NCBI GenBank assembly: GCA_965242925.1
Contig: CBDEUM010000013.1
Coordinates: 128,001 to 192,000 of the forward strand
Direction of reading: 5' to 3'
Length of the DNA stretch: 64,000 bases
From: Roseibacillus sp.
Lineage (GTDB): Bacteria > Verrucomicrobiota > Verrucomicrobiia > Verrucomicrobiales > Akkermansiaceae
A program made the translations under genes and the position numbers. Positions 1 to 64,000 of this stretch are shown piece after piece. The notes beneath the pieces were generated by a model that was not told the origin of the DNA, searched no databases, and saw nothing but the letters and a program-made list of their open reading frames with translations. Numbering within the stretch: position 1 is the first letter of the stretch; the number at the start of each line of letters is the position of its first letter.

Positions 1-736
1 TACGCCTGTTCACCCACTCTTCGGCCGCAATCTGGTGATCTCCCTTCGGATTGGCTTCGATCTCCAGCCACTGGCGCAGGGCCGACGATCCATTCTCGGG
101 AAAACGGTGCCCCAGTCCATGCCAGGTCTCGAACGTGGTCCGTGCCCCCAACGGCCGATAGTGAACGAGGGCCCGCAATGCGAAGGGATAGGTCTCATCC
201 TGCCGCCCGACCCCGACAAAGAGGGACTTGGGGCCGCGGAACTTCGCGGGCTTCCTGATGAGAAACTGGTGACCCGCTCCCAGGATGACGGCCCCGGCCA
301 GCCCGGGATCGTGCTGCAGGAGAAACCCTGCCATCCAACCTCCCTTGCTGAAACCCGCCACGTAGCAGCGCCTGGGATCGAGGTTCCACTTGGCCGCAAG
401 ATGCCGCCGGGTGGAGGAAAAAATGAGGGACTCCTTCTCGATGTATTCCGCAGTGGCCGGCAGGTTTCCTTCCTGCGTGTAGGTCATGCCCACCACGATC
501 CAGTCCTGGTCCTGCGTATGAGCCTGGATCAGCTCGGTGGTGGGTCGGCCCCCTGTCCCGTGATAGTAGAAGATCGCAGGCCATTTGCGGTCCGGACTGT
601 AGTTCCCGGGAAGGACCACCTGCACGCGTTCCGCCAGCTGGGGAAAACCCAGTTCGAGACGCTTGGGCGCGCTGTGCACCATCCCGACAGTGAGGGACAG
701 GGCAGGGAAGAGCGCCAGAGAGGCCTTGATCCGCAT
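1..736 (-). CDS. Secreted alpha/beta-hydrolase (esterase-like), runs off the left edge
   Basis: Not in the ORF track; manually translated from ATG at 736: MRIKASLALFPALSL... (signal-like), KWPAIFYYHGTGG, nucleophile elbow AGFSKGG, D in GRQDE, H in GLGHRFP. Confidence 0.8.
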   Translation of the reverse strand, partial: MRIKASLALFPALSLTVGMVHSAPKRLELGFPQLAERVQVVLPGNYSPDRKWPAIFYYHGTGGRPTTELIQAHTQDQDWIVVGMTYTQEGNLPATAEYIEKESLIFSSTRRHLAAKWNLDPRRCYVAGFSKGGWMAGFLLQHDPGLAGAVILGAGHQFLIRKPAKFRGPKSLFVGVGRQDETYPFALRALVHYRPLGARTTFETWHGLGHRFPENGSSALRQWLEIEANPKGDHQIAAEEWVNRR

Positions 737-870
737 GGCTTGAGCGAAAGGAGAGAAGAGAATCACCGATTCTAGATCCACCCCGCCCTGGAGCAACGTT
801 CATCTTTCCAGCCACCGGGCGGCACCCGGCAGGGATGGTGATTGTTCCATTCCCGTGCTATGCATCCCCC

Positions 871-1290
871 GTGCTTGAGGTCGTCTGTGCCATCATCCTT
901 CGTGACCACGAGATCCTGCTCTGCCAACGGGCTCCCGGACAGCATCTGGCCGGACACTGGGAATTCCCCGGCGGCAAGGTGGAAGAGGGTGAGGAAGCGG
1001 CCGCCGCCCTGCAGCGGGAGATCCGCGAGGAACTCGATTGCACGGTCGAGGTCGGAGAGGCGCTCCCCCCCATTGAACACCACTACCCCGCTCTCTCCCT
1101 GCGCCTGCAGGCCTTCCCCTGTCGCCTCGTCCCGTCATCCCCGGAACCGCAGGCCCTGGATCATGCTGCCATCCGGTGGATGCCCCTGCAGGAAGTGGAG
1201 AGCCTTTCGCTGGCAGGAGCGGACTACAGGCTCTGGGTCAAGGCGCGTGAGATCATTGAGGGGGAAATCCAACGGTCAGGCTCCGGGTAA
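871..1290 (+). CDS. mutT: MutT-type NUDIX hydrolase ((d)NTP pyrophosphohydrolase)
   Basis: Nudix box GGKVEEGEEAAAALQREIREE preceded by WEFP; start probably GTG at 871. Confidence 0.85.
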   Translation: MLEVVCAIILRDHEILLCQRAPGQHLAGHWEFPGGKVEEGEEAAAALQREIREELDCTVEVGEALPPIEHHYPALSLRLQAFPCRLVPSSPEPQALDHAAIRWMPLQEVESLSLAGADYRLWVKAREIIEGEIQRSGSG

Positions 1291-1429
1291 TCCCAAACCT
1301 GCGATCCTCGGACCCACGGAGATTACTGCTCTCCCTTCCCTCCACCACATGCCGTTCGCTACCCAAGAAGAAGGCCGGTGAGCGAACTCACCGGCCTTGC
1401 TGCTGAAATTATTTCTTGAATCTACTCGG

Positions 1430-2179
1430 TTAGCGACGGCGCCGGAAGAGAACGAAAAGTCCTCCAAGGCTCAGAAGCAGGGAGCTCGGCTCCGGAACGA
1501 GGAGCGATCCCCAGTCGTTGCCATTGCCATCGCTGTCGAAGACCGCTAGGCCAGCACTGGCGCCGAAACCAGGAGTGTAACCGATACCACCGAAGTCACC
1601 AGCACCGCCATTGCTTCCGGCGGCATTGTATCCGAAACCGATGTCAGCCGCGGACTGGGCGCCACCACCGTCTTCCGTGAAGACGACATGGGCGTTAAAC
1701 CAACCACCTCCACCGAAGGCGTAGACAGCGTTGCTGCGCTGGTTCCAACCGGTGTTCTGGTGGGTAGCCCCGGCATCACCACGTGCGGTGAGGTCAGTGT
1801 TGCTCGTGATCGGAGTGATGTTGACCTGAACGCGGTCATCATAGTTCTCAGTGAAGGAGAACGATCCGTCGCTATCGTAAAATTGGAAAGTGACAACGAT
1901 GTCGTGGTGGTCACCGCTCAAGTCGATGACACCAGCACCAGGCTCGCGATCGATGTCGATACCGGCGTCGGTCAGGACACCACCAACACCGCCGGCATCC
2001 ACTGTAGCTACTCCGGTAGCAATCACAGAGAGGTCGTTAGAGGGCGTCTCGCCAGTGAAGTCAGCTCCGGGGAGATTATTGGTCCGAAGGTAGAGCGCTT
2101 GATTGGGCGTCCAGATTCCAGCACCAAGAGCAGATGCCAGAGAAAGAGGAACGAGGGGAAGCAGGGCTTTCAGTTTCAT
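1430..2179 (-). CDS. PEP-CTERM sorting domain protein
   Basis: Signal peptide MKLKALLPLVPL; C-terminal VPEPSSLLLSLGGLFVLFRRRR. Confidence 0.9.
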   Translation of the reverse strand: MKLKALLPLVPLSLASALGAGIWTPNQALYLRTNNLPGADFTGETPSNDLSVIATGVATVDAGGVGGVLTDAGIDIDREPGAGVIDLSGDHHDIVVTFQFYDSDGSFSFTENYDDRVQVNITPITSNTDLTARGDAGATHQNTGWNQRSNAVYAFGGGGWFNAHVVFTEDGGGAQSAADIGFGYNAAGSNGGAGDFGGIGYTPGFGASAGLAVFDSDGNGNDWGSLLVPEPSSLLLSLGGLFVLFRRRR

Positions 2180-2270
2180 TTCTATTTTTCGTAGTAGGTT
2201 TTTGAAATAAAAGGCGTTGTGACCTTTCAGCGGTACCATTCCACACCCTTCCCGGGGATTAGTTAAGAAC

Positions 2271-2292
2271 TAAATGACGAAAATTTCATTTA
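2271..2292. promoter_or_regulatory. Inverted repeat, candidate operator in AT-rich divergent intergenic region
   Basis: TAAATGA-N8-TCATTTA between divergently oriented genes. Confidence 0.35.
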
Positions 2293-2508
2293 TTTTGGTA
2301 ACAACAATTATCCCTTGGGATTAGTAGATTATCCATCAAATCCAGAGGACTGAAATCCCCGGCTCCGGGACCGTGACCCAGGGGACGTAGATAAGGCTCC
2401 GCAGCCACTGATTCCCAACTGCACCCACCCGGGTTTTCCCCTCAGAAACAGGCCTCATACGAACTTTTTCACATTGCCAAGCCCTCGCTTGTCCGAGATC
2501 GTTCCCCC

Positions 2509-5500
2509 ATGGCGCAAGCAAGACGAAAGGGCATTCGGAACGAGTTATTCCGGCGTGCCATCCGAACCGCAGGTTCTGCCTTCCTCCTTACCATGATGGG
2601 CTGTTCGGACGATTCTGCTGAAAAACACCCACCAGACGAGGCGGATTCACCTGCCGCGGCAGAAAATACGCCCTTTACCTTCAAGGTCCAGAGCGACCGG
2701 GAGCGAGAGGAGCTCGCCCAGCGCGAAAAAGAGTTCGATCCCAGCAACGATGGCTGGGAGAGCGAGGCCTTCCATGGGGAGATCACCTCCCAGCTCAAGT
2801 TGCTGGCAGAATCCCTGTCGTTGGACGAGCCCCCCGGGATTCTCAGCCCGGATGCGGCCTCCTCGATCCTGCGACCCGCCAATCTGGTGCCTGTATTCCA
2901 GCGCCACGGCATGAATATCCTGCGTGCCCCCTCCCCGGCCGACTCTCCTGCCGGCCCCCTCGCGGATCAGCTGAAGGCCCTCGCTGCCTCTCTCCACCGC
3001 GAGGGAGCCGATGTCTCGGTCCGGTTCAAGCAATTCCGCGTCCGTCCCCCGGCAGAGGGTGGAGAGAGTCCCTCAAGCACCGTGCTCTACAAGGCCAGGG
3101 CCTCCAGCCCGTCCGGGGAACGCGTCCAGAACGCCACCTGGGGCATCGAGTGGGTCTACTCCCCTGCCACCTCCACCTACTTGATCAAGACCGTCCGCCC
3201 GAGCGACTTCGAGGAGATCGAGCTGCCGGCTTCTCCGGAGATCGCCACCACCGAGGACACCCATGCGCTCTTCCGGGACCGCACCGGTGATCTCATCGAT
3301 CGCCTCCCGCGGGGCGACTTCATTCACTGGGGTGCCAACGAACTCTCCGTCCGCGGCCTCTACCAGAATGGACGCGCCCTCATTGGACTCGCGGTAGCCG
3401 ACGCCAACGGGGACGGAATCGACGACGTCTTCGCTCCGCAATCCCGAGATCTTCCCAACCTGTTCTTCCTCTCCCAGCCCGATGGAAGTCTCCGGGAAGT
3501 GGCGGCCCGGTCAGGGCTCGACTGGCTGGACGAGACCACTGTCTCGCTCTTCGCCGACTTCGACAACGACGGCGACCAGGACCTCGTCGCGGCAACCCGC
3601 CAGCGTCTTGCCTTTCACGAGAATACCGATGGATCCGGCCTGAATTTCAAGCGGATCCTGGAGCTGCCCCAGAGCGACACCTCCTCCCTCGCAGCTGCCG
3701 ACTATGATGGCGACGGGCTCCTCGATCTTTTCGTGTGCAATTACCTGAGCAGCGTGGGGAATGAGGCGGTCACTCTCTCCGATGCGATCTACAACGCCCT
3801 CGATGGTGGTTCGAACCTGCTCTACCGCAATGAAGGTTCGCTGAAGTTTACCGACGTTACGGAAGCAGTGGGTATGCACGTGGATGCAACCCGGTTGAGC
3901 CTGGCGGCCTCCTGGGAAGATTTCGACAACGACGGGGATGTCGACCTCTACGTGGCCAACGACTTTGGACCGAACTGTCTCTACCGCAACGACAAGGGCA
4001 AGTTCACCCAGATCGCCAAGGAGGTGGGGGCGGACGATCCTTCCTTCGGAATGTCGATCACCTGGGGTGATATCAACCGTGACGGACTGATGGACGCCTG
4101 CATCTCCAACATGTTCTCCGCAGCCGGGAACCGCGTGACCGCCCAGCCCAAGTTCGAACAGGATCTCACCGAGGGACTGGATGCCAAGCGCATCGCCTAC
4201 CTCGCACGTGGCAACACCCTCCTCGTCAACCAGGGTGGAAAACTCTTCCAGGAACGCAGTGCCCAGGCCGGTGTGGTCAACACCCAGTGGACCTGGGGAA
4301 CGCTTTTCGGCGACTTCGACAACAGTGGCGATCTCGACATGATGGCCATGAACGGCTACATCACCGGACCGGTGGTCGATGACTTGTGAAGTTTTTACTG
4401 GCGGCAGGTCCTGCCGGAATCAGGAACAAAGAGTCCCTCGCGCGATCAACTTGAAATCTACCTGCGGGAGGGGCGTTCCCTCAGCGGCCGGGAGCGCAAC
4501 GCCCTCTTCTTCAATACCGGCACCGGAAACAGACGCTTTGCGGACGTGTCATCGATCTCCGGGATCGACCAGGACGGCGATGGGCGCGGCCTCTGCCTCA
4601 CGGACTGGGATGCCGACGGCGACCTCGACGCCTGGGTAAGCAACCGGACGGCCCCCACCATACAGGTCTTCGAAAACCGCTGGGGTTCCCAGGCGGGAGA
4701 TTTCATCGCCCTCAACCTGCAGGGCACCAAGGCTAACCGCGATGCCGCCGGGGCACGCGTGACACTGCTGCTCAAGGGACAGGAACAGGCCCCTCTCACC
4801 CGCACCGTGCATCTCGGGGAAGGGTTCCAGAGCCAGTCCTCCAAGCGCCTGCACTTCGGCCTTGGAAAGAACGCCACGATTTCCTCCGTGACCGTGCGCT
4901 GGCCGGGACCGTCCCATGCCACCGAGACGTTCTCAGGCGTGGAGATCAACAAATTCCACCTCCTGGTGGAGGGCTCCGGCCAGGCCAGGGTCCTGCAACC
5001 CCGGGGAGCCAAGTTCGTGACTCCCGAGAATGCGGTTGTGAAGCCGGAGGAACGGATCAAAAGGCCGGAGAGCAGCAACAGCATCCTGCTCCCCACCCGT
5101 CAGCTCTTCCCCAAACTCCACTATCGTGATCTTGCCACCGGCAAGACCATGATCGGAGCCACTTCCGGCAAACCCACCCTCCTTCTTCTCTGGCACCCGT
5201 CCTGCGCCATGTGTTTCGAGGAACTGTCCATGTTCACCGGGGAAGCCGACAAGATTCGCCGCCTCGGCATTGAGATCCTGGCCACCACGGCCGAACCGGC
5301 GGAGGATGAGGATCCCGATGATGCCGCCAGCATCATCTCCAAGACCGGCTTCCCCTTCACCGTCGGCTTCACCGCCGGGGAAGTGGTCGAACGCATGCTG
5401 GTACTTCACCGTCACCTCTTCTACAGTCCCTACCATCTGAGTGTCCCCACCTCCTTTCTCCTCGACAAGGATGGGCGCATGGCTGCGATCTACCGGGGTG

Positions 5501-6276
5501 CAATCGATCTCAAAGAGTTAGAGGAGCACCTCAAGGCTCTCGCCATCCCCGACAAAGAACTCCTCTCCCGGATCCGCCCCTTCGAGGGTAGCCGGTTCGA
5601 ACCAGCCATGGGGCCGCGGCCCTCGGTCCTCATTAAGACTTACGTCGAAAACCAGATGCCCGACGAAGCCGAGCGCGTCTTCATCGCAAGCATCGAGAAC
5701 GAGTCGATCAGGGACCAGAGCAATGAGATCATGGCCACCCTGGGGCAGAGTTACTTCCTGCAGAAAAAGTTTGCCGAGGCCAAGCCGCTCTTCGAGCAGG
5801 TGGTGAAGCGTGATCCCAGGGACGCCAAGTCCCGTAACACCCTCGCCGCCATCTGCCTGAAGGACGGAAACATGGTCGAGGCCAAGCGTCTGTGGCGGGA
5901 GGCCTCTGACCTCGAGGAGGATTTCTCAGCTCCCCGTTTCAATCTCGGCAAGCAACTCATGAAGGAGCAGCGGACTGCGGAGGCCATGATCCTCTTCCTC
6001 GAATACTGGGTCCTCGAGCCCGATTCCCCGGACGCCCACAATTACCTCTCCATGGGCTACCTCCGTGGTCGTGAGTTCGCCAAGGCCGAGATGCACCTCA
6101 AGCGCCTCATCGAACTGCGCCCCGACGATGGCATCGCCTACACCAACCTGGCCAAGGTCTACCTCGCCCTCCGCAATGTCGCCGCCGCCCGGGACATCAT
6201 CACCCGCGGGCTCCAGATCGAGGGGATCGACCCGCGCAGTCGGCAGGCCCTCCAGCAGTTGAGCGAACGTCTGTGA
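2509..6276 (+). CDS. FG-GAP repeat / ASPIC-UnbV / thioredoxin-like / TPR lipoprotein, about 1255 aa, read through an in-frame TGA at 4387-4389 (candidate selenocysteine)
   Basis: Lipobox MMGC; repeated DxDxDGxxD motifs; ORFs 2509-4389 and 4546-6276 are in the same frame with 52 open codons between them encoding SFYWRQV...SLSGRERN; then GEGFQSQSSKRLHFGLG (ASPIC/UnbV), WHPSCAMC (CxxC), C-terminal TPRs. Confidence 0.8.
4402..4416 (+). promoter_or_regulatory. Candidate SECIS hairpin 1
   Basis: Perfect stem CGGCAG-GTC-CTGCCG beginning 12 nt after the in-frame TGA. Confidence 0.65.
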
Positions 6277-6299
6277 CCATCGGCCCTTCCGGTCGGAAT

Positions 6300-6337
6300 G
6301 GCGGTGGAGTCCTCAGGGCTCCACCACCTTTTTGTTT
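6300..6337 (+). terminator. Rho-independent terminator
   Basis: GGCGGTGGAGTCC-TCA-GGGCTCCACCACC followed by TTTTTGTTT, just after the stop at 6276. Confidence 0.75.
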
Positions 6338-6584
6338 CCGGGGCGCGGGTTCACAGCTTCATGCCGGAGAGATTGATCCCGCTCTGTTCCCACCAGCGGA
6401 TGTCATCCGCTCAGGCTGACACTTCCATCAGATGGAATATCAAACGATACGATATTCAATTCCATTGAACCCTTTTAAAGTAATTCATACATACTACCGG
6501 AATCTAGGTTGTTCGCTGGTTCCCAATCCCCCACCGGGAATCCCAGCAGCACAAAAACTCCAATCAAAACCCACCCACATCTCT

Positions 6585-9500
6585 ATGAAGCTGCACCTTC
6601 GCTTATTCCCCACGCTGCTCTGTGCGGCCCTTATCTCTCCGCTTCTGCTCGCGCAGCACACCCCCGAGAGTCTTCTCCTCCGCCGCACGGACGGTCTCAA
6701 CGTCGGCGGCGACGACTTCACCGGCGCCCTGCCCGAGAACGCCGACCAGGCTGCTCCCTTCGGCGAACTGGACGATCCCAATTCCAGTCTCATTACCGCC
6801 CTTGATGTCGACCTCGAACCCGGAAACGGGGGCATCGATCTCCTTGGTGACAACTACGATCTCGCCTTCATCTTCCAGCTCTACGATGCCGACGGCGTCT
6901 TCGCCTTCACCGAGAACTTCGACGACCGCGTCTTCTCCTTCACCGAAAACTCAAGATCGTGGCTACTCCGATCGGCGGCTCTGACAACCTGACCGCCACC
7001 GGGGCACCCCTCCAGCACAGCGATCTGGGCTGGGACACCCGCACCTACGCCAACTTCGACTTTTCTGCCGAGGGCGGCGGCGGCTGGTTCAACGTTGATA
7101 TCTGGCTCACCGAGGACGGGGGCGGTGCCCAGTCCGCCGCTGACATCGGCTTCGGTTACTTCAATGGCACTTCTTCCAACACCGCCGACTTCGGCGGCAT
7201 CGGATATGCCAGCACCTTGGGAATCAGCAGCGGGGCTCCCGCGGTCTTTGACACCGACGCCAACGGCCAGAGCTGGGGCGCTTACCTCGCCGGCTTCGAT
7301 CCCAATCTCGACAGCGACGGCGATAGCATCCCTGACGGCTACGAGTTGCAGTATTTCCCCGGGGACCTGAGCCAGCTTGGACCCGGCGACTTCGACGGCG
7401 ATGGAGTGAGCGATCCCGACGAGTACATCGACGGGACCGATCCCACTGTAGCGGACGCCGACAATGACGGCTCCAACGACGGCCAGGAAAAGGCTGCCGG
7501 CACCGATCCCTCCGATCCCGACAGCGACGGCGACGGCCTGCTTGACGGGGCGGAAACTGGCACCGGTGTATTCGTTGACGCCAACAACACCGGCACCGAT
7601 CCGCTCGATTTCGACAGTGACGACGATTCGATCGGAGACGGGACCGAGGTTGCTGCCGGATTCGATCCCAATGACCCTGCCTCCCATCCGAACGTAAGCA
7701 CAGCCAACCACAGATCGGAAAGGGTTCTCTACCGCCGGACGGACAACCTCCCCGGAGCGGACTTCACCGGGGCCCTGCCAGAGAACATTGACCAGGCCGC
7801 CCCCTTCGGAGAACCGGAGGACCCGGACTCTTTCCTCCTCGAGGCGATCAATGTGGACCAGGAGCCAGGGAGTGGGGGCGTTGACCTCACCGGCGACAAC
7901 CACGACCTCGCCTTCATCTTCCAGCTCTATGACGCCGACGGCGTCTTTGCCTTCACCGAGAATTATGACGACCGCGTCAAGATCGTGACCACCCCGATTA
8001 GCAGTTCCACCAACCTCGAAGCCAGCGGAGCAGCGGTCCAGCACACCGATGTGGGCTGGAACACCCGCAGTTTCGCCAACTTCGACTTCGGGGAAGGGGG
8101 CTGGTTCAACGTCGATATCTGGTTCAGCGAGGACGGAGGCGGCGCCCAGTCCGCGGCCGACATCGGCTTCGGCTACTACAACGACTCCTCGACCAATACC
8201 ACCGACTTCGGCGGCATCGGCTATGCCAGCACCTTCGGAGTAAGCAGCGGGGCCCCCGCGGCCTTTGACACCGACGGCAATGGCCAGAGCTGGGGTGTCT
8301 ACCTCGACAGCTTTGATCCCGAAATCGACACCGACGGCGACAGCATCCCCGACGGGTACGAGTTACAGTTGTTCCCCGGGGACCTGACCCAACTCGGATC
8401 CGGCGACTTCGATGGCGACGGGCTCAACGACCTGGAGGAATACAGTGGAGGGACCGATCCCACCGACACCGACACCGATGGTGACGGCCTGCTGGACAAC
8501 GTGGAAACCGGGAGCGGCACCTTTGTGGACTCCAACGACACCGGCACCGATCCTCGCTATGCCGACACCGATGGAGACGGCCTGAGCGACGGTGCGGAGA
8601 GCAACAGCGGCACTTTCGTCGATGCCAACGACACCGGCACGAATCCTCTGGAGACGGATTCCGACAGCGACGGCTGCCCTGACGGCGTGGAAGTTGCCCT
8701 GGGCGGGGATCGGGATCCCAACGGCGCGGACGGCCCGGGAGCCAATTCCACCTCCTATGTGCAGCCCTTCGACGGCTTCCCCAACGGTACCACCGACCTG
8801 TGCGATGGCAGCCAGATCGGAAGCAACAACGGCCCGGCCTCCATCCAGAATGACCAGCTCCGCCTGTCCCAGGATGGGACTGGAAGCACTCACTCGTCAT
8901 TCCGGATCCCGGCCCTCAACGGCTCCGCTGACGCCTGGACCATGACCTTCGACTACACCATCACCGCCGGTGGGGACCCGGCAGATGGCTTCGCCATTTC
9001 CTACGGGGCCATCCCCCCACTCACCAACCCCACCGGGGCCGCCACTGACGATGCCAACGGCGCGGGCGAGGAAGCCTGGAGCACCGCCATCCCGTGGCTC
9101 TCGGTGGAGGTCGATACCTATGACAACGGAGCAGGAGAAGGGGGCGTCAATGTGGCAACCAACACCACCGCCCACCCGGATCTGACCTTCATCCCCGGTC
9201 GGCCCATTGCCAGCGGAGAAACGCGAACCGGGACCGTGACGATCGCCTGGGACGGCAATGCCGGAACCCTCAGCGCCAACATCACCGGCCTGGTCAACCC
9301 GGTTGAGATCGTGGACCTGTCCATTCCGGACTTCACCGCCGACGACTCCTACATCTGGGCCATCAATGCCCGGACCGGGGGAGCGCACGAAACCGTCCTG
9401 ATCGACAACATGTCCGTCTCCACCACCACCACTGACGTCCACAACTTCGTGGTCTCCAATGATGACAGCGGGGCTAACCTCGACTTTGAGTGGAACAGCT

Positions 9501-10183
9501 TCGCTTCCGAAGTCTACACCGTGGTGAGCTCCACCGATCCGGCAGCGGACGGCCCACCCGAGACCTGGACCCCCGTGGCCGGACTGCAGAACCTGGGTGC
9601 CACCGTGCCGTCCAACACACACAGCATCCCGAATCCAGGCGATCCGCTGCGTATCTACCGTCTCCTGGCCGGGCCGGTTCCGGCCCTCTTCTCCGACGAC
9701 TTCGAGTCGGGAGCCGGAGACTGGACCGCCCTGGTCAATGATCCCGGTGGCAACACCCAGTGGGAGTTGGGCGCCCCGGTCGGTTCCACCGGGCCGCTTA
9801 CTGGCGCGGAGGATTCCGCCACCGCCTGGTGCACCAACCTGGGCGATTACGGAACCGACTCCGACATTTCCCTTCGCTCACCTGCCATTGACCTGACTGG
9901 TGTGCCCGGAGCGGTCCTGAGCTTTGAGGCCTTCCGGGATGCGGATGGATTCGGCGACACTGCCGAGGTGCGCTTCCTACGCGCCGCCGACCAGGTGCCG
10001 CTCGGGGCATCCGTTGCCCTCGACATGACCGCCTTCGACTCCGACTTTGAAACGATCGAGATTCCGGTCGCCGCCGCAGCCATCGGGGAAACCGTCATCA
10101 TCGAGTTCAACTTCGTCAGTGACAGTAGCGCAGACGCCTTCAGCGGTCTCACCATTGACAACGTCAGCGTGAGTGCCAACTAG
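6585..10183 (+). CDS. Large secreted adhesin-like protein: two copies of an uncharacterised beta-rich domain, TSP3-like Ca-binding DxDGDG repeats, L-type lectin-like domain, C-terminal MAM-like domain; frameshifted by a 20-nt insertion at 6931-6950
   Basis: Signal peptide MKLHLRLFPTLLCAALI; removing 6931-6950 joins ORF 6432-6992 to ORF 6959-10183 (DDRVKIVATP, compare DDRVKIVTTP in copy 2); many DSDGDG repeats; PADGFAISY...VEVDTYDN lectin-like motifs. Confidence 0.75.
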
Positions 10184-10212
10184 GCACCCGCCCAAGTGCA
10201 ACTCTCACCCTG

Positions 10213-10250
10213 AGGCGGTGGAGCCATCCGGCTTCACCGCCTTTTCTTTT
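10213..10250 (+). terminator. Rho-independent terminator
   Basis: AGGCGGTGGAGCC-ATCC-GGCTTCACCGCCT followed by TTTCTTTT. Confidence 0.8.
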
Positions 10251-10293
10251 CCAGTCCCACGCCCCGGATTGGCGAATCCCGGGATGGTCCCGC

Positions 10294-11499
10294 TCAACCC
10301 TCCCTTTCCCGCGGCAGGCGCGCAGTCAGGACCACCGCCGCGCACACAAACCCGGCACTCGCCCACAGACAACCCGACAATCCCGCCCACAGGTAGAGCA
10401 AACCGGAAAGCAGCGTTCCCACCAGACGCCCCCCGGCATTGGCCATGTAGTAAAACCCCACATTGAGGGCCACCTTGTCGGAATCCGTATAGGCCAGGAT
10501 CAGGTGGGAGTGCACTGCCGAGTTCACCGCGAAGACGACTCCAAACACCGCAAGACCAACCAGCACCATCACCACCACCTGAAAGTCCAACTGCACTGCC
10601 AGGGCCAGGGCTCCCGTCACCAGGGCCAGCATCCCCACCCACCCCAGGGCGGCCCGCTCCCCGCCACGCTTCAGCAAGCCCGGAGTAGCCGCCTGGATCA
10701 ACCCGTAACCGATGACCCACGCCGCCATGAACCCGCCCACCGCGGCAAAACTCCATCCCAGCCTCTCCTTGAGGAAGACCGGCAGCCCCACCACAAACCA
10801 GATATCACGCGAACCGAAGAGAAAGAATCGTGCCAGGGAGAGGAGGTTGATTTCCCGGCTCTTGGAAAACAACTGGGTGAACTTCACCTTCTCCTTCGAC
10901 CTGCCCAGATCCTGCCGCAGACTCACCATCCCTCCCACCAGCAACAGGAGGAGGCCACCCGCCATCACCCAAAGGGCCATCACGAACCCAAGCCACTCCA
11001 GGAGAACACCTCCGGCGAGGAAGCCCACCCCTTTCAGGGCGTTCTTCGATCCGGTCAGAACGGCCACCCACTTAAAGAGGGCCCGTCCCGCTGTGGCCTC
11101 TCCTTCTCCCTCGGGAACAAGTAACTTGACCGCACTCTTCGCGCTCATCTTGGTCAAGTCCTTCGCCACCCCGGAAAGCGCCTGGGCCGCCATCACGTAG
11201 CCCACCGAAAAAAGCACCACCCAGTGCTGCTGCACCAGCGAAAGGGCCACCAGGGCCACGATCTGTGCACCCAACCCGGCAAAGAGAGTCACCTTCAACC
11301 CCACCCTCGACCCGATCCAGCCGCCCAGGAGATTGGTCACCAGTCCACAGAATTCATAAAGCAGGAACAGGAAGGCCAACTGGACCGGCGAGTAACCCAG
11401 GGCATGAAAGTGCAGCAGGACCAGCATGCGCAACGCGCCATCGGTCAGGGTGAATCCCCAATAGGACGCCGTGACGATCGTGTAATTGCGTATATCCAT
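10294..11499 (-). CDS. arsJ: Organoarsenical (1-arseno-3-phosphoglycerate) efflux MFS transporter
   Basis: YWGFTLTDGALRMLVLLHFH, SGVAKDLTKMSAKSAVK, LTGSKNALKG, GFYYMANAGGRL; directly downstream of gapdh. Confidence 0.92.
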   Translation of the reverse strand: MDIRNYTIVTASYWGFTLTDGALRMLVLLHFHALGYSPVQLAFLFLLYEFCGLVTNLLGGWIGSRVGLKVTLFAGLGAQIVALVALSLVQQHWVVLFSVGYVMAAQALSGVAKDLTKMSAKSAVKLLVPEGEGEATAGRALFKWVAVLTGSKNALKGVGFLAGGVLLEWLGFVMALWVMAGGLLLLLVGGMVSLRQDLGRSKEKVKFTQLFSKSREINLLSLARFFLFGSRDIWFVVGLPVFLKERLGWSFAAVGGFMAAWVIGYGLIQAATPGLLKRGGERAALGWVGMLALVTGALALAVQLDFQVVVMVLVGLAVFGVVFAVNSAVHSHLILAYTDSDKVALNVGFYYMANAGGRLVGTLLSGLLYLWAGLSGCLWASAGFVCAAVVLTARLPREREG

Positions 11500-11535
11500 C
11501 CTCCCGTAGCGTGTTCGAAATGTGCTGATCCCACG

Positions 11536-12543
11536 CTACGACAAGGAACGCGCCACCCTGGCCGCCAGCTCCATGAGGCGGCACGCATAGCCAAGCTCGT
11601 TGTCATACCACACCAGCACCTTCAATTGGGTTCCATCGTTCACCATGGTGGCCGGTCCATCCACAATTCCGGAACGGACATCATTGACGAAATCCGCGGA
11701 GACCAGGGGCTTCTCTTCAAACCCGAGAATTCCCTTCAGTTCCCCCTCGGAAGCCTCCCTCAGGAAACCGTTCACTTCCGGTGCACTGGTCTCCCGTGCA
11801 AGTTCGAAGACGCAGTCCGTCAGGCTGGCATTGAGGAGCGGCAGGCGCACTGCCAGACCGTTCAGTTTCCCTTCCAGTTCGGGATAGATCATCGTGATCG
11901 CGGTGGCCGATCCCGTGGTGGTGGGGATGAGGGAATTGAGCGCCGAGCGCGCCCGCCGGAAATCCTTGTGAGGTGCATCCACCACCACCTGGGTATTGGT
12001 CACATTGTGCAGGGTGGTGATCAGGCCGTGCACGATTCCAATCTTCTCCTGGATCACCTTCACCACGGGAGCAAGGCAGTTTGTCGTGCACGAGGCCGCG
12101 GTCACCAGGTCGTGCCGGGCCGGATCGTAGAGCCGGTCGTTGCAGCCCATCACAATATTGAGCGCCTCCTTGACCGGGGCCGCCACCACCACCTTGCGCA
12201 CGCCACCATCGAAATATGGCTGCAGCACCTCCCTGCTGCGAAAGGCTCCTGAACTTTCCACCACCAGGTCAATCCCCATGCCCGCCCAGTCCACTTCGCC
12301 CGGGGTCGGCTTCTCGCTGAAGCTGACTTCCTTCCCCTCCACCACGAACCGATCCTCCTCCGCCTGGATGCCACGATCCCAGCGTCCGTGTACCGTATCG
12401 TACTCCAGAAGGTGCGCCGCCAACTTGCAGCCGCCCTTGAGCTCGTTGACATGGACAATTTCGAGGTCCTCGTCGTCCCAGCCTACCCTGAGACCCAGGC
12501 GACCCATCCGCCCGAAGCCGTTGATTCCCACCCGTATGCTCAT
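11536..12543 (-). CDS. gap: ArsJ-associated glyceraldehyde-3-phosphate dehydrogenase
   Basis: [41 protein letters not shown]; between arsR and arsJ. Confidence 0.93.
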
Positions 12544-12567
12544 CGTTGCTCCGTGTTCATGTTTGCT

Positions 12568-12903
12568 TCAGCAACAGGACTCGGCCTTGCCGAGACGCCT
12601 CGAATTCGAAAGACAAAGTTCCGGGCGTCCCTGGCAGCAATCCTCCGTCAGGAAATCCATCAGTTCGCGAAAGCCGGAAACGCGCACTCCATAGAATATC
12701 ACCCGGCCCTCCCGCTCCGCCTCGATCAAACCCGACCGGCTGAGCTCCTTGAGATGGAACGAGAGCGTCGGCTTGGGTAGTTCCAGCCGCTCCGCCAGCT
12801 CCCCCGCACAGAGCCGCCCCAGGGACACCAGCAAACGGAAGACCTCCAGCCGGGACGGATGCGCAAGGGCGGTCAGTGCCTGCACCGCTTGATTTATTTC
12901 CAT
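12568..12903 (-). CDS. arsR: ArsR/SmtB-family metalloregulator with C-terminal Cys cluster
   Basis: ALAHPSRLEVFRLL, PTLSFHLKEL, FLTEDCCQGRPELC, terminal CC. Confidence 0.9.
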   Translation of the reverse strand: MEINQAVQALTALAHPSRLEVFRLLVSLGRLCAGELAERLELPKPTLSFHLKELSRSGLIEAEREGRVIFYGVRVSGFRELMDFLTEDCCQGRPELCLSNSRRLGKAESCC

Positions 12904-12916
12904 AGTTCTAGAAATA
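12895..12916. promoter_or_regulatory. Candidate ArsR operator overlapping the arsR start codon
   Basis: Palindrome TATTTC-N10-GAAATA spanning the ATG. Confidence 0.55.
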
Positions 12917-13212
12917 CAAAAATATAATCCTGCGGACAAGACTTAATACGGTATCCAGATCGACATTCCACTTGCCGTGAGTTCGCGTGCATTGGCAGAA
13001 AGCGATGCCGCCCCCGGTGAGTGGGATCACAATCAGGCAGGGTCACTCTCCCGGTTCCGCCACCCCTGGCCATCGGGACACACCCTCCACCGCCAGGACT
13101 CCGACTCTCCTCCTCCCCTTGGCAGGATCCCCGCACACCTCCCCTTCCACCTCGGCAACCCCTGCGGATTCTGCTGCTGGCACCAGCACAAATCCTTCCC
13201 GGCATGATGAGA

Positions 13213-16200
13213 TCACCGTGATTGGGCTATCGTCACAATGTTGTCCGTATCTGCCCTGACTTGGTGAGTCGACTCGCTCCCGTCCGGCCAGCGGACCGAA
13301 AGCTCCATATCCCTTCCGGGCCGTGCGAAGCACAGGAGGCCTCCCGAGCGGGTGGAATATCCCCCCCCAACCTGTTGCTCCCGCAATTGATGGCCCAGCC
13401 GGACCCTTGCACCAACCGCTTGCGGGTTGCCCTTGGTTCCCACCAGGCGCACCCTCAGCGGCAGCTTGCCGCCACGACGGAGGAAGGTCATCACGGGCTC
13501 CTCATTGATTCCGAAGACCAGATCCAAACGCCCGTCCGTATTGAGATCCACCACCGAAAGGCTCTTCCCGGCCCCGGGAACCTCGACTCCACTGGCAACA
13601 GGTGCAACAGGAGTAAACTGCCCCCCTCCGTCATTGAGCAGGACCTGGCCCAGGCCGCCGTCCATCCGCCCGGTCTCACGTTGGGGGCTGAAGGAATTCT
13701 GTGCCAGGACGGCGTCAAGGTCTCCGTCTCCATCGAGGTCCTCCAGCACCACACCGTAGGACGGTGCAATCTGTGCGATACGTGGCAGGGAACGCCACGT
13801 GAAGACGGCACTGCCGTCGTTGACCAGGATTCCACTCTCAAGGACATTTGCCTCCCGTCGCAGGGACTTTGACAGCCGGAGATCACTATAGATGTCATCC
13901 AGAACCGCACTGGCAAAGTTGTGGAAGGTCTCTAGTTTCACATCAAGAAAGGGCATCGCGTCGCGCGAACAACTGAAACCCCGCCGGGGAAGAAGGCGGC
14001 CTTCCGTATCATACTTGGCCTCCACGAGGTGGGACTTCCCACTTCCGTCGAGATCGCCGTAGTAGATCAACTCAGGGGATTCCGGGCTCGCCTTGTATTT
14101 TGAGTTCAGGCCGTTGTTGGTCACAAGGTAGTCGAGGTCGCCATCACCATCGATGTCTCCGCCTGCAATCCCGTTCCACCAACCCAGCCGGTCAGCGAGC
14201 TGGGACTCCGCGGTTCGATCGACGAGGACTCCCTCTTCGTTCCGAAAATAGCGCACCGGTCCCCACTCAACAGTAAGCAGAAGGTCACTCCAGCCATCAT
14301 CGTCAACATCCGACCAGAGGGCCCCGGTCACCATCCCGACCTCGTCCGCCCCGGGGAACTGCTCCGGGCCGGCCGGCACGAATGTTCCGTCCGTGTTGAT
14401 GAGCAGGTGACTCGGTGGAGCGAGGGGAAAGCTCCCCGGCACCACCCGCCCTCCAACGAAGAGATCAAGGTCACCGTCCCGGTCAAAGTCTCCCGCCGCC
14501 ACCGGCCCGGAACTGGTGCGAAAATCGGGAAGCGCTCCCTTCCCCGCGGGAGAAAGACCTCCCCGACCGTCGTTAAGATAGAGACGGTCACGATAGCTGA
14601 CGTGACCCTCCGCCTCTTCCACTCCACCACTCGCCACGAAAAGGTCCCGATCGCCGTCGCTGTCCGCGTCAAAGAACAGAGCTCCCAGGTCCTCCGCCCC
14701 GGCATCAGCAGCAAGCGCCTCCACTTCACCGACAGAGAACCGGCCATCACCCCCGTTGAAGTGAATCTGCCCTGGATATCCCCGGGATCCTCCGAGAAAG
14801 AAATCCTCATCCCCATCACCATCGAGATCGCCCCAGGCCACACAGGGACCCTGCTGTGAGAGTTTGTTGGGCAAGAGCGGCTGCCGGGAAAAATCGTCAA
14901 AAGGCTGCTCCCGGTGGATCGCGGTGGAAAGATGATCCGACCGCTCAAACAGGACCGGAAGAGCCGAATCAGCCGGGGGATCCGGCTGCCCGACCGGCTC
15001 GGTAATCAAGTGGTAATGATCAGCCTCGAGATCCGTGAGAAGCTGACGCGTCCCTCCGGGCCAGAGAATCTCGATCCTGTCAATGGTCCTCGCCGATCCC
15101 AACCCGAAGCAGGCGGCGGTATCACTGGCGGAGAGCCAGCCCCGCGCGGCGGTTACGAAGCGGGTCTGCTTACCCATCGCGGTTGTCACCGTAATAGTGG
15201 CTCCCAACCCGTCCCGGTTGCTTGCCCGGCCCATCAATTTGATCACCACACGATGAGTGTCGGCAACCCGGTTGCGATAGAGCGTGACCGGTTCCCCCGC
15301 ATTGCTGACGGCCAGATCCGGATCTCCATCACCATCAAAATCGGCACTGGCAGCACCGAAACTCACGCCAAGATGTTCCAGCCCCCACTCCGCACCGGCT
15401 GATTTGAACTTGAGATCTCCCAGGTTCCGGAAGGCCATGTTCTTTTCCTTCCGCAACGGTTTCTCAAGCCAGAACCTGGCATACTCGGGGGTCCCCGGCT
15501 GCAGGTTCTTCCTGGAATAATCGGAGAGGTCGCTGTTCATGTTGTCGCGCATTACCCCGTTGGTCACGTAGATATCAGCGCGCCCATCCTGGTCGTAGTC
15601 CTCAATACGCGGCGTCCACGTCCAGTCCGTGCTCGCCAGCCCGGCAAGGAAGGCGGCCTCCCGAAACCGTCCTGTGCCTGAGTTGAGGAGCAGCGCATTG
15701 CGCATGTACTGCCGTGGCTCGGGCCACTCAAGGAACCAACCCATGTCGTCCATGTTCCCCATCATCACCTTCTCCCGGTAATGCGAGCTCGCCGACATGT
15801 CGGAAGCGAAGAGATCAAGCAACCCGTCATTGTCGAGATCACCGACATCGCTTCCCATTGAGAACCAGGGCGTATGGGGCACTGCTTCCCTCGCGACATC
15901 CTCAAATGTGCCATCTCCACGGTTACGGTAGAGCATGTCAGGCCCCGTGAAATCGTTGGACACATAGAGGTCCGCGTCTCCATCGGCATCATAGTCAATC
16001 CAGGTAGAGGACAGCGTGAAGTAAGCACCCTTGATCCCCGCCACCCTGGAGACATCAACGAACTGCCCGCCGTCATTACGGAAGAGCCGATCACGCTGCC
16101 CCGCCTCCACACGCTGCGCCTTGTCCCCGGGCTTTATCAGGATTTCCCAGTACTCGCTCAGCTCGGGAATTACCACCGGGATTTCCTTTCCGTCACTCTC

Positions 16201-16911
16201 CCGGGGGACGAACTTCACCCTGAAGTCCGTTCCCGGTGGAGGTGCCACCGCAGTGGTCGCAAGGTAGCCGTCAAGATCGCCGTCATTATCAATATCCGTG
16301 AAGCTCATCATCATGCTCCCGCCATTGAAGTCGAGGCCCACCTCCGCGGCCCGGTCGACAAACCTTCCCGTGCCGTCATTTATGTAGAGCTTGTTGGGCC
16401 GGGTATAGCCACAGGCGTAGAGATCGAGATCTCCGTCATCGTCAATATCGACGAAACTCGCACCGGTTCCCCAGAAGCCCGGATCGGAGACCCCGGACGC
16501 CTTGGTCACATCTTCAAACTTAAATCCTCCCGTGTTTCGGTAGAGCCGGTTGCCCCCCGAGGGACTGGTAATGTAGAGATCCGGCAACCCGTCGCCATCA
16601 TAGTCACCCGCGCAGATCCCCCCGGAGGGATTGAGGAAGATGAACTCCTTGAGGACGCTGGCCGGGTCATCCCAATGCATGCCGTAGTCAATTCCCGTCC
16701 GCCCGGCCGGGAGCGCCTCAAAGAGGGCCTCCCCCTCGGCCCGGACCGCACGGACCGGGAGAGGTCGGGATTCGACGGTCCCTGGTGCCGGGGCCACCCC
16801 ACCGCGATCAGGATCCGGGCCGGCAGATGTTCCTGCCGGTTTGTCGCAACCCGCCACCACGAGCACCAGGGGTATCGCTGCACCAGCAAGCAGGTGGGAA
16901 ATCGGATTCAT
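13213..16911 (-). CDS. Double FG-GAP/VCBS repeat + ASPIC-UnbV lipoprotein (CRTAC1-like)
   Basis: Lipobox VVAGC; many GDxDGDGxxD repeats; FSMGSDVGD, QYMRNAL, TDWTW, GWLSAS..FGLG; no internal stop. Confidence 0.88.
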   Translation of the reverse strand: MNPISHLLAGAAIPLVLVVAGCDKPAGTSAGPDPDRGGVAPAPGTVESRPLPVRAVRAEGEALFEALPAGRTGIDYGMHWDDPASVLKEFIFLNPSGGICAGDYDGDGLPDLYITSPSGGNRLYRNTGGFKFEDVTKASGVSDPGFWGTGASFVDIDDDGDLDLYACGYTRPNKLYINDGTGRFVDRAAEVGLDFNGGSMMMSFTDIDNDGDLDGYLATTAVAPPPGTDFRVKFVPRESDGKEIPVVIPELSEYWEILIKPGDKAQRVEAGQRDRLFRNDGGQFVDVSRVAGIKGAYFTLSSTWIDYDADGDADLYVSNDFTGPDMLYRNRGDGTFEDVAREAVPHTPWFSMGSDVGDLDNDGLLDLFASDMSASSHYREKVMMGNMDDMGWFLEWPEPRQYMRNALLLNSGTGRFREAAFLAGLASTDWTWTPRIEDYDQDGRADIYVTNGVMRDNMNSDLSDYSRKNLQPGTPEYARFWLEKPLRKEKNMAFRNLGDLKFKSAGAEWGLEHLGVSFGAASADFDGDGDPDLAVSNAGEPVTLYRNRVADTHRVVIKLMGRASNRDGLGATITVTTAMGKQTRFVTAARGWLSASDTAACFGLGSARTIDRIEILWPGGTRQLLTDLEADHYHLITEPVGQPDPPADSALPVLFERSDHLSTAIHREQPFDDFSRQPLLPNKLSQQGPCVAWGDLDGDGDEDFFLGGSRGYPGQIHFNGGDGRFSVGEVEALAADAGAEDLGALFFDADSDGDRDLFVASGGVEEAEGHVSYRDRLYLNDGRGGLSPAGKGALPDFRTSSGPVAAGDFDRDGDLDLFVGGRVVPGSFPLAPPSHLLINTDGTFVPAGPEQFPGADEVGMVTGALWSDVDDDGWSDLLLTVEWGPVRYFRNEEGVLVDRTAESQLADRLGWWNGIAGGDIDGDGDLDYLVTNNGLNSKYKASPESPELIYYGDLDGSGKSHLVEAKYDTEGRLLPRRGFSCSRDAMPFLDVKLETFHNFASAVLDDIYSDLRLSKSLRREANVLESGILVNDGSAVFTWRSLPRIAQIAPSYGVVLEDLDGDGDLDAVLAQNSFSPQRETGRMDGGLGQVLLNDGGGQFTPVAPVASGVEVPGAGKSLSVVDLNTDGRLDLVFGINEEPVMTFLRRGGKLPLRVRLVGTKGNPQAVGARVRLGHQLREQQVGGGYSTRSGGLLCFARPGRDMELSVRWPDGSESTHQVRADTDNIVTIAQSR

Positions 16912-16931
16912 TGCTCTCGTGGAGTGGAGCC

Positions 16932-16955
16932 TGCCACCCTGTCAGCAGGGTGGCA
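16932..16955. other. GC-rich hairpin between the PEP-CTERM gene and the FG-GAP gene
   Basis: TGCCACCCTG-TCAG-CAGGGTGGCA; no U-tract, so possibly an mRNA stabiliser or attenuator. Confidence 0.5.
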
Positions 16956-17031
16956 ACCATAGCTGTAAAAAGGGCAACACCCGCCACGGAAGATCCGGGC
17001 GGGTGCTGAAAGGAAAAACTGCTGCCTCTCT

Positions 17032-17925
17032 CTACTGAGAGCGGCGCCTCCGGAGGAGAAATGCGAAACCGGTAAGACCCAGCAGACTGAAAACGGCTGG
17101 CTCCGGGATCACACTATCCGCTCCCAGTGCGATACTCGCATCGACAAAGGACTGATCCGCCGCGTTATCCCAGATGCGGAACTCCTCGAAGGTCCCGTCG
17201 AGGGTGCCATCATTGATCCAGGTCGAGCGACCGAGCCAGGTGTTGACATCATTGATGTCCCCCAGAGTCCGAGGGGCAACTCCGTCAACAGTCACGTGCT
17301 CACCATTGCGCCAGTAATTGATGACGCTCTGGGTTCCGTCACCTTCTACCGAAACGGCAAAGTGAAAGATCTCACCAAAGGTGGTATTCAAATTCGAGTC
17401 CAGGGTCGTGACCCCACCGCCGCCCGGATCCTCATTACGCCATTCAATCCGTTGCTGGTTGTAGTTCCCTCCACGGGAAGCCGACAGCATGAGGTAATCG
17501 CGTCCGTCCGTACCGCCGCCGTTGGTATTGCCGGGACCTGTGATCTCACCAGCCGCCGGGTCTCCCTGAGTGCTGCCAATATCGAAAATCCGCGTCCAGC
17601 CTCCACCACCACTTGAGTCAACCGAGACCCAACCTTCAAGAGTCACGGTGGAATGGACCGAGAGCAGGTTATTGGGGAGGTCGCCGTAGGCTGCCCGCCC
17701 GTTCATTGAGTCCCCCCCGGGAAGATCAAGTCCCGTCCCGGTGAAGTTGGCGCCGTCACCCCGGACGAATCCAGTTGCTCCTCCGACAGAATCCACAAAG
17801 GCGGACCCATCGGCAGCTGAGCCCGCAGCTTCGTTGAAGCTCCAGCGATGGATGAGCGCCGAGGATCCCGGAAGGACCGTGCTGGCAAGAAGTGCCAGGG
17901 GAAGGAAATGTCTGTGCGTTTTCAT
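17032..17925 (-). CDS. PEP-CTERM protein with LamG/ConA-like domain
   Basis: Signal peptide; LIHRWSF, TLEGW, WTRIFD, WLGRS, GTFEEFRIWD; C-terminal IPEPAVFSLLGLTGFAFLLRRRR. Confidence 0.9.
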   Translation of the reverse strand: MKTHRHFLPLALLASTVLPGSSALIHRWSFNEAAGSAADGSAFVDSVGGATGFVRGDGANFTGTGLDLPGGDSMNGRAAYGDLPNNLLSVHSTVTLEGWVSVDSSGGGGWTRIFDIGSTQGDPAAGEITGPGNTNGGGTDGRDYLMLSASRGGNYNQQRIEWRNEDPGGGGVTTLDSNLNTTFGEIFHFAVSVEGDGTQSVINYWRNGEHVTVDGVAPRTLGDINDVNTWLGRSTWINDGTLDGTFEEFRIWDNAADQSFVDASIALGADSVIPEPAVFSLLGLTGFAFLLRRRRSQ

Positions 17926-18028
17926 GATGTATCCTCTGGGCTTATTGCCCAGATGGGACGAATAGCTCATTCCACCAATTTCTCGGACCCAGTCAACAGA
18001 AAATGTAACTCATGCAGTTCTCAGCAAT

Positions 18029-20479
18029 TCATGAACTTTCACTAATGTAATGTAGTTTTTGGGTCTCGAGATTCTCGAGCACCTGGATTTTCCCTGAAGG
18101 CCAGCGGATCGTGAGCCGATCCACTTGCTTGGCCGAACCCAGGCCAAAGTGAATGGAGTTACTGGCCTGGGAGCGGTAGGAATTCACCGGGAATTGATGT
18201 CGCACGATCAGGCGGCCCCCTGCCTCCGCCACCAGGCGGGCGCCGATCCCATGCCGGTTGCTGGTCGTCCCGCGCAAACGAACTGCAACCCAGTTTCCTG
18301 CTGGAAAACGGTTCTCGAATATAAGGACCGCACCTCCTCCCGTCTGGCGCACAATCAGTTCCTGCCGCCCATCTCCCTCAAGATCAGCGGCGACACAGGC
18401 CCGGGCATCTCCATCGCTGTCTGCGCCGGTCAGGTGACTGATCTCAAGGAAGCTCTCTCCTTCCATACTGAGAAAAGCCCGGTTCCTCTCATAGCTGCTC
18501 AGATTATTCTCCCAGTTGATCCTGAAGGGATCCTCCACCCAGAATTCTCCCAATGAAGGATCGGGAGCGCCAGGACAACTGGCAGTAGCTGAGCGGTTAA
18601 ATGGTTGTGACACGACAACCTGCCAGAGACAACTTCAGCCATCGGGCTTGCCCCGTTCCTGGCTGATGAATCCTGCGGTCGCGTAGAGGTCGAGCCAACC
18701 GTCATTGTTGAAGTCCGCCAGGCACGGTCCCCACGCCCATCCAACCGCGTTTACTCCCATCACGGTTCCAACCGGGGAGAATCGTTCTCCTTCCTGCCCG
18801 AGGTAGAGCTGGCTCCCATCAACCAGTCGTTCGAGTTTCCGGACCACCTGCCTGTCATATTCTCCCGGGGGAATATTGCCCATGACCCGCTGCCCGGCCT
18901 TGGAATACATTTCCCCGATATAAAGATCGGAGTAGCCATCGTTGTTGATGTCTCCCGCTGTCATTCCCATTGAACCAAAATCGGTTGGCGCCTCGTTCAG
19001 TTCCTTCCCCTGGAATTGTCCATTCGGACCATTGAGCAGCAGGATTCCATCTCCAAACTCGTCGATTACATAAAGGTCCGGCCTCAGGTCATCGTTTGCA
19101 TGGAACCAAACTGCGTTGCTGGTCGAACGCTGACCGCCATCGAGAGGCGCCCCATTGGTCGCATCCTCAAATTGCCAGCCCCCGACATTCCGCAGCAACT
19201 GGTTGTTGGCCAGCTTGCCTGCCTTGCCGTCAATCCAGGATCCCGATTTGAACCCGCCTCCTGCTCCCCGGGTGACATAGAGGTCGACCTTTCCATCGAG
19301 GTCGTAATCTGCCAGCGAAATCCCGGTGGGTTTCACCTGAGTTTTTTCCAGAACCTGCTCCCGGGTGCTGGTCTTGAATTCTTCCCGCGACATCCCGATC
19401 AGAAAGGAGGTCAGGTTGCTGCGCTCCGTGATGTCCTGAAAAAAACGACCGTTCAGATTACGGTAGAGGCGGTAGCCATCCGGATGGTGGGCAATGCCGT
19501 GGATGAGATCCTCCCAGCCGTCGCCATCCAGATCGACAAAAGCCGCAAAGCCCCCTCCCAGGTGACCACGTATGCCCAGGGCCTGCGTCCCTTCCCGAAA
19601 CAATCCCCGCGGCTGGCCGACGAAAAAGCGTGAACCCCGCATGTCGGTCACGAAGAGGTCATGGCGCCCATCGTTGTTGAAATCACAAAGGTAAACTCCG
19701 CCCGTGTTCATCACCCTCCGGTTACGGGGCTCCTTCCAGTTATCCCAGAAGAGAGCATTGTTGATTCCGCGCCCGGCAGCTACTTCGGTCATGAGAGGCT
19801 CCCTGGCATGCCCAAGCACCGCACGTGTCACATGCATGGAGACAAGCCACCCCGGGGTCGCCAGCCGCTCCTCGTTCAAGGCCGAGACTCCGAACTGAAA
19901 AAAGAGGGTGAGCTCTCCCCGTGATCCTGCCGGACCCTCCGCGAACACCTCGATCTTTCCAGTCCCGGACCAGGGTCCCCCGGGGTTGTCCCGCTCCTCC
20001 GGAGAGAGCGTGATGACATGAGTCCGCAACGTGAGATCGGCGCGCCCGCTCTGATCGAGTTCAGCCAATCTTCCCAGGATCCAGTCGGTAATCCCCTCCC
20101 GCTCGACACGCCGCGATTGACTGCTGCCAACCTCTTCGCGCACCGCAAGGATACCAGCTTGGAAGGATTGGCCTTTTCCGGCAGCTGGATGCAGTCCCTT
20201 GAACCCGGGAGCAAGGATATCAACCAACTTCTGGCGGTTCCGTGACTGCAAGGCTTCTGCAATCTGGGAAAACCCAATCTCCTTCAGGAGATTGGCACGA
20301 TGCTCGGCATCCCATATGTAACTCCGTCCCTCCTCACTGATGAGCCTGGGCGGATCGTCCGGCTCCCGGGCCACGCGATCGCTCTCATCCTTCTCGGAAC
20401 AGGAGCAAAGGAGCAGGGCCACCACCCAGCAGGGTGCTGCCCTTGCCGCGGGGAACTCCGTCATCGGTCCGGGCATCAC
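18029..20479 (-). CDS. FG-GAP repeat / ASPIC-UnbV lipoprotein, about 816 aa, read through an in-frame TGA at 18637-18635 (candidate selenocysteine)
   Basis: Lipobox LCSC; DxNxDG repeats; ORFs 18635-20479 and 18029-18613 are in frame with 7 open codons (SCLWQVV) between them; NLSSYERNRAF and SYRSQ..IHFGLG (ASPIC/UnbV). Confidence 0.8.
18604..18633 (-). promoter_or_regulatory. Candidate SECIS hairpin 2
   Basis: After UGA: lower stem GUUGU/ACAAC, upper stem GGCA-GGU-UGUC; shares GGCAGGU with hairpin 1. Confidence 0.55.
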
Positions 20480-20808
20480 CTCTTTCCCTCCGTATCACCA
20501 CTCCCAGCCAGCCTCGGACAGTGGCCCGGCGATGTTGTCTCCATCGAAATCGAGAGACCTTCTCCCGACGATCTGCCCCGGTGGCCCGAAACTTTACCCA
20601 ACGACCCCGGCGCCGGGGTCCCCGGACAGCACCCCGCGAGGACGATGCGTCGGAGGAGACTGAAAGGGATGGCCATCATGAAGACTAACAGTCGCCCGAC
20701 TCCCCCCGCAAGTCTGTAAGCCCGGCGCATCAACGCCCTGGAAAGAACCCCGTATCAGGGGTGTCGGACCATCAATTCCTCTGGTTGACGGGGACGACAG
20801 GGTATGAA

Positions 20809-20836
20809 TTGACCCCTCTCCAAACCGTGGTATGGT
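20809..20836 (+). promoter_or_regulatory. Sigma70-like promoter
   Basis: TTGACC-N16-TATGGT with a TG extension; predicted start site coincides with ATG 20844 (leaderless). Confidence 0.5.
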
Positions 20837-20843
20837 TCCCGCC

Positions 20844-21269
20844 ATGCTCCGCAGAGTATCAGGTTCCGGATTTGCCATCGCGATGATCCTTCTCATCGCG
20901 CTGCGGATTCCTGCCTTCGCCTTTTGCGCGTGCGACCAGCAGGTCATTCTCAACAATGGTGCCTGCTGCCCGGATCAACCGACCGCCCAGGCTCAGGAGT
21001 GCGGTTGCTGTCCGGCCGAGACCGCTGCCAGGAGCGAACCCTGCCGGGACTGCGTGATCGTTATTTCCCTCAATCCCGGCGACTTCAACTGGTCTGCCGA
21101 CAGTTCCCGGGCCAAACGCGTTGAGGAAGCCCCTCCGGTGCTCCGGGCCGGTTTCCAGGACGATCTGCGCCCGGACCTTTCCCGCGCTTCTCTCCACGGT
21201 TCCATCCGTGGCTCTCCGCCCTTGGAACCGTTTCCGGTCCTCCTGCAGATCCAGGTCCTGAGACTTTGA
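20844..21269 (+). CDS. Small exported Cys-rich protein / candidate metal-sensing leader peptide
   Basis: Hydrophobic N-terminus; CAC, CC, CGCC, CRDC; RGSPP near the C-terminus; first ORF of the efflux operon. Confidence 0.6.
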   Translation: MLRRVSGSGFAIAMILLIALRIPAFAFCACDQQVILNNGACCPDQPTAQAQECGCCPAETAARSEPCRDCVIVISLNPGDFNWSADSSRAKRVEEAPPVLRAGFQDDLRPDLSRASLHGSIRGSPPLEPFPVLLQIQVLRL

Positions 21270-21393
21270 GACCCGCGCGGCCGACAGCGCTGCTGTCGTG
21301 ACCCCGATGTGCTGCTGCTCCCGGCAGCACTGCGCCCGCGCATTGACCGATAGAACCCCGGTCTCCCCCAGTCTCCAACCGCAGGACCATTCC

Positions 21394-22821
21394 ATGACTC
21401 TCGAGAAACTCACCTCCCTTCAGGATCCCAATCCGAAATCGCCTCCTTCCGGCGGGAGACGGCTGCCCGCCGCTCTCCTTCCCATCGGCCTGCTCCTCGC
21501 CTTCATGGCGATCTTCGGGCTGATGTTCGGTTCACGGCTCCTTCCCGTCACCGAAGTGCGCACCGCCCCCGTCATTGCGCTCCGCATCGCTGCCGGAAAG
21601 AACGAGGTGCCGGGTTCCGATTCCTCCCTTCCGGCTCCATCCGGCCAGGGCAAACTCCTCTTCCAATCCTCCGGATGGGTCGAACCGGACCCCTACATCA
21701 TCAATGTCCCCACCCTCGTCAGCGGAGTGATCAGGGAGGTGCTGGTCCTGGAGGGCCAAAGCGTCAAGAAGAACGACGTTCTTGCCACCCTGATCGATGA
21801 TGACGCCAAACTAGACGTTCAGGAAGCCACCCACGCCATTGCCACTCTCGACGCCACCCAGGTCGCCCACTGCGCCCAGCTCCCGGTTCTCAATGCCGAG
21901 ATGCACGCCGTGCAGCAACGGATCAAATCCGAAAAGGCCCTGCACGCCGAACTGCTCGACACAGCCACCCGCCTGGCCTCGATCCCGCCGGGATCCGTAT
22001 CCGCCCAGGAGGTCCGTCAGGCACAGCTCAAGGTTGACGCCCAGAAGGCGGTCATCGACGAAACTACCGCAAACCTTGCCGGTGCGCTCGCCAAGATCAA
22101 CAAGGTGGATCTCGAACGGATCACGGTGAATGCAAGAATCAGGGCCGCTCAGACCGAACTCGCCCGCAGACAACTCGCCCTTGAGCGGACCGTGATCAAG
22201 GCTCCCATCGATGGCATTGTTCTCCATCTCCACGCCGCACCGGGAAAAAAACGAATGCTGGAGAGCGACGATCCCTCCAGCGCCCTCATCGTTGAGCTCT
22301 ACGAACCCGGGAAGTTGCAGGCCCGTATCGATGTCCCCCTCACGGAAGCCGCCTCTCTGCAGATCGGGCAGCCGGTCATTCTCACCACCGACCTCCTCCC
22401 CGACGTCAGGTTCAAGGGAGAAGTAACCCGCATCGTGGGCGAGGCCGACCTGCAGCGCAACACTCTCCAGACCAAGGTCCGCCTTCACGAGCCCGACGTC
22501 CGCCTGCGTCCTCAGATGCTGGTACGCGCCGAGTTCTACCCGGGTGGAAATGCCGATTCTGAAACCAGCCCCTCCAGTGACGGACCGCGCCTCGCCATCT
22601 TCGCGCCGGAGGAAGCCCTCTTCGATCGTTCGCAGAGCTCGGCCCGGGGCTGGATCGTCGAGGACGGCCGCGCGCGGCTTCGGACTCTCAAGGTGGGTTC
22701 CGAAAAGCGCGAGCAACACCTCCGGATCATCGACGGCCTTCGCCCCGGCGATCAGGTTATCCTGCCGCCCTTCGGGGACCTGGAGGAAAACCAGCGTGTC
22801 AGAATCACCAATCCCTCCTGA
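21394..22821 (+). CDS. Efflux periplasmic adaptor subunit (MacA/HlyD-like)
   Basis: N-terminal TM; SGWVEPDP, VSGVIREVLVLEGQSVKK, IKAPIDG, LRPQMLVRAEF, GLRPGDQVI. Confidence 0.88.
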   Translation: MTLEKLTSLQDPNPKSPPSGGRRLPAALLPIGLLLAFMAIFGLMFGSRLLPVTEVRTAPVIALRIAAGKNEVPGSDSSLPAPSGQGKLLFQSSGWVEPDPYIINVPTLVSGVIREVLVLEGQSVKKNDVLATLIDDDAKLDVQEATHAIATLDATQVAHCAQLPVLNAEMHAVQQRIKSEKALHAELLDTATRLASIPPGSVSAQEVRQAQLKVDAQKAVIDETTANLAGALAKINKVDLERITVNARIRAAQTELARRQLALERTVIKAPIDGIVLHLHAAPGKKRMLESDDPSSALIVELYEPGKLQARIDVPLTEAASLQIGQPVILTTDLLPDVRFKGEVTRIVGEADLQRNTLQTKVRLHEPDVRLRPQMLVRAEFYPGGNADSETSPSSDGPRLAIFAPEEALFDRSQSSARGWIVEDGRARLRTLKVGSEKREQHLRIIDGLRPGDQVILPPFGDLEENQRVRITNPS

Positions 22822-22853
22822 GGGCCAAGCTCGATCAACACCCCCGTTTTCAC

Positions 22854-23549
22854 GTGTCCACCTCCCTCATCCAGATCCGCAATCTGACCAAGTCCTTCCG
22901 CAAGGGCTCCAACCTCATCACGCCCCTGGAGAACCTGAGCCTCGACGTTTCCCGGGGCGAGTTTCTCGCCCTCATGGGACCATCCGGTTCCGGGAAGACC
23001 ACCCTGCTCAATCTCATCGCCGGCATTGACACTCCCAGCAGCGGGGAACTCATCATCGACGCACAGGACCTGGGGGCCCTTTCCCGTGCCGAACTCACGA
23101 GGTGGCGTTCCCTGCAGGTGGGCTATATTTTCCAGCTCTACCACCTCGTCCCGATCCTCTCCGCTTACGAGAACGTCGAACTTCCCCTGCTTCTGCAATC
23201 CCTCAGCCGCATCCAGCGCCGGACCCGGGTGGAAACCGCCCTTGAACTCGTGGGCCTCTCCGACCGGTCCCACCACCGGCCGGCCGAACTCTCCGGTGGC
23301 CAGGAACAACGTGTCGCCATCGCCCGGGCCATCGTGCACGATCCCGGACTCCTCGTGGCCGATGAACCCACGGGAGATCTGGACGGAGAATCCGCGGGCT
23401 CCGTACTCGACCTCCTCCGTTCCCTTTCCCGTGATCACGGCAAGACCATCGTGATGGTCACTCACGATCCCAGGGCCGCCGCGGTGGCGGACCGCACCCT
23501 CCACCTTGACAAGGGTCAACTCGTCACTCCCGAACCGGCACACAGATAA
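22854..23549 (+). CDS. ABC transporter ATP-binding protein (LolD/MacB-like)
   Basis: [37 protein letters not shown]. Confidence 0.93.
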
Positions 23550-23565
23550 ACAGAATCCCGGTCCC

Positions 23566-24699
23566 ATGCTTTCCCTCGCTCTCAAGAACATCTTCCGCCA
23601 CCGCCTGCGTTCCTTCCTCACCATGGCAGGGGTGGCAGCCGGCATGTTTCTGTTCACCGCGGTGGAAACCATGCAGTATTCCCTGGCCCGGGTCACCAGG
23701 GCCGGGGCCGACGACACCACGCTGGTCGTCTACCGGGAAAACCGCTTCTGTCCCGCAACCTCCCGCCTCCCGGAACACTACCTCCCCACCATCGAAAAGA
23801 TCGAGGGCGTGCGCGAAGTCATTCCCATCCAGATCGCAGTCAACAACTGCGGGGCCAGCCTCGATGTCATCACCTTCCGCGGAGTCCCCGTCGAAACCCT
23901 GCGCAGGTACAACCCCGATCTGAGCATGGTCGCTGGTTCCTTCGAGAACTGGGCCAGACGCTCGGACGCCGCACTCGTGGGACAGACCTTCGCCCAACGC
24001 CGCGGACTCAGGACCGGCGACAGTTTTGAGGCGGTTGGCATCAACGTCCACGTCGCCGGCATCATCCAGTCGGAAGAGAGTCAGGACAACAACGTCGCCT
24101 ATGTCCACCTGCCCTTCCTTCAGCAGGCCTCCAACGTGGGACTGGGAACCGTCACCCAATTCAACGTCAAGGTCGATTCCGCCGATCTTCTCGACCCGGT
24201 GGCCCGGAAAATTGATGCCACCTTCCAGGCCGACTCACAGCCCACGGCCACCCGTCCGGAGAAGGCCTTCTTTGCCGAGACCGCCAAGCAGATGATCGAA
24301 CTCATCGGCTTCACCCACTGGCTCGGACTGGGAGCGGTGGCCGCCGTCCTGGGACTGGTTGCCAATGCCGTCCTGCTCATCGTGCGCGGCCGCGTCAGGG
24401 AAACCGCCGTCCTGCAGGCCCTCGGGTTTTCCCGGTTCCGCATCGCCAGCCTTGTCGCCACCGAGGGTCTGCTCCTCGGACTCATGGGTGGCGCCCTGGG
24501 AGTAGTCTCCGCCTTCCTCTTCCTGCATTGGCAATCCTACACCCTGGGCAATGAGGGTCTCACCCTCGCCATCACTCCGAGCCCGGCTGTCCTCCTCAAG
24601 GGTCTCCTGGTCGCATTTGTCCTCGGCCTGGGCGCCTCTCTCTACCCCGCCTGGCGCGCCTCCCGCCAACCCCTCGTCGAATCCCTCAACACTGCCTGA
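23566..24699 (+). CDS. ABC transporter permease (MacB/FtsX-like)
   Basis: KNIFRHRLRSFLT, RVRETAVLQALGF, SLYPAWRASR. Confidence 0.88.
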   Translation: MLSLALKNIFRHRLRSFLTMAGVAAGMFLFTAVETMQYSLARVTRAGADDTTLVVYRENRFCPATSRLPEHYLPTIEKIEGVREVIPIQIAVNNCGASLDVITFRGVPVETLRRYNPDLSMVAGSFENWARRSDAALVGQTFAQRRGLRTGDSFEAVGINVHVAGIIQSEESQDNNVAYVHLPFLQQASNVGLGTVTQFNVKVDSADLLDPVARKIDATFQADSQPTATRPEKAFFAETAKQMIELIGFTHWLGLGAVAAVLGLVANAVLLIVRGRVRETAVLQALGFSRFRIASLVATEGLLLGLMGGALGVVSAFLFLHWQSYTLGNEGLTLAITPSPAVLLKGLLVAFVLGLGASLYPAWRASRQPLVESLNTA

Positions 24700-24733
24700 C
24701 CCCTGAAACTCCAGCCCTGACTGGCTTCTCCCC

Positions 24734-25882
24734 ATGCTCCCCATCACCTACGCCATCCGGAATCTCTTCCGCGACCCTGGCCGCCTCTTCCAGACGGTGG
24801 CCGGCAGCGCGTTGGTGGTCCTCCTCGTGATTGCGGCCATCGCCCTCAATCATGGCATGGAAGAGGTGCTGCAGACTTCCGGGTCGAGTACGAACGTGAT
24901 TCTGGTGGGAGCGGGCAGCGAGGAGAGCGTGGAACGCTCTGAAGTCCATCTCGATGCGGAAGCCGCCGCCGCCACCGCCGTCCCCGGCCTGGCTCGTCCT
25001 CTCGGCAGCACCGCTGCCTCCGGCGAGATTGTCTACATGGCACCCCTCAAACTCGCGGGGGGGCAGGAGCAGCCTTCCCTCCTCCGTGGCGTCACTGAAA
25101 AGGCTCTCCTGGTCCACAACCGCGTGCGTCTTCTTGAAGGCTCGTTTCCACGACCCGGAGAGGTGATGGTGGGGCGTCTTCTGCACCGGCGCTTCGGGGT
25201 TCCGTCCCACGATCTTGCCCCCGGCAAACGCCTCTCCTTCGGCCGGACTGCATTCACGATCTCCGGTGTCTTCGAGGCCTCCGGGACCGTCCTCGAATCG
25301 GAAGCCTGGTTCGACCGCAACGACCTTTCCACCCTCACCCAGCGCGACACGCTGTCCGCCATCTATCTTCGCCTCGACGACGCCGAATTCGACGATGTCC
25401 ACGTCTTCACCCTCCAGCGGAACGATCTCGAACTCTCTGCCATCCGGGAGGATCTCTACTACGAGAAACTGAGCGTCTTTTACGCTCCCATCCGGGCCAT
25501 GATCTGGATCACCACCGCTCTCGTCGGGGCGGGCGCCCTCTTTGGAGGACTCAATACCCTCTACGCCGCCTTCGCCTCACGCATCCGCGAGATGGCCACC
25601 CTGCAATGCCTCGGCTACACCCGGCGCGCCCTCCTTCTCTCCTTCATCCAGGAGTCTCTCCTCGCCACCCTCAGCGGCTCCCTGATCGCCTTCACCCTGG
25701 CGCTGGTTCTCCTGGATGGCCGCAGCATCCCCTTCTCCCTGGGCACCTTCACCATCGAACTCACTCCCGCCATCATTCTCGCCGGGCTCGCCACCGGGGT
25801 GGGCCTTGGAACGCTCGGCACGCTCCCCCCCGCGCTGCGGTGTCTCAAGCCCTCCCTGCCCGTTGCTCTCCGCTCCTCCTGA
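24734..25882 (+). CDS. ABC transporter permease (MacB/FtsX-like)
   Basis: YAIRNLFR, RIREMATLQCLGY, four-TM FtsX layout. Confidence 0.88.
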   Translation: MLPITYAIRNLFRDPGRLFQTVAGSALVVLLVIAAIALNHGMEEVLQTSGSSTNVILVGAGSEESVERSEVHLDAEAAAATAVPGLARPLGSTAASGEIVYMAPLKLAGGQEQPSLLRGVTEKALLVHNRVRLLEGSFPRPGEVMVGRLLHRRFGVPSHDLAPGKRLSFGRTAFTISGVFEASGTVLESEAWFDRNDLSTLTQRDTLSAIYLRLDDAEFDDVHVFTLQRNDLELSAIREDLYYEKLSVFYAPIRAMIWITTALVGAGALFGGLNTLYAAFASRIREMATLQCLGYTRRALLLSFIQESLLATLSGSLIAFTLALVLLDGRSIPFSLGTFTIELTPAIILAGLATGVGLGTLGTLPPALRCLKPSLPVALRSS

Positions 25883-25893
25883 CCCTCAGCCCC

Positions 25894-26973
25894 ATGGCCT
25901 CCTGCTGCTCCAAATCCGAACCCGAACAACCGGACCAGTCCCCCTGCTGCGCCCCCGGGCGGAAGATCGACTGGCTCTTCTGGACCTGCCTGGTGGTGGT
26001 CGCTGGAGCCTACCTTGCTCAGTTGTTCTTCCACCGCTCCCTCGCCGGCTCCCGCCTTGGTGACTTCACCCACGGCGCCTTCGAAATGACGAACAGGATG
26101 TGGTGGGGCATCCTCTTCGGCGTCGGCGCGATGGGCCTGATCGGGATGATCCCGCGCGAGTTCATCACCGCCATCCTCGGGCCGGGCGGACGATTCTCCG
26201 GCATCCTCCGCGCCTGCGGGGCCGGACTCCTCCTCGACCTCTGCAACCACGGCATCCTGATGGTGGGCATGAAACTCTATGAACGGGGTGCCTCTCTCGG
26301 CCAGGTCTTCGCCTTCCTCATCGCCAGCCCCTGGAACTCCCTTTCCACCACTCTCATTCTCATCGCCCTCATCGGCCTCCCGTGGACGCTCACCATCATC
26401 GCCCTTTCCGCCGTGATCGGCATAACCACCGGGCTCATCACCGAGTTTCTTGTGCGGATCGGCTCCCTTGCTCCCAACCCCCACCAAAAGGATCTGCCCC
26501 CCGACTTTCAGTTCTGGCCGACTGCCAGGCATCGTTACGCAGCGGCCACTTTTGACCGCGCCTTCTTCCGGGATCACACCAGGCGGGCCCTGGCGGAATC
26601 CCGCATGATCGTACGCTGGATCCTTCTGGGCGTCGTTCTCGTCGCAGTCCTCCGGGCCATCTTTGATCCCTCGACTTTTGCCCAGTGGTTTGGTCCTACG
26701 GTGGCCGGACTCGCTCTCACCTTCCTCGCCGCCACTGTCATTGAGGTCTGCTCCGAAGGCTCCAGCCCCCTGGCCGCCGATCTTCTCACCAGGGCAGGGG
26801 CCCCCGGGAACGGCTTCGCCTTTCTCATGGCGGGCGCAGCCACCGATTACACCGAAGTCCTGGCCCTCCGCGAGACTACCAGGTCCTGGAAGCTCGCCCT
26901 CGCCCTTCCCCTGCTGGCCTCTCCCCAGATCCTGATCATCGCCTGGCTCCTCAACCAACCGCTGCCTCTCTAG
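25894..26973 (+). CDS. DUF318/ArsP-family permease
   Basis: Cys-rich N-terminus (MASCC...PCC); LLLDLCNHG, AFLIASPW, EVCSEGS, AFLMAGAATD. Confidence 0.8.
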   Translation: MASCCSKSEPEQPDQSPCCAPGRKIDWLFWTCLVVVAGAYLAQLFFHRSLAGSRLGDFTHGAFEMTNRMWWGILFGVGAMGLIGMIPREFITAILGPGGRFSGILRACGAGLLLDLCNHGILMVGMKLYERGASLGQVFAFLIASPWNSLSTTLILIALIGLPWTLTIIALSAVIGITTGLITEFLVRIGSLAPNPHQKDLPPDFQFWPTARHRYAAATFDRAFFRDHTRRALAESRMIVRWILLGVVLVAVLRAIFDPSTFAQWFGPTVAGLALTFLAATVIEVCSEGSSPLAADLLTRAGAPGNGFAFLMAGAATDYTEVLALRETTRSWKLALALPLLASPQILIIAWLLNQPLPL

Positions 26974-27011
26974 GCAGTTCCAACAAAACCTCCCAATTCA
27001 ACCAAAGCGAC

Positions 27012-27593
27012 ATGACCATGAAATCCAATTCCCTCCTCCTCACCATCCCACTCTCCCTCGCCCTGATATCCTGCGACAGCAGCAACAGGGATGCAGACAA
27101 GGACAAGAGTCCGGACGACTCCGCTCCGCATGCCCTCTCCGCGGTTCTTCTCACCGAACCCCCGGAGGATGCAGTTACCATCACGGAAGCTCGTCAAAAC
27201 CCGGCCCCCGGAACCAAGGTCATCCTCTCCGGCAAGGTGATGGGCAACGAGAACCCGATCATCAAGTCCCGCGCTCTCCTGACTCTCGGGGACCCTGCCA
27301 AGATAACCTCCTGTGACCTGGTTCCCGGCGACGAATGCCCAACCCCCTGGGATGTCTGCTGTGACGACCCGGATGTGGTTACCGCCAGCATCGCCACCAT
27401 CCAGGTCCTCGACGAACAGGGCAAGCCACTCAAGGCCGGGTTGCGGGGACTCGGCGGCCTGAAGGAACTCAGCTCCCTTGTCGTGGTGGGCGAGGTGGCG
27501 GAGGGATCCAGCGAAAACAATTTCCTGATCAACGCCACCGGCATCCACGTTGCCATGGCGGAAGCTACGAAGGAAAACGCGGCCAAACAGTGA
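27012..27593 (+). CDS. Cys-cluster lipoprotein of unknown function (OB-fold-like)
   Basis: Lipobox LISC; SCDLVPGDECPTPWDVCCD. Confidence 0.75.
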   Translation: MTMKSNSLLLTIPLSLALISCDSSNRDADKDKSPDDSAPHALSAVLLTEPPEDAVTITEARQNPAPGTKVILSGKVMGNENPIIKSRALLTLGDPAKITSCDLVPGDECPTPWDVCCDDPDVVTASIATIQVLDEQGKPLKAGLRGLGGLKELSSLVVVGEVAEGSSENNFLINATGIHVAMAEATKENAAKQ

Positions 27594-28955
27594 TCAGGAC
27601 CCCCTCCATCCTCGCGCTTGTTTCTGCGCTTCTCGTCTCCTGTGCGCAACACCGTGCCCGGCAACAGCCCCGGGAGGTGTTCCAGCGCGGAGAGGAGTGG
27701 AAGCATGCGCCCTCCTGGGCCAGTGCCTCCCTGCGTCAGGATTGGTGGAAGTCCTTCCGCGACTCCCGGCTCAATTCCCACCTCGTCACCTCGCTCGCCC
27801 ACAATCCCGGGCTCCGCGTCCTGAGCACCCGCCTGGAACGTGCCCGCGCCCAGACCGGGCAGGCTCGCGCCGCGGCCTGGCCGTCCATCAATCTCAGCAG
27901 TGGCCTCGTCTTCGGCAACGAACAAACGCGCATGACGCGGTTCTCGCCCACCGATCTCGAACCATGGGCCAGCACGGGATCCGTTTCATGGGAACTTGAT
28001 CTCTTTGGGCGGCTCCACGCCGGCACGCGATCCGCCCGGGAAGCCGAGCAGGCCGCCTTCTGGGATCTCCACGCCGGCCGCCTGCTCGTGGCCACCCGGG
28101 TGGTCGACGCTCACTTCCGCGCCCTCCGTCTTAACGAAGAGCGTTCCCTGATCGCCGATTCCATTGCTGCCAACAGGAAAATCGTGGAAGTCCGGCGGGA
28201 GAGAAAAAAGGCCGGCCTGCTCTCCGATACCGAACTGCTCCGGCACGAAGCCGAACACGAAAGTCTCACGCGTACCCTTCTCGATCTTGACCGCTTGCGT
28301 GGCCTCGCGCACCTGCAACTCGAGACCCTCTGCGGTGGGAAGCTCCCTGCCCCGCACCTCCAGCCGCCTCGCTGCCATCCGCACCCCCCCCCTGCCCATG
28401 CGCACCACCTCCGCGGTCATGACCAGACGCCCCGATCTTCTGGCAGCGGAATCCCGGGTACGCTCGGCCTTTCAGCTCGAGGAATCGGCCCGCCTGCACC
28501 TTCTGCCTTCCCTCACTCTCGGCGCGGGAGCAAGTGGCGAAAGCGCCTCCCTCCTCTCCGGGTTCCGCGAGTGGACAGCCTCCGTCGGTCCCCAGCTCGA
28601 CATTCCCATTTATGATCCCCGGCGTCTCGCCTCGGTGGATGTGCGCCGTGCCGCGACCGACGAGGCCGCGGCGCTCTACCGCCGCAAGGCCCTTCTTGCC
28701 TTCCAGGAGGTGGAAGGATCCTACCTCAACCTGGCCAGCCGACACCGCCAGCTGCAGATTGCCCAACGTGAAGTGACGGCCCTTGAAAAGGTGCGCGAAA
28801 ACACCCTGGCCACCTTTGATAATGGCATTGTCTCTCTCATCGAACTCCTCGAAAGCGAGAGGCGCAGTCTTGAGGGAAAACGACAGAGACTGGCCCTCCG
28901 GCACGCTCTCCTGAGGGATCATCTCGCCCTCATTCGCGCCCTCGGAGGGGGCTAA
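27590..28955 (+). CDS. Outer-membrane efflux protein (TolC/NodT family), frameshift near 28340
   Basis: Lipobox LVSC, DWWKSFRD..L, SWELDLFGR in frame 1; RRPDLLAAE, AFQEVE, LIRALGGG in frame 2. Confidence 0.82.
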
Positions 28956-29036
28956 GACCCCCGCAAATCCCCATGTATTTCCCCGCAATCAGGATTTCCC
29001 CACCCCCTCACACCGCGTTGCGCGGCGGAAATCCCC

Positions 29037-29065
29037 TTGTCGAAAGGAAACTCCAAAAGTATGTT
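29037..29065 (+). promoter_or_regulatory. Sigma70-like promoter
   Basis: TTGTCG-N17-TATGTT, 6 nt before GTG 29072 (leaderless). Confidence 0.5.
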
Positions 29066-29071
29066 GGAGAC

Positions 29072-29512
29072 GTGCGCCGCGTGGCCAACACCCTCCTCCT
29101 CTTCTTCCTCTCGACCGGGTTACTCCTGCCGAACACCCCGGCGCGGGCTCACGAAGTGACCTGTCACGGCGACGATTGCACAACCCATCTGATCATTGAT
29201 CACCACGAGGTCACCCCTCCCGCCGAGTGTCCCTGCGACCATGATCACGACCCTGCTCCCGGGGAGGACATTCCCCTCGACCACGAGGGGACCAGCCCTC
29301 AGGACCAGCACGAGGAGGATGACTGCCCTCTCCACGGTCACGAACATCATCATCATAACTGCGTGTGCACGGCAGTGAGCGCCTTTGGCATCATGGACGA
29401 GCATGCCCTCGCCCTGCATCCTCCCTTTACAGCTCATCTTATCGCTGGGGGAGAGCCAATTTTTATTCCGGACCCACCGGTCAGCCTGCTTGACCGGCCT
29501 CCCTGCCACTAG
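29072..29512 (+). CDS. Small exported His/Cys-rich protein (CzcI/DUF2946-like leader)
   Basis: Signal peptide ending ARA; CHGDDC, CPCDHDH, HGHEHHHHNCVC; C-terminal DRPPCH; directly upstream of czcCBA-like genes. Confidence 0.65.
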   Translation: MRRVANTLLLFFLSTGLLLPNTPARAHEVTCHGDDCTTHLIIDHHEVTPPAECPCDHDHDPAPGEDIPLDHEGTSPQDQHEEDDCPLHGHEHHHHNCVCTAVSAFGIMDEHALALHPPFTAHLIAGGEPIFIPDPPVSLLDRPPCH

Positions 29513-29681
29513 CGGACCCCGGTCCGCCAGGCCTCCCACATGCGGCACGATTGCTTGCCGGGATGCCTCTCTTCTTCCGTCCCGCACGGCGCCTGCGGAC
29601 TGACCGGGAATGCACCCTCCACTCTTCGACCTCCCGGAGTTTCTCCGGTATCGCTCTATTTCCATTTCAACCTTCGTCCTC

Positions 29682-30918
29682 ATGAACAGACTCTTCCTCC
29701 TCACGATCACCGCCGTCGCCCTGACGGTCTCCGGACTTGTCCCCGCCCGGGGGGCCTCCTCCGGCCTGATCGTGACCTTCGACAACATTCCTCACCGTGT
29801 CCGCCGCGACAATCCGCACCTCGCCGCAGCCCGTCTGCGTATCCAGGAGGCCATCGGTCGCATGCAGCAGGCCGGACGCCGCAGCAATCCCCAGCTGGAA
29901 GGCGGCTTTGCACGAAACGGAACACGCGAGGGCTCCGTCGAGATCTGCCCTCTCCCAGCGCTTTCCCATCACCAACCGCCTCCAGCTCGAAAAGAACATC
30001 TCCGCCATAGAACTGAAGGCTGCCGAAGCCGAAGTAAGGGAGGTGGAGCGCCTGCTGGTCGGCAGGGCCCGCCACGCGCTGGTCGAAGTCCTCACCTTCC
30101 GGCAACGACGATCCCTCCTCAGGCAACAGGCCGCGGTTTCCGCCAAACTGGCCGAATTCATCAAGCAAGCCGCCGAGAAGGGAGAGGAATCTCCCATCGA
30201 TGCGGGTCAGGCCAGGCTGGAAGCGGCCCGCTTCTCCAACGAGATCCGGCAACTGCAGGCCACTGAGACCGCCGCCATCGCAACAATCAAGCCTCTCCTC
30301 GGCATGAACGTCGGTGATGTCCTCAATGTCAGTGGCTCTCTCCCCAAGGCCATCCTGCCTCCCCCTTCCCTCTCGCCCGACCGGCGTCCTGATTACCAGG
30401 CTGCCCAGCTCGCCGCACATGCGGCTGCCAAGAACATCGAACTGGAAAAGGCGCGGCGCTACGAAGACATCGAAGCCGGCCTGGCCGCTGGACTGGAACG
30501 CAGTGAAGACGTCCCCGAAGGGTTCGAGAACGAAGCCGTTGTCGGTCTACGCTTCAAACTGGCCCTCCCTTTCTGGAACAGAAATGAGGGCAATATCTGG
30601 ACTGCCCAGGCCCGGGCCACCCGCAAGGAGAAGGAGAGCGTCGCACTCGCCCACCGTATTCGACACGAGGCCCACGGCAGTCACAGGGAAATGGCGGAGT
30701 GGATCAAGATATTGCAGGAGATCACCGGCAACCTCCTTCCCCTCGCCGCTGAGCAGGCCCAGGCCGCTGAATCCGCCTATCGCGAGGGATTGGCGGACCT
30801 CCCCACCGTGCTACGGGCTCGGGAACAGGAACTCAAGCTGGCCGACTCCCGCATCGAGGCCCTCCGTAGTTTTCACCTCGCCCGCATCCGCTTCGAAACC
30901 GCCATCGCCAGACCCTGA
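29682..30918 (+). CDS. czcC: CzcC-like TolC-family outer-membrane protein, frameshift near 29945
   Basis: Signal peptide and NPHLAAAR in frame 1; LSQRFP, RRPDYQAA, LPFWNRNEG in frame 2. Confidence 0.75.
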
Positions 30919-30930
30919 CCCCACGCCATC

Positions 30931-32091
30931 ATGAAGAGCCGAGCATTACTTTCCCTGGCCACGCTCATGCTGCCCCTTGCCGCAGCCCAGGAAGAACACG
31001 GACCGGCGGAGGATCTTTTCCGTATCCGTCTGGACGAATCCGGTATCCAGAACCTGCGTATCGAAACGGTCGCGGCCGAGGAACGGGACTTTGAGACCAC
31101 TGTCTTTGCCATTGGCCGGATCGAAGAGATCCCCTCCCGGCACTCCGTTCTCTCCTCCCGCATCCCCGGACGGGTGGTCGAACTCAATGCCTTCGTAGGA
31201 GATCAGGTCGAAGCCGGCCAGATTATCGCCCGGATCGAGAGCCGCCAACCGGGAAACCCGCCCCCCACCATCCCGCTCAAGGCCCCCCAGTCCGGCCTCG
31301 TCATCAGCTCCCACGTGCGGATCGGCGAACCAGTGGAGCCGGACAGGGAACTGCTCGATATCTCTGATCGTAGCACCATGTGGGCGGTGGCCAAGGTGCC
31401 GGAGAACGCAGCTGCCCAGGTAAAGCCCGGGAGCAAGGCGCGCCTTCGCATCCCCGCCCTCGGAGATGAGATCCTTCCTGTTACCATGCTGCGCTACGGC
31501 ACCAGCGCCGACCGTCAAGCCGGGACCCTCGAGGCCATCTTCGAAATCGAAAACAAGGAGAAGAAGCTGCAGCCGGGAATGCGGGCCGAGTTTTCCCTCA
31601 TCATCAGTTCGCGACCGTCCGTGCTCGCCATCCCGCGAACAGCGGTCCAAGGCCCTCCGACCAAACGCGTGGTCTTCATCGAGGACTTCGATCTCGACAA
31701 CGTATACGTCCGCGGCCCCGTCGTCCTGGGCGAACAGAACGATCAGTACGTCGAAGTCATCAATGGCCTTTTCCCGCAGGACAAGGTCGTCACCCGCGGA
31801 GCCTACTCGCTCAGCTTCGCCACCGAAGATGGTATGTCCCTGAAGGAGTATCTTGATACCTCCCACGGTCACGAACACAACGAGGATGGTTCAGAGCTGA
31901 CCGGGGAGCAGAAGGCGGCCCAGTCCACGGAAGTCCGGGGGGATCACGACCACGGGGCTGATCACTCCCATCCCTCGATCTATCTCAGGATCTATGCCGG
32001 GATGATCACCCTTCTGTTCATCGCCACCGCTCAACTTCTCTGGCGCGCACGGAAGAAAAATGGTCCGCACCCCACGCCCGTCACACCCTGA
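30931..32091 (+). CDS. czcB: CzcB/CusB-like RND periplasmic adaptor with His-rich C-terminal extension and TM segment
   Basis: SRIPGRV, LKAPQSG, LQPGMRAEF, GL..DKVVTRGAYSL; HGHEHNEDG...DHDHGADHSH followed by a hydrophobic helix. Confidence 0.8.
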   Translation: MKSRALLSLATLMLPLAAAQEEHGPAEDLFRIRLDESGIQNLRIETVAAEERDFETTVFAIGRIEEIPSRHSVLSSRIPGRVVELNAFVGDQVEAGQIIARIESRQPGNPPPTIPLKAPQSGLVISSHVRIGEPVEPDRELLDISDRSTMWAVAKVPENAAAQVKPGSKARLRIPALGDEILPVTMLRYGTSADRQAGTLEAIFEIENKEKKLQPGMRAEFSLIISSRPSVLAIPRTAVQGPPTKRVVFIEDFDLDNVYVRGPVVLGEQNDQYVEVINGLFPQDKVVTRGAYSLSFATEDGMSLKEYLDTSHGHEHNEDGSELTGEQKAAQSTEVRGDHDHGADHSHPSIYLRIYAGMITLLFIATAQLLWRARKKNGPHPTPVTP

Positions 32092-32124
32092 CTTCACGCG
32101 ATAGGGAACCGACCAATCCTCCCC

Positions 32125-35100
32125 ATGCTCAACCACCTCATCAGATTCAGCCTCGCCCAGCGTGCCACCGTAGTGGCCCTCGCCCTGGTGACGCTGGGAC
32201 TGGGTGTGAAGAAGGCGACCGAACTACCCGTCGAGGTCCTCCCGGACCTGACACGGCCTACGGTGACAATTCTCACCGAGGCTCCCGGATACGCACCCGA
32301 GGAAGTGGAAACCCGCATCACGGTCCCACTGGAAAAGGCCCTCATGGGTGTCTCCGGGGTCACCCGCCTGCGCACCACCAACGACATCTCGCTCTCCCTC
32401 ATCTTCGTCGAGTTCGCCTGGGATGCCGATCTCTCCACGGCCCGCAACGATGTGCAGGCGCGCCTCTCCAGCGCGCCCGAGTATCTCCCTGACGGCATTT
32501 TCCCCTACATGACCCCGGCCACCTCCCTGATGGGTGACATCATGTTGATCGGTCTGCGCGATCCAACCGGCACCACCGCGACACGGGATCTGCGTACCCT
32601 CGCGGAATGGCACGTCGGCCGCCGCATCCAATCCATCCCCGGGGTAGCCGAAGTCCTCTCCATGGGCGGCGGGGTGAAGCAGATCCAGGTTCAACCCGAC
32701 CCGGAACGCATGCTGGCCCTCGGGGTGACCTTTGAAGAGGTGCGGGATGCCGCCGCCCATTCCATCCGGAACACCACGGGGGGATTCCTCACTGAACAAT
32801 TGCAGGAAATCATGGTCCGCAACCTGGCGATGACCACCGATCTCAACGAAATTGCTGAGACGGTCGTCTCCGACAAGAACGATCGAACCATCCAGATCAA
32901 GGATGTGGCCCGGGTGGTGTGGGACCTGGAACCGATGCGGGGAGACGCCGGGATGGGAACCAAGGGGGGTCAGGAACACCTCGACACTCCACCCCGGGGT
33001 AGCGATGGAGTTATACTCACCGTGCGCAAGGCCCCCGACTTCGACACCATCGCGCTCACCCGGCGCATCGAAAAGGCGATGGAGGAACTGCGACCTACCC
33101 TGCCCGAGGGAGCGGAACTACTCACCATTTACCGCCAGCAGGACTACATCAACCTTGCCATGGAGAACCTTGAGCACGCCCTGCGAGACGGAGCCATCAT
33201 GGTGGGCGCCATCCTCCTGCTCTTCCTGCTCAACCTCCGCATCACCCTCATTACCCTCACTGCCATCCCGCTTTCCCTGGCCATCACCATTCTCGTTTTT
33301 GACCTCTTTGATCTCAGTGTCAACTCGATGACCCTTGGTGGACTGGCGGTGGCCATCGGGATGGTGGTGGATGACGCCATCGTGGACGTCGAAAACGTCT
33401 TCCGCCGACTTCGCGAAAATGCCCGACTCGATTCCCCTCTCCCCCGTCTTGAGGTAATTGCGCGGGCTTCCACGGAAGTGCGTTCCTCCATCCTCTTTGC
33501 CACCCTCCTCGTCATCCTGGTTTTCGTTCCGCTCCTCGCACTGAGTGGAGTGGAAGGGCGCCTCTTCGCCCCCATCGCGGTTGCCACCATCGTCAGCATG
33601 GCGGCTTCCTTCCTGGTCTCCCTCACCATCATTCCCGTCCTCAGCTCCTACCTCCTGGCCCCGAAACCCGGCCGCCCTCACCGGGATAACCTCTTTGTCC
33701 GTGGCCTCAAGGAGCTCTTTGAACTGGCCTGGCTCCGCCCCGCCCTCTCGCAGCCCTTCGTCCTCTTCGCCCTCATCGGATTGCTGCTCTCCCTGAGCGC
33801 CTCCACTGTCACCAAGATGGGCCGGGCCTTCCTCCCGTCCTTCCGCGAACCCACCGCGGTGGTGGCCACCACCACTGCGCCGGGCACTTCCCTCCGGACC
33901 ACCACCGATCTCTCCCGGACCGCCCAGGACCTCCTTCTCGCCATCCCCGGTATCGAAACGGTCGGTTTCCGGGTGGGACGAGCCGAACGCGGCGACCACG
34001 TCGTACCGGTATCGAGTGTCGAATTTGACGTCGCCTTCAACGAGTATGGGAAGACACACCGGCAGGAGACACTCGAGCAGGTACGTTCCACCATGAAAGG
34101 TATTCCCGGCACCTTCAGCGCCATGAGCAGCCCCCTTGCCGACCGGGTCGGGCACATGCTGAGCGGAATCTCGGCCAAGATCGCCATCAAGATCTACGGT
34201 GATGACCTCCAGGAACTGCGCCGGATCGGTTCCCGGATTACCGAGCTGGCCCGGGGCATCCCCTCGCTGGAAGAAGCACGCATGGAGCAACAGGCCCCCA
34301 TCCCCCAGCTCCGCATCGAGCCCAATCGCCGGCGCGCCGCCGCCTATGCTGTGAATCCCGGTGCCATTACCGAGGAACTGGCGGCCATGATGGGTGGGGA
34401 AATCGTGGGAACCGCCTACGAAGACCAGCGCGTCTACGACCTGGTGGTTCGCCTGCCGCTGGAGTGGCGGGAAAACCCCGAACGCCTTGCCAGTCTCTAC
34501 ATCGACACCAAGGGCGGCAACCGTATCCCCCTCAGCTACGTCGCCGACCTTCGGCAGGCCAACGGTCCGAACACCATCATGCGCGAAAACGGGCTCCGCC
34601 GTTTCGTGGTCTCCATCAACCCGACCGGCGAGGACCTCACGGGCGCAGTGGAGGAATTGCGGCGCCAGATCGCCACATCCGTGAAACCCAATCTCCCCAA
34701 GGGATACGAGATCCGGATCGAGGGCGAATACCAGGCTGAACAACAAGCCCGGGAGACCATCTTCTTCTGGTCCATCATCATCCTCACCGCCATCACCTTC
34801 CTCCTTCTCGGGTATTTCCAGAGCTTCAAGCTCGTTCTCCTCGTCCTCACCACCATTCCCATTTCCCTCATCGGGGCCATTCTCTACACCCGCCTCGCAC
34901 TGGACAACATCAGCATCGCCACCCTGGTGGGATTCATTGCCATTGCCGGCATCGCGGCCCGCAACAATATCATGATGATCTCCCACTACCTCCACCTCAT
35001 GCGCCATGAGGGAGAGAACTTCACCCGCAACATGGTGATCCGCGGAACGCGGGAGCGACTCGTTCCCATCCTCATGACCGCCCTCTCTGCGGGCATCGCC

Positions 35101-35289
35101 CTCGTCCCGCTCATCTGGGCCGGCCAGGAACCGGGCAAGGAGATCCTCTACCCGGTAGCGATCGTCATCCTGGGTGGCCTCGTCAGCTCTACCATTCTTG
35201 GCTTGGCTGCCACTCCGGCCCTCTTCTACACTTTCTGCCGCCGGACCGCGGAAAAAGTCATTGCCAGGGAGGCTCCCGCCACCCACTAA
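32125..35289 (+). CDS. czcA: Heavy-metal efflux RND permease (CzcA/CusA family)
   Basis: 1054 aa; PVEVLPDL, APEEVE, NSMTLGGLAVAIGMVVDDAIVDVEN, RLVPILMTA. Confidence 0.9.
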   Translation: MLNHLIRFSLAQRATVVALALVTLGLGVKKATELPVEVLPDLTRPTVTILTEAPGYAPEEVETRITVPLEKALMGVSGVTRLRTTNDISLSLIFVEFAWDADLSTARNDVQARLSSAPEYLPDGIFPYMTPATSLMGDIMLIGLRDPTGTTATRDLRTLAEWHVGRRIQSIPGVAEVLSMGGGVKQIQVQPDPERMLALGVTFEEVRDAAAHSIRNTTGGFLTEQLQEIMVRNLAMTTDLNEIAETVVSDKNDRTIQIKDVARVVWDLEPMRGDAGMGTKGGQEHLDTPPRGSDGVILTVRKAPDFDTIALTRRIEKAMEELRPTLPEGAELLTIYRQQDYINLAMENLEHALRDGAIMVGAILLLFLLNLRITLITLTAIPLSLAITILVFDLFDLSVNSMTLGGLAVAIGMVVDDAIVDVENVFRRLRENARLDSPLPRLEVIARASTEVRSSILFATLLVILVFVPLLALSGVEGRLFAPIAVATIVSMAASFLVSLTIIPVLSSYLLAPKPGRPHRDNLFVRGLKELFELAWLRPALSQPFVLFALIGLLLSLSASTVTKMGRAFLPSFREPTAVVATTTAPGTSLRTTTDLSRTAQDLLLAIPGIETVGFRVGRAERGDHVVPVSSVEFDVAFNEYGKTHRQETLEQVRSTMKGIPGTFSAMSSPLADRVGHMLSGISAKIAIKIYGDDLQELRRIGSRITELARGIPSLEEARMEQQAPIPQLRIEPNRRRAAAYAVNPGAITEELAAMMGGEIVGTAYEDQRVYDLVVRLPLEWRENPERLASLYIDTKGGNRIPLSYVADLRQANGPNTIMRENGLRRFVVSINPTGEDLTGAVEELRRQIATSVKPNLPKGYEIRIEGEYQAEQQARETIFFWSIIILTAITFLLLGYFQSFKLVLLVLTTIPISLIGAILYTRLALDNISIATLVGFIAIAGIAARNNIMMISHYLHLMRHEGENFTRNMVIRGTRERLVPILMTALSAGIALVPLIWAGQEPGKEILYPVAIVILGGLVSSTILGLAATPALFYTFCRRTAEKVIAREAPATH

Positions 35290-35364
35290 ATCCAATCACC
35301 GAATATCTTCTCCCGGGAAAACGTCAAAGAAGTATCACCTCCATCACGCTAGCCACAAAGAACC

Positions 35365-35895
35365 ATGAAGAACCTTCCCCGCATTCGCACTTTCCGCAGA
35401 GCAACCTTTCTGGCTGCCCTCTGCCTCGGCGCCCTTATCCAGCCCGGGTGGACCGGGAAGGAAGACAAAAAACATGACCATCACCACGCCAGGAAGGCAG
35501 GCCCAAACGGTGGCAGGGTCCTCCACGAAGTGCATCCCCACGCCGAACTCCTTGTGACCAAGGACCGCAAGCTCCAGCTCACCTTCCTTACCGAAAAGGG
35601 CAAGGCCACCGCACCCGGGGAACAGACCATGACCGTCATCTGCGGGAAGCGGACAAGCCCCACCCGCATGCGCTTCGCCAGGAAGGGGAATTCCTTTCTC
35701 TCTGACAAGGCACTCCCCAAGGGCCTGCGAATCCCCACCGTCATCCAGATCAAGATGGCGCCCGGGAAAAAATCCACCATCATCCGTCTTAACCTGGATC
35801 TGAAGGACTGCCCCGATTGCGACTCCCTGGAGTATGCCTGTGTCTGCCATCATCACGAACACGAGGAGAAGCCTGCGGCCAAACCAAAGAAGTAA
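35365..35895 (+). CDS. Exported His/Cys-rich metal-binding protein
   Basis: Signal peptide; HDHHH, GPNGGR..H..HAE, CPDC..YACVCHHHEH. Confidence 0.7.
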   Translation: MKNLPRIRTFRRATFLAALCLGALIQPGWTGKEDKKHDHHHARKAGPNGGRVLHEVHPHAELLVTKDRKLQLTFLTEKGKATAPGEQTMTVICGKRTSPTRMRFARKGNSFLSDKALPKGLRIPTVIQIKMAPGKKSTIIRLNLDLKDCPDCDSLEYACVCHHHEHEEKPAAKPKK

Positions 35896-35925
35896 CGGGA
35901 CATCCCCGGGCCATGGGTGAAGGGT

Positions 35926-36639
35926 TCAAGCCACCGCGCCGGCCCTGGCCTCACCCTGCACCCGGCGCACCAGGAAAATCGCCACCGCCAGACCGGCCGA
36001 GCCCATCACCATGGCCATCACCATGATCTGGTAGCGCACCGCTTCCATCGGATCCGCACCCGCAATGACCTGGCCTGTCATGATCCCGGGCAGCGCCACC
36101 AGCCCCACTGCCAGGAAGACATTCACCTGCGGGATGAGAGCCGCGTTCCAGGCCGTGTTGCGTGCATGCTCCGCGCTGCGTCCGCCTTCCCGTTCCGCAT
36201 CGTAGCGCTCCGCGCTCAGGGTCACCGCCGTCATGGCATTGGCAAAGATCATACCCGGGAGGCTGATGGCATACTTCGGCTCGTACCAGGGATCCACCGC
36301 GATCACCCCGAAGATGACGAGGACGTAGATCAACCCGCCCCCGATCCCTATGGCGAGCACCGCATCCCGGTAGGAGTCCCAACGCCTCACCCGGACGGTT
36401 CTGATCGCGATCCATGCGGAAACCACAATCATGAACACAACAACCCCGAGGGTCACCCACGGGCTGCGCACACCGAAGAGAAAACTGAGCAGATAGCCGA
36501 CAAGAAACAGCTGCACCACCATGCGTCCCGTCGCCACCGGGAGGATTCCGCGCCTGCCGCCCCAGCGACAGGAGATCCAGCCGACGAACAGAATTGGGAG
36601 AAGCGAGAGCGCAAGGCGCCCCAACGGGATCTCAATCAT
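35926..36639 (-). CDS. ABC permease of the UPF0014 / FetB (YbbM) family
   Basis: RMVVQLFLVGY, PWYEPKY, GMIFANAM, GLVALPGIMTGQVIAGADPMEAVRYQIM. Confidence 0.85.
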   Translation of the reverse strand: MIEIPLGRLALSLLPILFVGWISCRWGGRRGILPVATGRMVVQLFLVGYLLSFLFGVRSPWVTLGVVVFMIVVSAWIAIRTVRVRRWDSYRDAVLAIGIGGGLIYVLVIFGVIAVDPWYEPKYAISLPGMIFANAMTAVTLSAERYDAEREGGRSAEHARNTAWNAALIPQVNVFLAVGLVALPGIMTGQVIAGADPMEAVRYQIMVMAMVMGSAGLAVAIFLVRRVQGEARAGAVA

Positions 36640-36737
36640 GGCCGCATCTTCGGAAAGCATCCGGAACCGTGCAATCCTCATGAGAGGCGATATCTTGCTC
36701 GCATGTCACAGCGCTGCCCCGCACTGTCCCTCCCCTC

Positions 36738-37463
36738 ATGCCCCTCGACTACGAAGAGCTGGACTATCAGGAAACACCATTGGGGGCCCTCACTCTCCGG
36801 CGCCGGCGACTGCGGTCCCTCGACAATCTCGAAGTCTACGAGATCATCCTGGGAACCGGCTATCTCATGTCCAGCCTCTTCACCACGGTGGAGATCGCCC
36901 TCGCCGACCTTGCCCTCGCCCGCCTGCCGGCCAACAGCACTGATCTCTCCCTGGTGGTGGGAGGACTGGGCCTGGGATACACCGCGCGCGCTGCTCTCAA
37001 CGACGATCGTGTCGGGGAGCTTCTGGTGGTGGAAGCTCTTCCGGAGGTCATCGGGTGGCACGAGAGGGAAATGGTGCCGCTCGGACGCGAACTGCACCGC
37101 AACTCGCGCTGCCGTCTGATTGAAGGCGATTTCTTTGCCCTCGCTGCAGACCAGGGATTCGACCCGGACCGGCCCGGACGCCGCTTCCATGCCATTCTGC
37201 TGGATATCGATCACTCCCCCAGGAACCTGATCCACGAGCGACACCAGCCCTTCTACTCGCAGTCCGGCCTCCGTCATCTGCAATCCTTCCTCAATCCCGG
37301 GGGCGTCTTCGCAATGTGGTCCGACGATCCTCCCGACCCGGACTTTCAGTCCCTGCTGGACAACGTTTTCCCCACCACCGAGACCAGGATCGTCACCTTC
37401 CCCAATCCCCTGCAGGACCGTCAATCGGAGAGCACCGTCTACCTCGCTCAATGCGCACCCTGA
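36738..37463 (+). CDS. Spermidine-synthase-like class I SAM-dependent methyltransferase fold protein
   Basis: VVGGLGLGYT, ILLDIDHSP, PGGVFAMWS. Confidence 0.8.
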   Translation: MPLDYEELDYQETPLGALTLRRRRLRSLDNLEVYEIILGTGYLMSSLFTTVEIALADLALARLPANSTDLSLVVGGLGLGYTARAALNDDRVGELLVVEALPEVIGWHEREMVPLGRELHRNSRCRLIEGDFFALAADQGFDPDRPGRRFHAILLDIDHSPRNLIHERHQPFYSQSGLRHLQSFLNPGGVFAMWSDDPPDPDFQSLLDNVFPTTETRIVTFPNPLQDRQSESTVYLAQCAP

Positions 37464-38146
37464 AGCGTGCGCAGTCGAATATCATCAGTCAGGTCGCTTC
37501 CCAGCAGGCGCATCAGTTTACGAAGACGGTATCCACAGGATCGTGCCCCACCCACACCGCTCCCCTGAATCAGGATCCGGTTGTAGTAGCTCTCAAACTC
37601 CACCACCACTCCCGGACCCACCCGGCTGGCTGCGATCAGGTCATCCCAGGAGATCCCCGGCGTGGGCAGAAGATTGCTGATGACAACCCCGCTTTTCTTC
37701 ACCCTCTTCCGCATCAACGGGGGCAGATCGATCCACGAGGCCCCGGGTTTCACCACATCGCCCTCCAGGGGCACGGAAAGATCCTCCACGATCACGTCGA
37801 AAAGGGGCCGCTGACGCCGCATCCATGCCACTGCATCTTCGGGGTGGAACCGCACCACTCCGCTCCAGTCCGCGGCCACCTCCCGGAAGACTTCAAAGCC
37901 CTCCACCCAGAGATCCACCCCTTCCACTTCCTGTTCACACCCGATAGCACGCATGGCTCCCACCATTCCTCCCGCTGCAAACCCCAACAGGGCCATGCGG
38001 GACCCCGGGGCAAAGAGCCGCACCGCACAGGCCAGTACATCCCAGACACTGTGCGTCGGCCCCGGGGAGCGGGGAAGTTCACACAGCACGCATCCATTCT
38101 CCTCGATCCTGACACCGTCCCCATGATGTCTGATTCGCGTCCCCAT
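37448..38146 (-). CDS. Second spermidine-synthase-like / SAM-binding protein
   Basis: ALLGFAAGG, EGVDL, EDAVAW, FDVIVEDL. Confidence 0.65.
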   Translation of the reverse strand: MGTRIRHHGDGVRIEENGCVLCELPRSPGPTHSVWDVLACAVRLFAPGSRMALLGFAAGGMVGAMRAIGCEQEVEGVDLWVEGFEVFREVAADWSGVVRFHPEDAVAWMRRQRPLFDVIVEDLSVPLEGDVVKPGASWIDLPPLMRKRVKKSGVVISNLLPTPGISWDDLIAASRVGPGVVVEFESYYNRILIQGSGVGGARSCGYRLRKLMRLLGSDLTDDIRLRTLQGAH

Positions 38147-38190
38147 CCCATCCGCCTCCCGTTCTTCCGGCCACGACCGCGCCGCCACGG

Positions 38191-39762
38191 TCAACTCCGC
38201 GCCCCATCCACAATACGCGAGATTTCCAGCGGGTTATCCTCCTGTAATTCCGTCGGCAGGAGATGATCGGGGAAATCCTGCCAGCACACGAGCCTGGTGA
38301 AACGCGTGATGGACCGCGGACCCACCGAGGTCGAGCGTCCATCGGAAGTCGCGGGCACCGGTCCTCCGTGCACCATCCCGTGACACACTTCCACACCGGT
38401 GGGATAGCCATTGTAGATCAGGCGACCCGCCTTGCGCTCGAGCACGTCGATGAGCTTTGCGAACACCTCGCGGTCCTCCCCGGTGGCATGCACGGTGGCG
38501 GTTAGCTGCCCTTCCAGGCTCTCCGCAACACCCAGCATCGCTTCTTCGTCCCCTGCTTCGATCATCAGGGTGGCTGGGCCGAACATCTCATCCGCCATGG
38601 AGTGATCGGCCAGGAATGCGTCCGCACTTGATCCCAGCACGACCGCCCCGGCCGCGCTGTTTCCGGCATCGGATTCCACCCGGGCCAGCGACTCCACCCC
38701 TTCCTTGGAAATCATCGTATCCACCGCCTCGTGATAAGCTGAGGCAATACCCTCGTGCAGCATGGTGGCTGGTGCGGTCTCGGCAGCCAGGGAGGCCACC
38801 CGCTCCGCAAAAGCACTACGCCCTTCCCTGCCGGAGATCAACAATCCCGGATTGGTGCAGAACTGCCCGACTCCCAGGGTGAGCGATCCCACGAATCCTT
38901 CCGCAATCGCCTCGCCTCGCTCCTGCAGTGCCCCCGGCAGGACGAAGACCGGGTTCACCGCGCTCATCTCGGCCCAGACCGGGATCGGTTCCGGTCGCGC
39001 CGCCGCGGTGTCCATCAAGGCACGTCCTCCCGCCCGTGATCCGGTGAAGCCCACCGCCTTGATCGCCGAATGTCTCACCAGGGCCTGGCCAATGGTCCGC
39101 CCACTCCCGTAGAGCAGGGCAAAGACCCCGTCCGGCACTCCACACCTGGTCACTGCGGCACGCACCGCAGCCCCCACGATCTCCGCCGTGCCGGGATGCG
39201 ATCCGTGCGCTTTCACGATCACCGGGCAACCCGCCGCCAGGGCACTGGCGGTGTCGCCCCCTGCCACAGAGTAGGCCAGGGGAAAATTGCTGGCACAGAA
39301 CACCACTACCGGTCCGACCGGACGCCACATCGAGCGACAGTCGGGTTTAGGCACCGGTGCCCGCCCGGGATCGGCATGGTCAATGCGCGCGTCCACCCAC
39401 GATCCCTCCTCAAGGAGATCGGCAAAGAGCCTCAACTGAAAACAAGTCCGGCCCTTCTCCATGCGGCAGCGTCCCTCCGGCAAAGCCGTCTCCACCGTCA
39501 TGCGCGCCACAATCTCCTCCTCTACTGCATCGATCTCATCAGCAATGGTCCGCAGGAAGGCAGCCTTCTCCCGTCCGCTCCTCCCACGGTAGTCCTCAAA
39601 GGCCTCCGCCGCCAACCGGCAGACCGCCTCCACCGTCTCCTCTCCCTCCGCGTGGTAAACGGGATCCAGTTTCTCTCCCGACACGGGGTTGACCGCCCGG
39701 GCCTCCCCTGCTCCACCGGTTCCCCGGCCCGCTCCGATGAATGACGTTCCCTGCAGATCCAT
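38191..39762 (-). CDS. Aldehyde dehydrogenase (NADP+), alpha-ketoglutaric semialdehyde dehydrogenase type
   Basis: ASNFPLAYS, GFTGS, AEMS, GQFCTNPG, GRLIYNGYPTGVEV; adjacent to hydroxyproline genes. Confidence 0.9.
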   Translation of the reverse strand: MDLQGTSFIGAGRGTGGAGEARAVNPVSGEKLDPVYHAEGEETVEAVCRLAAEAFEDYRGRSGREKAAFLRTIADEIDAVEEEIVARMTVETALPEGRCRMEKGRTCFQLRLFADLLEEGSWVDARIDHADPGRAPVPKPDCRSMWRPVGPVVVFCASNFPLAYSVAGGDTASALAAGCPVIVKAHGSHPGTAEIVGAAVRAAVTRCGVPDGVFALLYGSGRTIGQALVRHSAIKAVGFTGSRAGGRALMDTAAARPEPIPVWAEMSAVNPVFVLPGALQERGEAIAEGFVGSLTLGVGQFCTNPGLLISGREGRSAFAERVASLAAETAPATMLHEGIASAYHEAVDTMISKEGVESLARVESDAGNSAAGAVVLGSSADAFLADHSMADEMFGPATLMIEAGDEEAMLGVAESLEGQLTATVHATGEDREVFAKLIDVLERKAGRLIYNGYPTGVEVCHGMVHGGPVPATSDGRSTSVGPRSITRFTRLVCWQDFPDHLLPTELQEDNPLEISRIVDGARS

Positions 39763-39829
39763 GTCGGAAATGTTCTAACCGCGCTCGGGGCGGTCCGCAA
39801 AAGCAAATTGACGCGAAACAGCAGGTGGA

Positions 39830-39858
39830 TTGACCAGCCTTACGGCATCCCCTATAGC
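39830..39858 (+). promoter_or_regulatory. Sigma70-like promoter
   Basis: TTGACC-N17-TATAGC upstream of ATG 39896. Confidence 0.45.
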
Positions 39859-39895
39859 AGGGCTGCGCCGCGCCAAGAACCCGTGGCAGTTTTCC

Positions 39896-40840
39896 ATGAA
39901 GATCATTGGCCCTGAAGAAGTCCACGCCGCCCTCAGTTATCCAGCCCTCATTGATGCCCTGCAGGAGACCTTCTCCGGTGAATTCACCATGCCCCCGCGC
40001 AATGTCTTCCCGCTGGATGAGAATTCCGACAACCACGATGCCTTTGCCGTGCTGCCCTCCTGGAACACCTCGCTCATCGGGGTCAAGGCCTTCACCTACT
40101 TCCCCAGCAACCAGGAACCCTACAAGTCACTCTACTCGAAAATCCTTCTCTTCGACCGCGCCCATGGCGAACCCCTTGCCCTCGTTGATGGCACCACCGT
40201 CACCTTCTGGCGCACAGCCGGGATTTCCGGCCTGGCCACCCGCCTCCTCGCTCGCGAGGACGCGGATACTCTTCTTCTCCTGGGCACCGGCAATCTGGCA
40301 AGCTACATCATCCGCGCCAATGCCAGCGTGCGTCCGCTGAAGCGTATCCTCGTCTGGGGTCGCACGCCCTCCAATGCCCGGAAGGTCGTGGACCGGATGG
40401 ACGCTGAACTCGACGGTATCGAAATCTCGGTCGCAGATGATCTCCAGGACGCCTGCGGACAGGCCGACATCATCGTGAGCGCAACCGCTTCCCACCAGCC
40501 CCTCGTAGAGGGCGACTGGGTAAAGGAGGGAACTCACACCGACTTCATCGGCAATCACCATGCCGACAAGCGCGAGTGCGACACCGCCCTGATCCTCAAG
40601 TCCAGAGTCTACGCCGACAGCTATGCAAACTGCTTCAAGGAAGCCGGTGAGGTGCTCGTCCCCATCTCCGAGGGCGTGTTCAACAAGGAAGACGTTGTCG
40701 CGGATCTCTCCGAAATGTGCGCTGGATCAGCTCCCCTTCGCCAGAGCGATGCCCAGATCACCCTCTTCAAGTCCATTGGCATGGGCATCAGTGACCTCGT
40801 GGGTGCCGGCCTGGCCTATCAGGTCGCCAGCGAAAGCTAG
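39896..40840 (+). CDS. Ornithine cyclodeaminase/mu-crystallin family protein, likely Delta1-pyrroline-2-carboxylate reductase (LhpI-like)
   Basis: DGTTVTFWRTA, GTGNLA, EAGE, TLFKSIGMGISDL. Confidence 0.85.
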   Translation: MKIIGPEEVHAALSYPALIDALQETFSGEFTMPPRNVFPLDENSDNHDAFAVLPSWNTSLIGVKAFTYFPSNQEPYKSLYSKILLFDRAHGEPLALVDGTTVTFWRTAGISGLATRLLAREDADTLLLLGTGNLASYIIRANASVRPLKRILVWGRTPSNARKVVDRMDAELDGIEISVADDLQDACGQADIIVSATASHQPLVEGDWVKEGTHTDFIGNHHADKRECDTALILKSRVYADSYANCFKEAGEVLVPISEGVFNKEDVVADLSEMCAGSAPLRQSDAQITLFKSIGMGISDLVGAGLAYQVASES

Positions 40841-40941
40841 GGGTGTCCCCGTTCGCCCCACTCGGGCGTTGCAACGCCCTTCTTCCGCTCCGCGCGGGGA
40901 AGAACACATCACGAACACGACCGGGGGCCTCGCCTCCAGGC

Positions 40942-41841
40942 TCATTGCGGCCGCGTCTCGACACACCGGTGCACGATGGAGAGAACCTGCTCCCGCTCCT
41001 CACCCACCAGCGGAAGGCGGGGCGCCCGCACCGTCTCCGTTCCATAGCCCAGGGTGGCACAGGTCAGCTTGATATACTGTACCAGCTTGGGGTGACTGTC
41101 GAAATGGAGCATGGGCATGTACCATCGGTAGACCTCCAGGGCCCGGGCATGGTCCCCCGCCATGAAGGCATCCCAGAGCAGGCGGTTCTCGCGGGGGAAA
41201 GCATCAACCAGGCCGGAAATCCACCCGGTACACCCGAGCACGAAACTTTCCAGGGCCACATCGTCGAGTCCGGCGAAAATCAGATAGCGGTCACCCAGAG
41301 CATTGAAGAGGTCGGTGACTCGCCGCACATCGCCCGAGGCCTCCTTGATGCAGACGATGTTCTCTACATCCTCCATCTCCTTGAACATCTCCGGGGTGAT
41401 GTCGACCCGGTAGACCGGCGGGTTGTTGTAGCACATGATCGGCAAACAGGTGGATGCTGCCACGGATCGAAAATGCTGCACCGTCTCCCGCCCGTCCGAG
41501 TTGTAGACCATCCCGGGCATTACCATGAGTCCGTCCACTCCCGCCGCCTCGGCAGCCTGGGCCGTGTCGCAAGCATTCCTGGTGGTGAACTCCGCCACTC
41601 CGTTGAGCACCGGAAGCCGGCCGTCAGCCACCTCGACCGCCGCTTCCAGGACCCTGATCTTCTCATCAAGCGACAGGGAACAGTTCTCTCCGATCGTTCC
41701 CAGCATGATCAACCCGTGAACCCCTTCCCTGATCAGGGCCTCGATGTGCTCCTGCGTAGCCGGGAGGTTAAGGGAGAAATCCTCGTGGAACTGGGTGGGA
41801 ACGGCAGGAAAAACCCCGGTCCAGTCTACTTGCAGTGGCAT
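40942..41841 (-). CDS. DHDPS-family protein, likely Delta1-pyrroline-4-hydroxy-2-carboxylate deaminase
   Basis: GVFPAVPTQF, GTIGE, YNNP, IKEASGD, GWISGL..AFP. Confidence 0.88.
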   Translation of the reverse strand: MPLQVDWTGVFPAVPTQFHEDFSLNLPATQEHIEALIREGVHGLIMLGTIGENCSLSLDEKIRVLEAAVEVADGRLPVLNGVAEFTTRNACDTAQAAEAAGVDGLMVMPGMVYNSDGRETVQHFRSVAASTCLPIMCYNNPPVYRVDITPEMFKEMEDVENIVCIKEASGDVRRVTDLFNALGDRYLIFAGLDDVALESFVLGCTGWISGLVDAFPRENRLLWDAFMAGDHARALEVYRWYMPMLHFDSHPKLVQYIKLTCATLGYGTETVRAPRLPLVGEEREQVLSIVHRCVETRPQ

Positions 41842-41905
41842 GGCCGGAGATAGAACCTGCCCTTCCGGTATTCGTCAAGTTCGCGCTCACAAACAGGACA
41901 TCGAC

Positions 41906-42862
41906 TTACGCCCCGCCCACTCCAAAACGGAACGGATCCAGGGGATCAACGACCAGAGTAGACTCTGCGTTGACCCAGGCCGATCCGCTGATCCTCGGGA
42001 TTACCATGCCATTATCCAGCGGCCTCACTGATCCTTCGAACACGGTGCCAAGGATGCTGGCCTGCCGCCAGATCCGGTCCACCGCCAGGTCCCCGTCGGC
42101 ATACAGGCAGGCCAGTTTCGCACTCGTACCCGTTCCGCACGGCGAACGGTCATACTCCCTGCCGGGGCACAGAACGAAATTCCTGCTGTCTGCCACCCCG
42201 GGATCATCCGGCGGACCGAATACTTCGATGTGGTCTATTTCACCACCCTCTCTGCCGGTGATCTTGTTCTTCACCAGAACCTGCCGCACCGCCCAGGTGA
42301 AATCGGTGAGCGCCTCGATATTCTCAGGTGACACCTTCGGACCCTGGTCCTTGATCAGGAAAAACCAATTTCCTCCCCATGCCACCTCGCCGGTCACCAT
42401 GCCCCACTCCGGCACCTCCACGGACACCTCCCTGGCATGGCGGTAACTTGCCACGTTCTCCACCGAGACGCGCCCGTGATCGTGCAGTTGCACTTCCACC
42501 ACACCCACCGGAGTTTCGATTCGATGCTCCCCGGGCGAGAGCCGTCCAAGGTGAGCGAGGGTGACTGTCACCCCGATAGTCCCGTGCACACAGCCCTGCA
42601 GCAATCCCACATTGTTGAAGAAGATCACGCCCGTGGCACAATCCGGCTCGCTTGGTTCGCAGAGGATTGCGCCCACCATCGCATCGTAACCCCGCGGCTC
42701 GTTGACACAGGCGGTCCGCACCCAGTCGTGCTCCCTGCCCAGGCGTTCGCGCTTCTCCGCCACCGAACCCTCCCCAAGATCGGGACCCCCCTCGACCACC
42801 ACCCGCGTGGGCTCTCCCGCGGTGTGGGAGTCAATCACGCGCAACTTTCGGATGCCGGTCAT
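41906..42862 (-). CDS. Proline racemase family protein, likely 4-hydroxyproline 2-epimerase
   Basis: [40 protein letters not shown]. Confidence 0.9.
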
Positions 42863-42953
42863 GAAAGGTATCTGAATGATGATCGGCGGGGAGTCAAATC
42901 TGTCGATCGCTCGCGAGACCTGTCATACGGGAGAGACATCGTCCACCAGCTGT

Positions 42954-44189
42954 TCATGCAAAGCGATCCACCGCCAGCTGATCCACCGGAATCGTTGGGG
43001 ACCGGCCAGCCACCAGCTCGGCCACCAGCTTCCCGGTGATCGGCCCCATACTGAGCCCCAGCATGGCGTGTCCGCCCGCCACCAGCACCTTTTCTCTTCC
43101 CTCCACCCGCCCCAGGTAGGGCAGGCCGTCGGGTGAACAGGGTCTCAATCCGGACCAGCGTTTCACTCCCTCGAATTCACCGGGAGTCAATCCGGGAAAC
43201 ATCCGACAGGCCGCCTTGATGATTCCCTGCACCCTCCGCTCGTTGATTGAAAGGTCATTCCCGCAGATCTCCATCGTCCCCGCTACCCTCAGAGAGCCTC
43301 CCATCGGAGTGATGGCCACCCGGGCCTCTCCCAGCAGGGAGCAGAGTCGAGGCAGGGTCGACGGATTATTCAAGGTCAGAGAGTAGCCCTTCCCTCCCTG
43401 CAGGGGAATCCGGGTCTTCAGCGACCGGGCCATGGAGTCGGTCCAGGCTCCTCCTGCCACAATCACTTCTGCGCCGGCCAGTTCCTCTCCACTCTCCAGC
43501 TGAACAGTCCCATCTCCAACCCCCTGCACCACACAATGATAGCGAAACTGGGCCCCCATCTTCACCGCGGCTTCCTTCAATCCCTGCAGAAATCTCCCCG
43601 GATCGAGATGACAGTCCTGCTCATACCAGATTCCTCCCCGCGCCTTCATCCCAACATCCGGATCGAGCTCCCCCAACCGATCCGGATCGCACACCTCCAC
43701 CCGTAGACCCAGCTCCCCGGCCCTGGCCGCCAGTTCCACTTCCTCCTTCAGCAACTCTTCGGTCTCGCACAGTATGAGGAGGCCCCGCCGCTGCAGACCG
43801 AAGTCGAATTCTCCCGCCAGATCCTTGAATAATTCGCGGCTCGCAAGCTGGAGGTCACGCAGCAGTTGCGCACTGGCAGTCACGTGCTTGGCATTGGCGT
43901 GTAACATGAAGGCCAGCCCCCAGCGGGCCAGCTCAAGGCTCAAGCGAGGACGCACGTAAAACGGACTCTCCGCATCGAGCAGCCACTTCAATCCCTGAGT
44001 GACAACCCCGGGCGCGGCCAGAGGCGTGAAGTGGCTGGGGACCACCATTCCTGCATTCTCCCGCGAACAATTATTCCCATTTCCCGCCTCCCGCTCCAGC
44101 ACCAGAACCTCCCGTCCCTCCCGGGACAGATGGTAGGCACAGCACATGCCGATGACTCCCCCTCCGACGATGATCACCCGTTCCTTCAC
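42954..44189 (-). CDS. FAD-dependent D-amino acid dehydrogenase, likely cis-4-hydroxy-D-proline dehydrogenase
   Basis: IVGGGVIG, SRENAG, GKGYS, WSGLRPCSPDGLP, GHAMLG. Confidence 0.88.
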   Translation of the reverse strand: MKERVIIVGGGVIGMCCAYHLSREGREVLVLEREAGNGNNCSRENAGMVVPSHFTPLAAPGVVTQGLKWLLDAESPFYVRPRLSLELARWGLAFMLHANAKHVTASAQLLRDLQLASRELFKDLAGEFDFGLQRRGLLILCETEELLKEEVELAARAGELGLRVEVCDPDRLGELDPDVGMKARGGIWYEQDCHLDPGRFLQGLKEAAVKMGAQFRYHCVVQGVGDGTVQLESGEELAGAEVIVAGGAWTDSMARSLKTRIPLQGGKGYSLTLNNPSTLPRLCSLLGEARVAITPMGGSLRVAGTMEICGNDLSINERRVQGIIKAACRMFPGLTPGEFEGVKRWSGLRPCSPDGLPYLGRVEGREKVLVAGGHAMLGLSMGPITGKLVAELVAGRSPTIPVDQLAVDRFA

Positions 44190-44308
44190 GGAGCGAACTC
44201 TACCGGGATCTCTCGCGAGAGCCAAGAGCACCCCTGCATTCTCCTTTGACTTTCGCCTTCTCCTCCCCTTTTATTATGATATTCAGAATTTCAATCTTCC
44301 CTAGCGAA

Positions 44309-44914
44309 ATGATGCCGCTCCATCCCTGGCTTCGTTCTTTCATCCCGGCCGCCCTGGTCCTGCTGGCTCCCCACACCCGGGCCGGAAAACCGGAATTCGC
44401 CACCCTCGACATGGCAAGGGCCTTCCAGTCCTACCATCTGACGGTCGTGGCGCGAGCCAAGGTGCAGGAGGCCCGCAAGACCCTGCAGAAGGACCCGCGC
44501 AGCGAGACCATCAAACTCCTCGATGTGGAGCTCAAGGACCTCAAGACGCAGATACAGAATCCCTCCTTCACCGAGGAACAGCGCCGGGAATACTACCGCC
44601 GCTACGTGACGAAGAACCACGAGCGCACCTCCCTCAGGCGCGAGCACGAGCAATACCTTCAGGAACAGCGCAATCTCATCAACAGGGACATGGTCAGGAC
44701 GACTCGCGCGTTGCTGGGCGATGTCCGGACGATCGTGCAGGAGATCGCAGAAGAGGAGGGCTTCGACCACGTCTTCGAAGTGAGCGGCGAGACCAGCTCC
44801 CAGCTCTCCACCCTCATCTACATTCGCCATGCCACCGATCTCACCGATCGTGTGATCAAGGAGCTCAACAAGAAGCAGTCAAAGGAAAAGGTGCCGACCA
44901 ACTCCGGCGGGTGA
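44309..44914 (+). CDS. OmpH/Skp-family periplasmic chaperone
   Basis: Signal peptide; FATLDMARAF, long helical region, IAEEEGFDHVF, DLTDRVIKELN. Confidence 0.75.
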   Translation: MMPLHPWLRSFIPAALVLLAPHTRAGKPEFATLDMARAFQSYHLTVVARAKVQEARKTLQKDPRSETIKLLDVELKDLKTQIQNPSFTEEQRREYYRRYVTKNHERTSLRREHEQYLQEQRNLINRDMVRTTRALLGDVRTIVQEIAEEEGFDHVFEVSGETSSQLSTLIYIRHATDLTDRVIKELNKKQSKEKVPTNSGG

Positions 44915-44961
44915 CCTGGTCAGCCCTTACTTCCGGCCATTCGTGATGGTTATGCCCGAAA

Positions 44962-46011
44962 TCACTCCTCGTCTACGGTCTCGTCCCGCTGGTAGATCGG
45001 AAGCTGCCGATAGGGCACCGTGAAGGCCAGCACCATGGTGGCCGTCCCATAAACCCGGCCCGCCTCACGGCTGTACCAGGATCCGTCCTCCTGCTGCTTG
45101 GGAAGGTAGGATTTGTACATCCAGTCGGCGTAGGTTTCCCAGTATTTGCCGCCCAGCTGGAACATCCCCTGGGCCGAATAATAATTCCCGTAGAACTCGA
45201 ACTGGTTATTGGAGAGCCGACGGTGGTTACGCAGGACGAAATCACCGGCCTTGATCGTGGCGGGTTTGCCGTGCTCGCCGCAGAGTTCCAGGCAAAGCAA
45301 CCCCATTCCGGTGAGCGACTCCTTGTGACTGGTGCGGTTGGAGTAACCAAATGTGCCCAGACGGTCATCGTAGTGGCGGTAGAGATACTCGACCGCATCC
45401 TTGATCGCGCGGTCGGGAACCGCGGCCCCGTTCAGTTTTGCCGAACGCAGGGCCATGAGGGCCCAGCCGCTGCAAGAGGTGTCACTGTCCCGCGATCCGG
45501 GATGATACCGCCACCCTCCCTGGTACTGGGGGGACTTGGGAACGCGCTGGGCACGGAGAATCAAGTGAAGCGCGCGGGAGAGAGCCTCCTTGATGGCCTT
45601 TTGCCGTTCCGGATCCACCATCCCGGAGACCTCGGAGAGGAAAAGGGTGCTGATGTTATGGGCATACATCGGCCCGCTTCCAGCGTGGCCGGCCACAAAG
45701 AGACCACTGCGATCCTGATGCTTCAGGACGTAGTCGATACAGCGGTTGATGTTGCTGGCGTAGGGGCCTTCCGTGGGCATATGCCCCTTGGAGAGAAAGG
45801 CCATGCCCACCAGCGAGGGAATACCCGTAGAAGTTCCGTAGTTCTCCGGGAAACTGCCGTTGCGCTCCTGCGCCCGGGCAAGGAACTGCAAGCCACGCTC
45901 CACCGAGGGATCCACCTTGCTTTGCCACTCCGAAAAGACCGTTCTGGGCACCTCCTGGGCCACCGTGCTCCAAGAGAGAAGCAGCACCCCGCTAACCACT
46001 CTGACAAACAT
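44962..46011 (-). CDS. Exported prenyltransferase/squalene-oxidase repeat (alpha/alpha barrel) protein
   Basis: GLQFLARAQERNGSF, MYAHNI, GGWRY..RDSDTS, QQEDGSW, LPIYQR; the upstream part of the track ORF is spurious. Confidence 0.82.
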   Translation of the reverse strand: MFVRVVSGVLLLSWSTVAQEVPRTVFSEWQSKVDPSVERGLQFLARAQERNGSFPENYGTSTGIPSLVGMAFLSKGHMPTEGPYASNINRCIDYVLKHQDRSGLFVAGHAGSGPMYAHNISTLFLSEVSGMVDPERQKAIKEALSRALHLILRAQRVPKSPQYQGGWRYHPGSRDSDTSCSGWALMALRSAKLNGAAVPDRAIKDAVEYLYRHYDDRLGTFGYSNRTSHKESLTGMGLLCLELCGEHGKPATIKAGDFVLRNHRRLSNNQFEFYGNYYSAQGMFQLGGKYWETYADWMYKSYLPKQQEDGSWYSREAGRVYGTATMVLAFTVPYRQLPIYQRDETVDEE

Positions 46012-46061
46012 TCCTCTCACAATAAATCTATTCCGAATTTTGGACCCCTGATCACCAGTCA

Positions 46062-49000
46062 CTACTCTCCCCCCCTTGCCACCTCCTGAAAATAGCGTTT
46101 TACCAGTCCACGGTAATCTTCGGGCACTCCGGCTGCACCGGCCCCTCCCACATCCGAGCGCAGAATCTCCTTGAGCTTTTCCCAGTCCTTGGCGCTCACA
46201 CCCAGCTTGGCCAGTTCGGGTGGCACGCCAGGATCGGCCTGGGCCTGCCGGATCCCTTCCTGCGGTTCCTGGCCCGGTTCCTGGCCCGGTTCCTGGCCCG
46301 GTTGACCTGGCCCGGTTGACCGGGCTGCTGACCGGGTTGCTGACCGGGTTGCTGCCCACTCTGCATCGCCTGCATCGCTTGTTGGGCCGCTTGCGAGAGA
46401 GCCTGAGCCGCCTGCTGCGAGGCCTGTGACTGCTGACCTGCACTCTCGGCCTGCGAGGCCTGCGCGGCAGCCTGCTGCGCTTCCGCCAGAGCCTCTCCCG
46501 TACCGGGAAGTTGATTGGGGCTGGGCTCTTGCCCGGCGGCCTGCTGCGCCTGCTCGGCAAACTGCTGCGCGGCCTGATCAAGCGCCTGAGCCGCCTTGTC
46601 AAAACTCTCAGAAGCCTGCGCATGCTGCTGGGCGGCAGCCTGGGACTGTCCCTGCTGTCCGGATTGTGCAGCCTGCGAGGCCTGCTGGCTTCCCTGCTGA
46701 GCCTGCTGAGAGGCTTGGGCCATCTCTCCGGATGGACCATTCAACTGGGGCAGGTCCTGGATCGCTTCTGCCAGCGCAGCCGCCTCCGCCGCCTGTAACT
46801 CCTGCACGGCTTGGAGAGCCTGATCGATATCTCCCGCCGCCAGCGATTCGAGGGCTTCCGCAATCTCGGCCTGACGTTGCGCCAGATCGGCAAGTTCCGG
46901 ATCAGCCAAGTCGCCCTGTCCCGGCTGCTGGCCTTCGCCGGGCTGTTGTCCTTCGCCGGGCTGTTGTCCTTCGCCGGGCTGTTGTCCTTCGCCGGGCTGC
47001 TGTCCTTCGCCGGGCTGCTGTCCTTCCCCGGGCTGCTCTCCTTCGCCGGGCTGCTGTCCTTCCCCGGGCTGCTGTCCTTCCGGGCTGCAGGCCTTCACCG
47101 GGCTGTTGTCCTTCACCGGGCTGTTGTCCTTCACCGGGCTGCTCGCCTTCACCGGGCTGTTGTCCTTCACCGGGCTGCTCGCCTTCACCGGGCTGCTCGC
47201 CTTCACCAGGCTGCTCCCCTTCACCAGGCTGCTCCCCTTCACCAGGCTGCTCCCCTTCACCAGGCTGCTCCCCTTCACCAGGCTGCTCCCCTTCACCAGG
47301 CTGCTCCCCTTCACCAGGCTGCTCCCCTTCGCCGGGCTGCTGGCCACGCTCTTCGCTGGGCAGAGCCAAATCGGCCAGCGACTCAGCAGTTTCGTTCGCG
47401 ATCTCTGCCGCGGCTTCCCCCAGGTCCTCTTCGATTGACTCCAGCGTATCCTGCGCTTGGGCAACTGCCTCCGGAAGAAGATTGGCGCGCTCCTCCAGGT
47501 TAGAACGGGCTTCCGCAAGCTGTTCTCGTGCCTCCTCCACAATCTCGGCCTGCTCGGCCTGGAGTTGCTGCCGGATCTGCTCCGCCAGCTCCTGTTGTGC
47601 TTCGTTGAGCTGGGGTTGACCTTCCTGGGGTTGACCTTCCTGGGGCTGACCTTCCTGGGGCTGACCTTCCTGGGGCTGACCTTCCTGGGGCTGACCTTCC
47701 TGGGGCTGGTCCTCCTGCGCTCCCAATTGCGCTTCGGCGGCATCGGCCAGGTTCTCCTGGCGTTCGGACAACTCAGAGGCCTGCTCGGCAAGCTCGGCGG
47801 CAGCATCGGCTTGATCCTGGAGAACCTCCGCCCGCGCTTCCGGGTTCTGGTTGATCTGCTGTTCGAGGGCAGCCTGCACCTGTTCCTGGGCCTGCTGGAT
47901 CTGCTGATTCGCCTCGGCCTCTGCTCCCTGCTGCTGCTCGTTGTTGGCAGCCTGACGCGCAATCTCGTTCTCCCGCTGCGCCAATTCGTTCAGTTGAGCC
48001 AGCTGCTCAAGGCGTCCTTCGTCCTGCTGGACGGCCTGCTGAATGGCCTGCAACTGCTCAATGGCCTCCTCCGCCGCCTCCCGGGCCTGGTCCAGCTCCT
48101 CCTCCCGGCCCTCCGGCGTATCCTGCAACGGAGTATCCTCCAGGCGCTCCCGTGATTCGTTAACCTCCTGTGCGGCCTCACGCACGTCCTCCGCCCGGGC
48201 CGCCTGCACCCCATTCTCCATCCGCTCGGCCAGTTCATTGAGCTGTTCGTGAGCGTTAGCCAGCTTCTCCCGGGCCTCCGCCAAGTGCTTCTCAGCCTGC
48301 TCGGAAAGCTCATCCTTCTTCACCTCTTCCTTGTGCCACTCCATGCGATCCTTGGCCTCCCTTACTTCCTTTATGGCCTCCGCAATGGTCTCACGCACGT
48401 CGCTCTGTTGCGCCCGGATCTCCTGGCGGGCCAGCGACTCCGCATTGCGATCGATCTTGATGATGAGCCACTCCGAACGTCCCACATTGGCCCCCCCCAG
48501 GGACTCCGGCAGGTTGTCGGTCACCACCACCGCCATGCGCAGTTCGTCAGCGTTCTTGTATTTTTCGGTGAGAGCACCGAGCGAGACCAGTTCCTCGCCC
48601 CGCCAGATTGGCTTGGCACTCAGGGCGTCCTGTTCCGGCACCGCGGCCGGCAAAGGGTCCACCGTGCTCCCGTTGACCAGCAGCTCCACCGCTGCGGCAT
48701 TCACCCCGAAATCTTCCAAGACTTCGTATTCCAGTCGCACCTGTTCGTCCGGCCGCAGGCGCAATTCCGCCTGGGTGGGAGCAAGTAGCACCACCTTGGG
48801 AGCGATATCCTGCACCACCTTGACCGGGAAACGCAATCCCTCGATCTCGCGACCCAGCTCGTGGTGGAGCATCACCTGGCCGAGGCCACCCTTCTCCGGT
48901 TCAAGCGTCCAGTTGACGGACACCCTGGTTCCGTCCGCTCCGGGGTCGAGGCCCACTGTTCCCACTTCCTTGCCATCCAGGAGGAATCGTCCGCGCACCA

Positions 49001-49994
49001 CTCCCGTGGTAGTGGTGCCCTTCACCGTGATCGTCGATCCCCCCAGGGCGGAAACGCCGCTTTCGAGCGGACGTTCCTGCCGGGATTGATCGGTGTATTC
49101 CGGGAAATCGACTACAACCTTCACCTTCCCGATGCGTGGCAACGACGCCACCGTGACGTCGTATCCATCGCTCTGGGCTTTTCCGACCTGTGCAAAGTAG
49201 TGGAAACTGTCCTTGGCCGCGGGCAGGCGATACTCGAACCGGCTGACGCCGTCTTCCACCCCGGCCCGCTTGAGCGTTTCGGTGAGCGTCTCCTCTCCCT
49301 CCCGTTCCATGATGAGGGAAAGCTCCTCCACCTTGGAGTCGGAGTACTTGACGGTGATCTTCACCTCGTCTCCTGCCAGGACCTCAATGTCCTCGGGATC
49401 GATGCTGAAGCGGACCGCTCCGGCATTTCCAAGATCGCTGAAGGGCGCAACCGCCCGGACCAGGAGGCGTTGGGCCTCCCCGGGAAAAATCACGAAGACC
49501 AGGATGAAGACGGTCGCCAACCCGGTCGCCGGCCAGAGCCAGCGCTTGGCGCGGCGGGCCCGCACCTCGGTGGTGGGATCCACTTCCTTGACGTCCCCCT
49601 GCGCCTCCACCACGAGTTCCTTCAGGAGAACTTCCGAGACCCCTCCCCTGGAATCGCTGGACAGTTCCAGGGCAGTGCTGACCCGCTCCTGGATTTCCGG
49701 GTGCCGGGTTTCCAGCCATCGCGCGATCTGCACCAGCGTGATGCGCCCCCCAAGGGGCTTCACGAACCAGGTCCTGATCGCCCAGAGCGCCCCCACCACG
49801 ATGGATCCCAGCAGGACCCAGCTCACCACCACCGGCAACGGAGCAAAGACCAGGTGGGCGGCCATGGAGAGGAGGAGCCCCCCCAGCACGACAGTTGCCA
49901 CCGCAGCCAAACCTCGGAGAACCTGCATGCGGCGCACCCGTCCCAGGAGGGCTTGCAGGGGCTTGACAATCTCCCGGGGAAGTTTCGTACTCAT
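46062..49994 (-). CDS. Large membrane-anchored coiled-coil Q/E-rich protein (DUF4175-like), with frameshifts near 47081 and 46305
   Basis: Three N-terminal TMs, Ig-like region, coiled coil, low-complexity repeats; manual translation of the third frame gives the C-terminus ...KDWEKL...VPEDYRGLVKRYFQEVARGGE* (TAG at 46064-46062). Confidence 0.72.
46262..46356 (-). repeat. 12-nt tandem repeats (GQEP/GQQP)
   Basis: CCTGGCCCGGTT x3 plus variants. Confidence 0.8.
46921..47342 (-). repeat. 18-nt coding tandem repeat, about 23 units (PGEGQQ/PGEGEQ)
   Basis: Units such as CCTTCACCGGGCTGCTGT repeated head to tail. Confidence 0.92.
47610..47708 (-). repeat. 15-nt coding tandem repeat, about 6 units (QPQEG)
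   Basis: CCTTCCTGGGGCTGA repeated. Confidence 0.9.
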
Positions 49995-50063
49995 TGGATG
50001 ATAGTGGTTGAGAGGATGAAGGCAGACGCCGAGCGCGTCCGCATCTCTGGAAGGTCGAATATA

Positions 50064-52487
50064 CTACGGAAGTCCACTCCGTCTTCTAATAACCCATTCT
50101 GAAGTTAATAGCGCACAAAACAAGACCAAGAGGGCCCAATGATCCCAGAGCCGGGTCTCCCGGAGTTCCTCGCGGGTCTCCTCCCCCGTCAAAAACAGGC
50201 CAGCCAGCTGCCCGGCCTCCTCCGGGGCCACCACGCGCCCACCCGAGAGCTCGGCCAGGGTGTCCAGCAGCGGCCGGTTCAGCGTAGTCTCGGAAAGCTC
50301 CACCGGGCTCATGGACCCCACCACCCGGAAGGCCGTGGAAACTCCTCCCTCCCCGTCCGCTTCCAGAAGATCGCTGGCCTTCTTGCCCACCAGCTTGATC
50401 TGGTAATCCCCCGATCCGGGGAACGGCCCCGCCTGCGCCTTGTGGAGCCCCGGGGAACCCTCGACGTAACGCATCTGGACGGTGACCAGTTTCTCGCCGT
50501 CCCGCCATACCTCGGCCTTGAGGGATTCGTCCTTCACCGGATTTTTCTCCACATCCCAGAGCCGGGCCGTGATCTGTAACTTGTCGTCGCCGGTGTAACT
50601 CAGGTGATCGGTCCCGAGCCGCACCGAGGCGGTGCCCGAACGCAGGTTGGGACCAGCCCCCCAGCGCACGAGCTGACCCCAGAACCGGTGGTGATAGATA
50701 TCGCCCACACCCTCCCGCAACCGCCACGACCGGTCGGTCAACAACATGGCCACCTTGCCATTGCCAACCTGCTGTGCGACCAGAATAGCATTCCTGGCCT
50801 CCCGCTCCTTCCGTTGCGCCAGACGTGAGAGCGCATTGCTGAGATCATCCGCGTTGTTCACCGAGACCTCCCCGTCCTCTTCGCCGGAGGCCACCACCAG
50901 GACGCTGGCGCCCTCCTTCACGCCTTCCACCGGGTGTCGCCAGCGGAACTCCGGGAACTCCCCCCACAAACGCTCGTTTTCAAGACGGCTGTCCGACTGC
51001 GCGGTGATCGGGTGGTTGCGCCCCTCGGCAGTGAGGATGAGACGATAGGGTGGCTCTTTCGTTCCGAAGAAGGTCCGCCGGCTCGGGGTGTAGTTAACCG
51101 GGAGGAGCTTACGCGCGATCCCCGACTCGATGGCGTGCGGCATGTGCCGGGGACCCGCGATGGCGACAAGGAAGGCGGCCCGCTCGGTCACGCAGCTCTC
51201 GATGGTCTGCCAGGTGTTTTCTCCGATGGCTTCCGGCGGCACGTCCCCGATGATGATGACGTCAAACTTGCGCCATTCTTCCTCGCTCTCGGGCAACCGG
51301 GTGGCCTGGGCATCACCGAACTTCCGCGCGGCCGAGGCGGGAACGGGGGCCACTTGCTGCCCCAGGATCGAATCCGGCTCCAGGAGGACATATTGCAGGT
51401 GGATCGACTTGTCCCGACCATAGAAGAGGTTGCGCAGGTAGCGGAACTCCCAGCGCGGATGGGAATCCACGATGAGCACATTGGTGCGGGCATCGGTGAT
51501 AGCGGTCTCGAACTGCCAGCTGTTGTTCCTGTCAAAGAACTCCTCCCCGAGGTTCTCCAGTTCCACCGTGTAGGCGTTGATTCCGTCCTCCTCCGGAACA
51601 TCGTTGAAGCGCACCTCCTCGCGGTGATGGTCCTGGGGAATGGAGATCACCTGCTCCTGGACAATCTCGTCCCCTTTTTTCAGGAGCACCTTGGCACGGC
51701 GTCCCCGGTATCCGTCGAACTTCAGGACGGTGGCCACCCGCAGGCGATCCCCGAGGTAAATGGCATCTGGCGAACGCACCTCCAGGATGGCAGCGTCCCG
51801 GGGCGGCGTCTCACTTCCGATTCCCACCACCCCGATGGGGGCATCCAGGATTCCGAAGCGCCGCGCGATGTCTTCGACCCGACCCGGACGGTTGTGCCGG
51901 CCATCGGTCACCATCACGAGACCCGCCAGATTGTCCGGCGGAACCTGTTCCAGCACGGTGCTCATGGCCTTGGCCAGGTCCGTGGCCTGGTCCCATCCTT
52001 CCGCGGCTTCCTCGCCCTCGCTCAGGGTCTTGCGCGCCGCCCGGATAATACGCACGCCCACCTTGCCCTTGAGTTCCTCAAAGAGGCCGCTCTCATTGAT
52101 GGCATCCTTCGAAATATCATAGCGCGATGCCGTCTGTCCCGGGTCAACCAGGTCCATGGAGGCCGAGTCATCCATCACCACGATGACTTCCTGCTCCAGT
52201 TCACGGTTCACCTTCCGGCTGAAGACCGGCTGGAGAAGCATCCAGACCAGGGCGACCAGGGCCAGCAGGCGCAGGGCGGTCAACCAACGCCCCTTGGTCC
52301 GTCCCACCGCACTCTGCTCGTAGCGGTAGAGAAAGATAATGCACTCGACCGCCACCGCCATGATCAGCGCGATGGTCCAGAGCGGCCAGCCGGTACCAAG
52401 ATGGAACACCTTGCGCAGCAGCTCCATCAGTCCCCAGGTCGCCGCAAAGACGAGCGATCCACGGATCATCATCAATCCTGCACTCAT
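50064..52487 (-). CDS. Membrane protein with vWA and glutamine-amidotransferase-like domains
   Basis: DDSASM, MVTDGRHN, PRWEFRYLRN, FDVIIIGDV, RFWGQLVRW, EWVIRRRSGLP. Confidence 0.8.
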   Translation of the reverse strand: MSAGLMMIRGSLVFAATWGLMELLRKVFHLGTGWPLWTIALIMAVAVECIIFLYRYEQSAVGRTKGRWLTALRLLALVALVWMLLQPVFSRKVNRELEQEVIVVMDDSASMDLVDPGQTASRYDISKDAINESGLFEELKGKVGVRIIRAARKTLSEGEEAAEGWDQATDLAKAMSTVLEQVPPDNLAGLVMVTDGRHNRPGRVEDIARRFGILDAPIGVVGIGSETPPRDAAILEVRSPDAIYLGDRLRVATVLKFDGYRGRRAKVLLKKGDEIVQEQVISIPQDHHREEVRFNDVPEEDGINAYTVELENLGEEFFDRNNSWQFETAITDARTNVLIVDSHPRWEFRYLRNLFYGRDKSIHLQYVLLEPDSILGQQVAPVPASAARKFGDAQATRLPESEEEWRKFDVIIIGDVPPEAIGENTWQTIESCVTERAAFLVAIAGPRHMPHAIESGIARKLLPVNYTPSRRTFFGTKEPPYRLILTAEGRNHPITAQSDSRLENERLWGEFPEFRWRHPVEGVKEGASVLVVASGEEDGEVSVNNADDLSNALSRLAQRKEREARNAILVAQQVGNGKVAMLLTDRSWRLREGVGDIYHHRFWGQLVRWGAGPNLRSGTASVRLGTDHLSYTGDDKLQITARLWDVEKNPVKDESLKAEVWRDGEKLVTVQMRYVEGSPGLHKAQAGPFPGSGDYQIKLVGKKASDLLEADGEGGVSTAFRVVGSMSPVELSETTLNRPLLDTLAELSGGRVVAPEEAGQLAGLFLTGEETREELRETRLWDHWALLVLFCALLTSEWVIRRRSGLP

Positions 52488-55372
52488 TCCGCCTTCCTGA
52501 GTCCTTTCATTTTTTCCAGCATTCCCGGATTGGGTCCGGTCTTCTCTTCAAACTCCACCTTCACATCCTCCGCAGTCCGGCGCGACTTCGAGATCCATCG
52601 GGCGAGGGCCACTTCCAGCAGGAGGAGGAAGAAGGCCGCCACCGCCAGGATTTTCCACAACTCCTTCCCGAAACCCTTGCCACTGAGGACCGCCAGCACG
52701 TCGGTCACGGACTGGGCCTCCACCAGGTCGATATTCTTGCGAATGAGCTCCTTGTCTTCTTCCTCAAGCCGCTCAAGGCGGCTCTCCCGCACATCCCGCC
52801 GGACCACCAGGGGCACTTCCCCGCTCTCCAGTTCCTCGATCTCCTTGCGAAGCTGTTCCGGCACGATCACCTTGTAGAGACCGGGAATGGCAGCCCCATC
52901 GAGTTCCAGCACCCGTCCACGCCGGCCCACCGAAAGGCTGGCCACCCGCTCCTGGCCCCGCGGATCGACCGCGGTGCTCCTGGCGATCACCTCATTCTCC
53001 CGTTCGCCGGTCAGAGGGAGTAACGCCTGGGCCGGGATGATCTCCATCTTGCTGCCACCCGGCACCTGCCAGTGAAGCTTGATACTGGCGTGGGAAGACT
53101 CCTCCTGGTAGTCGAGCTCGATCCGCGCGGGGGTGCCCGCTTCGAGCTTGATCTCGCCGCTTTCCCTCTGGCCCGTTGACGCCACCCGCATGACCGTTCG
53201 ACCGTTGATCTTGAGAATGGCCTTGTCGTCCACTACCATGCGGAATCGGTAGCTTCCGGTCACGGGCGGCACGAGATGACCCTCCCAGCGGATTTTGAAA
53301 CGGTCCCGGTTCATCCCCGGGTAAGGCTGCTGGTCCTTCCAGTCGAACTGGATGGTGGGATCGACCCGCTCAACCGCAATCCCCCGGTCTTCATCGAAGG
53401 AACGGTAATAGGTGCCCTTCAGGCCACCACCACCCGGCAGGGCCAGGGCGGGCCGCCAGGTCGCCTCCACATTGAGCTTCACCCCACCCGCCCCGGCGAG
53501 CCAGGTGACCAATTCGTGGACAAACGGGACGAAGGACTGCCGGGTGGTCAGGTTCCCGGTGCGAATATCGAAGCCCGACGTGGCGAGAAGAATGCGGCCC
53601 TTCCCATAGTTGCGTCCCGTCAGGAAAGGCTTCCCGTTCGAGTAACGGGCCGCCACCGCCCCCCCCTTGCGGCCCTCGGTCACTTCGCGAAAGCCCGACA
53701 CCCGGGCCTTGCCTAGGTCGCTGCTGCGCTCATCCTTGAAGAGAACCAGCGTTTCATGATCGAATGTGGCGGGAGCGGGGTGAATGCCCTCCGCGTCAGC
53801 CTGCAGGGGTCCCAGGTCCACCGGGCACACCGCACCGCCGGGTCCCTCCCAGGCGTTGTAGAATCCTTCATCAGCCCTCGGTCCGGCCAGGATGAGAAGC
53901 CCCCCGCCGTTCGCCACGTAAGCCGCCATCCGCTCGGCCATGCTCCCGGGCAGGCGCACAACATCGGCCAGCACCACCACCCGGTAGGTCTCCAGATCCT
54001 TGAGGGTCGTGATCTCCGGAGCCGGCATCACGGTGGGCTCCATCAGGTAATTCTCCTCCGGCTTGTTCCCTTCCACCAGCTCGGCCGAGGGTGCCAGGGC
54101 AAGGGCGGTGAACCCGGCCGCCCGCTCGAAGAACCCCCCGCTCGGATTGCCGTCCACCAGGAGGACCGGAAGCCGCTTCTTCACAGCCACCACCAGTTCC
54201 TGCACATCATCCACCGGCAGATCGTCCCCAGCGTCGAGGAGGGCCTTCACCACCGTCGGTCCGGCCAGCTTGAAGAGATGGCGCAGTTCGACGGTCTCTT
54301 CCTGTCCCGGGGCCAGCTGACCGATCGCCACCGGCTCCAGGGGCTCTTCGCCCACCGTCACCTGCAGGGGATTCGGCGTCACCGCTTCCGTGCCCGTGTT
54401 CTCAATAGTCACCCGGATCGTGGCCTCGCGGTCGGTCCCCACCACTTCCCGGGAAAGATCGATCCGGGAAACCGCCACGTTGCGCAGGGACTCCGGGGGC
54501 GGAAAGCTCCGGACCATCAGCTTGGGCGAATGCGGCAGGCCTTCGACCGCCTCCCCGAACGACGTCCAGGCCGAGGGACTGTCCAGGCGCCATCCCAGCC
54601 GCTGGCTGTCGGTAAAGACCACGATCTCCTTGGCGGCGTGATATCCCTTGGCGAGGTTGAGCAGGCTCACCCCCAGCGCATCGTGTGCGCGAAAGGGGCC
54701 CCCCACCGGGCTCAATTCCTCAAGAACCTCGATCACGTCGGCCCGGTGCGTGAGGGGCGCACCCGTCACCGCATCGGGGGCCGGACCTCCCAGGATGACT
54801 GAGAAAGCCGTGCCGCGCGGAGCTCCCTTTACCAGAACGATCGCCTCCTCGATGGCCTGTTGAAACGCGCTGCGTCCATCCGGCCCGGGAATCTCCATGG
54901 ACGTGGAAGCATCTATGACGAGGGCGATATCCCGGCTCCCCGTGTTCTGGAAACGAGCCAGATTGAGCTGTCGCTCAAAGAGAATGAGAGCCACCCCGGA
55001 GAGCAGCAGCAACAGGGCCACCCCCCGCGTGAGCCAGCGTGCCGCGGCCCTGCTCAGCACGAAGGAGGCTCCCAGGGCCGCCACGCCAAAAAGCACCAGG
55101 GGCAACACGAAGATCCACGGAACGTTGGAATCGGGCGGCACGAAGGGACGGGCCAGGGCCAGGGCCAGCAGGGCGATGAGAAGGCAACGGGCCGCCATCA
55201 GCAGCATGTCCTCCCATTCCATCCGCCGCCGACGCATCGCCACCGTGTCGAAAAGAAATCGCATCGCTCCCCAGTCCAGCGGCCTGGCCGACTGCCGCCG
55301 CATCATGTGCAGGATGATGGGCACCAGGACTCCCGCGAGTCCGATCAGCAACCATGGATTGAGGAAGAGCAT
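52484..55372 (-). CDS. BatA-domain / vWA / PA14-domain protein
   Basis: FLNPWLL...PIILH...WGAMRFL...LARP (BatA); IDASTSM, FTDSQ (vWA); GLKGTYY...VDPTIQFDW...FKIRWEG...VDD (PA14). Confidence 0.82.
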   Translation of the reverse strand: MLFLNPWLLIGLAGVLVPIILHMMRRQSARPLDWGAMRFLFDTVAMRRRRMEWEDMLLMAARCLLIALLALALARPFVPPDSNVPWIFVLPLVLFGVAALGASFVLSRAAARWLTRGVALLLLLSGVALILFERQLNLARFQNTGSRDIALVIDASTSMEIPGPDGRSAFQQAIEEAIVLVKGAPRGTAFSVILGGPAPDAVTGAPLTHRADVIEVLEELSPVGGPFRAHDALGVSLLNLAKGYHAAKEIVVFTDSQRLGWRLDSPSAWTSFGEAVEGLPHSPKLMVRSFPPPESLRNVAVSRIDLSREVVGTDREATIRVTIENTGTEAVTPNPLQVTVGEEPLEPVAIGQLAPGQEETVELRHLFKLAGPTVVKALLDAGDDLPVDDVQELVVAVKKRLPVLLVDGNPSGGFFERAAGFTALALAPSAELVEGNKPEENYLMEPTVMPAPEITTLKDLETYRVVVLADVVRLPGSMAERMAAYVANGGGLLILAGPRADEGFYNAWEGPGGAVCPVDLGPLQADAEGIHPAPATFDHETLVLFKDERSSDLGKARVSGFREVTEGRKGGAVAARYSNGKPFLTGRNYGKGRILLATSGFDIRTGNLTTRQSFVPFVHELVTWLAGAGGVKLNVEATWRPALALPGGGGLKGTYYRSFDEDRGIAVERVDPTIQFDWKDQQPYPGMNRDRFKIRWEGHLVPPVTGSYRFRMVVDDKAILKINGRTVMRVASTGQRESGEIKLEAGTPARIELDYQEESSHASIKLHWQVPGGSKMEIIPAQALLPLTGERENEVIARSTAVDPRGQERVASLSVGRRGRVLELDGAAIPGLYKVIVPEQLRKEIEELESGEVPLVVRRDVRESRLERLEEEDKELIRKNIDLVEAQSVTDVLAVLSGKGFGKELWKILAVAAFFLLLLEVALARWISKSRRTAEDVKVEFEEKTGPNPGMLEKMKGLRKAE

Positions 55373-55459
55373 CTGTCTTACTTGTCGGCTCTCAGCTGCC
55401 GGTTGTCGGTGGAAGCAACTGCCCCCTCTCTTCCTGGTAACGAATTCCACATAACTGCT

Positions 55460-56398
55460 CTACCGCTTGGCATGCATTCTCCGGCCCAGATAACGCACGA
55501 GCGTATCGCGCAACGGCGTCTTGGTGTTCACCGGCACATAGTCGGCCTGCAGTTTCCCGCTGGCCGTCTCCATCGACTTTACAAAATCACGCACCTTCTC
55601 CAGGTAGGCTGCCCGCACCGCCTGGGGATCGATCCGAAGCATGGGCTCCACCCCTTCCAGATCCCGGAACCGCTGGAAAGCCTTGAAGGGGAAGGTCAGT
55701 TCCTCATCGGCCAGGACGTGCAGAAGAACGAGTTCATGCTGGCGGAAATCAAAGTGGTGGAGCGATTCGATGATATCCTGCGGTTCGTCAAAAAGGTCGC
55801 TGATGAGGATGACCAGCCCGCGCTTGTGGACCCGCTCGGCGACCTCATGCAGGACATCCGCCACCTTGGTCTCCTCCCCCGGCTCGGACTGGTGCAGGGT
55901 TTCCACAATGCGGCGCAGGTGGCTGGGCCGGCTCCCTGCGCGGAGGTAGGAGCGCACCCGGGAGTCGAAGGTCACCAACCCGGCGGCATCTCCCTGCTTG
56001 ATGAAGAGATAGCTCAACGCCGCCGCCAGGTAACGGGCATAGGCGAACTTGGACATCGCCTCGCCGTCCACCAGGGCCGCCTCCTCTCCGCGGAAGGCCA
56101 TTGAGCCCGAAATATCGACCGCCACCGTGACCCGCAGGTTGGTTTCCTCGATATACTGCTTGATGACGTTGCGATCGCTCTTGGCCATTACCCGCCAGTC
56201 GAGATTGCGCGGATCATCGCCGGGAGTGTACTCGCGGTGTTCCGCGAACTCGACCGAGAATCCCTTGTCCGGACTGGTATGCTTCCCGGTCAGGGTCCCC
56301 TGCATCCGCTTGCGGGCCAGCCACTCGAGCCGCCGCATCACACCCATGGTCTCCTCCGGCAGGAGCTTCATGGACTCGGGCACTTCTATCGAGGGCAT
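55460..56398 (-). CDS. DUF58 domain protein
   Basis: GFSVEFAEHREYTPGDD, DWRV, EETNL, VDISGSM, ISDLF. Confidence 0.9.
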   Translation of the reverse strand: MPSIEVPESMKLLPEETMGVMRRLEWLARKRMQGTLTGKHTSPDKGFSVEFAEHREYTPGDDPRNLDWRVMAKSDRNVIKQYIEETNLRVTVAVDISGSMAFRGEEAALVDGEAMSKFAYARYLAAALSYLFIKQGDAAGLVTFDSRVRSYLRAGSRPSHLRRIVETLHQSEPGEETKVADVLHEVAERVHKRGLVILISDLFDEPQDIIESLHHFDFRQHELVLLHVLADEELTFPFKAFQRFRDLEGVEPMLRIDPQAVRAAYLEKVRDFVKSMETASGKLQADYVPVNTKTPLRDTLVRYLGRRMHAKR

Positions 56399-56458
56399 AC
56401 AGCAGGCACCAATAAACAGATAAACCAGTTCGGCTTCGTACAAACACGAAAACGAGCT

Positions 56459-57466
56459 CTAAATCTTGATCTCTTCCTTGGGCTGCAGATGTTCCAGCAG
56501 CATTTCCACGATGCTGTCGCTGGTCACTCCTGAAGCCTCGGCATTGAAGGTGGTGAGCACACGGTGGCGCAGCACCGGATGGGCCACCGCGGTCACGTCT
56601 CCGGTGGTGGCGTGGAAGCGGCCCCGTAGCACGGCGTGAGCCTTGGCCGCCGAAATCAGGGCGATCCCCGCCCGGGGCCCGGCGCCCCATCCCACCATCT
56701 CTTTCACGAACTCGGGAGCCTCGCCCGAGTTGGGACGGGTTGCCCGTGCGATGTCCGCCGCAAAATCGATCACGTGATCGCCCACCGGCACGCGCTTCAC
56801 GATCTCCTGCAGTTGCAGGATTTCCTCCGCATCCATGAGGGCCTTGACCTCGCCCTCACCGGGACTGGTCACTCTCCGGATGATCTCGCGCTCTTCCTGA
56901 TCGTCGGGATAGTCCACCACGATATTGAAAAGGAAACGGTCCAGCTGCGCCTCGGGGAGTGGATAGGTTCCCTCCTGTTCGATGGGGTTCTGGGTGGCCA
57001 GCACGAAGAAGGGCTTGGGCAGGTTGCAGGTCTTCTCTCCCACCGTAACGTGGTGCTCCTGCATCGCCTCAAGGAGGGCCGCCTGTGTCTTGGGCGGGGT
57101 CCGGTTGATCTCGTCCGCCAGAATCATGTTGGCGAACACTGGCCCTTCCACGAAGCGAAAGCTGCGGCGACCGGACTCCTGATTCATCTCCAGCACATCG
57201 GTTCCCGTGATGTCGGCCGGCATCAGGTCAGGCGTAAACTGGATCCTCTTGAAACTGAGATCCAGGGCCCGGGCCACGGTGGAGACCAGGAGAGTCTTGG
57301 CCAGGCCCGGAACTCCCACCAGAAGGGCATGACCCCGACAGAAAATGGCCATGAGCACCTGCTCAACCACCTCTTCCTGTCCCACAATGACCTGCGAGAG
57401 CTCCTCCTTCATCTGGCCATAGACCGAATGGAGTTTCTCGACGGCCTCTTTTTCGTCCATACTCAT
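56459..57466 (-). CDS. moxR: MoxR-family AAA+ ATPase
   Basis: GVPGLAKT, RIQFTPDLMPAD, ADEINRTPPKTQAALLEAMQE, ATQNPIEQEGTYPLPEAQLDRF. Confidence 0.93.
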   Translation of the reverse strand: MSMDEKEAVEKLHSVYGQMKEELSQVIVGQEEVVEQVLMAIFCRGHALLVGVPGLAKTLLVSTVARALDLSFKRIQFTPDLMPADITGTDVLEMNQESGRRSFRFVEGPVFANMILADEINRTPPKTQAALLEAMQEHHVTVGEKTCNLPKPFFVLATQNPIEQEGTYPLPEAQLDRFLFNIVVDYPDDQEEREIIRRVTSPGEGEVKALMDAEEILQLQEIVKRVPVGDHVIDFAADIARATRPNSGEAPEFVKEMVGWGAGPRAGIALISAAKAHAVLRGRFHATTGDVTAVAHPVLRHRVLTTFNAEASGVTSDSIVEMLLEHLQPKEEIKI

Positions 57467-57700
57467 ACAAACCCACTACACTCTTCCAAACGGGTTTCTC
57501 GCAACCGAATTCTCCAATATCGTTCCCGGGTAGGCGGAGAAGAGGGATTGTTTCAGCTTGGTGAACTGTTCCGGGGTGACCCGGCCAGCACGCCAACGGC
57601 AGACTCCCTGAAAGGGATTCCACCGAAGATCTCTGTCTTGCCTGAAGTTGGCTGCGCGGGACCCGGTGCCGCCCGCAACGAGCCTCCGGCCCCGGGCCGG

Positions 57701-58558
57701 TCAGACCCCCACCGGATGCCAGGTCGTCTTGATCTCCTGGAAATCGAGAATGTGATAGGGACTTTCCGCCAGCGGGGCATCAGCATGGGGAATGACCCGC
57801 TTGACGTTCTCCACCGCCCGTTCCTGCGCCAGCCTGATTTCCCCGGACTCATCGGAACAGACCAGGAGGGCATTGACATCCATATGTTCCGCGAACTGTG
57901 GGAGAAGTTCGTCGCGCAATCCGGTGAGGATGTTGACCGTTCCACCGGGCACGTCCGAGCTGTTGAGAACCTCCGCCAGGGTAATGGCACAGAGTGGCCT
58001 GGCGTGCGAAGCCAGGATCACACTCGTGTTCCCACCCACCAGGATGGGTGCAACCACCGAACACAACCCCAGCAGGCCACTCCCTTCCGGGGCCACCGCA
58101 GCCACCACTCCGGTGGGCTCGGGCACCGAAAAGTTGAAGTGTGGAGTCGCCACCGGGTTCACACTCGAGAAGAGGGACTGGTACTTGTCGCTCCAGCCGG
58201 CGTAGTGCACGAATAGATCAATGGAAGCCGTCACTTCCTTCTTGGCGGCCACCGGGGTGGAGCCCTGAGCACACAGTTCCTCTTCAAACTGCCCGGCGCG
58301 ACCTTCCAGCATCTCCGCCACCCGATAGAGAATCTGCCCCCGCAGGCAGGCGGTGGCTGCCGCCCATCCCGACCAGGCCTTCCGCGCCGCCACCACCGCA
58401 TTGCGGAAATCCTTGCGGCTGGCTCGCGAGACGTTGGCCAGGAGGGCATCCTTCCGGCCCTTCAATTCGTAGTAGCGCCCCGACTCGGTCCGCGGGAACC
58501 TGCCTCCGAGGTAGAGCTTGTATGTCTTGCTGACGGCTAATCTCTTCTTCGTGGACAT
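57701..58558 (-). CDS. Short aldehyde dehydrogenase-like protein lacking the catalytic domain
   Basis: KTYKLYLGGRFPRTESGR, HYAGWSDK, EPTGVV, KTTWHP; no ELGG or catalytic Cys motif. Confidence 0.85.
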   Translation of the reverse strand: MSTKKRLAVSKTYKLYLGGRFPRTESGRYYELKGRKDALLANVSRASRKDFRNAVVAARKAWSGWAAATACLRGQILYRVAEMLEGRAGQFEEELCAQGSTPVAAKKEVTASIDLFVHYAGWSDKYQSLFSSVNPVATPHFNFSVPEPTGVVAAVAPEGSGLLGLCSVVAPILVGGNTSVILASHARPLCAITLAEVLNSSDVPGGTVNILTGLRDELLPQFAEHMDVNALLVCSDESGEIRLAQERAVENVKRVIPHADAPLAESPYHILDFQEIKTTWHPVGV

Positions 58559-58590
58559 CGCTTGGGACTATGCAAAATGAAAACCTGGAA

Positions 58591-60120
58591 CTACCTCAGC
58601 TCTACATACGGAGCGAGGCCCTGCAGCCCTCCCTCCCGGCCGATTCCGCTCTCCTTGTATCCGCCGAAGGGCGAAGTAGGATCGAACTTGTTGAATGTGT
58701 TGGCCCAGAGCACCCCAGCCCGGATCTGGCTCGTGATCTTGAAGATCTTCGATCCCTTGTCGGTCCACACCCCGCCACTCAGTCCGTAGGGCGTGTTGTT
58801 GGCCTTTTCGACCGCCTCTTCCGGGGTGCGGAAGGTCTGGATCGCCAGCACCGGCCCGAAGATCTCCTTCTGCACGATGCCGTGACTCTGCGCGCACCCG
58901 GTAAAGATGGTGGGCTTGAACCAGAACCCCTTGCGCGGGAGCTTCTGCCCGCTCTGCCAGCACTTGGCACCCTCCTCCCTGCCGGAGTCCACCAGCACCC
59001 TGATGCGCTCCAGCTGCTCCTGCGAGTTGATCGCACCCACGTCCGTGTTCTTGTCCAGGGGATCGCCCAGCACGAGAGTTTCCATCCGACGCTTGAGCTT
59101 ACGCACCACCGTGTCCGCAATGCCCTCCTGCACAAAGAGCCGTGATCCCGCACAACAGACGTGGCCCTGGTTGAAGAAGATCCCGTTGACAATCCCCTCC
59201 ACGGCCTGGTTCACCGGGGCGTCGTCAAAGATGATGTTGGCGGCCTTCCCTCCCAGTTCGAGGGTGAAGCGCCGGCCGGTTCCGGCCAGGTCCTTCTGGA
59301 TCAGTTTTCCCACCGCGGTCGACCCGGTGAAGGCCACCTTGTCGACATCGGGATGCCGCACCAGGTTCTGCCCCGTCTTTCCAGACCCGGTGATGACATT
59401 GACCACTCCGGGCGGGAACCCCGCCTCTTCGATCAACTCCGCCAGCTTCAGGGCCGTCAGCGGCGTGGTCTCCGCCGGCTTGAGCACCACCGTATTGCCA
59501 CACGCGAGGGCGGGAGCCAGTTTCCAGGCCGCCATCAAGAGAGGAAAATTCCAGGGAATGACCTGGCCCACCACCCCCAGGGAACGCGCCCGGCGCCCGG
59601 GAAAGGCGTAATCCAGCTTGTCCGCCCACCCCGCGTAGTAGAAGAAGTGCGCCGCCACCAGGGGCAGATCGATGTCGCGGCTCTCCCGGATGGGCTTGCC
59701 CCCATCCATGGTTTCCACCACCGCGAATTCGCGCGCCCGTTCCTGGATGAGCCGCGCCAGCCGGAAGAGATACTTGCCACGCTCCCGTCCCGGCATATCC
59801 GACCAGGTCTTCTCATAGGCCTGCCGGGCCGCGGCAACGGCCCGGTCCACCATCCTCGGCCCGGCCTCTCCCACTTCCGCCAGAACCTCCCCGGTGGCCG
59901 GATTGATGGTCTCGAGCCGCTTGGGCGCCCGCACCCACTCCCCTCCGATGAAAAGATGGTAGCTGTCCCTGAGGGAAACATGATCGCTGCTCTCCGGGGC
60001 GGGCGCATAACGATCCCCCTCCACGAAGTCGTAGCGACTCTTCCCGGCCCCACCCGCACTTTTGGCTTTGGCACTTTTGGGCTTCGCTCCGGCCGCGCCC
60101 TTTTTCTGTCCGTCTGGCAT
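58591..60120 (-). CDS. Aldehyde dehydrogenase (likely acetaldehyde dehydrogenase, deoC-linked)
   Basis: IPWNFP, KPAE, FTGST, LELGGK, GHVCCAGSR, EIFGPV, PFGGYKESG. Confidence 0.92.
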   Translation of the reverse strand: MPDGQKKGAAGAKPKSAKAKSAGGAGKSRYDFVEGDRYAPAPESSDHVSLRDSYHLFIGGEWVRAPKRLETINPATGEVLAEVGEAGPRMVDRAVAAARQAYEKTWSDMPGRERGKYLFRLARLIQERAREFAVVETMDGGKPIRESRDIDLPLVAAHFFYYAGWADKLDYAFPGRRARSLGVVGQVIPWNFPLLMAAWKLAPALACGNTVVLKPAETTPLTALKLAELIEEAGFPPGVVNVITGSGKTGQNLVRHPDVDKVAFTGSTAVGKLIQKDLAGTGRRFTLELGGKAANIIFDDAPVNQAVEGIVNGIFFNQGHVCCAGSRLFVQEGIADTVVRKLKRRMETLVLGDPLDKNTDVGAINSQEQLERIRVLVDSGREEGAKCWQSGQKLPRKGFWFKPTIFTGCAQSHGIVQKEIFGPVLAIQTFRTPEEAVEKANNTPYGLSGGVWTDKGSKIFKITSQIRAGVLWANTFNKFDPTSPFGGYKESGIGREGGLQGLAPYVELR

Positions 60121-60126
60121 CAGAAT

Positions 60127-61041
60127 TCAGTCCTTGGTAAAGTAGTCAGCCGACTGGTAGCGGCCCGTTTGCTGTTTGCGGATCTGCATGAGCAGATCGT
60201 TGGTCAGGGAACTGACCCCGAAGCGGAACCACTCATTGGTCAACCAGGCCTTGCCCAGGGTCTCCTTGAGCATGACGAGGTAGTGGATCGCGGTCTTGGC
60301 ATCACTGATCCCTCCCGCCGGCTTCATCCCGACCATGCGGCCCGTCCGGTCATGATAGTCCTGGATCGCCTCCAGCATGACAAGGGTCACCGGCAGGGTG
60401 GCGGCCGGCTGCACCTTACCGGTGGAGGTCTTGATGAAGTCCGCTCCCGCCGCCATCGCGATTTCACTGGCAATTCGCACCGTATCGTAAGTCTGCAGCT
60501 CCCCGGTCTCGAGGATGACCTTGAGGTGGGCCGCGCCACAGGCCTCCTTGCAGCGCACGATCTCGTCGAAAATGCTGCGGAATTCCCCGTGAAGCAGCTT
60601 TCCCCGGGAGATCACCATGTCAATCTCATCAGCCCCCGCCCCCACCGCGTAGCGGATCTCGGAGAGGCGCTCCTTCAGCCGGCTCTGTCCGCTCGGGAAC
60701 CCGGTGGCCACGCTGGCCACCCTCACTCCACTCTGGCCGACAGCCTCCCTTGCCACCCGCACGAGGCGGGGATAGACACACACTGCTGCGGCCGGACCAA
60801 TGCCCGGATCGTCGGGCAGCGGCCGCATGGCCTTGACGCACATCTGCTTGACCTTCCCAGGGCTGTCCTTCCCCTCCAGGGTGGTCACGTCCAGCATGGT
60901 CACTGCCAGCTTGAGGGCCGAGAGCTTGCTCTCCTTCTTGATGCTTCGCGCCTCAAAACGCCTCGCACGCTCCTCCACTCCGACCTGATCTATGGTCGAT
61001 AGCGTTCGGAGGTCCGGAAAACTGGGGTCGGTGGCGGACAT
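60127..61041 (-). CDS. deoC: Deoxyribose-phosphate aldolase
   Basis: LDVTTLEG, AAVCVYP, ATGFPSG, GADEIDMV, LKVILETGEL, DFIKTSTGK, KPAGGI, RFGVSSL. Confidence 0.95.
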   Translation of the reverse strand: MSATDPSFPDLRTLSTIDQVGVEERARRFEARSIKKESKLSALKLAVTMLDVTTLEGKDSPGKVKQMCVKAMRPLPDDPGIGPAAAVCVYPRLVRVAREAVGQSGVRVASVATGFPSGQSRLKERLSEIRYAVGAGADEIDMVISRGKLLHGEFRSIFDEIVRCKEACGAAHLKVILETGELQTYDTVRIASEIAMAAGADFIKTSTGKVQPAATLPVTLVMLEAIQDYHDRTGRMVGMKPAGGISDAKTAIHYLVMLKETLGKAWLTNEWFRFGVSSLTNDLLMQIRKQQTGRYQSADYFTKD

Positions 61042-61213
61042 GCGTGGAGGAGGAATCTAGATACGGGTTGGCGGAAGGACAAGGTGTTAGAACAATTGGG
61101 GAAATCACAACAAGTCGATTTCCAGCCAGGTTCCACCCTCCAATTCCAGCGAAACAGGATGGCGGGGCCTGGACCGTGCCTCCCGTTCAACCGGTGGGAT
61201 TCCCCTTTAACCG

Positions 61214-61247
61214 AAAAAGAGGGCAGTCCGAAGACCACCCTCTTTTT
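61214..61247 (-). terminator. Rho-independent terminator with C(UUCG)G tetraloop
   Basis: Minus strand AAAAAGAGGGTGGTC-TTCG-GACTGCCCTCTTTTT; G-U pairs form only on the minus strand. Confidence 0.85.
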
Positions 61248-61410
61248 ATCGCACAACGCACTCGCCTCAGAAATCAGTTCCCCGGCTTGGAATGGTCCGG
61301 CCTTCGCCCGGGGTCCCCTCAACCACGCCTGGGGTTAAAAAGTTCGACCGGTTCTCAACCCGCACTGCCTGGCCACTCTCACCAGAGAGTCGGAACCTGT
61401 TAGGACATGC
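61214..61410 (-). ncRNA. Candidate structured non-coding RNA of about 195 nt
   Basis: No credible ORF; 5'/3' pairing CAGGUUCC/GGAACUG, hairpins ACUCUC/GAGAGU and GGGUUGAGA/UUUUAACCC; ends in the terminator. Confidence 0.45.
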
Positions 61411-61679
61411 AACTTGATATTTCACCTTTCCCAACAATTTGCACTACCCCCTCTTCAGCACAAGAAAAAACTCGGTAATTTTTTCCGGCCTGCCCGGCGG
61501 ATCCGGAAATTTCTTCAGGGACCCGAGAACCGTCGCGGGAAGGAGCCTGCGCAAAGCGGCCAGCCACCCCGCCAGGCCGGGCTCCGGCATCCGGCCTCCC
61601 TCGGCATTCGTGTCTACCAGAAGGCGCCGCCTTGCGGCGGCGCCTGAAAAAACGTTTCCCTGTTCCCCGTCTTCCGCCC

Positions 61680-63005
61680 CTAGGAAAAGATGCTCTTTAT
61701 GGGATTCCCGATGTCCTTCTCGGCACCAGCCATGCGGAAGGGCCGCCCACTTGGAGAATGAAGGATTTTCTGGGAATCGACACCCAGGGCGTAGCCGATA
61801 GTGGCATTGAAGTCCTGCACGCTGACACCGTCCGTGTCGGGACGGCGGGCTTCGCGGTCTGACTTGCCATAGGTAGTGCCCCCCTTGATCCCGGCACCGG
61901 CCATGACCGTCGAGAAACAGGCCGGGTGGTGGTCACGCCCGTTGTCGTGCTCGGTCACGATGTTCGGAGTCCTCCCGAATTCGGTTCCGATCACCACCAG
62001 GGTGGTTTCAAGGAGGCCCTTCGCTTCCAGATCCTGCACCAGGGTGGAGAAGCCCTTGTCGAGCACGGCGGCCCGGGCTTCCACCGAGGTAAAATTGTCA
62101 TAGTGGGTGTCCCAGCCACCGAGACCGACCTCCACGAAGCGCACTCCCACTTCCACCAGACGGCGCGCAAGAAGGCAGCCCTGACCAAAGCTGTCTTTGC
62201 CATACTTGGAGCGGGTCGAACTGGGCTCCAGCTTGATGTCAAAGGCCTTGAGGTCTTCGCTCTTCATGAGGTTAACCGCCTCGTCGTAGAGGCTGTCGTA
62301 GGACTTCACGTCCTGGGACTTGTAGGTCTCATGAAACTTTTTGTTGAGCACGTCCGCAATGGCAAGCCGCTTGGTAAAGTTCTGCTCGCTCACCGAATTG
62401 GGGCGCTTGGAATCCTTGAGGCCTTCGTCGGGACGCCCCAGGGGCACACCCTGGTAGTCGGCCCCGAAAAATCCCGCGGAGGCGTTCTTGGGATTGGTGC
62501 CCACCGTTACAAACCCGGGCAGGGTGGTATTCTTGCGCCCCTTGTGACGAACAACCCACGATCCGATGGCGGGGTGGACGATGGTCCCCCGCGGCGAGTA
62601 GCTCCGGTGCAGGAGATACTGTCCCTGCTCGTGAGCACCCTGGCGAGAGCTCATGGAGCGAATAACACAGGCGCGATCCGCCAGCTTGGCGAATTCGGGA
62701 AGATATTGGGAGACCTCGTAGTCGCCACTGGTCGGGATTGCTTCCACCGGCCCCTGGACCTCGTCGTTCTTCGGCTTGGGGTCAAAGGTATCAAGGTGGC
62801 TCATACCGCCCTGCATGTTAAGGAAGATGACATGCTCGGCGAGCTGGCTCGGCCCCGTGGACTTCCTGGTGGCCCCGATCGCGCCGGTGGCAAGAGAGCC
62901 CCCCAGCATGGGTGCGACCGTCACACCGAGGTAGGCGCGCGCCGCGTTCACCATGATCTGACGCCGGGTCAGTTCATCCTGCCTGTTAAACTTGTGGTTG
63001 TTCAT
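61680..63005 (-). CDS. DUF1501 domain protein (Tat-exported)
   Basis: TRRQIM twin-arginine; GGMSHLDTFDPKP, FGQGCLLARRLVEVGVRFVEV, GWDTH, EFGRTP, GRDHH. Confidence 0.9.
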   Translation of the reverse strand: MNNHKFNRQDELTRRQIMVNAARAYLGVTVAPMLGGSLATGAIGATRKSTGPSQLAEHVIFLNMQGGMSHLDTFDPKPKNDEVQGPVEAIPTSGDYEVSQYLPEFAKLADRACVIRSMSSRQGAHEQGQYLLHRSYSPRGTIVHPAIGSWVVRHKGRKNTTLPGFVTVGTNPKNASAGFFGADYQGVPLGRPDEGLKDSKRPNSVSEQNFTKRLAIADVLNKKFHETYKSQDVKSYDSLYDEAVNLMKSEDLKAFDIKLEPSSTRSKYGKDSFGQGCLLARRLVEVGVRFVEVGLGGWDTHYDNFTSVEARAAVLDKGFSTLVQDLEAKGLLETTLVVIGTEFGRTPNIVTEHDNGRDHHPACFSTVMAGAGIKGGTTYGKSDREARRPDTDGVSVQDFNATIGYALGVDSQKILHSPSGRPFRMAGAEKDIGNPIKSIFS

Positions 63006-63028
63006 TTGAAGTAGCGATGGGTATGGAG

Positions 63029-64000
63029 TTACTGGACAAAGATGAATTCGTGGGTGGCGATCAGGGCCGAAGTGAGATTCTCGAAGCTCTCCTGGCTGCC
63101 GTCGATCACGTCGCGCATGAGGAGGGCCATTTCTTCGGGGGTGGGAGAACGGCTCAGGATGGAGTAGTAGAGGAAGCGGACCTTGTCACGATTGGAGCTC
63201 CCGGCCTCCAGAGCCTTGTAAGCCGCCGAACTGCGGTTGCTGACCACCATCTTCTCGACGTAGCCGTTCATGATGGAGAGGACCTGGGCCATGTTGGGCT
63301 CCCGGGTGGCGGAATCAATGAGATCGCGGTCCGAGGATCCGAACATGCGCAGGAGGTGCCCGTTGGGAGCTGGCGCGGACAGTTCGGAAGCACGGGCCAT
63401 TCCGCTGGCGGCACCCGGGCGCCCGGCTCGCTGCATCGACATCATGGCCTCCTTGCTGGCTCCGGAGTTGCCCGCCTTGATGTCGGAGAGCAACTGCATG
63501 GCAAAGGACTTGTATTCGCCGGGCTTCTGGATGGCGAGAAGCTCCTCGCTAAGCTGCGACATCGTTTTCTTACCCACCAGCACGGGTTTGCCGCGGTAGT
63601 AGATTGTATCGCTGAAGCGCCTCTTGGGAAGGTTGTCCGGATTGCCCGCGGTGAGGGTGACGAGGGAATCCCAGACCTGCTCTGCACTCATACGCTCTAT
63701 CTGACGTCCGTTGAAGGCTTGCGGCATACCAGCCTCGAAAGCCTCCGGGTTGGCCACGAACTGAAAGTTCCGGGTAAGCAGGAGGACGTGCTGGAAGGCC
63801 CGCAGGTCAAACTTGAGATCCTCACGCATGAGAGTCATGAGGTAGTCCATGAGCTCGGGCGTGATGGTCTTATCAGCCTTGATGTGCTCATCCACCGGCT
63901 CATAGATCCCCTTGCCCATGATGCGCTTCCACATCCGGTTCACAATGATGGAGGTGAAATTGTCATTGGCGGTGACCACCCACTTGGCGAAGTCCTCCCG
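63029..64000 (-). CDS. DUF1549/DUF1553 (PSD1/PSCyt) domain protein, 5' end outside the window
   Basis: FAKW, VNRMWKRIMGKG, ERMSAEQVWDS, LRMFG, LSRSPT, EFIF. Confidence 0.85.
   Translation of the reverse strand, partial: REDFAKWVVTANDNFTSIIVNRMWKRIMGKGIYEPVDEHIKADKTITPELMDYLMTLMREDLKFDLRAFQHVLLLTRNFQFVANPEAFEAGMPQAFNGRQIERMSAEQVWDSLVTLTAGNPDNLPKRRFSDTIYYRGKPVLVGKKTMSQLSEELLAIQKPGEYKSFAMQLLSDIKAGNSGASKEAMMSMQRAGRPGAASGMARASELSAPAPNGHLLRMFGSSDRDLIDSATREPNMAQVLSIMNGYVEKMVVSNRSSAAYKALEAGSSNRDKVRFLYYSILSRSPTPEEMALLMRDVIDGSQESFENLTSALIATHEFIFVQ

Follow-up and report, generated by a model that had tools for sequence, protein, structure and literature searches.

Insertion of selenocysteine (Sec) by SelB follows sequence and spacing rules known from the SECIS of Escherichia coli fdhF, and redox-active Cys or Sec residues often occupy the N-terminus of a helix. 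CRTAC1 is, to our knowledge, not a known selenoprotein. Four selenoprotein candidates described as "ASPIC UnbV / FG-GAP" are listed in Table S9 of Kim et al. (2016, PLoS One, PMC4807772); each was annotated as two genes, a SECIS was predicted in three of the four, and the closest non-Sec hit carries Gly, not Cys. The candidates are not discussed where that paper's main text mentions selenoproteins, and a keyword search of a 2026 catalogue of prokaryotic selenoproteins (119 families) did not find the family. The suggestion of an undescribed family, made in a sequence-only reading of the DNA considered here, must be amended for the four candidates tabulated in 2016.

We compare these systems with two genes in a window of 64,000 nucleotides from a Roseibacillus sp. 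genome. Gene A, the long form, spans 2509..6276 (+) and is a frame of 1255 residues when TGA is translated as U; gene B, the short form, spans 18029..20479 (-) and has 816 residues under the same translation. Each carries a single internal TGA, at codon 627 in gene A (nt 4387-4389, +) and at codon 615 in gene B (nt 18637-18635, -). We propose that both encode single CRTAC1-like exported proteins whose UGA is decoded as Sec through SelB and a SECIS, a reading to which we assign a probability of about 0.86 from comparative sequence evidence. Stated more simply, each gene almost certainly specifies one exported repeat protein with an internal stop that is read as Sec, as judged from the same comparisons.

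Gene A encodes, in order, a lipoprotein-like N-terminus, an FG-GAP propeller, the Sec position, an UnbV_ASPIC domain, a TlpA/ResA-like thioredoxin domain and TPRs (Pfam domains FG-GAP_3, FG-GAP, UnbV_ASPIC, AhpC-TSA and TPR). Its thioredoxin-fold (AhpC-TSA/ResA-like) domain lies at 5125..5484 (+) and includes a CxxC formed by C899 and C902 (nt 5203-5214, +), and the C-terminal TPR region covers 5623..6261 (+). Gene B features the FG-GAP propeller, Sec position and UnbV_ASPIC domain (Pfam FG-GAP_3, FG-GAP and UnbV_ASPIC) without the thioredoxin and TPR parts. Its Sec motif reads PDG-U-S-C-L-W, with a Cys two residues past U (18629-18631, -), and this U-x-C is retained as U-P-C-L-W in gene B orthologues from four other genomes (50-55% identity, one TGA each). 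NCBIfam recognizes only the TPR and ResA-like parts of the two proteins and provides no family model. N-termini such as ..LLTMMGC.., ..LLLCSC.., ..LVGC.. and ..LSAC.. appear signal- or lipobox-like when judged by eye. In an AlphaFold model of gene A residues 250-1010 (pLDDT 87.4, pTM 0.87), Sec is predicted to be the first residue of helix 378-388 and the CxxC to lie at the start of helix 651-662. The best solved Foldseek match to this model is murine CRTAC1 (9etn_A; E 1.3e-26, TM 0.73 on the target), and a profile match to CRTAC1 reached E 6e-35.

BLASTP aligns the gene A and gene B proteins at 30% identity over 581 columns (E 5e-54); the alignment crosses the TGA with U opposite U and brings the downstream (S/N)LS(G/S)xERN motif into register. 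The homologous in-frame TGA claimed in the sequence-only reading is confirmed, as are the frame that stays open past it into the shared ERN motif and ASPIC/UnbV, and the AGTT and then GGCAGGT that follow the TGA in both genes. Table-11 ORF calling divides each gene into two ORFs, just as had been predicted for annotation pipelines, and public databases hold the halves: 38 of 120 hits are C-terminal fragments beginning just past the TGA column, N-terminal fragments stop at ...PDG, and the halves bear names such as "CRTAC1 family" and "tetratricopeptide repeat protein". Sequencing error was checked for gene A, where TGA, not TGG or TGC, is read in a second, independent DNA run and also in site-spanning contigs from each of two RNA libraries. 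The window also contains a 1232-residue FG-GAP/UnbV_ASPIC paralogue (13213..16911, -) with no TGA, no Sec motif and Ser at the aligned column. A secreted TSP3-repeat protein (6432..10183, +; two overlapping frames here) is a conserved neighbour of gene A; of the 11 loci in the Roseibacillus genome, 8 have relatives of this protein next to the Sec gene.

This genome holds about 11 family genes, A and B among them, with TGA in the family column at 13 loci (about 11 distinct), far more than chance would give; the original description of two paralogues was correct as to TGA homology and too low as to number. Across 41 relatives, one TGA is present at the column in all but seven of the roughly 150 matches listed, and four of these seven do not span the column. 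Similarly, every one of about 150 matches listed from a 201-genome sample of the order has TGA at the column, and a further listing has one TGA there in 50 of 51 matches. Strong TGA-form matches occur in 31 other genomes of the order sample, every strong match carrying TGA. The stop is TGA in all 80 unique stop-bearing copies, and TAA or TAG, either of which had been named as grounds for refutation, is found in none of the 80. Copy number rises to 14-16 per genome. Marine Verrucomicrobiota and Planctomycetota carry the family widely, and some Acidobacteriota and Myxococcota have it too. It is not phylum-wide, since a sample of 401 genomes drawn from across the phylum, which missed the Sec-bearing lineages, yielded matches in only 10 other genomes, all stop-free and at 33-39% identity.

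A SECIS-like hairpin follows each TGA. In gene A it occupies 4391..4427 (+), with a core stem CGGCAG/CUGCCG (4402-4407 paired with 4411-4416), a GUC loop and an outer stem. In gene B it occupies 18603..18620 (-), with stem GGUUGU/ACAACC and loop CGUGUC; the orthologues of gene B have GGCUGU/ACAGCC, a compensatory change from U-A to C-G. Of 80 unique TGA forms, 78 can form a hairpin whose stem has 5 bp or more and whose GU-containing loop starts at nt 19-24 downstream; only 3 of 17 sense forms that share the peptide motif can do so, and 18.6% of synonymous recodings (1487 of 8000). A criterion that considers the longest stem alone passes 61 of 80 TGA forms and wrongly excludes the gene-A clade. 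In an alignment of 66 sequences, 91.4% of cells pair, and none of 500 shuffles reaches either the pairing value or the covariation score; pair 18:28 alone occurs as six types (GU 34, GC 13, AU 9, CG 5, UA 3, UG 1). Conservation of the hairpin, on which the initial proposal depended, is thus upheld by its near-universal presence and by compensatory changes. We relied on position-specific presence and covariation because folding energies discriminate poorly: single-sequence folding was no better than shuffles for gene A (z -1.52), gene B (z +0.16) and likewise selD, and the 42-nt MFE after the codon separates TGA from sense forms weakly (-11.8 vs -10.3 kcal/mol). An Rfam search of 4300-4500 (E <= 10) gave two chance hits and no matching model. 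Apical loops across the family contain G and U (GGUCG, GUC, GGU), and the apex of the genome's own selD hairpin, CAG-GUC-CUG, equals that of gene A.

The Roseibacillus genome encodes selB, tRNA-Sec (selC) and a TGA-containing selD. No selA was found in its 89.9%-complete assembly, including the regions beside selB and beside tRNA-Sec, although 18 of 19 genomes of the same genus have it; the search for Sec machinery that had been called for is therefore positive for three components of four. Every family-bearing genome within the genus has selA or selB, an association among kin that are not independent. In the order sample, selA is present in 31 of the 31 other genomes with strong TGA-form matches, and the Roseibacillus genome is the only one among the selA-negative genomes to have strong matches (E <= 1e-45). 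In five selA-negative genomes inspected at each locus, the only paralogues are stop-free and 26-35% identical, and TGA-form genomes from other phyla have selA in five of five cases. The predicted restriction of TGA to Sec-positive genomes accordingly stands in the order sample and in the other phyla. Sense forms were considered as products of machinery loss, an explanation rejected because selA is present in three of five sense-form genomes. Overall, site-specific recoding to Sec is supported by the exclusive use of TGA, the conserved hairpin, selB, selC and selD, and the reads, selA not being found here.

The residues at the Sec column are less typical of a selenoprotein. Sense homologues with the motif have mostly S, A, G, N, E or D there, and also Y, R, Q or M. 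Cys occurs at the column in 0 of 35 and 0 of 17 motif-bearing sense forms and in 0 of 113 hits of the gene B search; the only Cys opposite U is in two near-identical loci (L097 and L098) of selA-negative genomes. The expectation of Cys in homologues was therefore largely not borne out, and its near-absence is unusual for a catalytic Sec. Other cysteines do track Sec. Of the long TGA forms, 73 of 75 have a CxxC at +230 to +330, versus 4 of 35 sense forms, and the SGxERN-C column is Cys in 61% of TGA forms versus 2% of sense forms, gene A itself being without the ERN-C cysteine. U-x-C is found in 7 of 10 short forms; a rule for all short forms was rejected, as L194/L195 and L200 are without it. 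A 125-row tree has five changes between U and sense and four of CxxC, giving 2 to 5 independent pairs, so few that a sign test of the Sec-CxxC association cannot reach significance. The retention of CxxC, and often of other cysteines, in Sec forms points to redox chemistry.

Could the TGA instead be a true stop, with two genes or a pseudogene at each locus and the halves made separately or not at all? Gene callers do split the loci, and database entries take a GTG about 10 codons past the TGA as a start. Such a stop, however, would hardly be always TGA, in one column and exactly once per gene, despite divergence to 30% identity; frame, domain order and fold run continuously through it, the model predicting one propeller, sense homologues are single proteins, and the TGA form co-occurs strictly with selA in the order sample and other phyla. 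We regard separate halves as close to untenable. Read-through without selenium, by a near-cognate tRNA aided by the hairpin or through an altered genetic code, has a precedent in other systems, where a hairpin behind a stop codon can favour read-through. It is highly improbable here: TGA also terminates both gene A and gene B, each with a single internal TGA; no motif-bearing sense form has Trp at the column; in the same samples only selA genomes hold TGA forms, the Roseibacillus assembly aside; and the hairpin apex is shared with selD.

Alternatively, Sec may be inserted and yet serve no catalytic end, acting as a gate by which selenium governs how much truncated propeller is made relative to full-length protein, or in a structural or metal-binding role. 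The tolerance of the column in sense homologues, where Cys is almost never seen, and the selA of three of the five sense-form genomes are compatible with such a role, and a review mentions predicted metal binding for some selenoprotein families. Against this stand the fused CxxC, the ERN-C cysteine and U-x-C, all of which track the Sec forms, the Cys replacement in selA-negative kin at L097/L098, and the modelled location of Sec at a helix N-terminus. A non-catalytic Sec is accordingly an unlikely reading.

Under the preferred reading, the internal UGA would be decoded by the usual bacterial route, SelB with Sec-tRNA(Sec) being drawn to a SECIS hairpin whose start lies 12-17 nt past the UGA, inside the codons for the conserved SF(F/Y)WRQVV. 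If Sec is also redox-active, its selenol would cap the N-terminus of a helix that forms an insert in the propeller. The fused TlpA/ResA-like CxxC domain may recycle this selenol in long forms, gene A among them, and Trx-MsrA/B fusions such as PilB offer an analogy; a resolving thiol could come in many copies from the Cys some 40 residues past U (SGxERN-C), and in short forms, gene B included, from the Cys of U-x-C. Sense relatives, having mostly lost Sec, CxxC and ERN-C cysteine together, would be redox-inactive. From sequence and model, we place the odds at roughly even that the selenol is a redox-active site recycled or resolved by the CxxC or a nearby Cys. The broader proposal of a new extracytoplasmic selenoenzyme class, with a CRTAC1-like propeller selenol recycled in cis by a TlpA-like CxxC and dominating the selenoproteome of its marine hosts, falls a little short of even odds.

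If the reading is correct, a large protein family is being cut in two by gene callers, and its halves enter annotation under the names of unrelated proteins. Known selenoproteins would gain an exported scaffold without a thioredoxin fold, in one of the largest single-family expansions (maximum 14-16 copies per genome), with Sec alternating with ordinary residues rather than Cys; homology screens for Sec/Cys pairs would be expected to miss it, as its sense relatives lack Cys. At 8-16 paralogues per genome, most of them alongside a secreted calcium-binding TSP3-repeat protein, the family would be the main component of the selenoproteome in abundant aerobic marine Verrucomicrobiota and Planctomycetota, tying the surface biology of these bacteria to selenium supply. 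Likewise, the CRTAC1/UnbV fold would gain a testable chemical handle.

In comparison with known systems, genes A and B share with the fdhF-type SelB/SECIS system an in-frame UGA and a downstream hairpin within the coding sequence with apical G and U; the host protein differs, being an exported beta-propeller rather than a cytoplasmic or Tat-exported oxidoreductase. The candidates of PMC4807772 share the domain description, on which their likeness to the family is based; expansion, covariation, the CxxC link and distribution are not reported there and come from the present analysis. With CRTAC1 (9ETN) and the bacterial ASPIC/UnbV "CRTAC1 family", both genes have the FG-GAP propeller and UnbV_ASPIC in common. 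Sequence alignment with 9ETN passes over the Sec segment, with nothing aligned between query residues 85 and 224, and since this segment is also helical in the model it may be an insert relative to CRTAC1. Finally, the C-terminal domain of the long forms resembles TlpA/ResA-type thiol-disulfide oxidoreductases (Foldseek TM about 0.8 and CxxC at the helix start in the gene A model), but it is fused to a Sec-bearing propeller.

Under table-11 ORF calling, gene A and gene B each appear as a pair of same-strand ORFs (2509-4389 and 4546-6276 on the plus strand; 20479-18635 and 18613-18029 on the minus strand). The in-frame TGA noticed in the sequence-only reading is present in both, at codon 627 of gene A (nt 4387-4389, +) and codon 615 of gene B (nt 18637-18635, -). 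Read as selenocysteine (Sec, U), it leaves a single frame with no other internal TGA in either gene, and the terminal stop codon is also TGA in both. The two proteins share FG-GAP_3, FG-GAP and UnbV_ASPIC domains, to which gene A adds TPR repeats and, by domain search, an AhpC-TSA/ResA-like thioredoxin domain (residues 873-992, C899-x-x-C902). BLASTP aligns them over 581 columns (E 5e-54, 30% identity) with U opposite U and no break at the TGA, and the AGTT...GGCAGGT reported to follow the TGA is borne out by the DNA of both. Taken together, these data show that each locus is one gene. Downstream of gene B and on the same strand lie an ORF of 312 residues that belongs to no known family (17032-17970) and then a 1232-residue FG-GAP/UnbV paralogue (13213-16911, -) that has no TGA and carries a doubled module of nine FG-GAP_3 and two UnbV_ASPIC stretches.

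The stop codon itself is invariant across all loci examined: the 80 unique stop-bearing sites are TGA in every case, with neither TAA nor TAG. Public sequencing runs compared over window 3800-5000 leave the TGA of gene A unchanged. An independent marine DNA run gives a 568-nt contig over 4284-4851 with no difference listed at 4387-4389, and the same holds for RNA-library contigs from two studies (4332-4481 and 4342-4542), which show letters rather than translation because RNA libraries can hold DNA. At 4378-4410, contigs of other paralogues or organisms, from DNA and RNA runs, match the 33-nt TGA-plus-hairpin core alone and then diverge, which shows strong conservation of this core at the DNA level. 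Of the 80 unique TGA forms (homologues with TGA at the Sec column), a set picked by the pattern TGA-AGY, 61 have AGT and 19 have AGC as the following Ser codon. One TGA form (L079, G533:C343) instead reads TGA-CGC, i.e. U-R-F-F-W, and gene-B orthologues have TGA-CCC (U-P-C) in place of the Ser codon.

Two paralogues had been described at the outset; their shared TGA column stands, and the count does not. A tblastn search of the genome that holds the window (4.58 Mb in 42 contigs, completeness 89.9%) with 271 residues around the TGA found 13 loci with TGA at the same column, the common motif being DL-U-SF(F/Y)WRQVV. Two Sec genes occur as near-identical copies on separate contigs (C28/C37 and C12/C17), one of them at the end of its contig. 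Duplication in the assembly or strain variation is the probable cause (genome contamination is 3.18%), and the number of distinct TGA loci is probably about 11. Some 15 remoter FG-GAP/UnbV paralogues, including the 13213-16911 gene, lack both stop and motif. At 8 of the 11 loci, the Sec gene stands beside the gene for a secreted protein with TSP3 repeats, some 1000-1400 residues long. Its representative in the window (6432-10183, +) has a tandemly duplicated N-terminal module and is divided between two frames that overlap, 6432-6992 and 6959-10183. The break, apparently a frameshift or sequencing error, comes directly after ...FTENFDDRV, where the second module copy continues in frame.

The query matched 24 of 41 relatives at E <= 1e-20, including 18 of the 19 congeners with 4-16 matches apiece. 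Among the roughly 150 matches listed, all but seven carry a single TGA; of the exceptions, six have no stop, four of these not spanning the column, and one has two TGAs. An evenly drawn sample of the order (201 genomes) gave 56 matched genomes and one TGA in every one of about 150 matches listed. Five genomes searched deeper hold 7-14 copies each, with one TGA in 50 of 51 rows, and gene B orthologues in four genomes (50-55% identity, ORFs of 788-858 residues) have one TGA each. Since an even phylum-wide sample (401 genomes) matched just 10 other genomes, and those matches are distant and stop-free, the Sec form within the phylum clusters in certain lineages of this order.

The own genome encodes much of the Sec machinery, none of which was visible in the window. 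It holds a 653-residue SelB with the full set of SelB domains, a tRNA-Sec (Rfam 59 bits; ARAGORN call tRNA-SeC(tca)) and a selD (L002, G000:C14, nt 1531) that has its own in-frame TGA (..SSCAG-U-ASKLG..) and, judged from its sequence, would itself encode a selenoprotein. About 27 nt after the selD UGA lies a hairpin, CGCGCAG-GUC-CUGCGCG, whose apex is identical to that of gene A's CGGCAG-GUC-CUGCCG. Searches with PF03841 and TIGR00474 found no selA in the 89.9%-complete assembly, and none lies next to selB or to selC. Because selA is present in 18 of 19 congeneric genomes, the best explanation for not finding it is that it falls in the 10% that the assembly lacks; an assembly gap is most likely.

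Beyond this genome, the TGA form co-occurs strictly with selA. In the order sample, where 61 of 201 genomes are selA-positive, strong TGA-form matches (E <= 1e-45) occur in 31 other genomes from 15 genera and three families, and all 31 have selA, a count that includes kin, is hence not one of independent events and carries no P-value. In the selA-negative genomes of that sample other than this one, no strong match was found; in five of them, each locus was inspected, and all are stop-free paralogues with 26-35% identity. The TGA-form genomes of other phyla (three Acidobacteriota, one Myxococcales and one Pirellulaceae) are selA-positive in five of five cases. The converse fails, as three of five genomes with sense forms (an ordinary codon at the Sec column) also have selA.

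Comparative evidence for a hairpin after the TGA is strong, unlike single-sequence folding, which is uninformative (z scores: gene A -1.52, gene B +0.16, selD -0.46). A stem of >= 5 bp with a GU-containing loop beginning 19-24 nt from the U of UGA is found in 78 of 80 unique TGA forms, as against 3 of 17 homologues that combine this peptide motif with a sense codon and 1487 of 8000 (18.6%) random synonymous recodings of TGA-form peptides. In an ungapped alignment of 66 distinct sequences, a six-pair helix (columns 15-20 with 26-31, loop GGUCG) has 91.4% of cells paired; slid registers reach 22-67%, and none of 500 shuffles attains the pairing value or the covariation score. Pair 18:28 occurs in six types (GU 34, GC 13, AU 9, CG 5, UA 3, UG 1) and joins the silent third base of an Arg codon to the first base of an S/P/A/T codon, so that an amino-acid replacement covaries with a synonymous site. 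Sub-clades keep the hairpin in other registers (GGAGGC/GUCUCC, GAGCAC/GUGCUC, GCGCAA/UUGCGU), and the gene-B clade shows a stem change from GGUUGU/ACAACC to GGCUGU/ACAGCC. These comparisons show that the hairpin is selected at the RNA level. Two Acidobacteriota MAG contigs (L118, L119) have Asn (AAT/AAC) at the Sec column, yet a hairpin of 9-10 bp still stands where the SECIS would be; this may reflect a recent change from Sec to Asn, or chance.

The UGA-only column, the hairpin, the machinery and the selA co-occurrence strongly support the Sec reading, and we infer with high confidence that the in-frame UGA is decoded by SelB-dependent insertion. The expected Cys homologues are largely missing. 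Among 120 tabulated hits of gene A residues 560-830 against 5.8 billion proteins, 38 are C-terminal fragments beginning right after the Sec column, which are halves of split Sec genes with the GTG of "VV" called as start, and 35 are full-length proteins with DL-x-SFFWRQVV. In none of these 35 is x a Cys; the residues seen there are S, A, G, E, D, Y, N, Q, R and M. Cys is likewise absent at 17 sense-form loci with DNA, mostly from Terriglobia (e.g., a Tunturiibacter gelidiferens chromosome), and from 113 hits of a gene-B search, in which the closest full-length relative has Asp. It was seen only in L097 and L098, loci of two genomes that belong to this order and lack selA, which read DY-C-TKFW-C and align this Cys opposite gene B's U by BLASTP.

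This is a real and large family that has hardly been documented. That it was undescribed as a selenoprotein holds only in part: Table S9 of Kim et al. 2016 (PMC4807772) lists four "ASPIC UnbV / FG-GAP" candidates, each annotated as two genes, with Gly aligned in the closest hit and a SECIS predicted in three of four, and the selenoprotein passages of its main text do not mention them. In a 2026 review tabulating 119 prokaryotic selenoprotein families (PMC13188914), the text covered by keyword search contains none of FG-GAP, propeller, CRTAC, VCBS, PF07593, PF13517, tetratricopeptide, repeat or secreted. A full-text search of the main text of open-access articles for selenocysteine or selenoprotein together with UnbV, ASPIC, CRTAC1, FG-GAP, VCBS or cartilage acidic protein found no relevant paper besides Kim et al. 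2016.

Finally, cysteines downstream of the Sec offer clues to its chemistry. A CxxC lies 230-330 residues after U in 73 of 75 long TGA forms and is found in 4 of 35 sense forms, the others having SxxC, AxxC or nothing. Some 40 residues past U, 61% of TGA forms and 2% of sense forms have the Cys of SGxERN-C (ERN-C), a position held by Ala in gene A and by Arg in gene B. A Cys two residues after U (U-x-C) is frequent in short forms without the thioredoxin domain (the gene-B clade of five members, L036 and C34_106360) and absent from the short forms L194/L195 and L200. A 125-row tree requires at least 5 changes between U and sense and at least 4 in the CxxC, and it offers no more than 2-5 independent pairs; striking as the Sec-CxxC association is by number, few events underlie it. 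We consider it an even bet that the selenol would be a redox-active site, resolved by the ERN-C or U-x-C Cys and/or the fused TlpA/ResA-like CxxC. The protein is a putative exported lipoprotein, judged by eye. An AlphaFold model of gene A 250-1010 (46 sequences, pLDDT 87.4, pTM 0.87) places Sec as the first residue of helix 378-388, in a helical part of a propeller that is all-beta elsewhere, and the CxxC at the start of helix 651-662. The best solved match to this model is murine CRTAC1 (9etn_A, E 1.3e-26), whose sequence alignment with gene A skips the Sec segment, and the thioredoxin domain of gene A matches ResA-type oxidoreductases. Exported fusions of a catalytic domain with a thioredoxin offer an analogy for the pairing of a selenol with a fused CxxC.

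Follow-up and report, generated by a model that had tools for sequence, protein, structure and literature searches.

The archetype of selenocysteine insertion directed from within an open reading frame is E. coli fdhF, in which the hairpin (SECIS) that serves SelB-dependent recoding lies directly 3′ of the UGA and inside the coding sequence. The general form of such elements is described by a published bacterial SECIS model – the Zhang and Gladyshev consensus as summarised in PMC13188914 – which calls for a stem of 4-16 bp, a loop of 3-9 nt whose first two positions include a G, a spacing of 16-37 nt and a minimum free energy of -7.5 kcal/mol or lower.

For the protein family considered here a single precedent was found. 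Table S9 of a 2016 PLoS One paper (PMC4807772) lists four selenoprotein candidates of the same domain family from two planctomycete genomes, each of them annotated as a pair of genes with an in-frame UGA at the break, with a SECIS predicted in three of the four; the residue aligned in the closest match is not Cys (it is Gly, in an acidobacterium). The table lists candidates only, without analysis of conservation, selection, SECIS covariation, domains or structure, and the terms FG-GAP and ASPIC are absent from the main text. A literature search, with passages of PMC13188914, PMC12013277 and PMC13326102, turned up no main text that names FG-GAP, ASPIC, UnbV or CRTAC in connection with selenoproteins; nor was the family found in searchable selenoprotein catalogue text, the 2016 supplementary table being its only mention.

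The gene that we describe lies in a window of 64,000 nt (the whole stretch of DNA analysed) from Roseibacillus sp. and is, in contrast to the planctomycete candidates, verrucomicrobial and a member of a 13-copy expansion. A TGA at 4387-4389 links two ORFs of the same frame, 2509-4389 and 4546-6276, into one gene at 2509-6276 on the + strand, which when the TGA is read through comprises 1255 codons and a terminal TGA. A sequence-only reading had proposed that this UGA specifies selenocysteine (residue 627), and the proposal is supported on four counts: conservation of the TGA, fit to the SECIS model, presence of tRNA-Sec, SelB and SelD, and dN/dS. The apparent stop is almost certainly decoded as selenocysteine. 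The fuller account – that the UGA is read by way of the hairpin and SelB to yield one exported protein of 1255 residues, probably a lipoprotein – we hold at a probability of roughly 0.9.

Architecture and fold of the gene

Coding continues past the UGA in the same frame. No stop interrupts the 156 nt at 4390-4545, hitherto 'intergenic'; they encode ...EGRSLSGRERNALFFN..., which tblastn aligns with ...NNLSSYERNRAFLS... of a minus-strand paralogue ('gene B'), just as had been noticed from the letters. In the test set beforehand for this segment, dN/dS among 12 orthologues was 0.107, compared to 0.074 upstream and 0.061 downstream: the segment is under purifying selection, and the frame is open and selected on both sides of the UGA, as is expected of a selenoprotein gene. 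The suspicion that ORF 4546-6276 makes little sense as an independent exported protein was also well placed, for its start is a GTG within an FG-GAP repeat and a signal peptide is absent.

Read as one gene, 2509-6276 encodes, in order, an N-terminal region, an FG-GAP propeller, an UnbV/ASPIC domain, a thioredoxin-like domain and TPRs. The translation opens with a probable lipoprotein signal peptide (2509-2604, + strand, as are all features below), with a basic N-terminus, a hydrophobic stretch and the ending ...LLTMMG-C; similar endings of the form ...L(L/V)(S/G)(A/G)C are seen at the N-termini of paralogues. Pfam matches on the full translation are to FG-GAP_3 (3.3e-36), UnbV_ASPIC (PF07593, 4e-18; residues 746-816, 4744-4956), AhpC-TSA (2.5e-06) and several TPR families (TPR_19, TPR_2, TPR_16 and others; about residues 1040-1251, 5626-6261). 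No NCBIfam model covers the propeller part. The adjoining genes encode a NUDIX protein, an MFS protein, GAPDH, a TSP3-repeat protein and an HlyD-like protein, and offer no functional clue.

The succession of FG-GAP repeats and an UnbV_ASPIC domain, together with the modelled fold, places the protein with the CRTAC1 / ASPIC-UnbV family. An AlphaFold2 model of residues 281-1020 (pLDDT 81.5, pTM 0.78) resembles murine CRTAC1 (9etn) with a Foldseek E of 3.7e-26 and a TM on target of 0.70, and phmmer gives 3.8e-16. The likeness stops at two places: the sequence alignment to CRTAC1 leaves uncovered the helical insert that bears the selenocysteine, and the thioredoxin and TPR parts are absent from CRTAC1, which is not known to be a selenoprotein. 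The insert corresponds to the 52 formerly 'intergenic' codons, starts U-SFYWRQVL and, according to DSSP, would contain two helices (346-357 and 363-373 of the model). The selenocysteine is predicted at the start of the first of these, in a region modelled at pLDDT 57-69, that is, with moderate confidence.

The thioredoxin-like domain (residues 873-992, 5125-5484) is matched by the extracytoplasmic thiol-disulfide oxidoreductases ResA, TlpA and StoA (Foldseek, TM on target 0.66-0.79); the NCBIfam ResA model matches at 5.5e-06 with a score of 26.4, far under its cut-off of 170. As in those proteins, a CxxC motif – here C-A-M-C (Cys899 and Cys902, 5203-5214) – appears in the model at the N-terminus of a helix (620-631), an arrangement proper to the thioredoxin fold. 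What sets this domain apart from them is its fusion to a propeller with the predicted selenocysteine.

The UGA column and the CxxC motif across the family

Recurrence of the UGA at the corresponding site in other organisms is a hallmark of selenoproteins, and it is pronounced here. Of the 150 matches listed from 41 related genomes, 146 contain exactly one TGA, and the other four do not extend across query residue 147. The TGA occupies the homologous column at 28 of 30 loci in one set, at all 16 named loci (two planctomycete records among them), in 13 paralogues within the Roseibacillus sp. genome and in seven further cases from metagenome contigs. TGA forms span paralogues at 28-50% identity and at least two phyla.

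A second property usual among selenoproteins, although no requirement, is the existence of homologues with Cys in place of selenocysteine. Here they are rare. The residues at this column in 109 non-TGA representatives with the motif are chiefly E (33), S (19), D (18), A (12) and N (8), with Cys in only four and Trp once; G, Q, M and R also occur in relatives, the Arg in a full-length one (P0007). By the Cys/Sec criterion the column is atypical, and the claim that the selenocysteine is catalytic is weakened accordingly.

A point in favour of chemistry comes from the company that the selenocysteine keeps. All 19 of the long Sec forms aligned have the CxxC motif, as do eight of nine long Sec paralogues of the Roseibacillus sp. 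genome, yet it is found in only 10 of the 77 non-TGA representatives that possess a thioredoxin domain. In a subfamily without thioredoxin domain there is instead a Cys two residues past the selenocysteine (U-x-C), seen at all six gene-B orthologue loci and in L041 and C34, and absent from L082 and from C12/C17. A phylogenetically independent test of the association between selenocysteine and CxxC has no power, with four independent pairs in total, one of them starred, and with so few pairs the association is inseparable from shared ancestry. The tree of the family has six changes of the Sec label, at least three of them forced by supported branches and all of them readable, since the tree is unrooted, as either gain or loss.

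The selenocysteine may be a redox-active extracytoplasmic nucleophile, with the fused CxxC domain as its partner or as the means of its recycling; this we infer more weakly than the decoding itself, and give it nearly, if not quite, an even chance. A more specific scenario, which we advance tentatively and would bet against if pressed, is that selenocysteine did not replace a catalytic Cys at all: it would have been taken up at a helix-capping position where relatives have Glu, Ser or Asp, and together with the CxxC domain or, in forms that lack this domain, the U-x-C, would there have given a CRTAC1-like propeller a selenium redox site that is new and extracytoplasmic. The family would then have multiplied in marine Verrucomicrobiota, to over ten copies in a genome, and reached Planctomycetota as well.

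One may ask instead whether the UGA serves chiefly as a selenium-dependent translational gate, such that the full-length product is made only when Sec-tRNA is at hand and the chemistry of residue 627 is of little weight. The range of residues tolerated at the column in relatives would suit such a role, residues of the E, S, D, A and N kind being typical of helix N-terminal positions, and with 13 family copies in one genome a common control point is plausible. A gate would nonetheless still insert selenocysteine, and is for that reason a sub-case of the best explanation and no alternative to it. As an account of why the codon is kept we consider it improbable: the persistence of the TGA across such divergent paralogues and across phyla suggests that the residue itself is beneficial, and both the link with an intact CxxC and the U-x-C motif point to chemistry.

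The hairpin and its probable readers

Selenocysteine insertion by way of the hairpin, the explanation that we prefer, places specific demands on the RNA. The TGA is followed by a 12-nt spacer, AGTTTTTACTGG (4390-4401), and then by CGGCAG-GTC-CTGCCG (4402-4416): a perfect 6-bp stem, CGGCAG/CUGCCG, closing a 3-nt loop, GUC, which begins 18 nt past the UGA and whose GU (4408-4409) falls at positions 22-23 if the U of UGA is position 1. The stem and the place of the GU had been described correctly from the letters. A likeness of the core to GCAG-GU-CUGC of the E. coli fdhF element had also been suggested; in its stead the comparison made here is with the SECIS of selD in the same genome, given below. 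Set against the model as printed in PMC13188914, the stem of 6 bp, the loop GUC, the spacing of 18 nt and a folding energy of -12.7 kcal/mol for 45 nt all fall within the stated ranges. With bacterial in-ORF elements the hairpin shares the small apical loop starting G-U, that spacing and the stable stem; it differs in having no evident bulged U, and in that its stem encodes WRQV, a peptide kept even in homologues without the UGA. A search of Rfam returned no relevant family, its sole match being a chance one to mir-58 (E 9.7).

Taken by itself the hairpin carries little weight. A segment of 71 nt folds no better than its shuffles (z = 0.30), 123 of the 200 equalling or surpassing it, and in DNA of such composition 6-bp GC-rich hairpins are not uncommon. 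Its significance comes solely from comparison with related sequences, and there the UGA and the hairpin are conserved jointly and the hairpin is constrained at the level of RNA. In the 11 codons after the UGA, dS among the 12 orthologues is 0.26 as against 1.37-1.46 elsewhere, a drop of about five-fold. For the Val of the loop, 37 of 42 distinct TGA forms use GTC, as do 3 of 11 non-TGA forms with the same peptide motif (Fisher 1.7e-4, on rows that are not independent). At the preceding codon, which mostly encodes Gln, the 42 TGA forms have CAG 32 times and CAA never, compared to seven CAG and three CAA in 12 non-TGA forms. It is only in TGA forms that the loop-forming synonymous codons are fixed.

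The stem gives evidence of the same kind. Across 30 family sequences the register 16-20/26-30 is paired in 86.1% of cells, a value reached by none of 500 shuffles. Most stem pairs are invariant, with pair 18-28 appearing as GU, GC, AU, CG and UG. Stems of subfamilies differ yet stay paired (CGGCAG/CUGCCG, GCGGCA/UGUCGC, GCGCAC/GUGCGC and GCGCCA/UGGCGC), and gene B, with GGUUGU/ACAACC, differs from an orthologue with GGCUGU/ACAGCC by a compensatory change. The structure thus has the evolutionary support looked for in a selenoprotein. RNAalifold, applied to the 30 mixed sequences, returned a different and weak 4-bp consensus with no compensatory change; that alignment mixes at least three stem registers, for which reason pairs were counted on the named structure and subfamilies were viewed by eye.

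Stability of the hairpin was considered as a means of separating TGA from non-TGA forms and rejected. Mean dG is -9.6 in seven TGA forms and -5.6 in 27 non-TGA forms, the latter gathered by a loose motif filter that admits unrelated repeats; in the 12 non-TGA forms with the strict motif it is about -7.6 (averaged by hand), and three of these match TGA forms. Stability alone does not tell the groups apart, whereas synonymous codon choice does. The potential to form a hairpin stems in part from the conserved peptide WRQVV itself.

The genome encodes factors that could read such an element. There is a tRNA-Sec with anticodon TCA and a SelB (287.5 bits) with SelB-wing_2 and SelB-wing_3 domains, the wings that bind SECIS. 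SelA was not found in the Roseibacillus sp. assembly, which is 89.9% complete; it is present in 18 of 19 congeners. Outside the genus SelA occurs in all four genomes with TGA forms and in three of the 17 without, and within it the two exceptions to the pairing of TGA forms with SelA are incomplete assemblies. The selD of the same genome supplies an internal standard: it too carries an in-frame TGA, followed by a hairpin (GCGCAG-GUC-CUGCGC) with the identical apex GCAG-GUC-CUGC. The selD hairpin lies about 15 nt farther from its UGA, and SelD is a cytoplasmic protein, one for which Cys homologues are abundant.

Following the textbook course of bacterial selenocysteine insertion, the hairpin at 4402-4416 would be bound on the mRNA by SelB-GTP carrying Sec-tRNA(Sec), selenocysteine would be delivered at UGA 4387-4389, and 628 further codons would then be translated. 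The product would combine a CRTAC1-like FG-GAP propeller and ASPIC/UnbV domain with a ResA/TlpA-like CxxC domain and TPRs, the selenocysteine beginning a conserved helix, U-SFYWRQV, that forms an insertion within the propeller.

Stimulatory hairpins behind leaky stops are known in other systems, and a hairpin could in principle promote near-cognate decoding of the UGA as Trp, Cys or Arg without SelB and without selenium. The Arg of P0007 and the Cys of four representatives are residues that such decoding would supply. That this is how the UGA is read we consider highly improbable, given a hairpin that fits the bacterial SECIS model and shares the apex of the selD SECIS in the same genome, the presence of SelA in all four genomes outside the genus in which TGA forms were seen, and the single Trp among 109 non-TGA homologues. 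That the TGA is a true stop, dividing two genes or marking a recently broken pseudogene, agrees with the split placed there by gene callers and with database clusters of N-terminal halves that stop at the column (P0034, 626 aa) and of C-terminal halves (P0093, P0113), but is scarcely credible in view of purifying selection on the 156 nt, the recurrence of the stop at this column in well over 100 genes, a downstream ORF that begins inside a repeat without signal peptide, and a propeller – continuous in the model and in CRTAC1 – that a stop would cut.

Probable selenoproteins beyond the Cys/Sec pair

Decoding of the UGA as selenocysteine has consequences for how the family is catalogued. Standard gene calling mis-splits the gene at 2509-6276 together with no fewer than 12 others of the same genome and hundreds of genes of its relatives, with the result that protein catalogues contain the halves of a large exported family. 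The usual strategy of selenoprotein discovery, which looks for Cys/Sec pairs, cannot find a family of this sort, for its relatives have Glu, Ser or Asp, and not Cys, at the site. This is, almost certainly, a selenoprotein family that is widespread, barely documented, and already in print as 'candidate'.

If the scenario of recruitment to a helix-capping position is true, there would be large selenoproteomes in marine Verrucomicrobiota and Planctomycetota that are invisible to searches for Cys/Sec pairs. With this family the tally for one marine bacterium would grow by more than ten selenoproteins, and the family would put selenium chemistry at the cell surface or in the periplasm, on a fold shared with animal CRTAC1. 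The tight link between selenocysteine and an intact fused CxxC domain provides a testable handle on function.

Continuity of the reading frame across the TGA

The CRTAC1-like gene at 2509-6276 (plus strand) appears as two ORFs: 2509-4389, closed by the TGA at 4387-4389, and 4546-6276, which shares its frame. The 156 nt that separate them contain no stop – as the sequence-only reading had claimed – and read-through gives a gene of 1255 codons. Pfam places FG-GAP repeats, an UnbV_ASPIC domain (residues 746-816), an AhpC/TSA-type thioredoxin-like domain (residues 873-992) and TPRs on this product, and the N-terminus, judged by eye from the translation, resembles a lipoprotein signal (...LLTMMG-C). 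For residues 281-1020, an AlphaFold2 model built from an alignment of 24 sequences has a pLDDT of 81.5 and a pTM of 0.78. Foldseek pairs the propeller and ASPIC region of this model with murine CRTAC1 (9etn, E 3.7e-26) and its C-terminal domain, which carries C-A-M-C at residues 899-902, with ResA, TlpA and StoA: extracytoplasmic thiol-disulfide oxidoreductases that this domain resembles by fold.

A critical issue is whether selection acts on the frame between the two ORFs. Nei-Gojobori estimates from 12 orthologues (79-98% protein identity) gave dN/dS 0.074 (dS 1.46) for 146 codons 5′ of the TGA, 0.107 (dS about 1.04) for the 52 'intergenic' codons and 0.061 (dS 1.38) for the 121 codons beyond them. 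Within the 'intergenic' stretch the first 11 codons 3′ of the TGA gave dN/dS 0.083 with a dS of 0.26, and the other 41 gave 0.102 with a dS of 1.37. On these comparisons the frame is coding across the TGA, and the RNA is constrained. Purifying selection on 4390-4545, on which the proposal of a Sec codon had been staked, is therefore present.

The TGA itself is widely conserved. It stands at the homologous column in gene B, a 28%-identical paralogue, and the genome as a whole holds 13 paralogues with TGA at the column and the motif D-L-U-S-x-x-W-R-x-V-V. Matches were found in 25 of 41 related genomes (150 listed, 167 further); among those listed, 146 of 150 contain exactly one TGA and the other four are partial, not spanning the column. 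Direct inspection found TGA in 28 of 30 loci, the two non-TGA loci having Ala at 29% identity. All 16 named records (including Roseibacillus MAGs, other Verrucomicrobiales, one Planctomycetales and one Pirellulaceae) have TGA at the column, and metagenome contigs add seven more TGA forms. The Pirellulaceae record (L064) has 13 other stops in the Sec-codon frame over the 346 codons upstream of its TGA, which may point to a frameshift in the N-terminal part or to a fragmentary gene.

Gene B (18029-20476, minus strand, TGA at 18635-18637) is probably a second Sec gene of the family and likewise a lipoprotein; it has 815 codons, lacks the thioredoxin and TPR parts, and reads PDG-U-S-C-LWQVVV at the motif. 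Two family pairs, C12:51079 / C17:49805 and C28:4493 / C37:896, lie on different contigs and are identical or nearly so around the TGA, reflecting either redundancy in the assembly (contamination 3.18%) or duplication in the very recent past. A protein of 1074 residues with bacterial TSP3 repeats (6959-10183, plus strand) is encoded between the window's two Sec genes; its N-terminal ~300 residues are obviously duplicated internally.

The hairpin and the recoding machinery

Twelve nucleotides after the TGA comes CGGCAG-GTC-CTGCCG (4402-4416), in which a perfect stem of 6 bp encloses a 3-nt loop; G22 and U23, numbered from the U of UGA, lie in that loop just as the sequence-only reading had it. 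PMC13188914 gives the consensus bacterial SECIS as a loop of 3-9 nt with G within its first two positions, a stem of 4-16 bp, 16-37 nt from UGA to loop and an MFE of <= -7.5 kcal/mol; the corresponding values here are GUC, 6 bp, 18 nt and -12.7 kcal/mol (for 45 nt).

Codon choice points the same way. GTC encodes the Val at nt 22-24 in 37 of the 42 distinct contexts with TGA and in 3 of 11 non-TGA homologues that share the SFFWRQVV peptide. The codon before it, which in most forms specifies Gln, reads CAG in 32/42 TGA forms and CAA in none; among 12 non-TGA forms, seven have CAG and three CAA. The synonymous codons that make the loop are fixed only where TGA is present. Stem sequences vary among subfamilies with pairing retained: in register 15-20/26-31, 86.1% of cells are paired across 30 sequences (0/500 shuffles as high), and pair 18-28 occurs as GU, GC, AU, CG and UG. 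The gene B stem, GGUUGU/ACAACC, becomes GGCUGU/ACAGCC in a 53%-identical orthologue (L081), the third pair being changed on both sides, and two other orthologues have wobble intermediates.

Taken alone, the hairpin was thermodynamically not unusual; RNAalifold on a mixed alignment returned a weak alternative structure in its place, and an Rfam search returned nothing relevant to it. Some non-TGA homologues also fold well at this site, since GC-rich codons for WRQVV are almost self-complementary – a property from which the SECIS of this family may have originated.

The genome encodes a tRNA-Sec (anticodon TCA) and SelB (287.5 bits, with beta-barrel, wing_2 and wing_3 domains). Its selD (L009, contig C14:573853-574776) is itself a selenoprotein gene (SSCAG-U-ASK), whose SECIS apex, GCGCAG-GUC-CUGCGC, has the core GCAG-GUC-CUGC in common with the hairpin at 4402-4416 but lies ~15 nt further from its UGA. 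Searches with TIGR00474 and PF03841 found no selA in this assembly (89.9% complete); since 18 of 19 congeners have SelA, its absence is probably a matter of assembly incompleteness. Among 21 relatives outside the genus, SelA occurs in 4/4 genomes with TGA forms and 3/17 without, a co-occurrence that is supportive only, because kin are not independent.

Conserved TGA, coding frame, constrained RNA and SECIS fit together support the proposal that UGA 4387 is a Sec codon: we give residue 627 a probability of about 0.9 of being Sec. Mechanistically this would be Sec recoding of the ordinary bacterial type.

The probable Sec site and its possible function

Searching 1.84 billion representatives produced 27,614 matches. 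Of the 150 best, 109 proteins cover the column and retain the motif that follows, with E in 33, S in 19, D in 18, A in 12, N in eight, C in four, Q and M in three each, R, G and L in two each, and T, W and P in one each. Such rarity of Cys homologues (4/109) is unusual for a Sec column. The model tentatively places Sec (model residue 347, pLDDT 57-69) at the start of helix 346-357, preceded by a disordered loop. Helix N-termini are typically occupied by residues such as Glu, Asp, Ser and Asn, and the helix dipole would stabilise a selenolate in that position.

P0007, a full-length close relative of 1207 aa with intact CxxC, has Arg at the column (HDL-R-SFYWRQVV); because Arg is one base change from TGA, Sec may have been lost here recently. 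A 1232-residue paralogue in the window (13213-16911, minus strand), with seven FG-GAP_3 stretches, a mid-protein UnbV_ASPIC and no TGA, aligns Ser to Sec (SDL-S-DYSRKN) and lacks the SFFWRQVV motif.

CxxC is present in the thioredoxin-like domain of each of the 19 long Sec forms aligned and of eight of the genome's nine long Sec paralogues (the ninth has CxxS); 77 non-TGA representatives with the domain comprise 10 with CxxC, 15 with one Cys and 52 with none. The subfamily without the domain has Cys at +2 from Sec (U-S-C or U-P-C): it is present in 6/6 gene B orthologue loci, L041 and C34, and absent from L082 and C12/C17. These associations, and they are no more than that, would fit a selenenylsulfide-type redox site serviced by the fused domain or a local Cys. 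Sec forms cluster on the tree (6 changes, 0/500 shuffles as low), and the tree offers too few independent contrasts to test a Sec-CxxC link. A redox-relay function can be offered as a reasoned guess, with odds a little short of even.

Table S9 of Kim et al. 2016 (PMC4807772) lists four 'candidates' of the CRTAC1-like Sec family, the domain terms of which are absent from the main text. Full-text literature searches gave no further joint mention of these domains with selenoproteins, nor did term searches in passages of a 2026 review and of the papers describing deep-Sep and BSepDB (the latter apart from its family table); NCBIfam has no model for the family. The present gene has an atypical Sec site and belongs to a striking expansion of paralogues.
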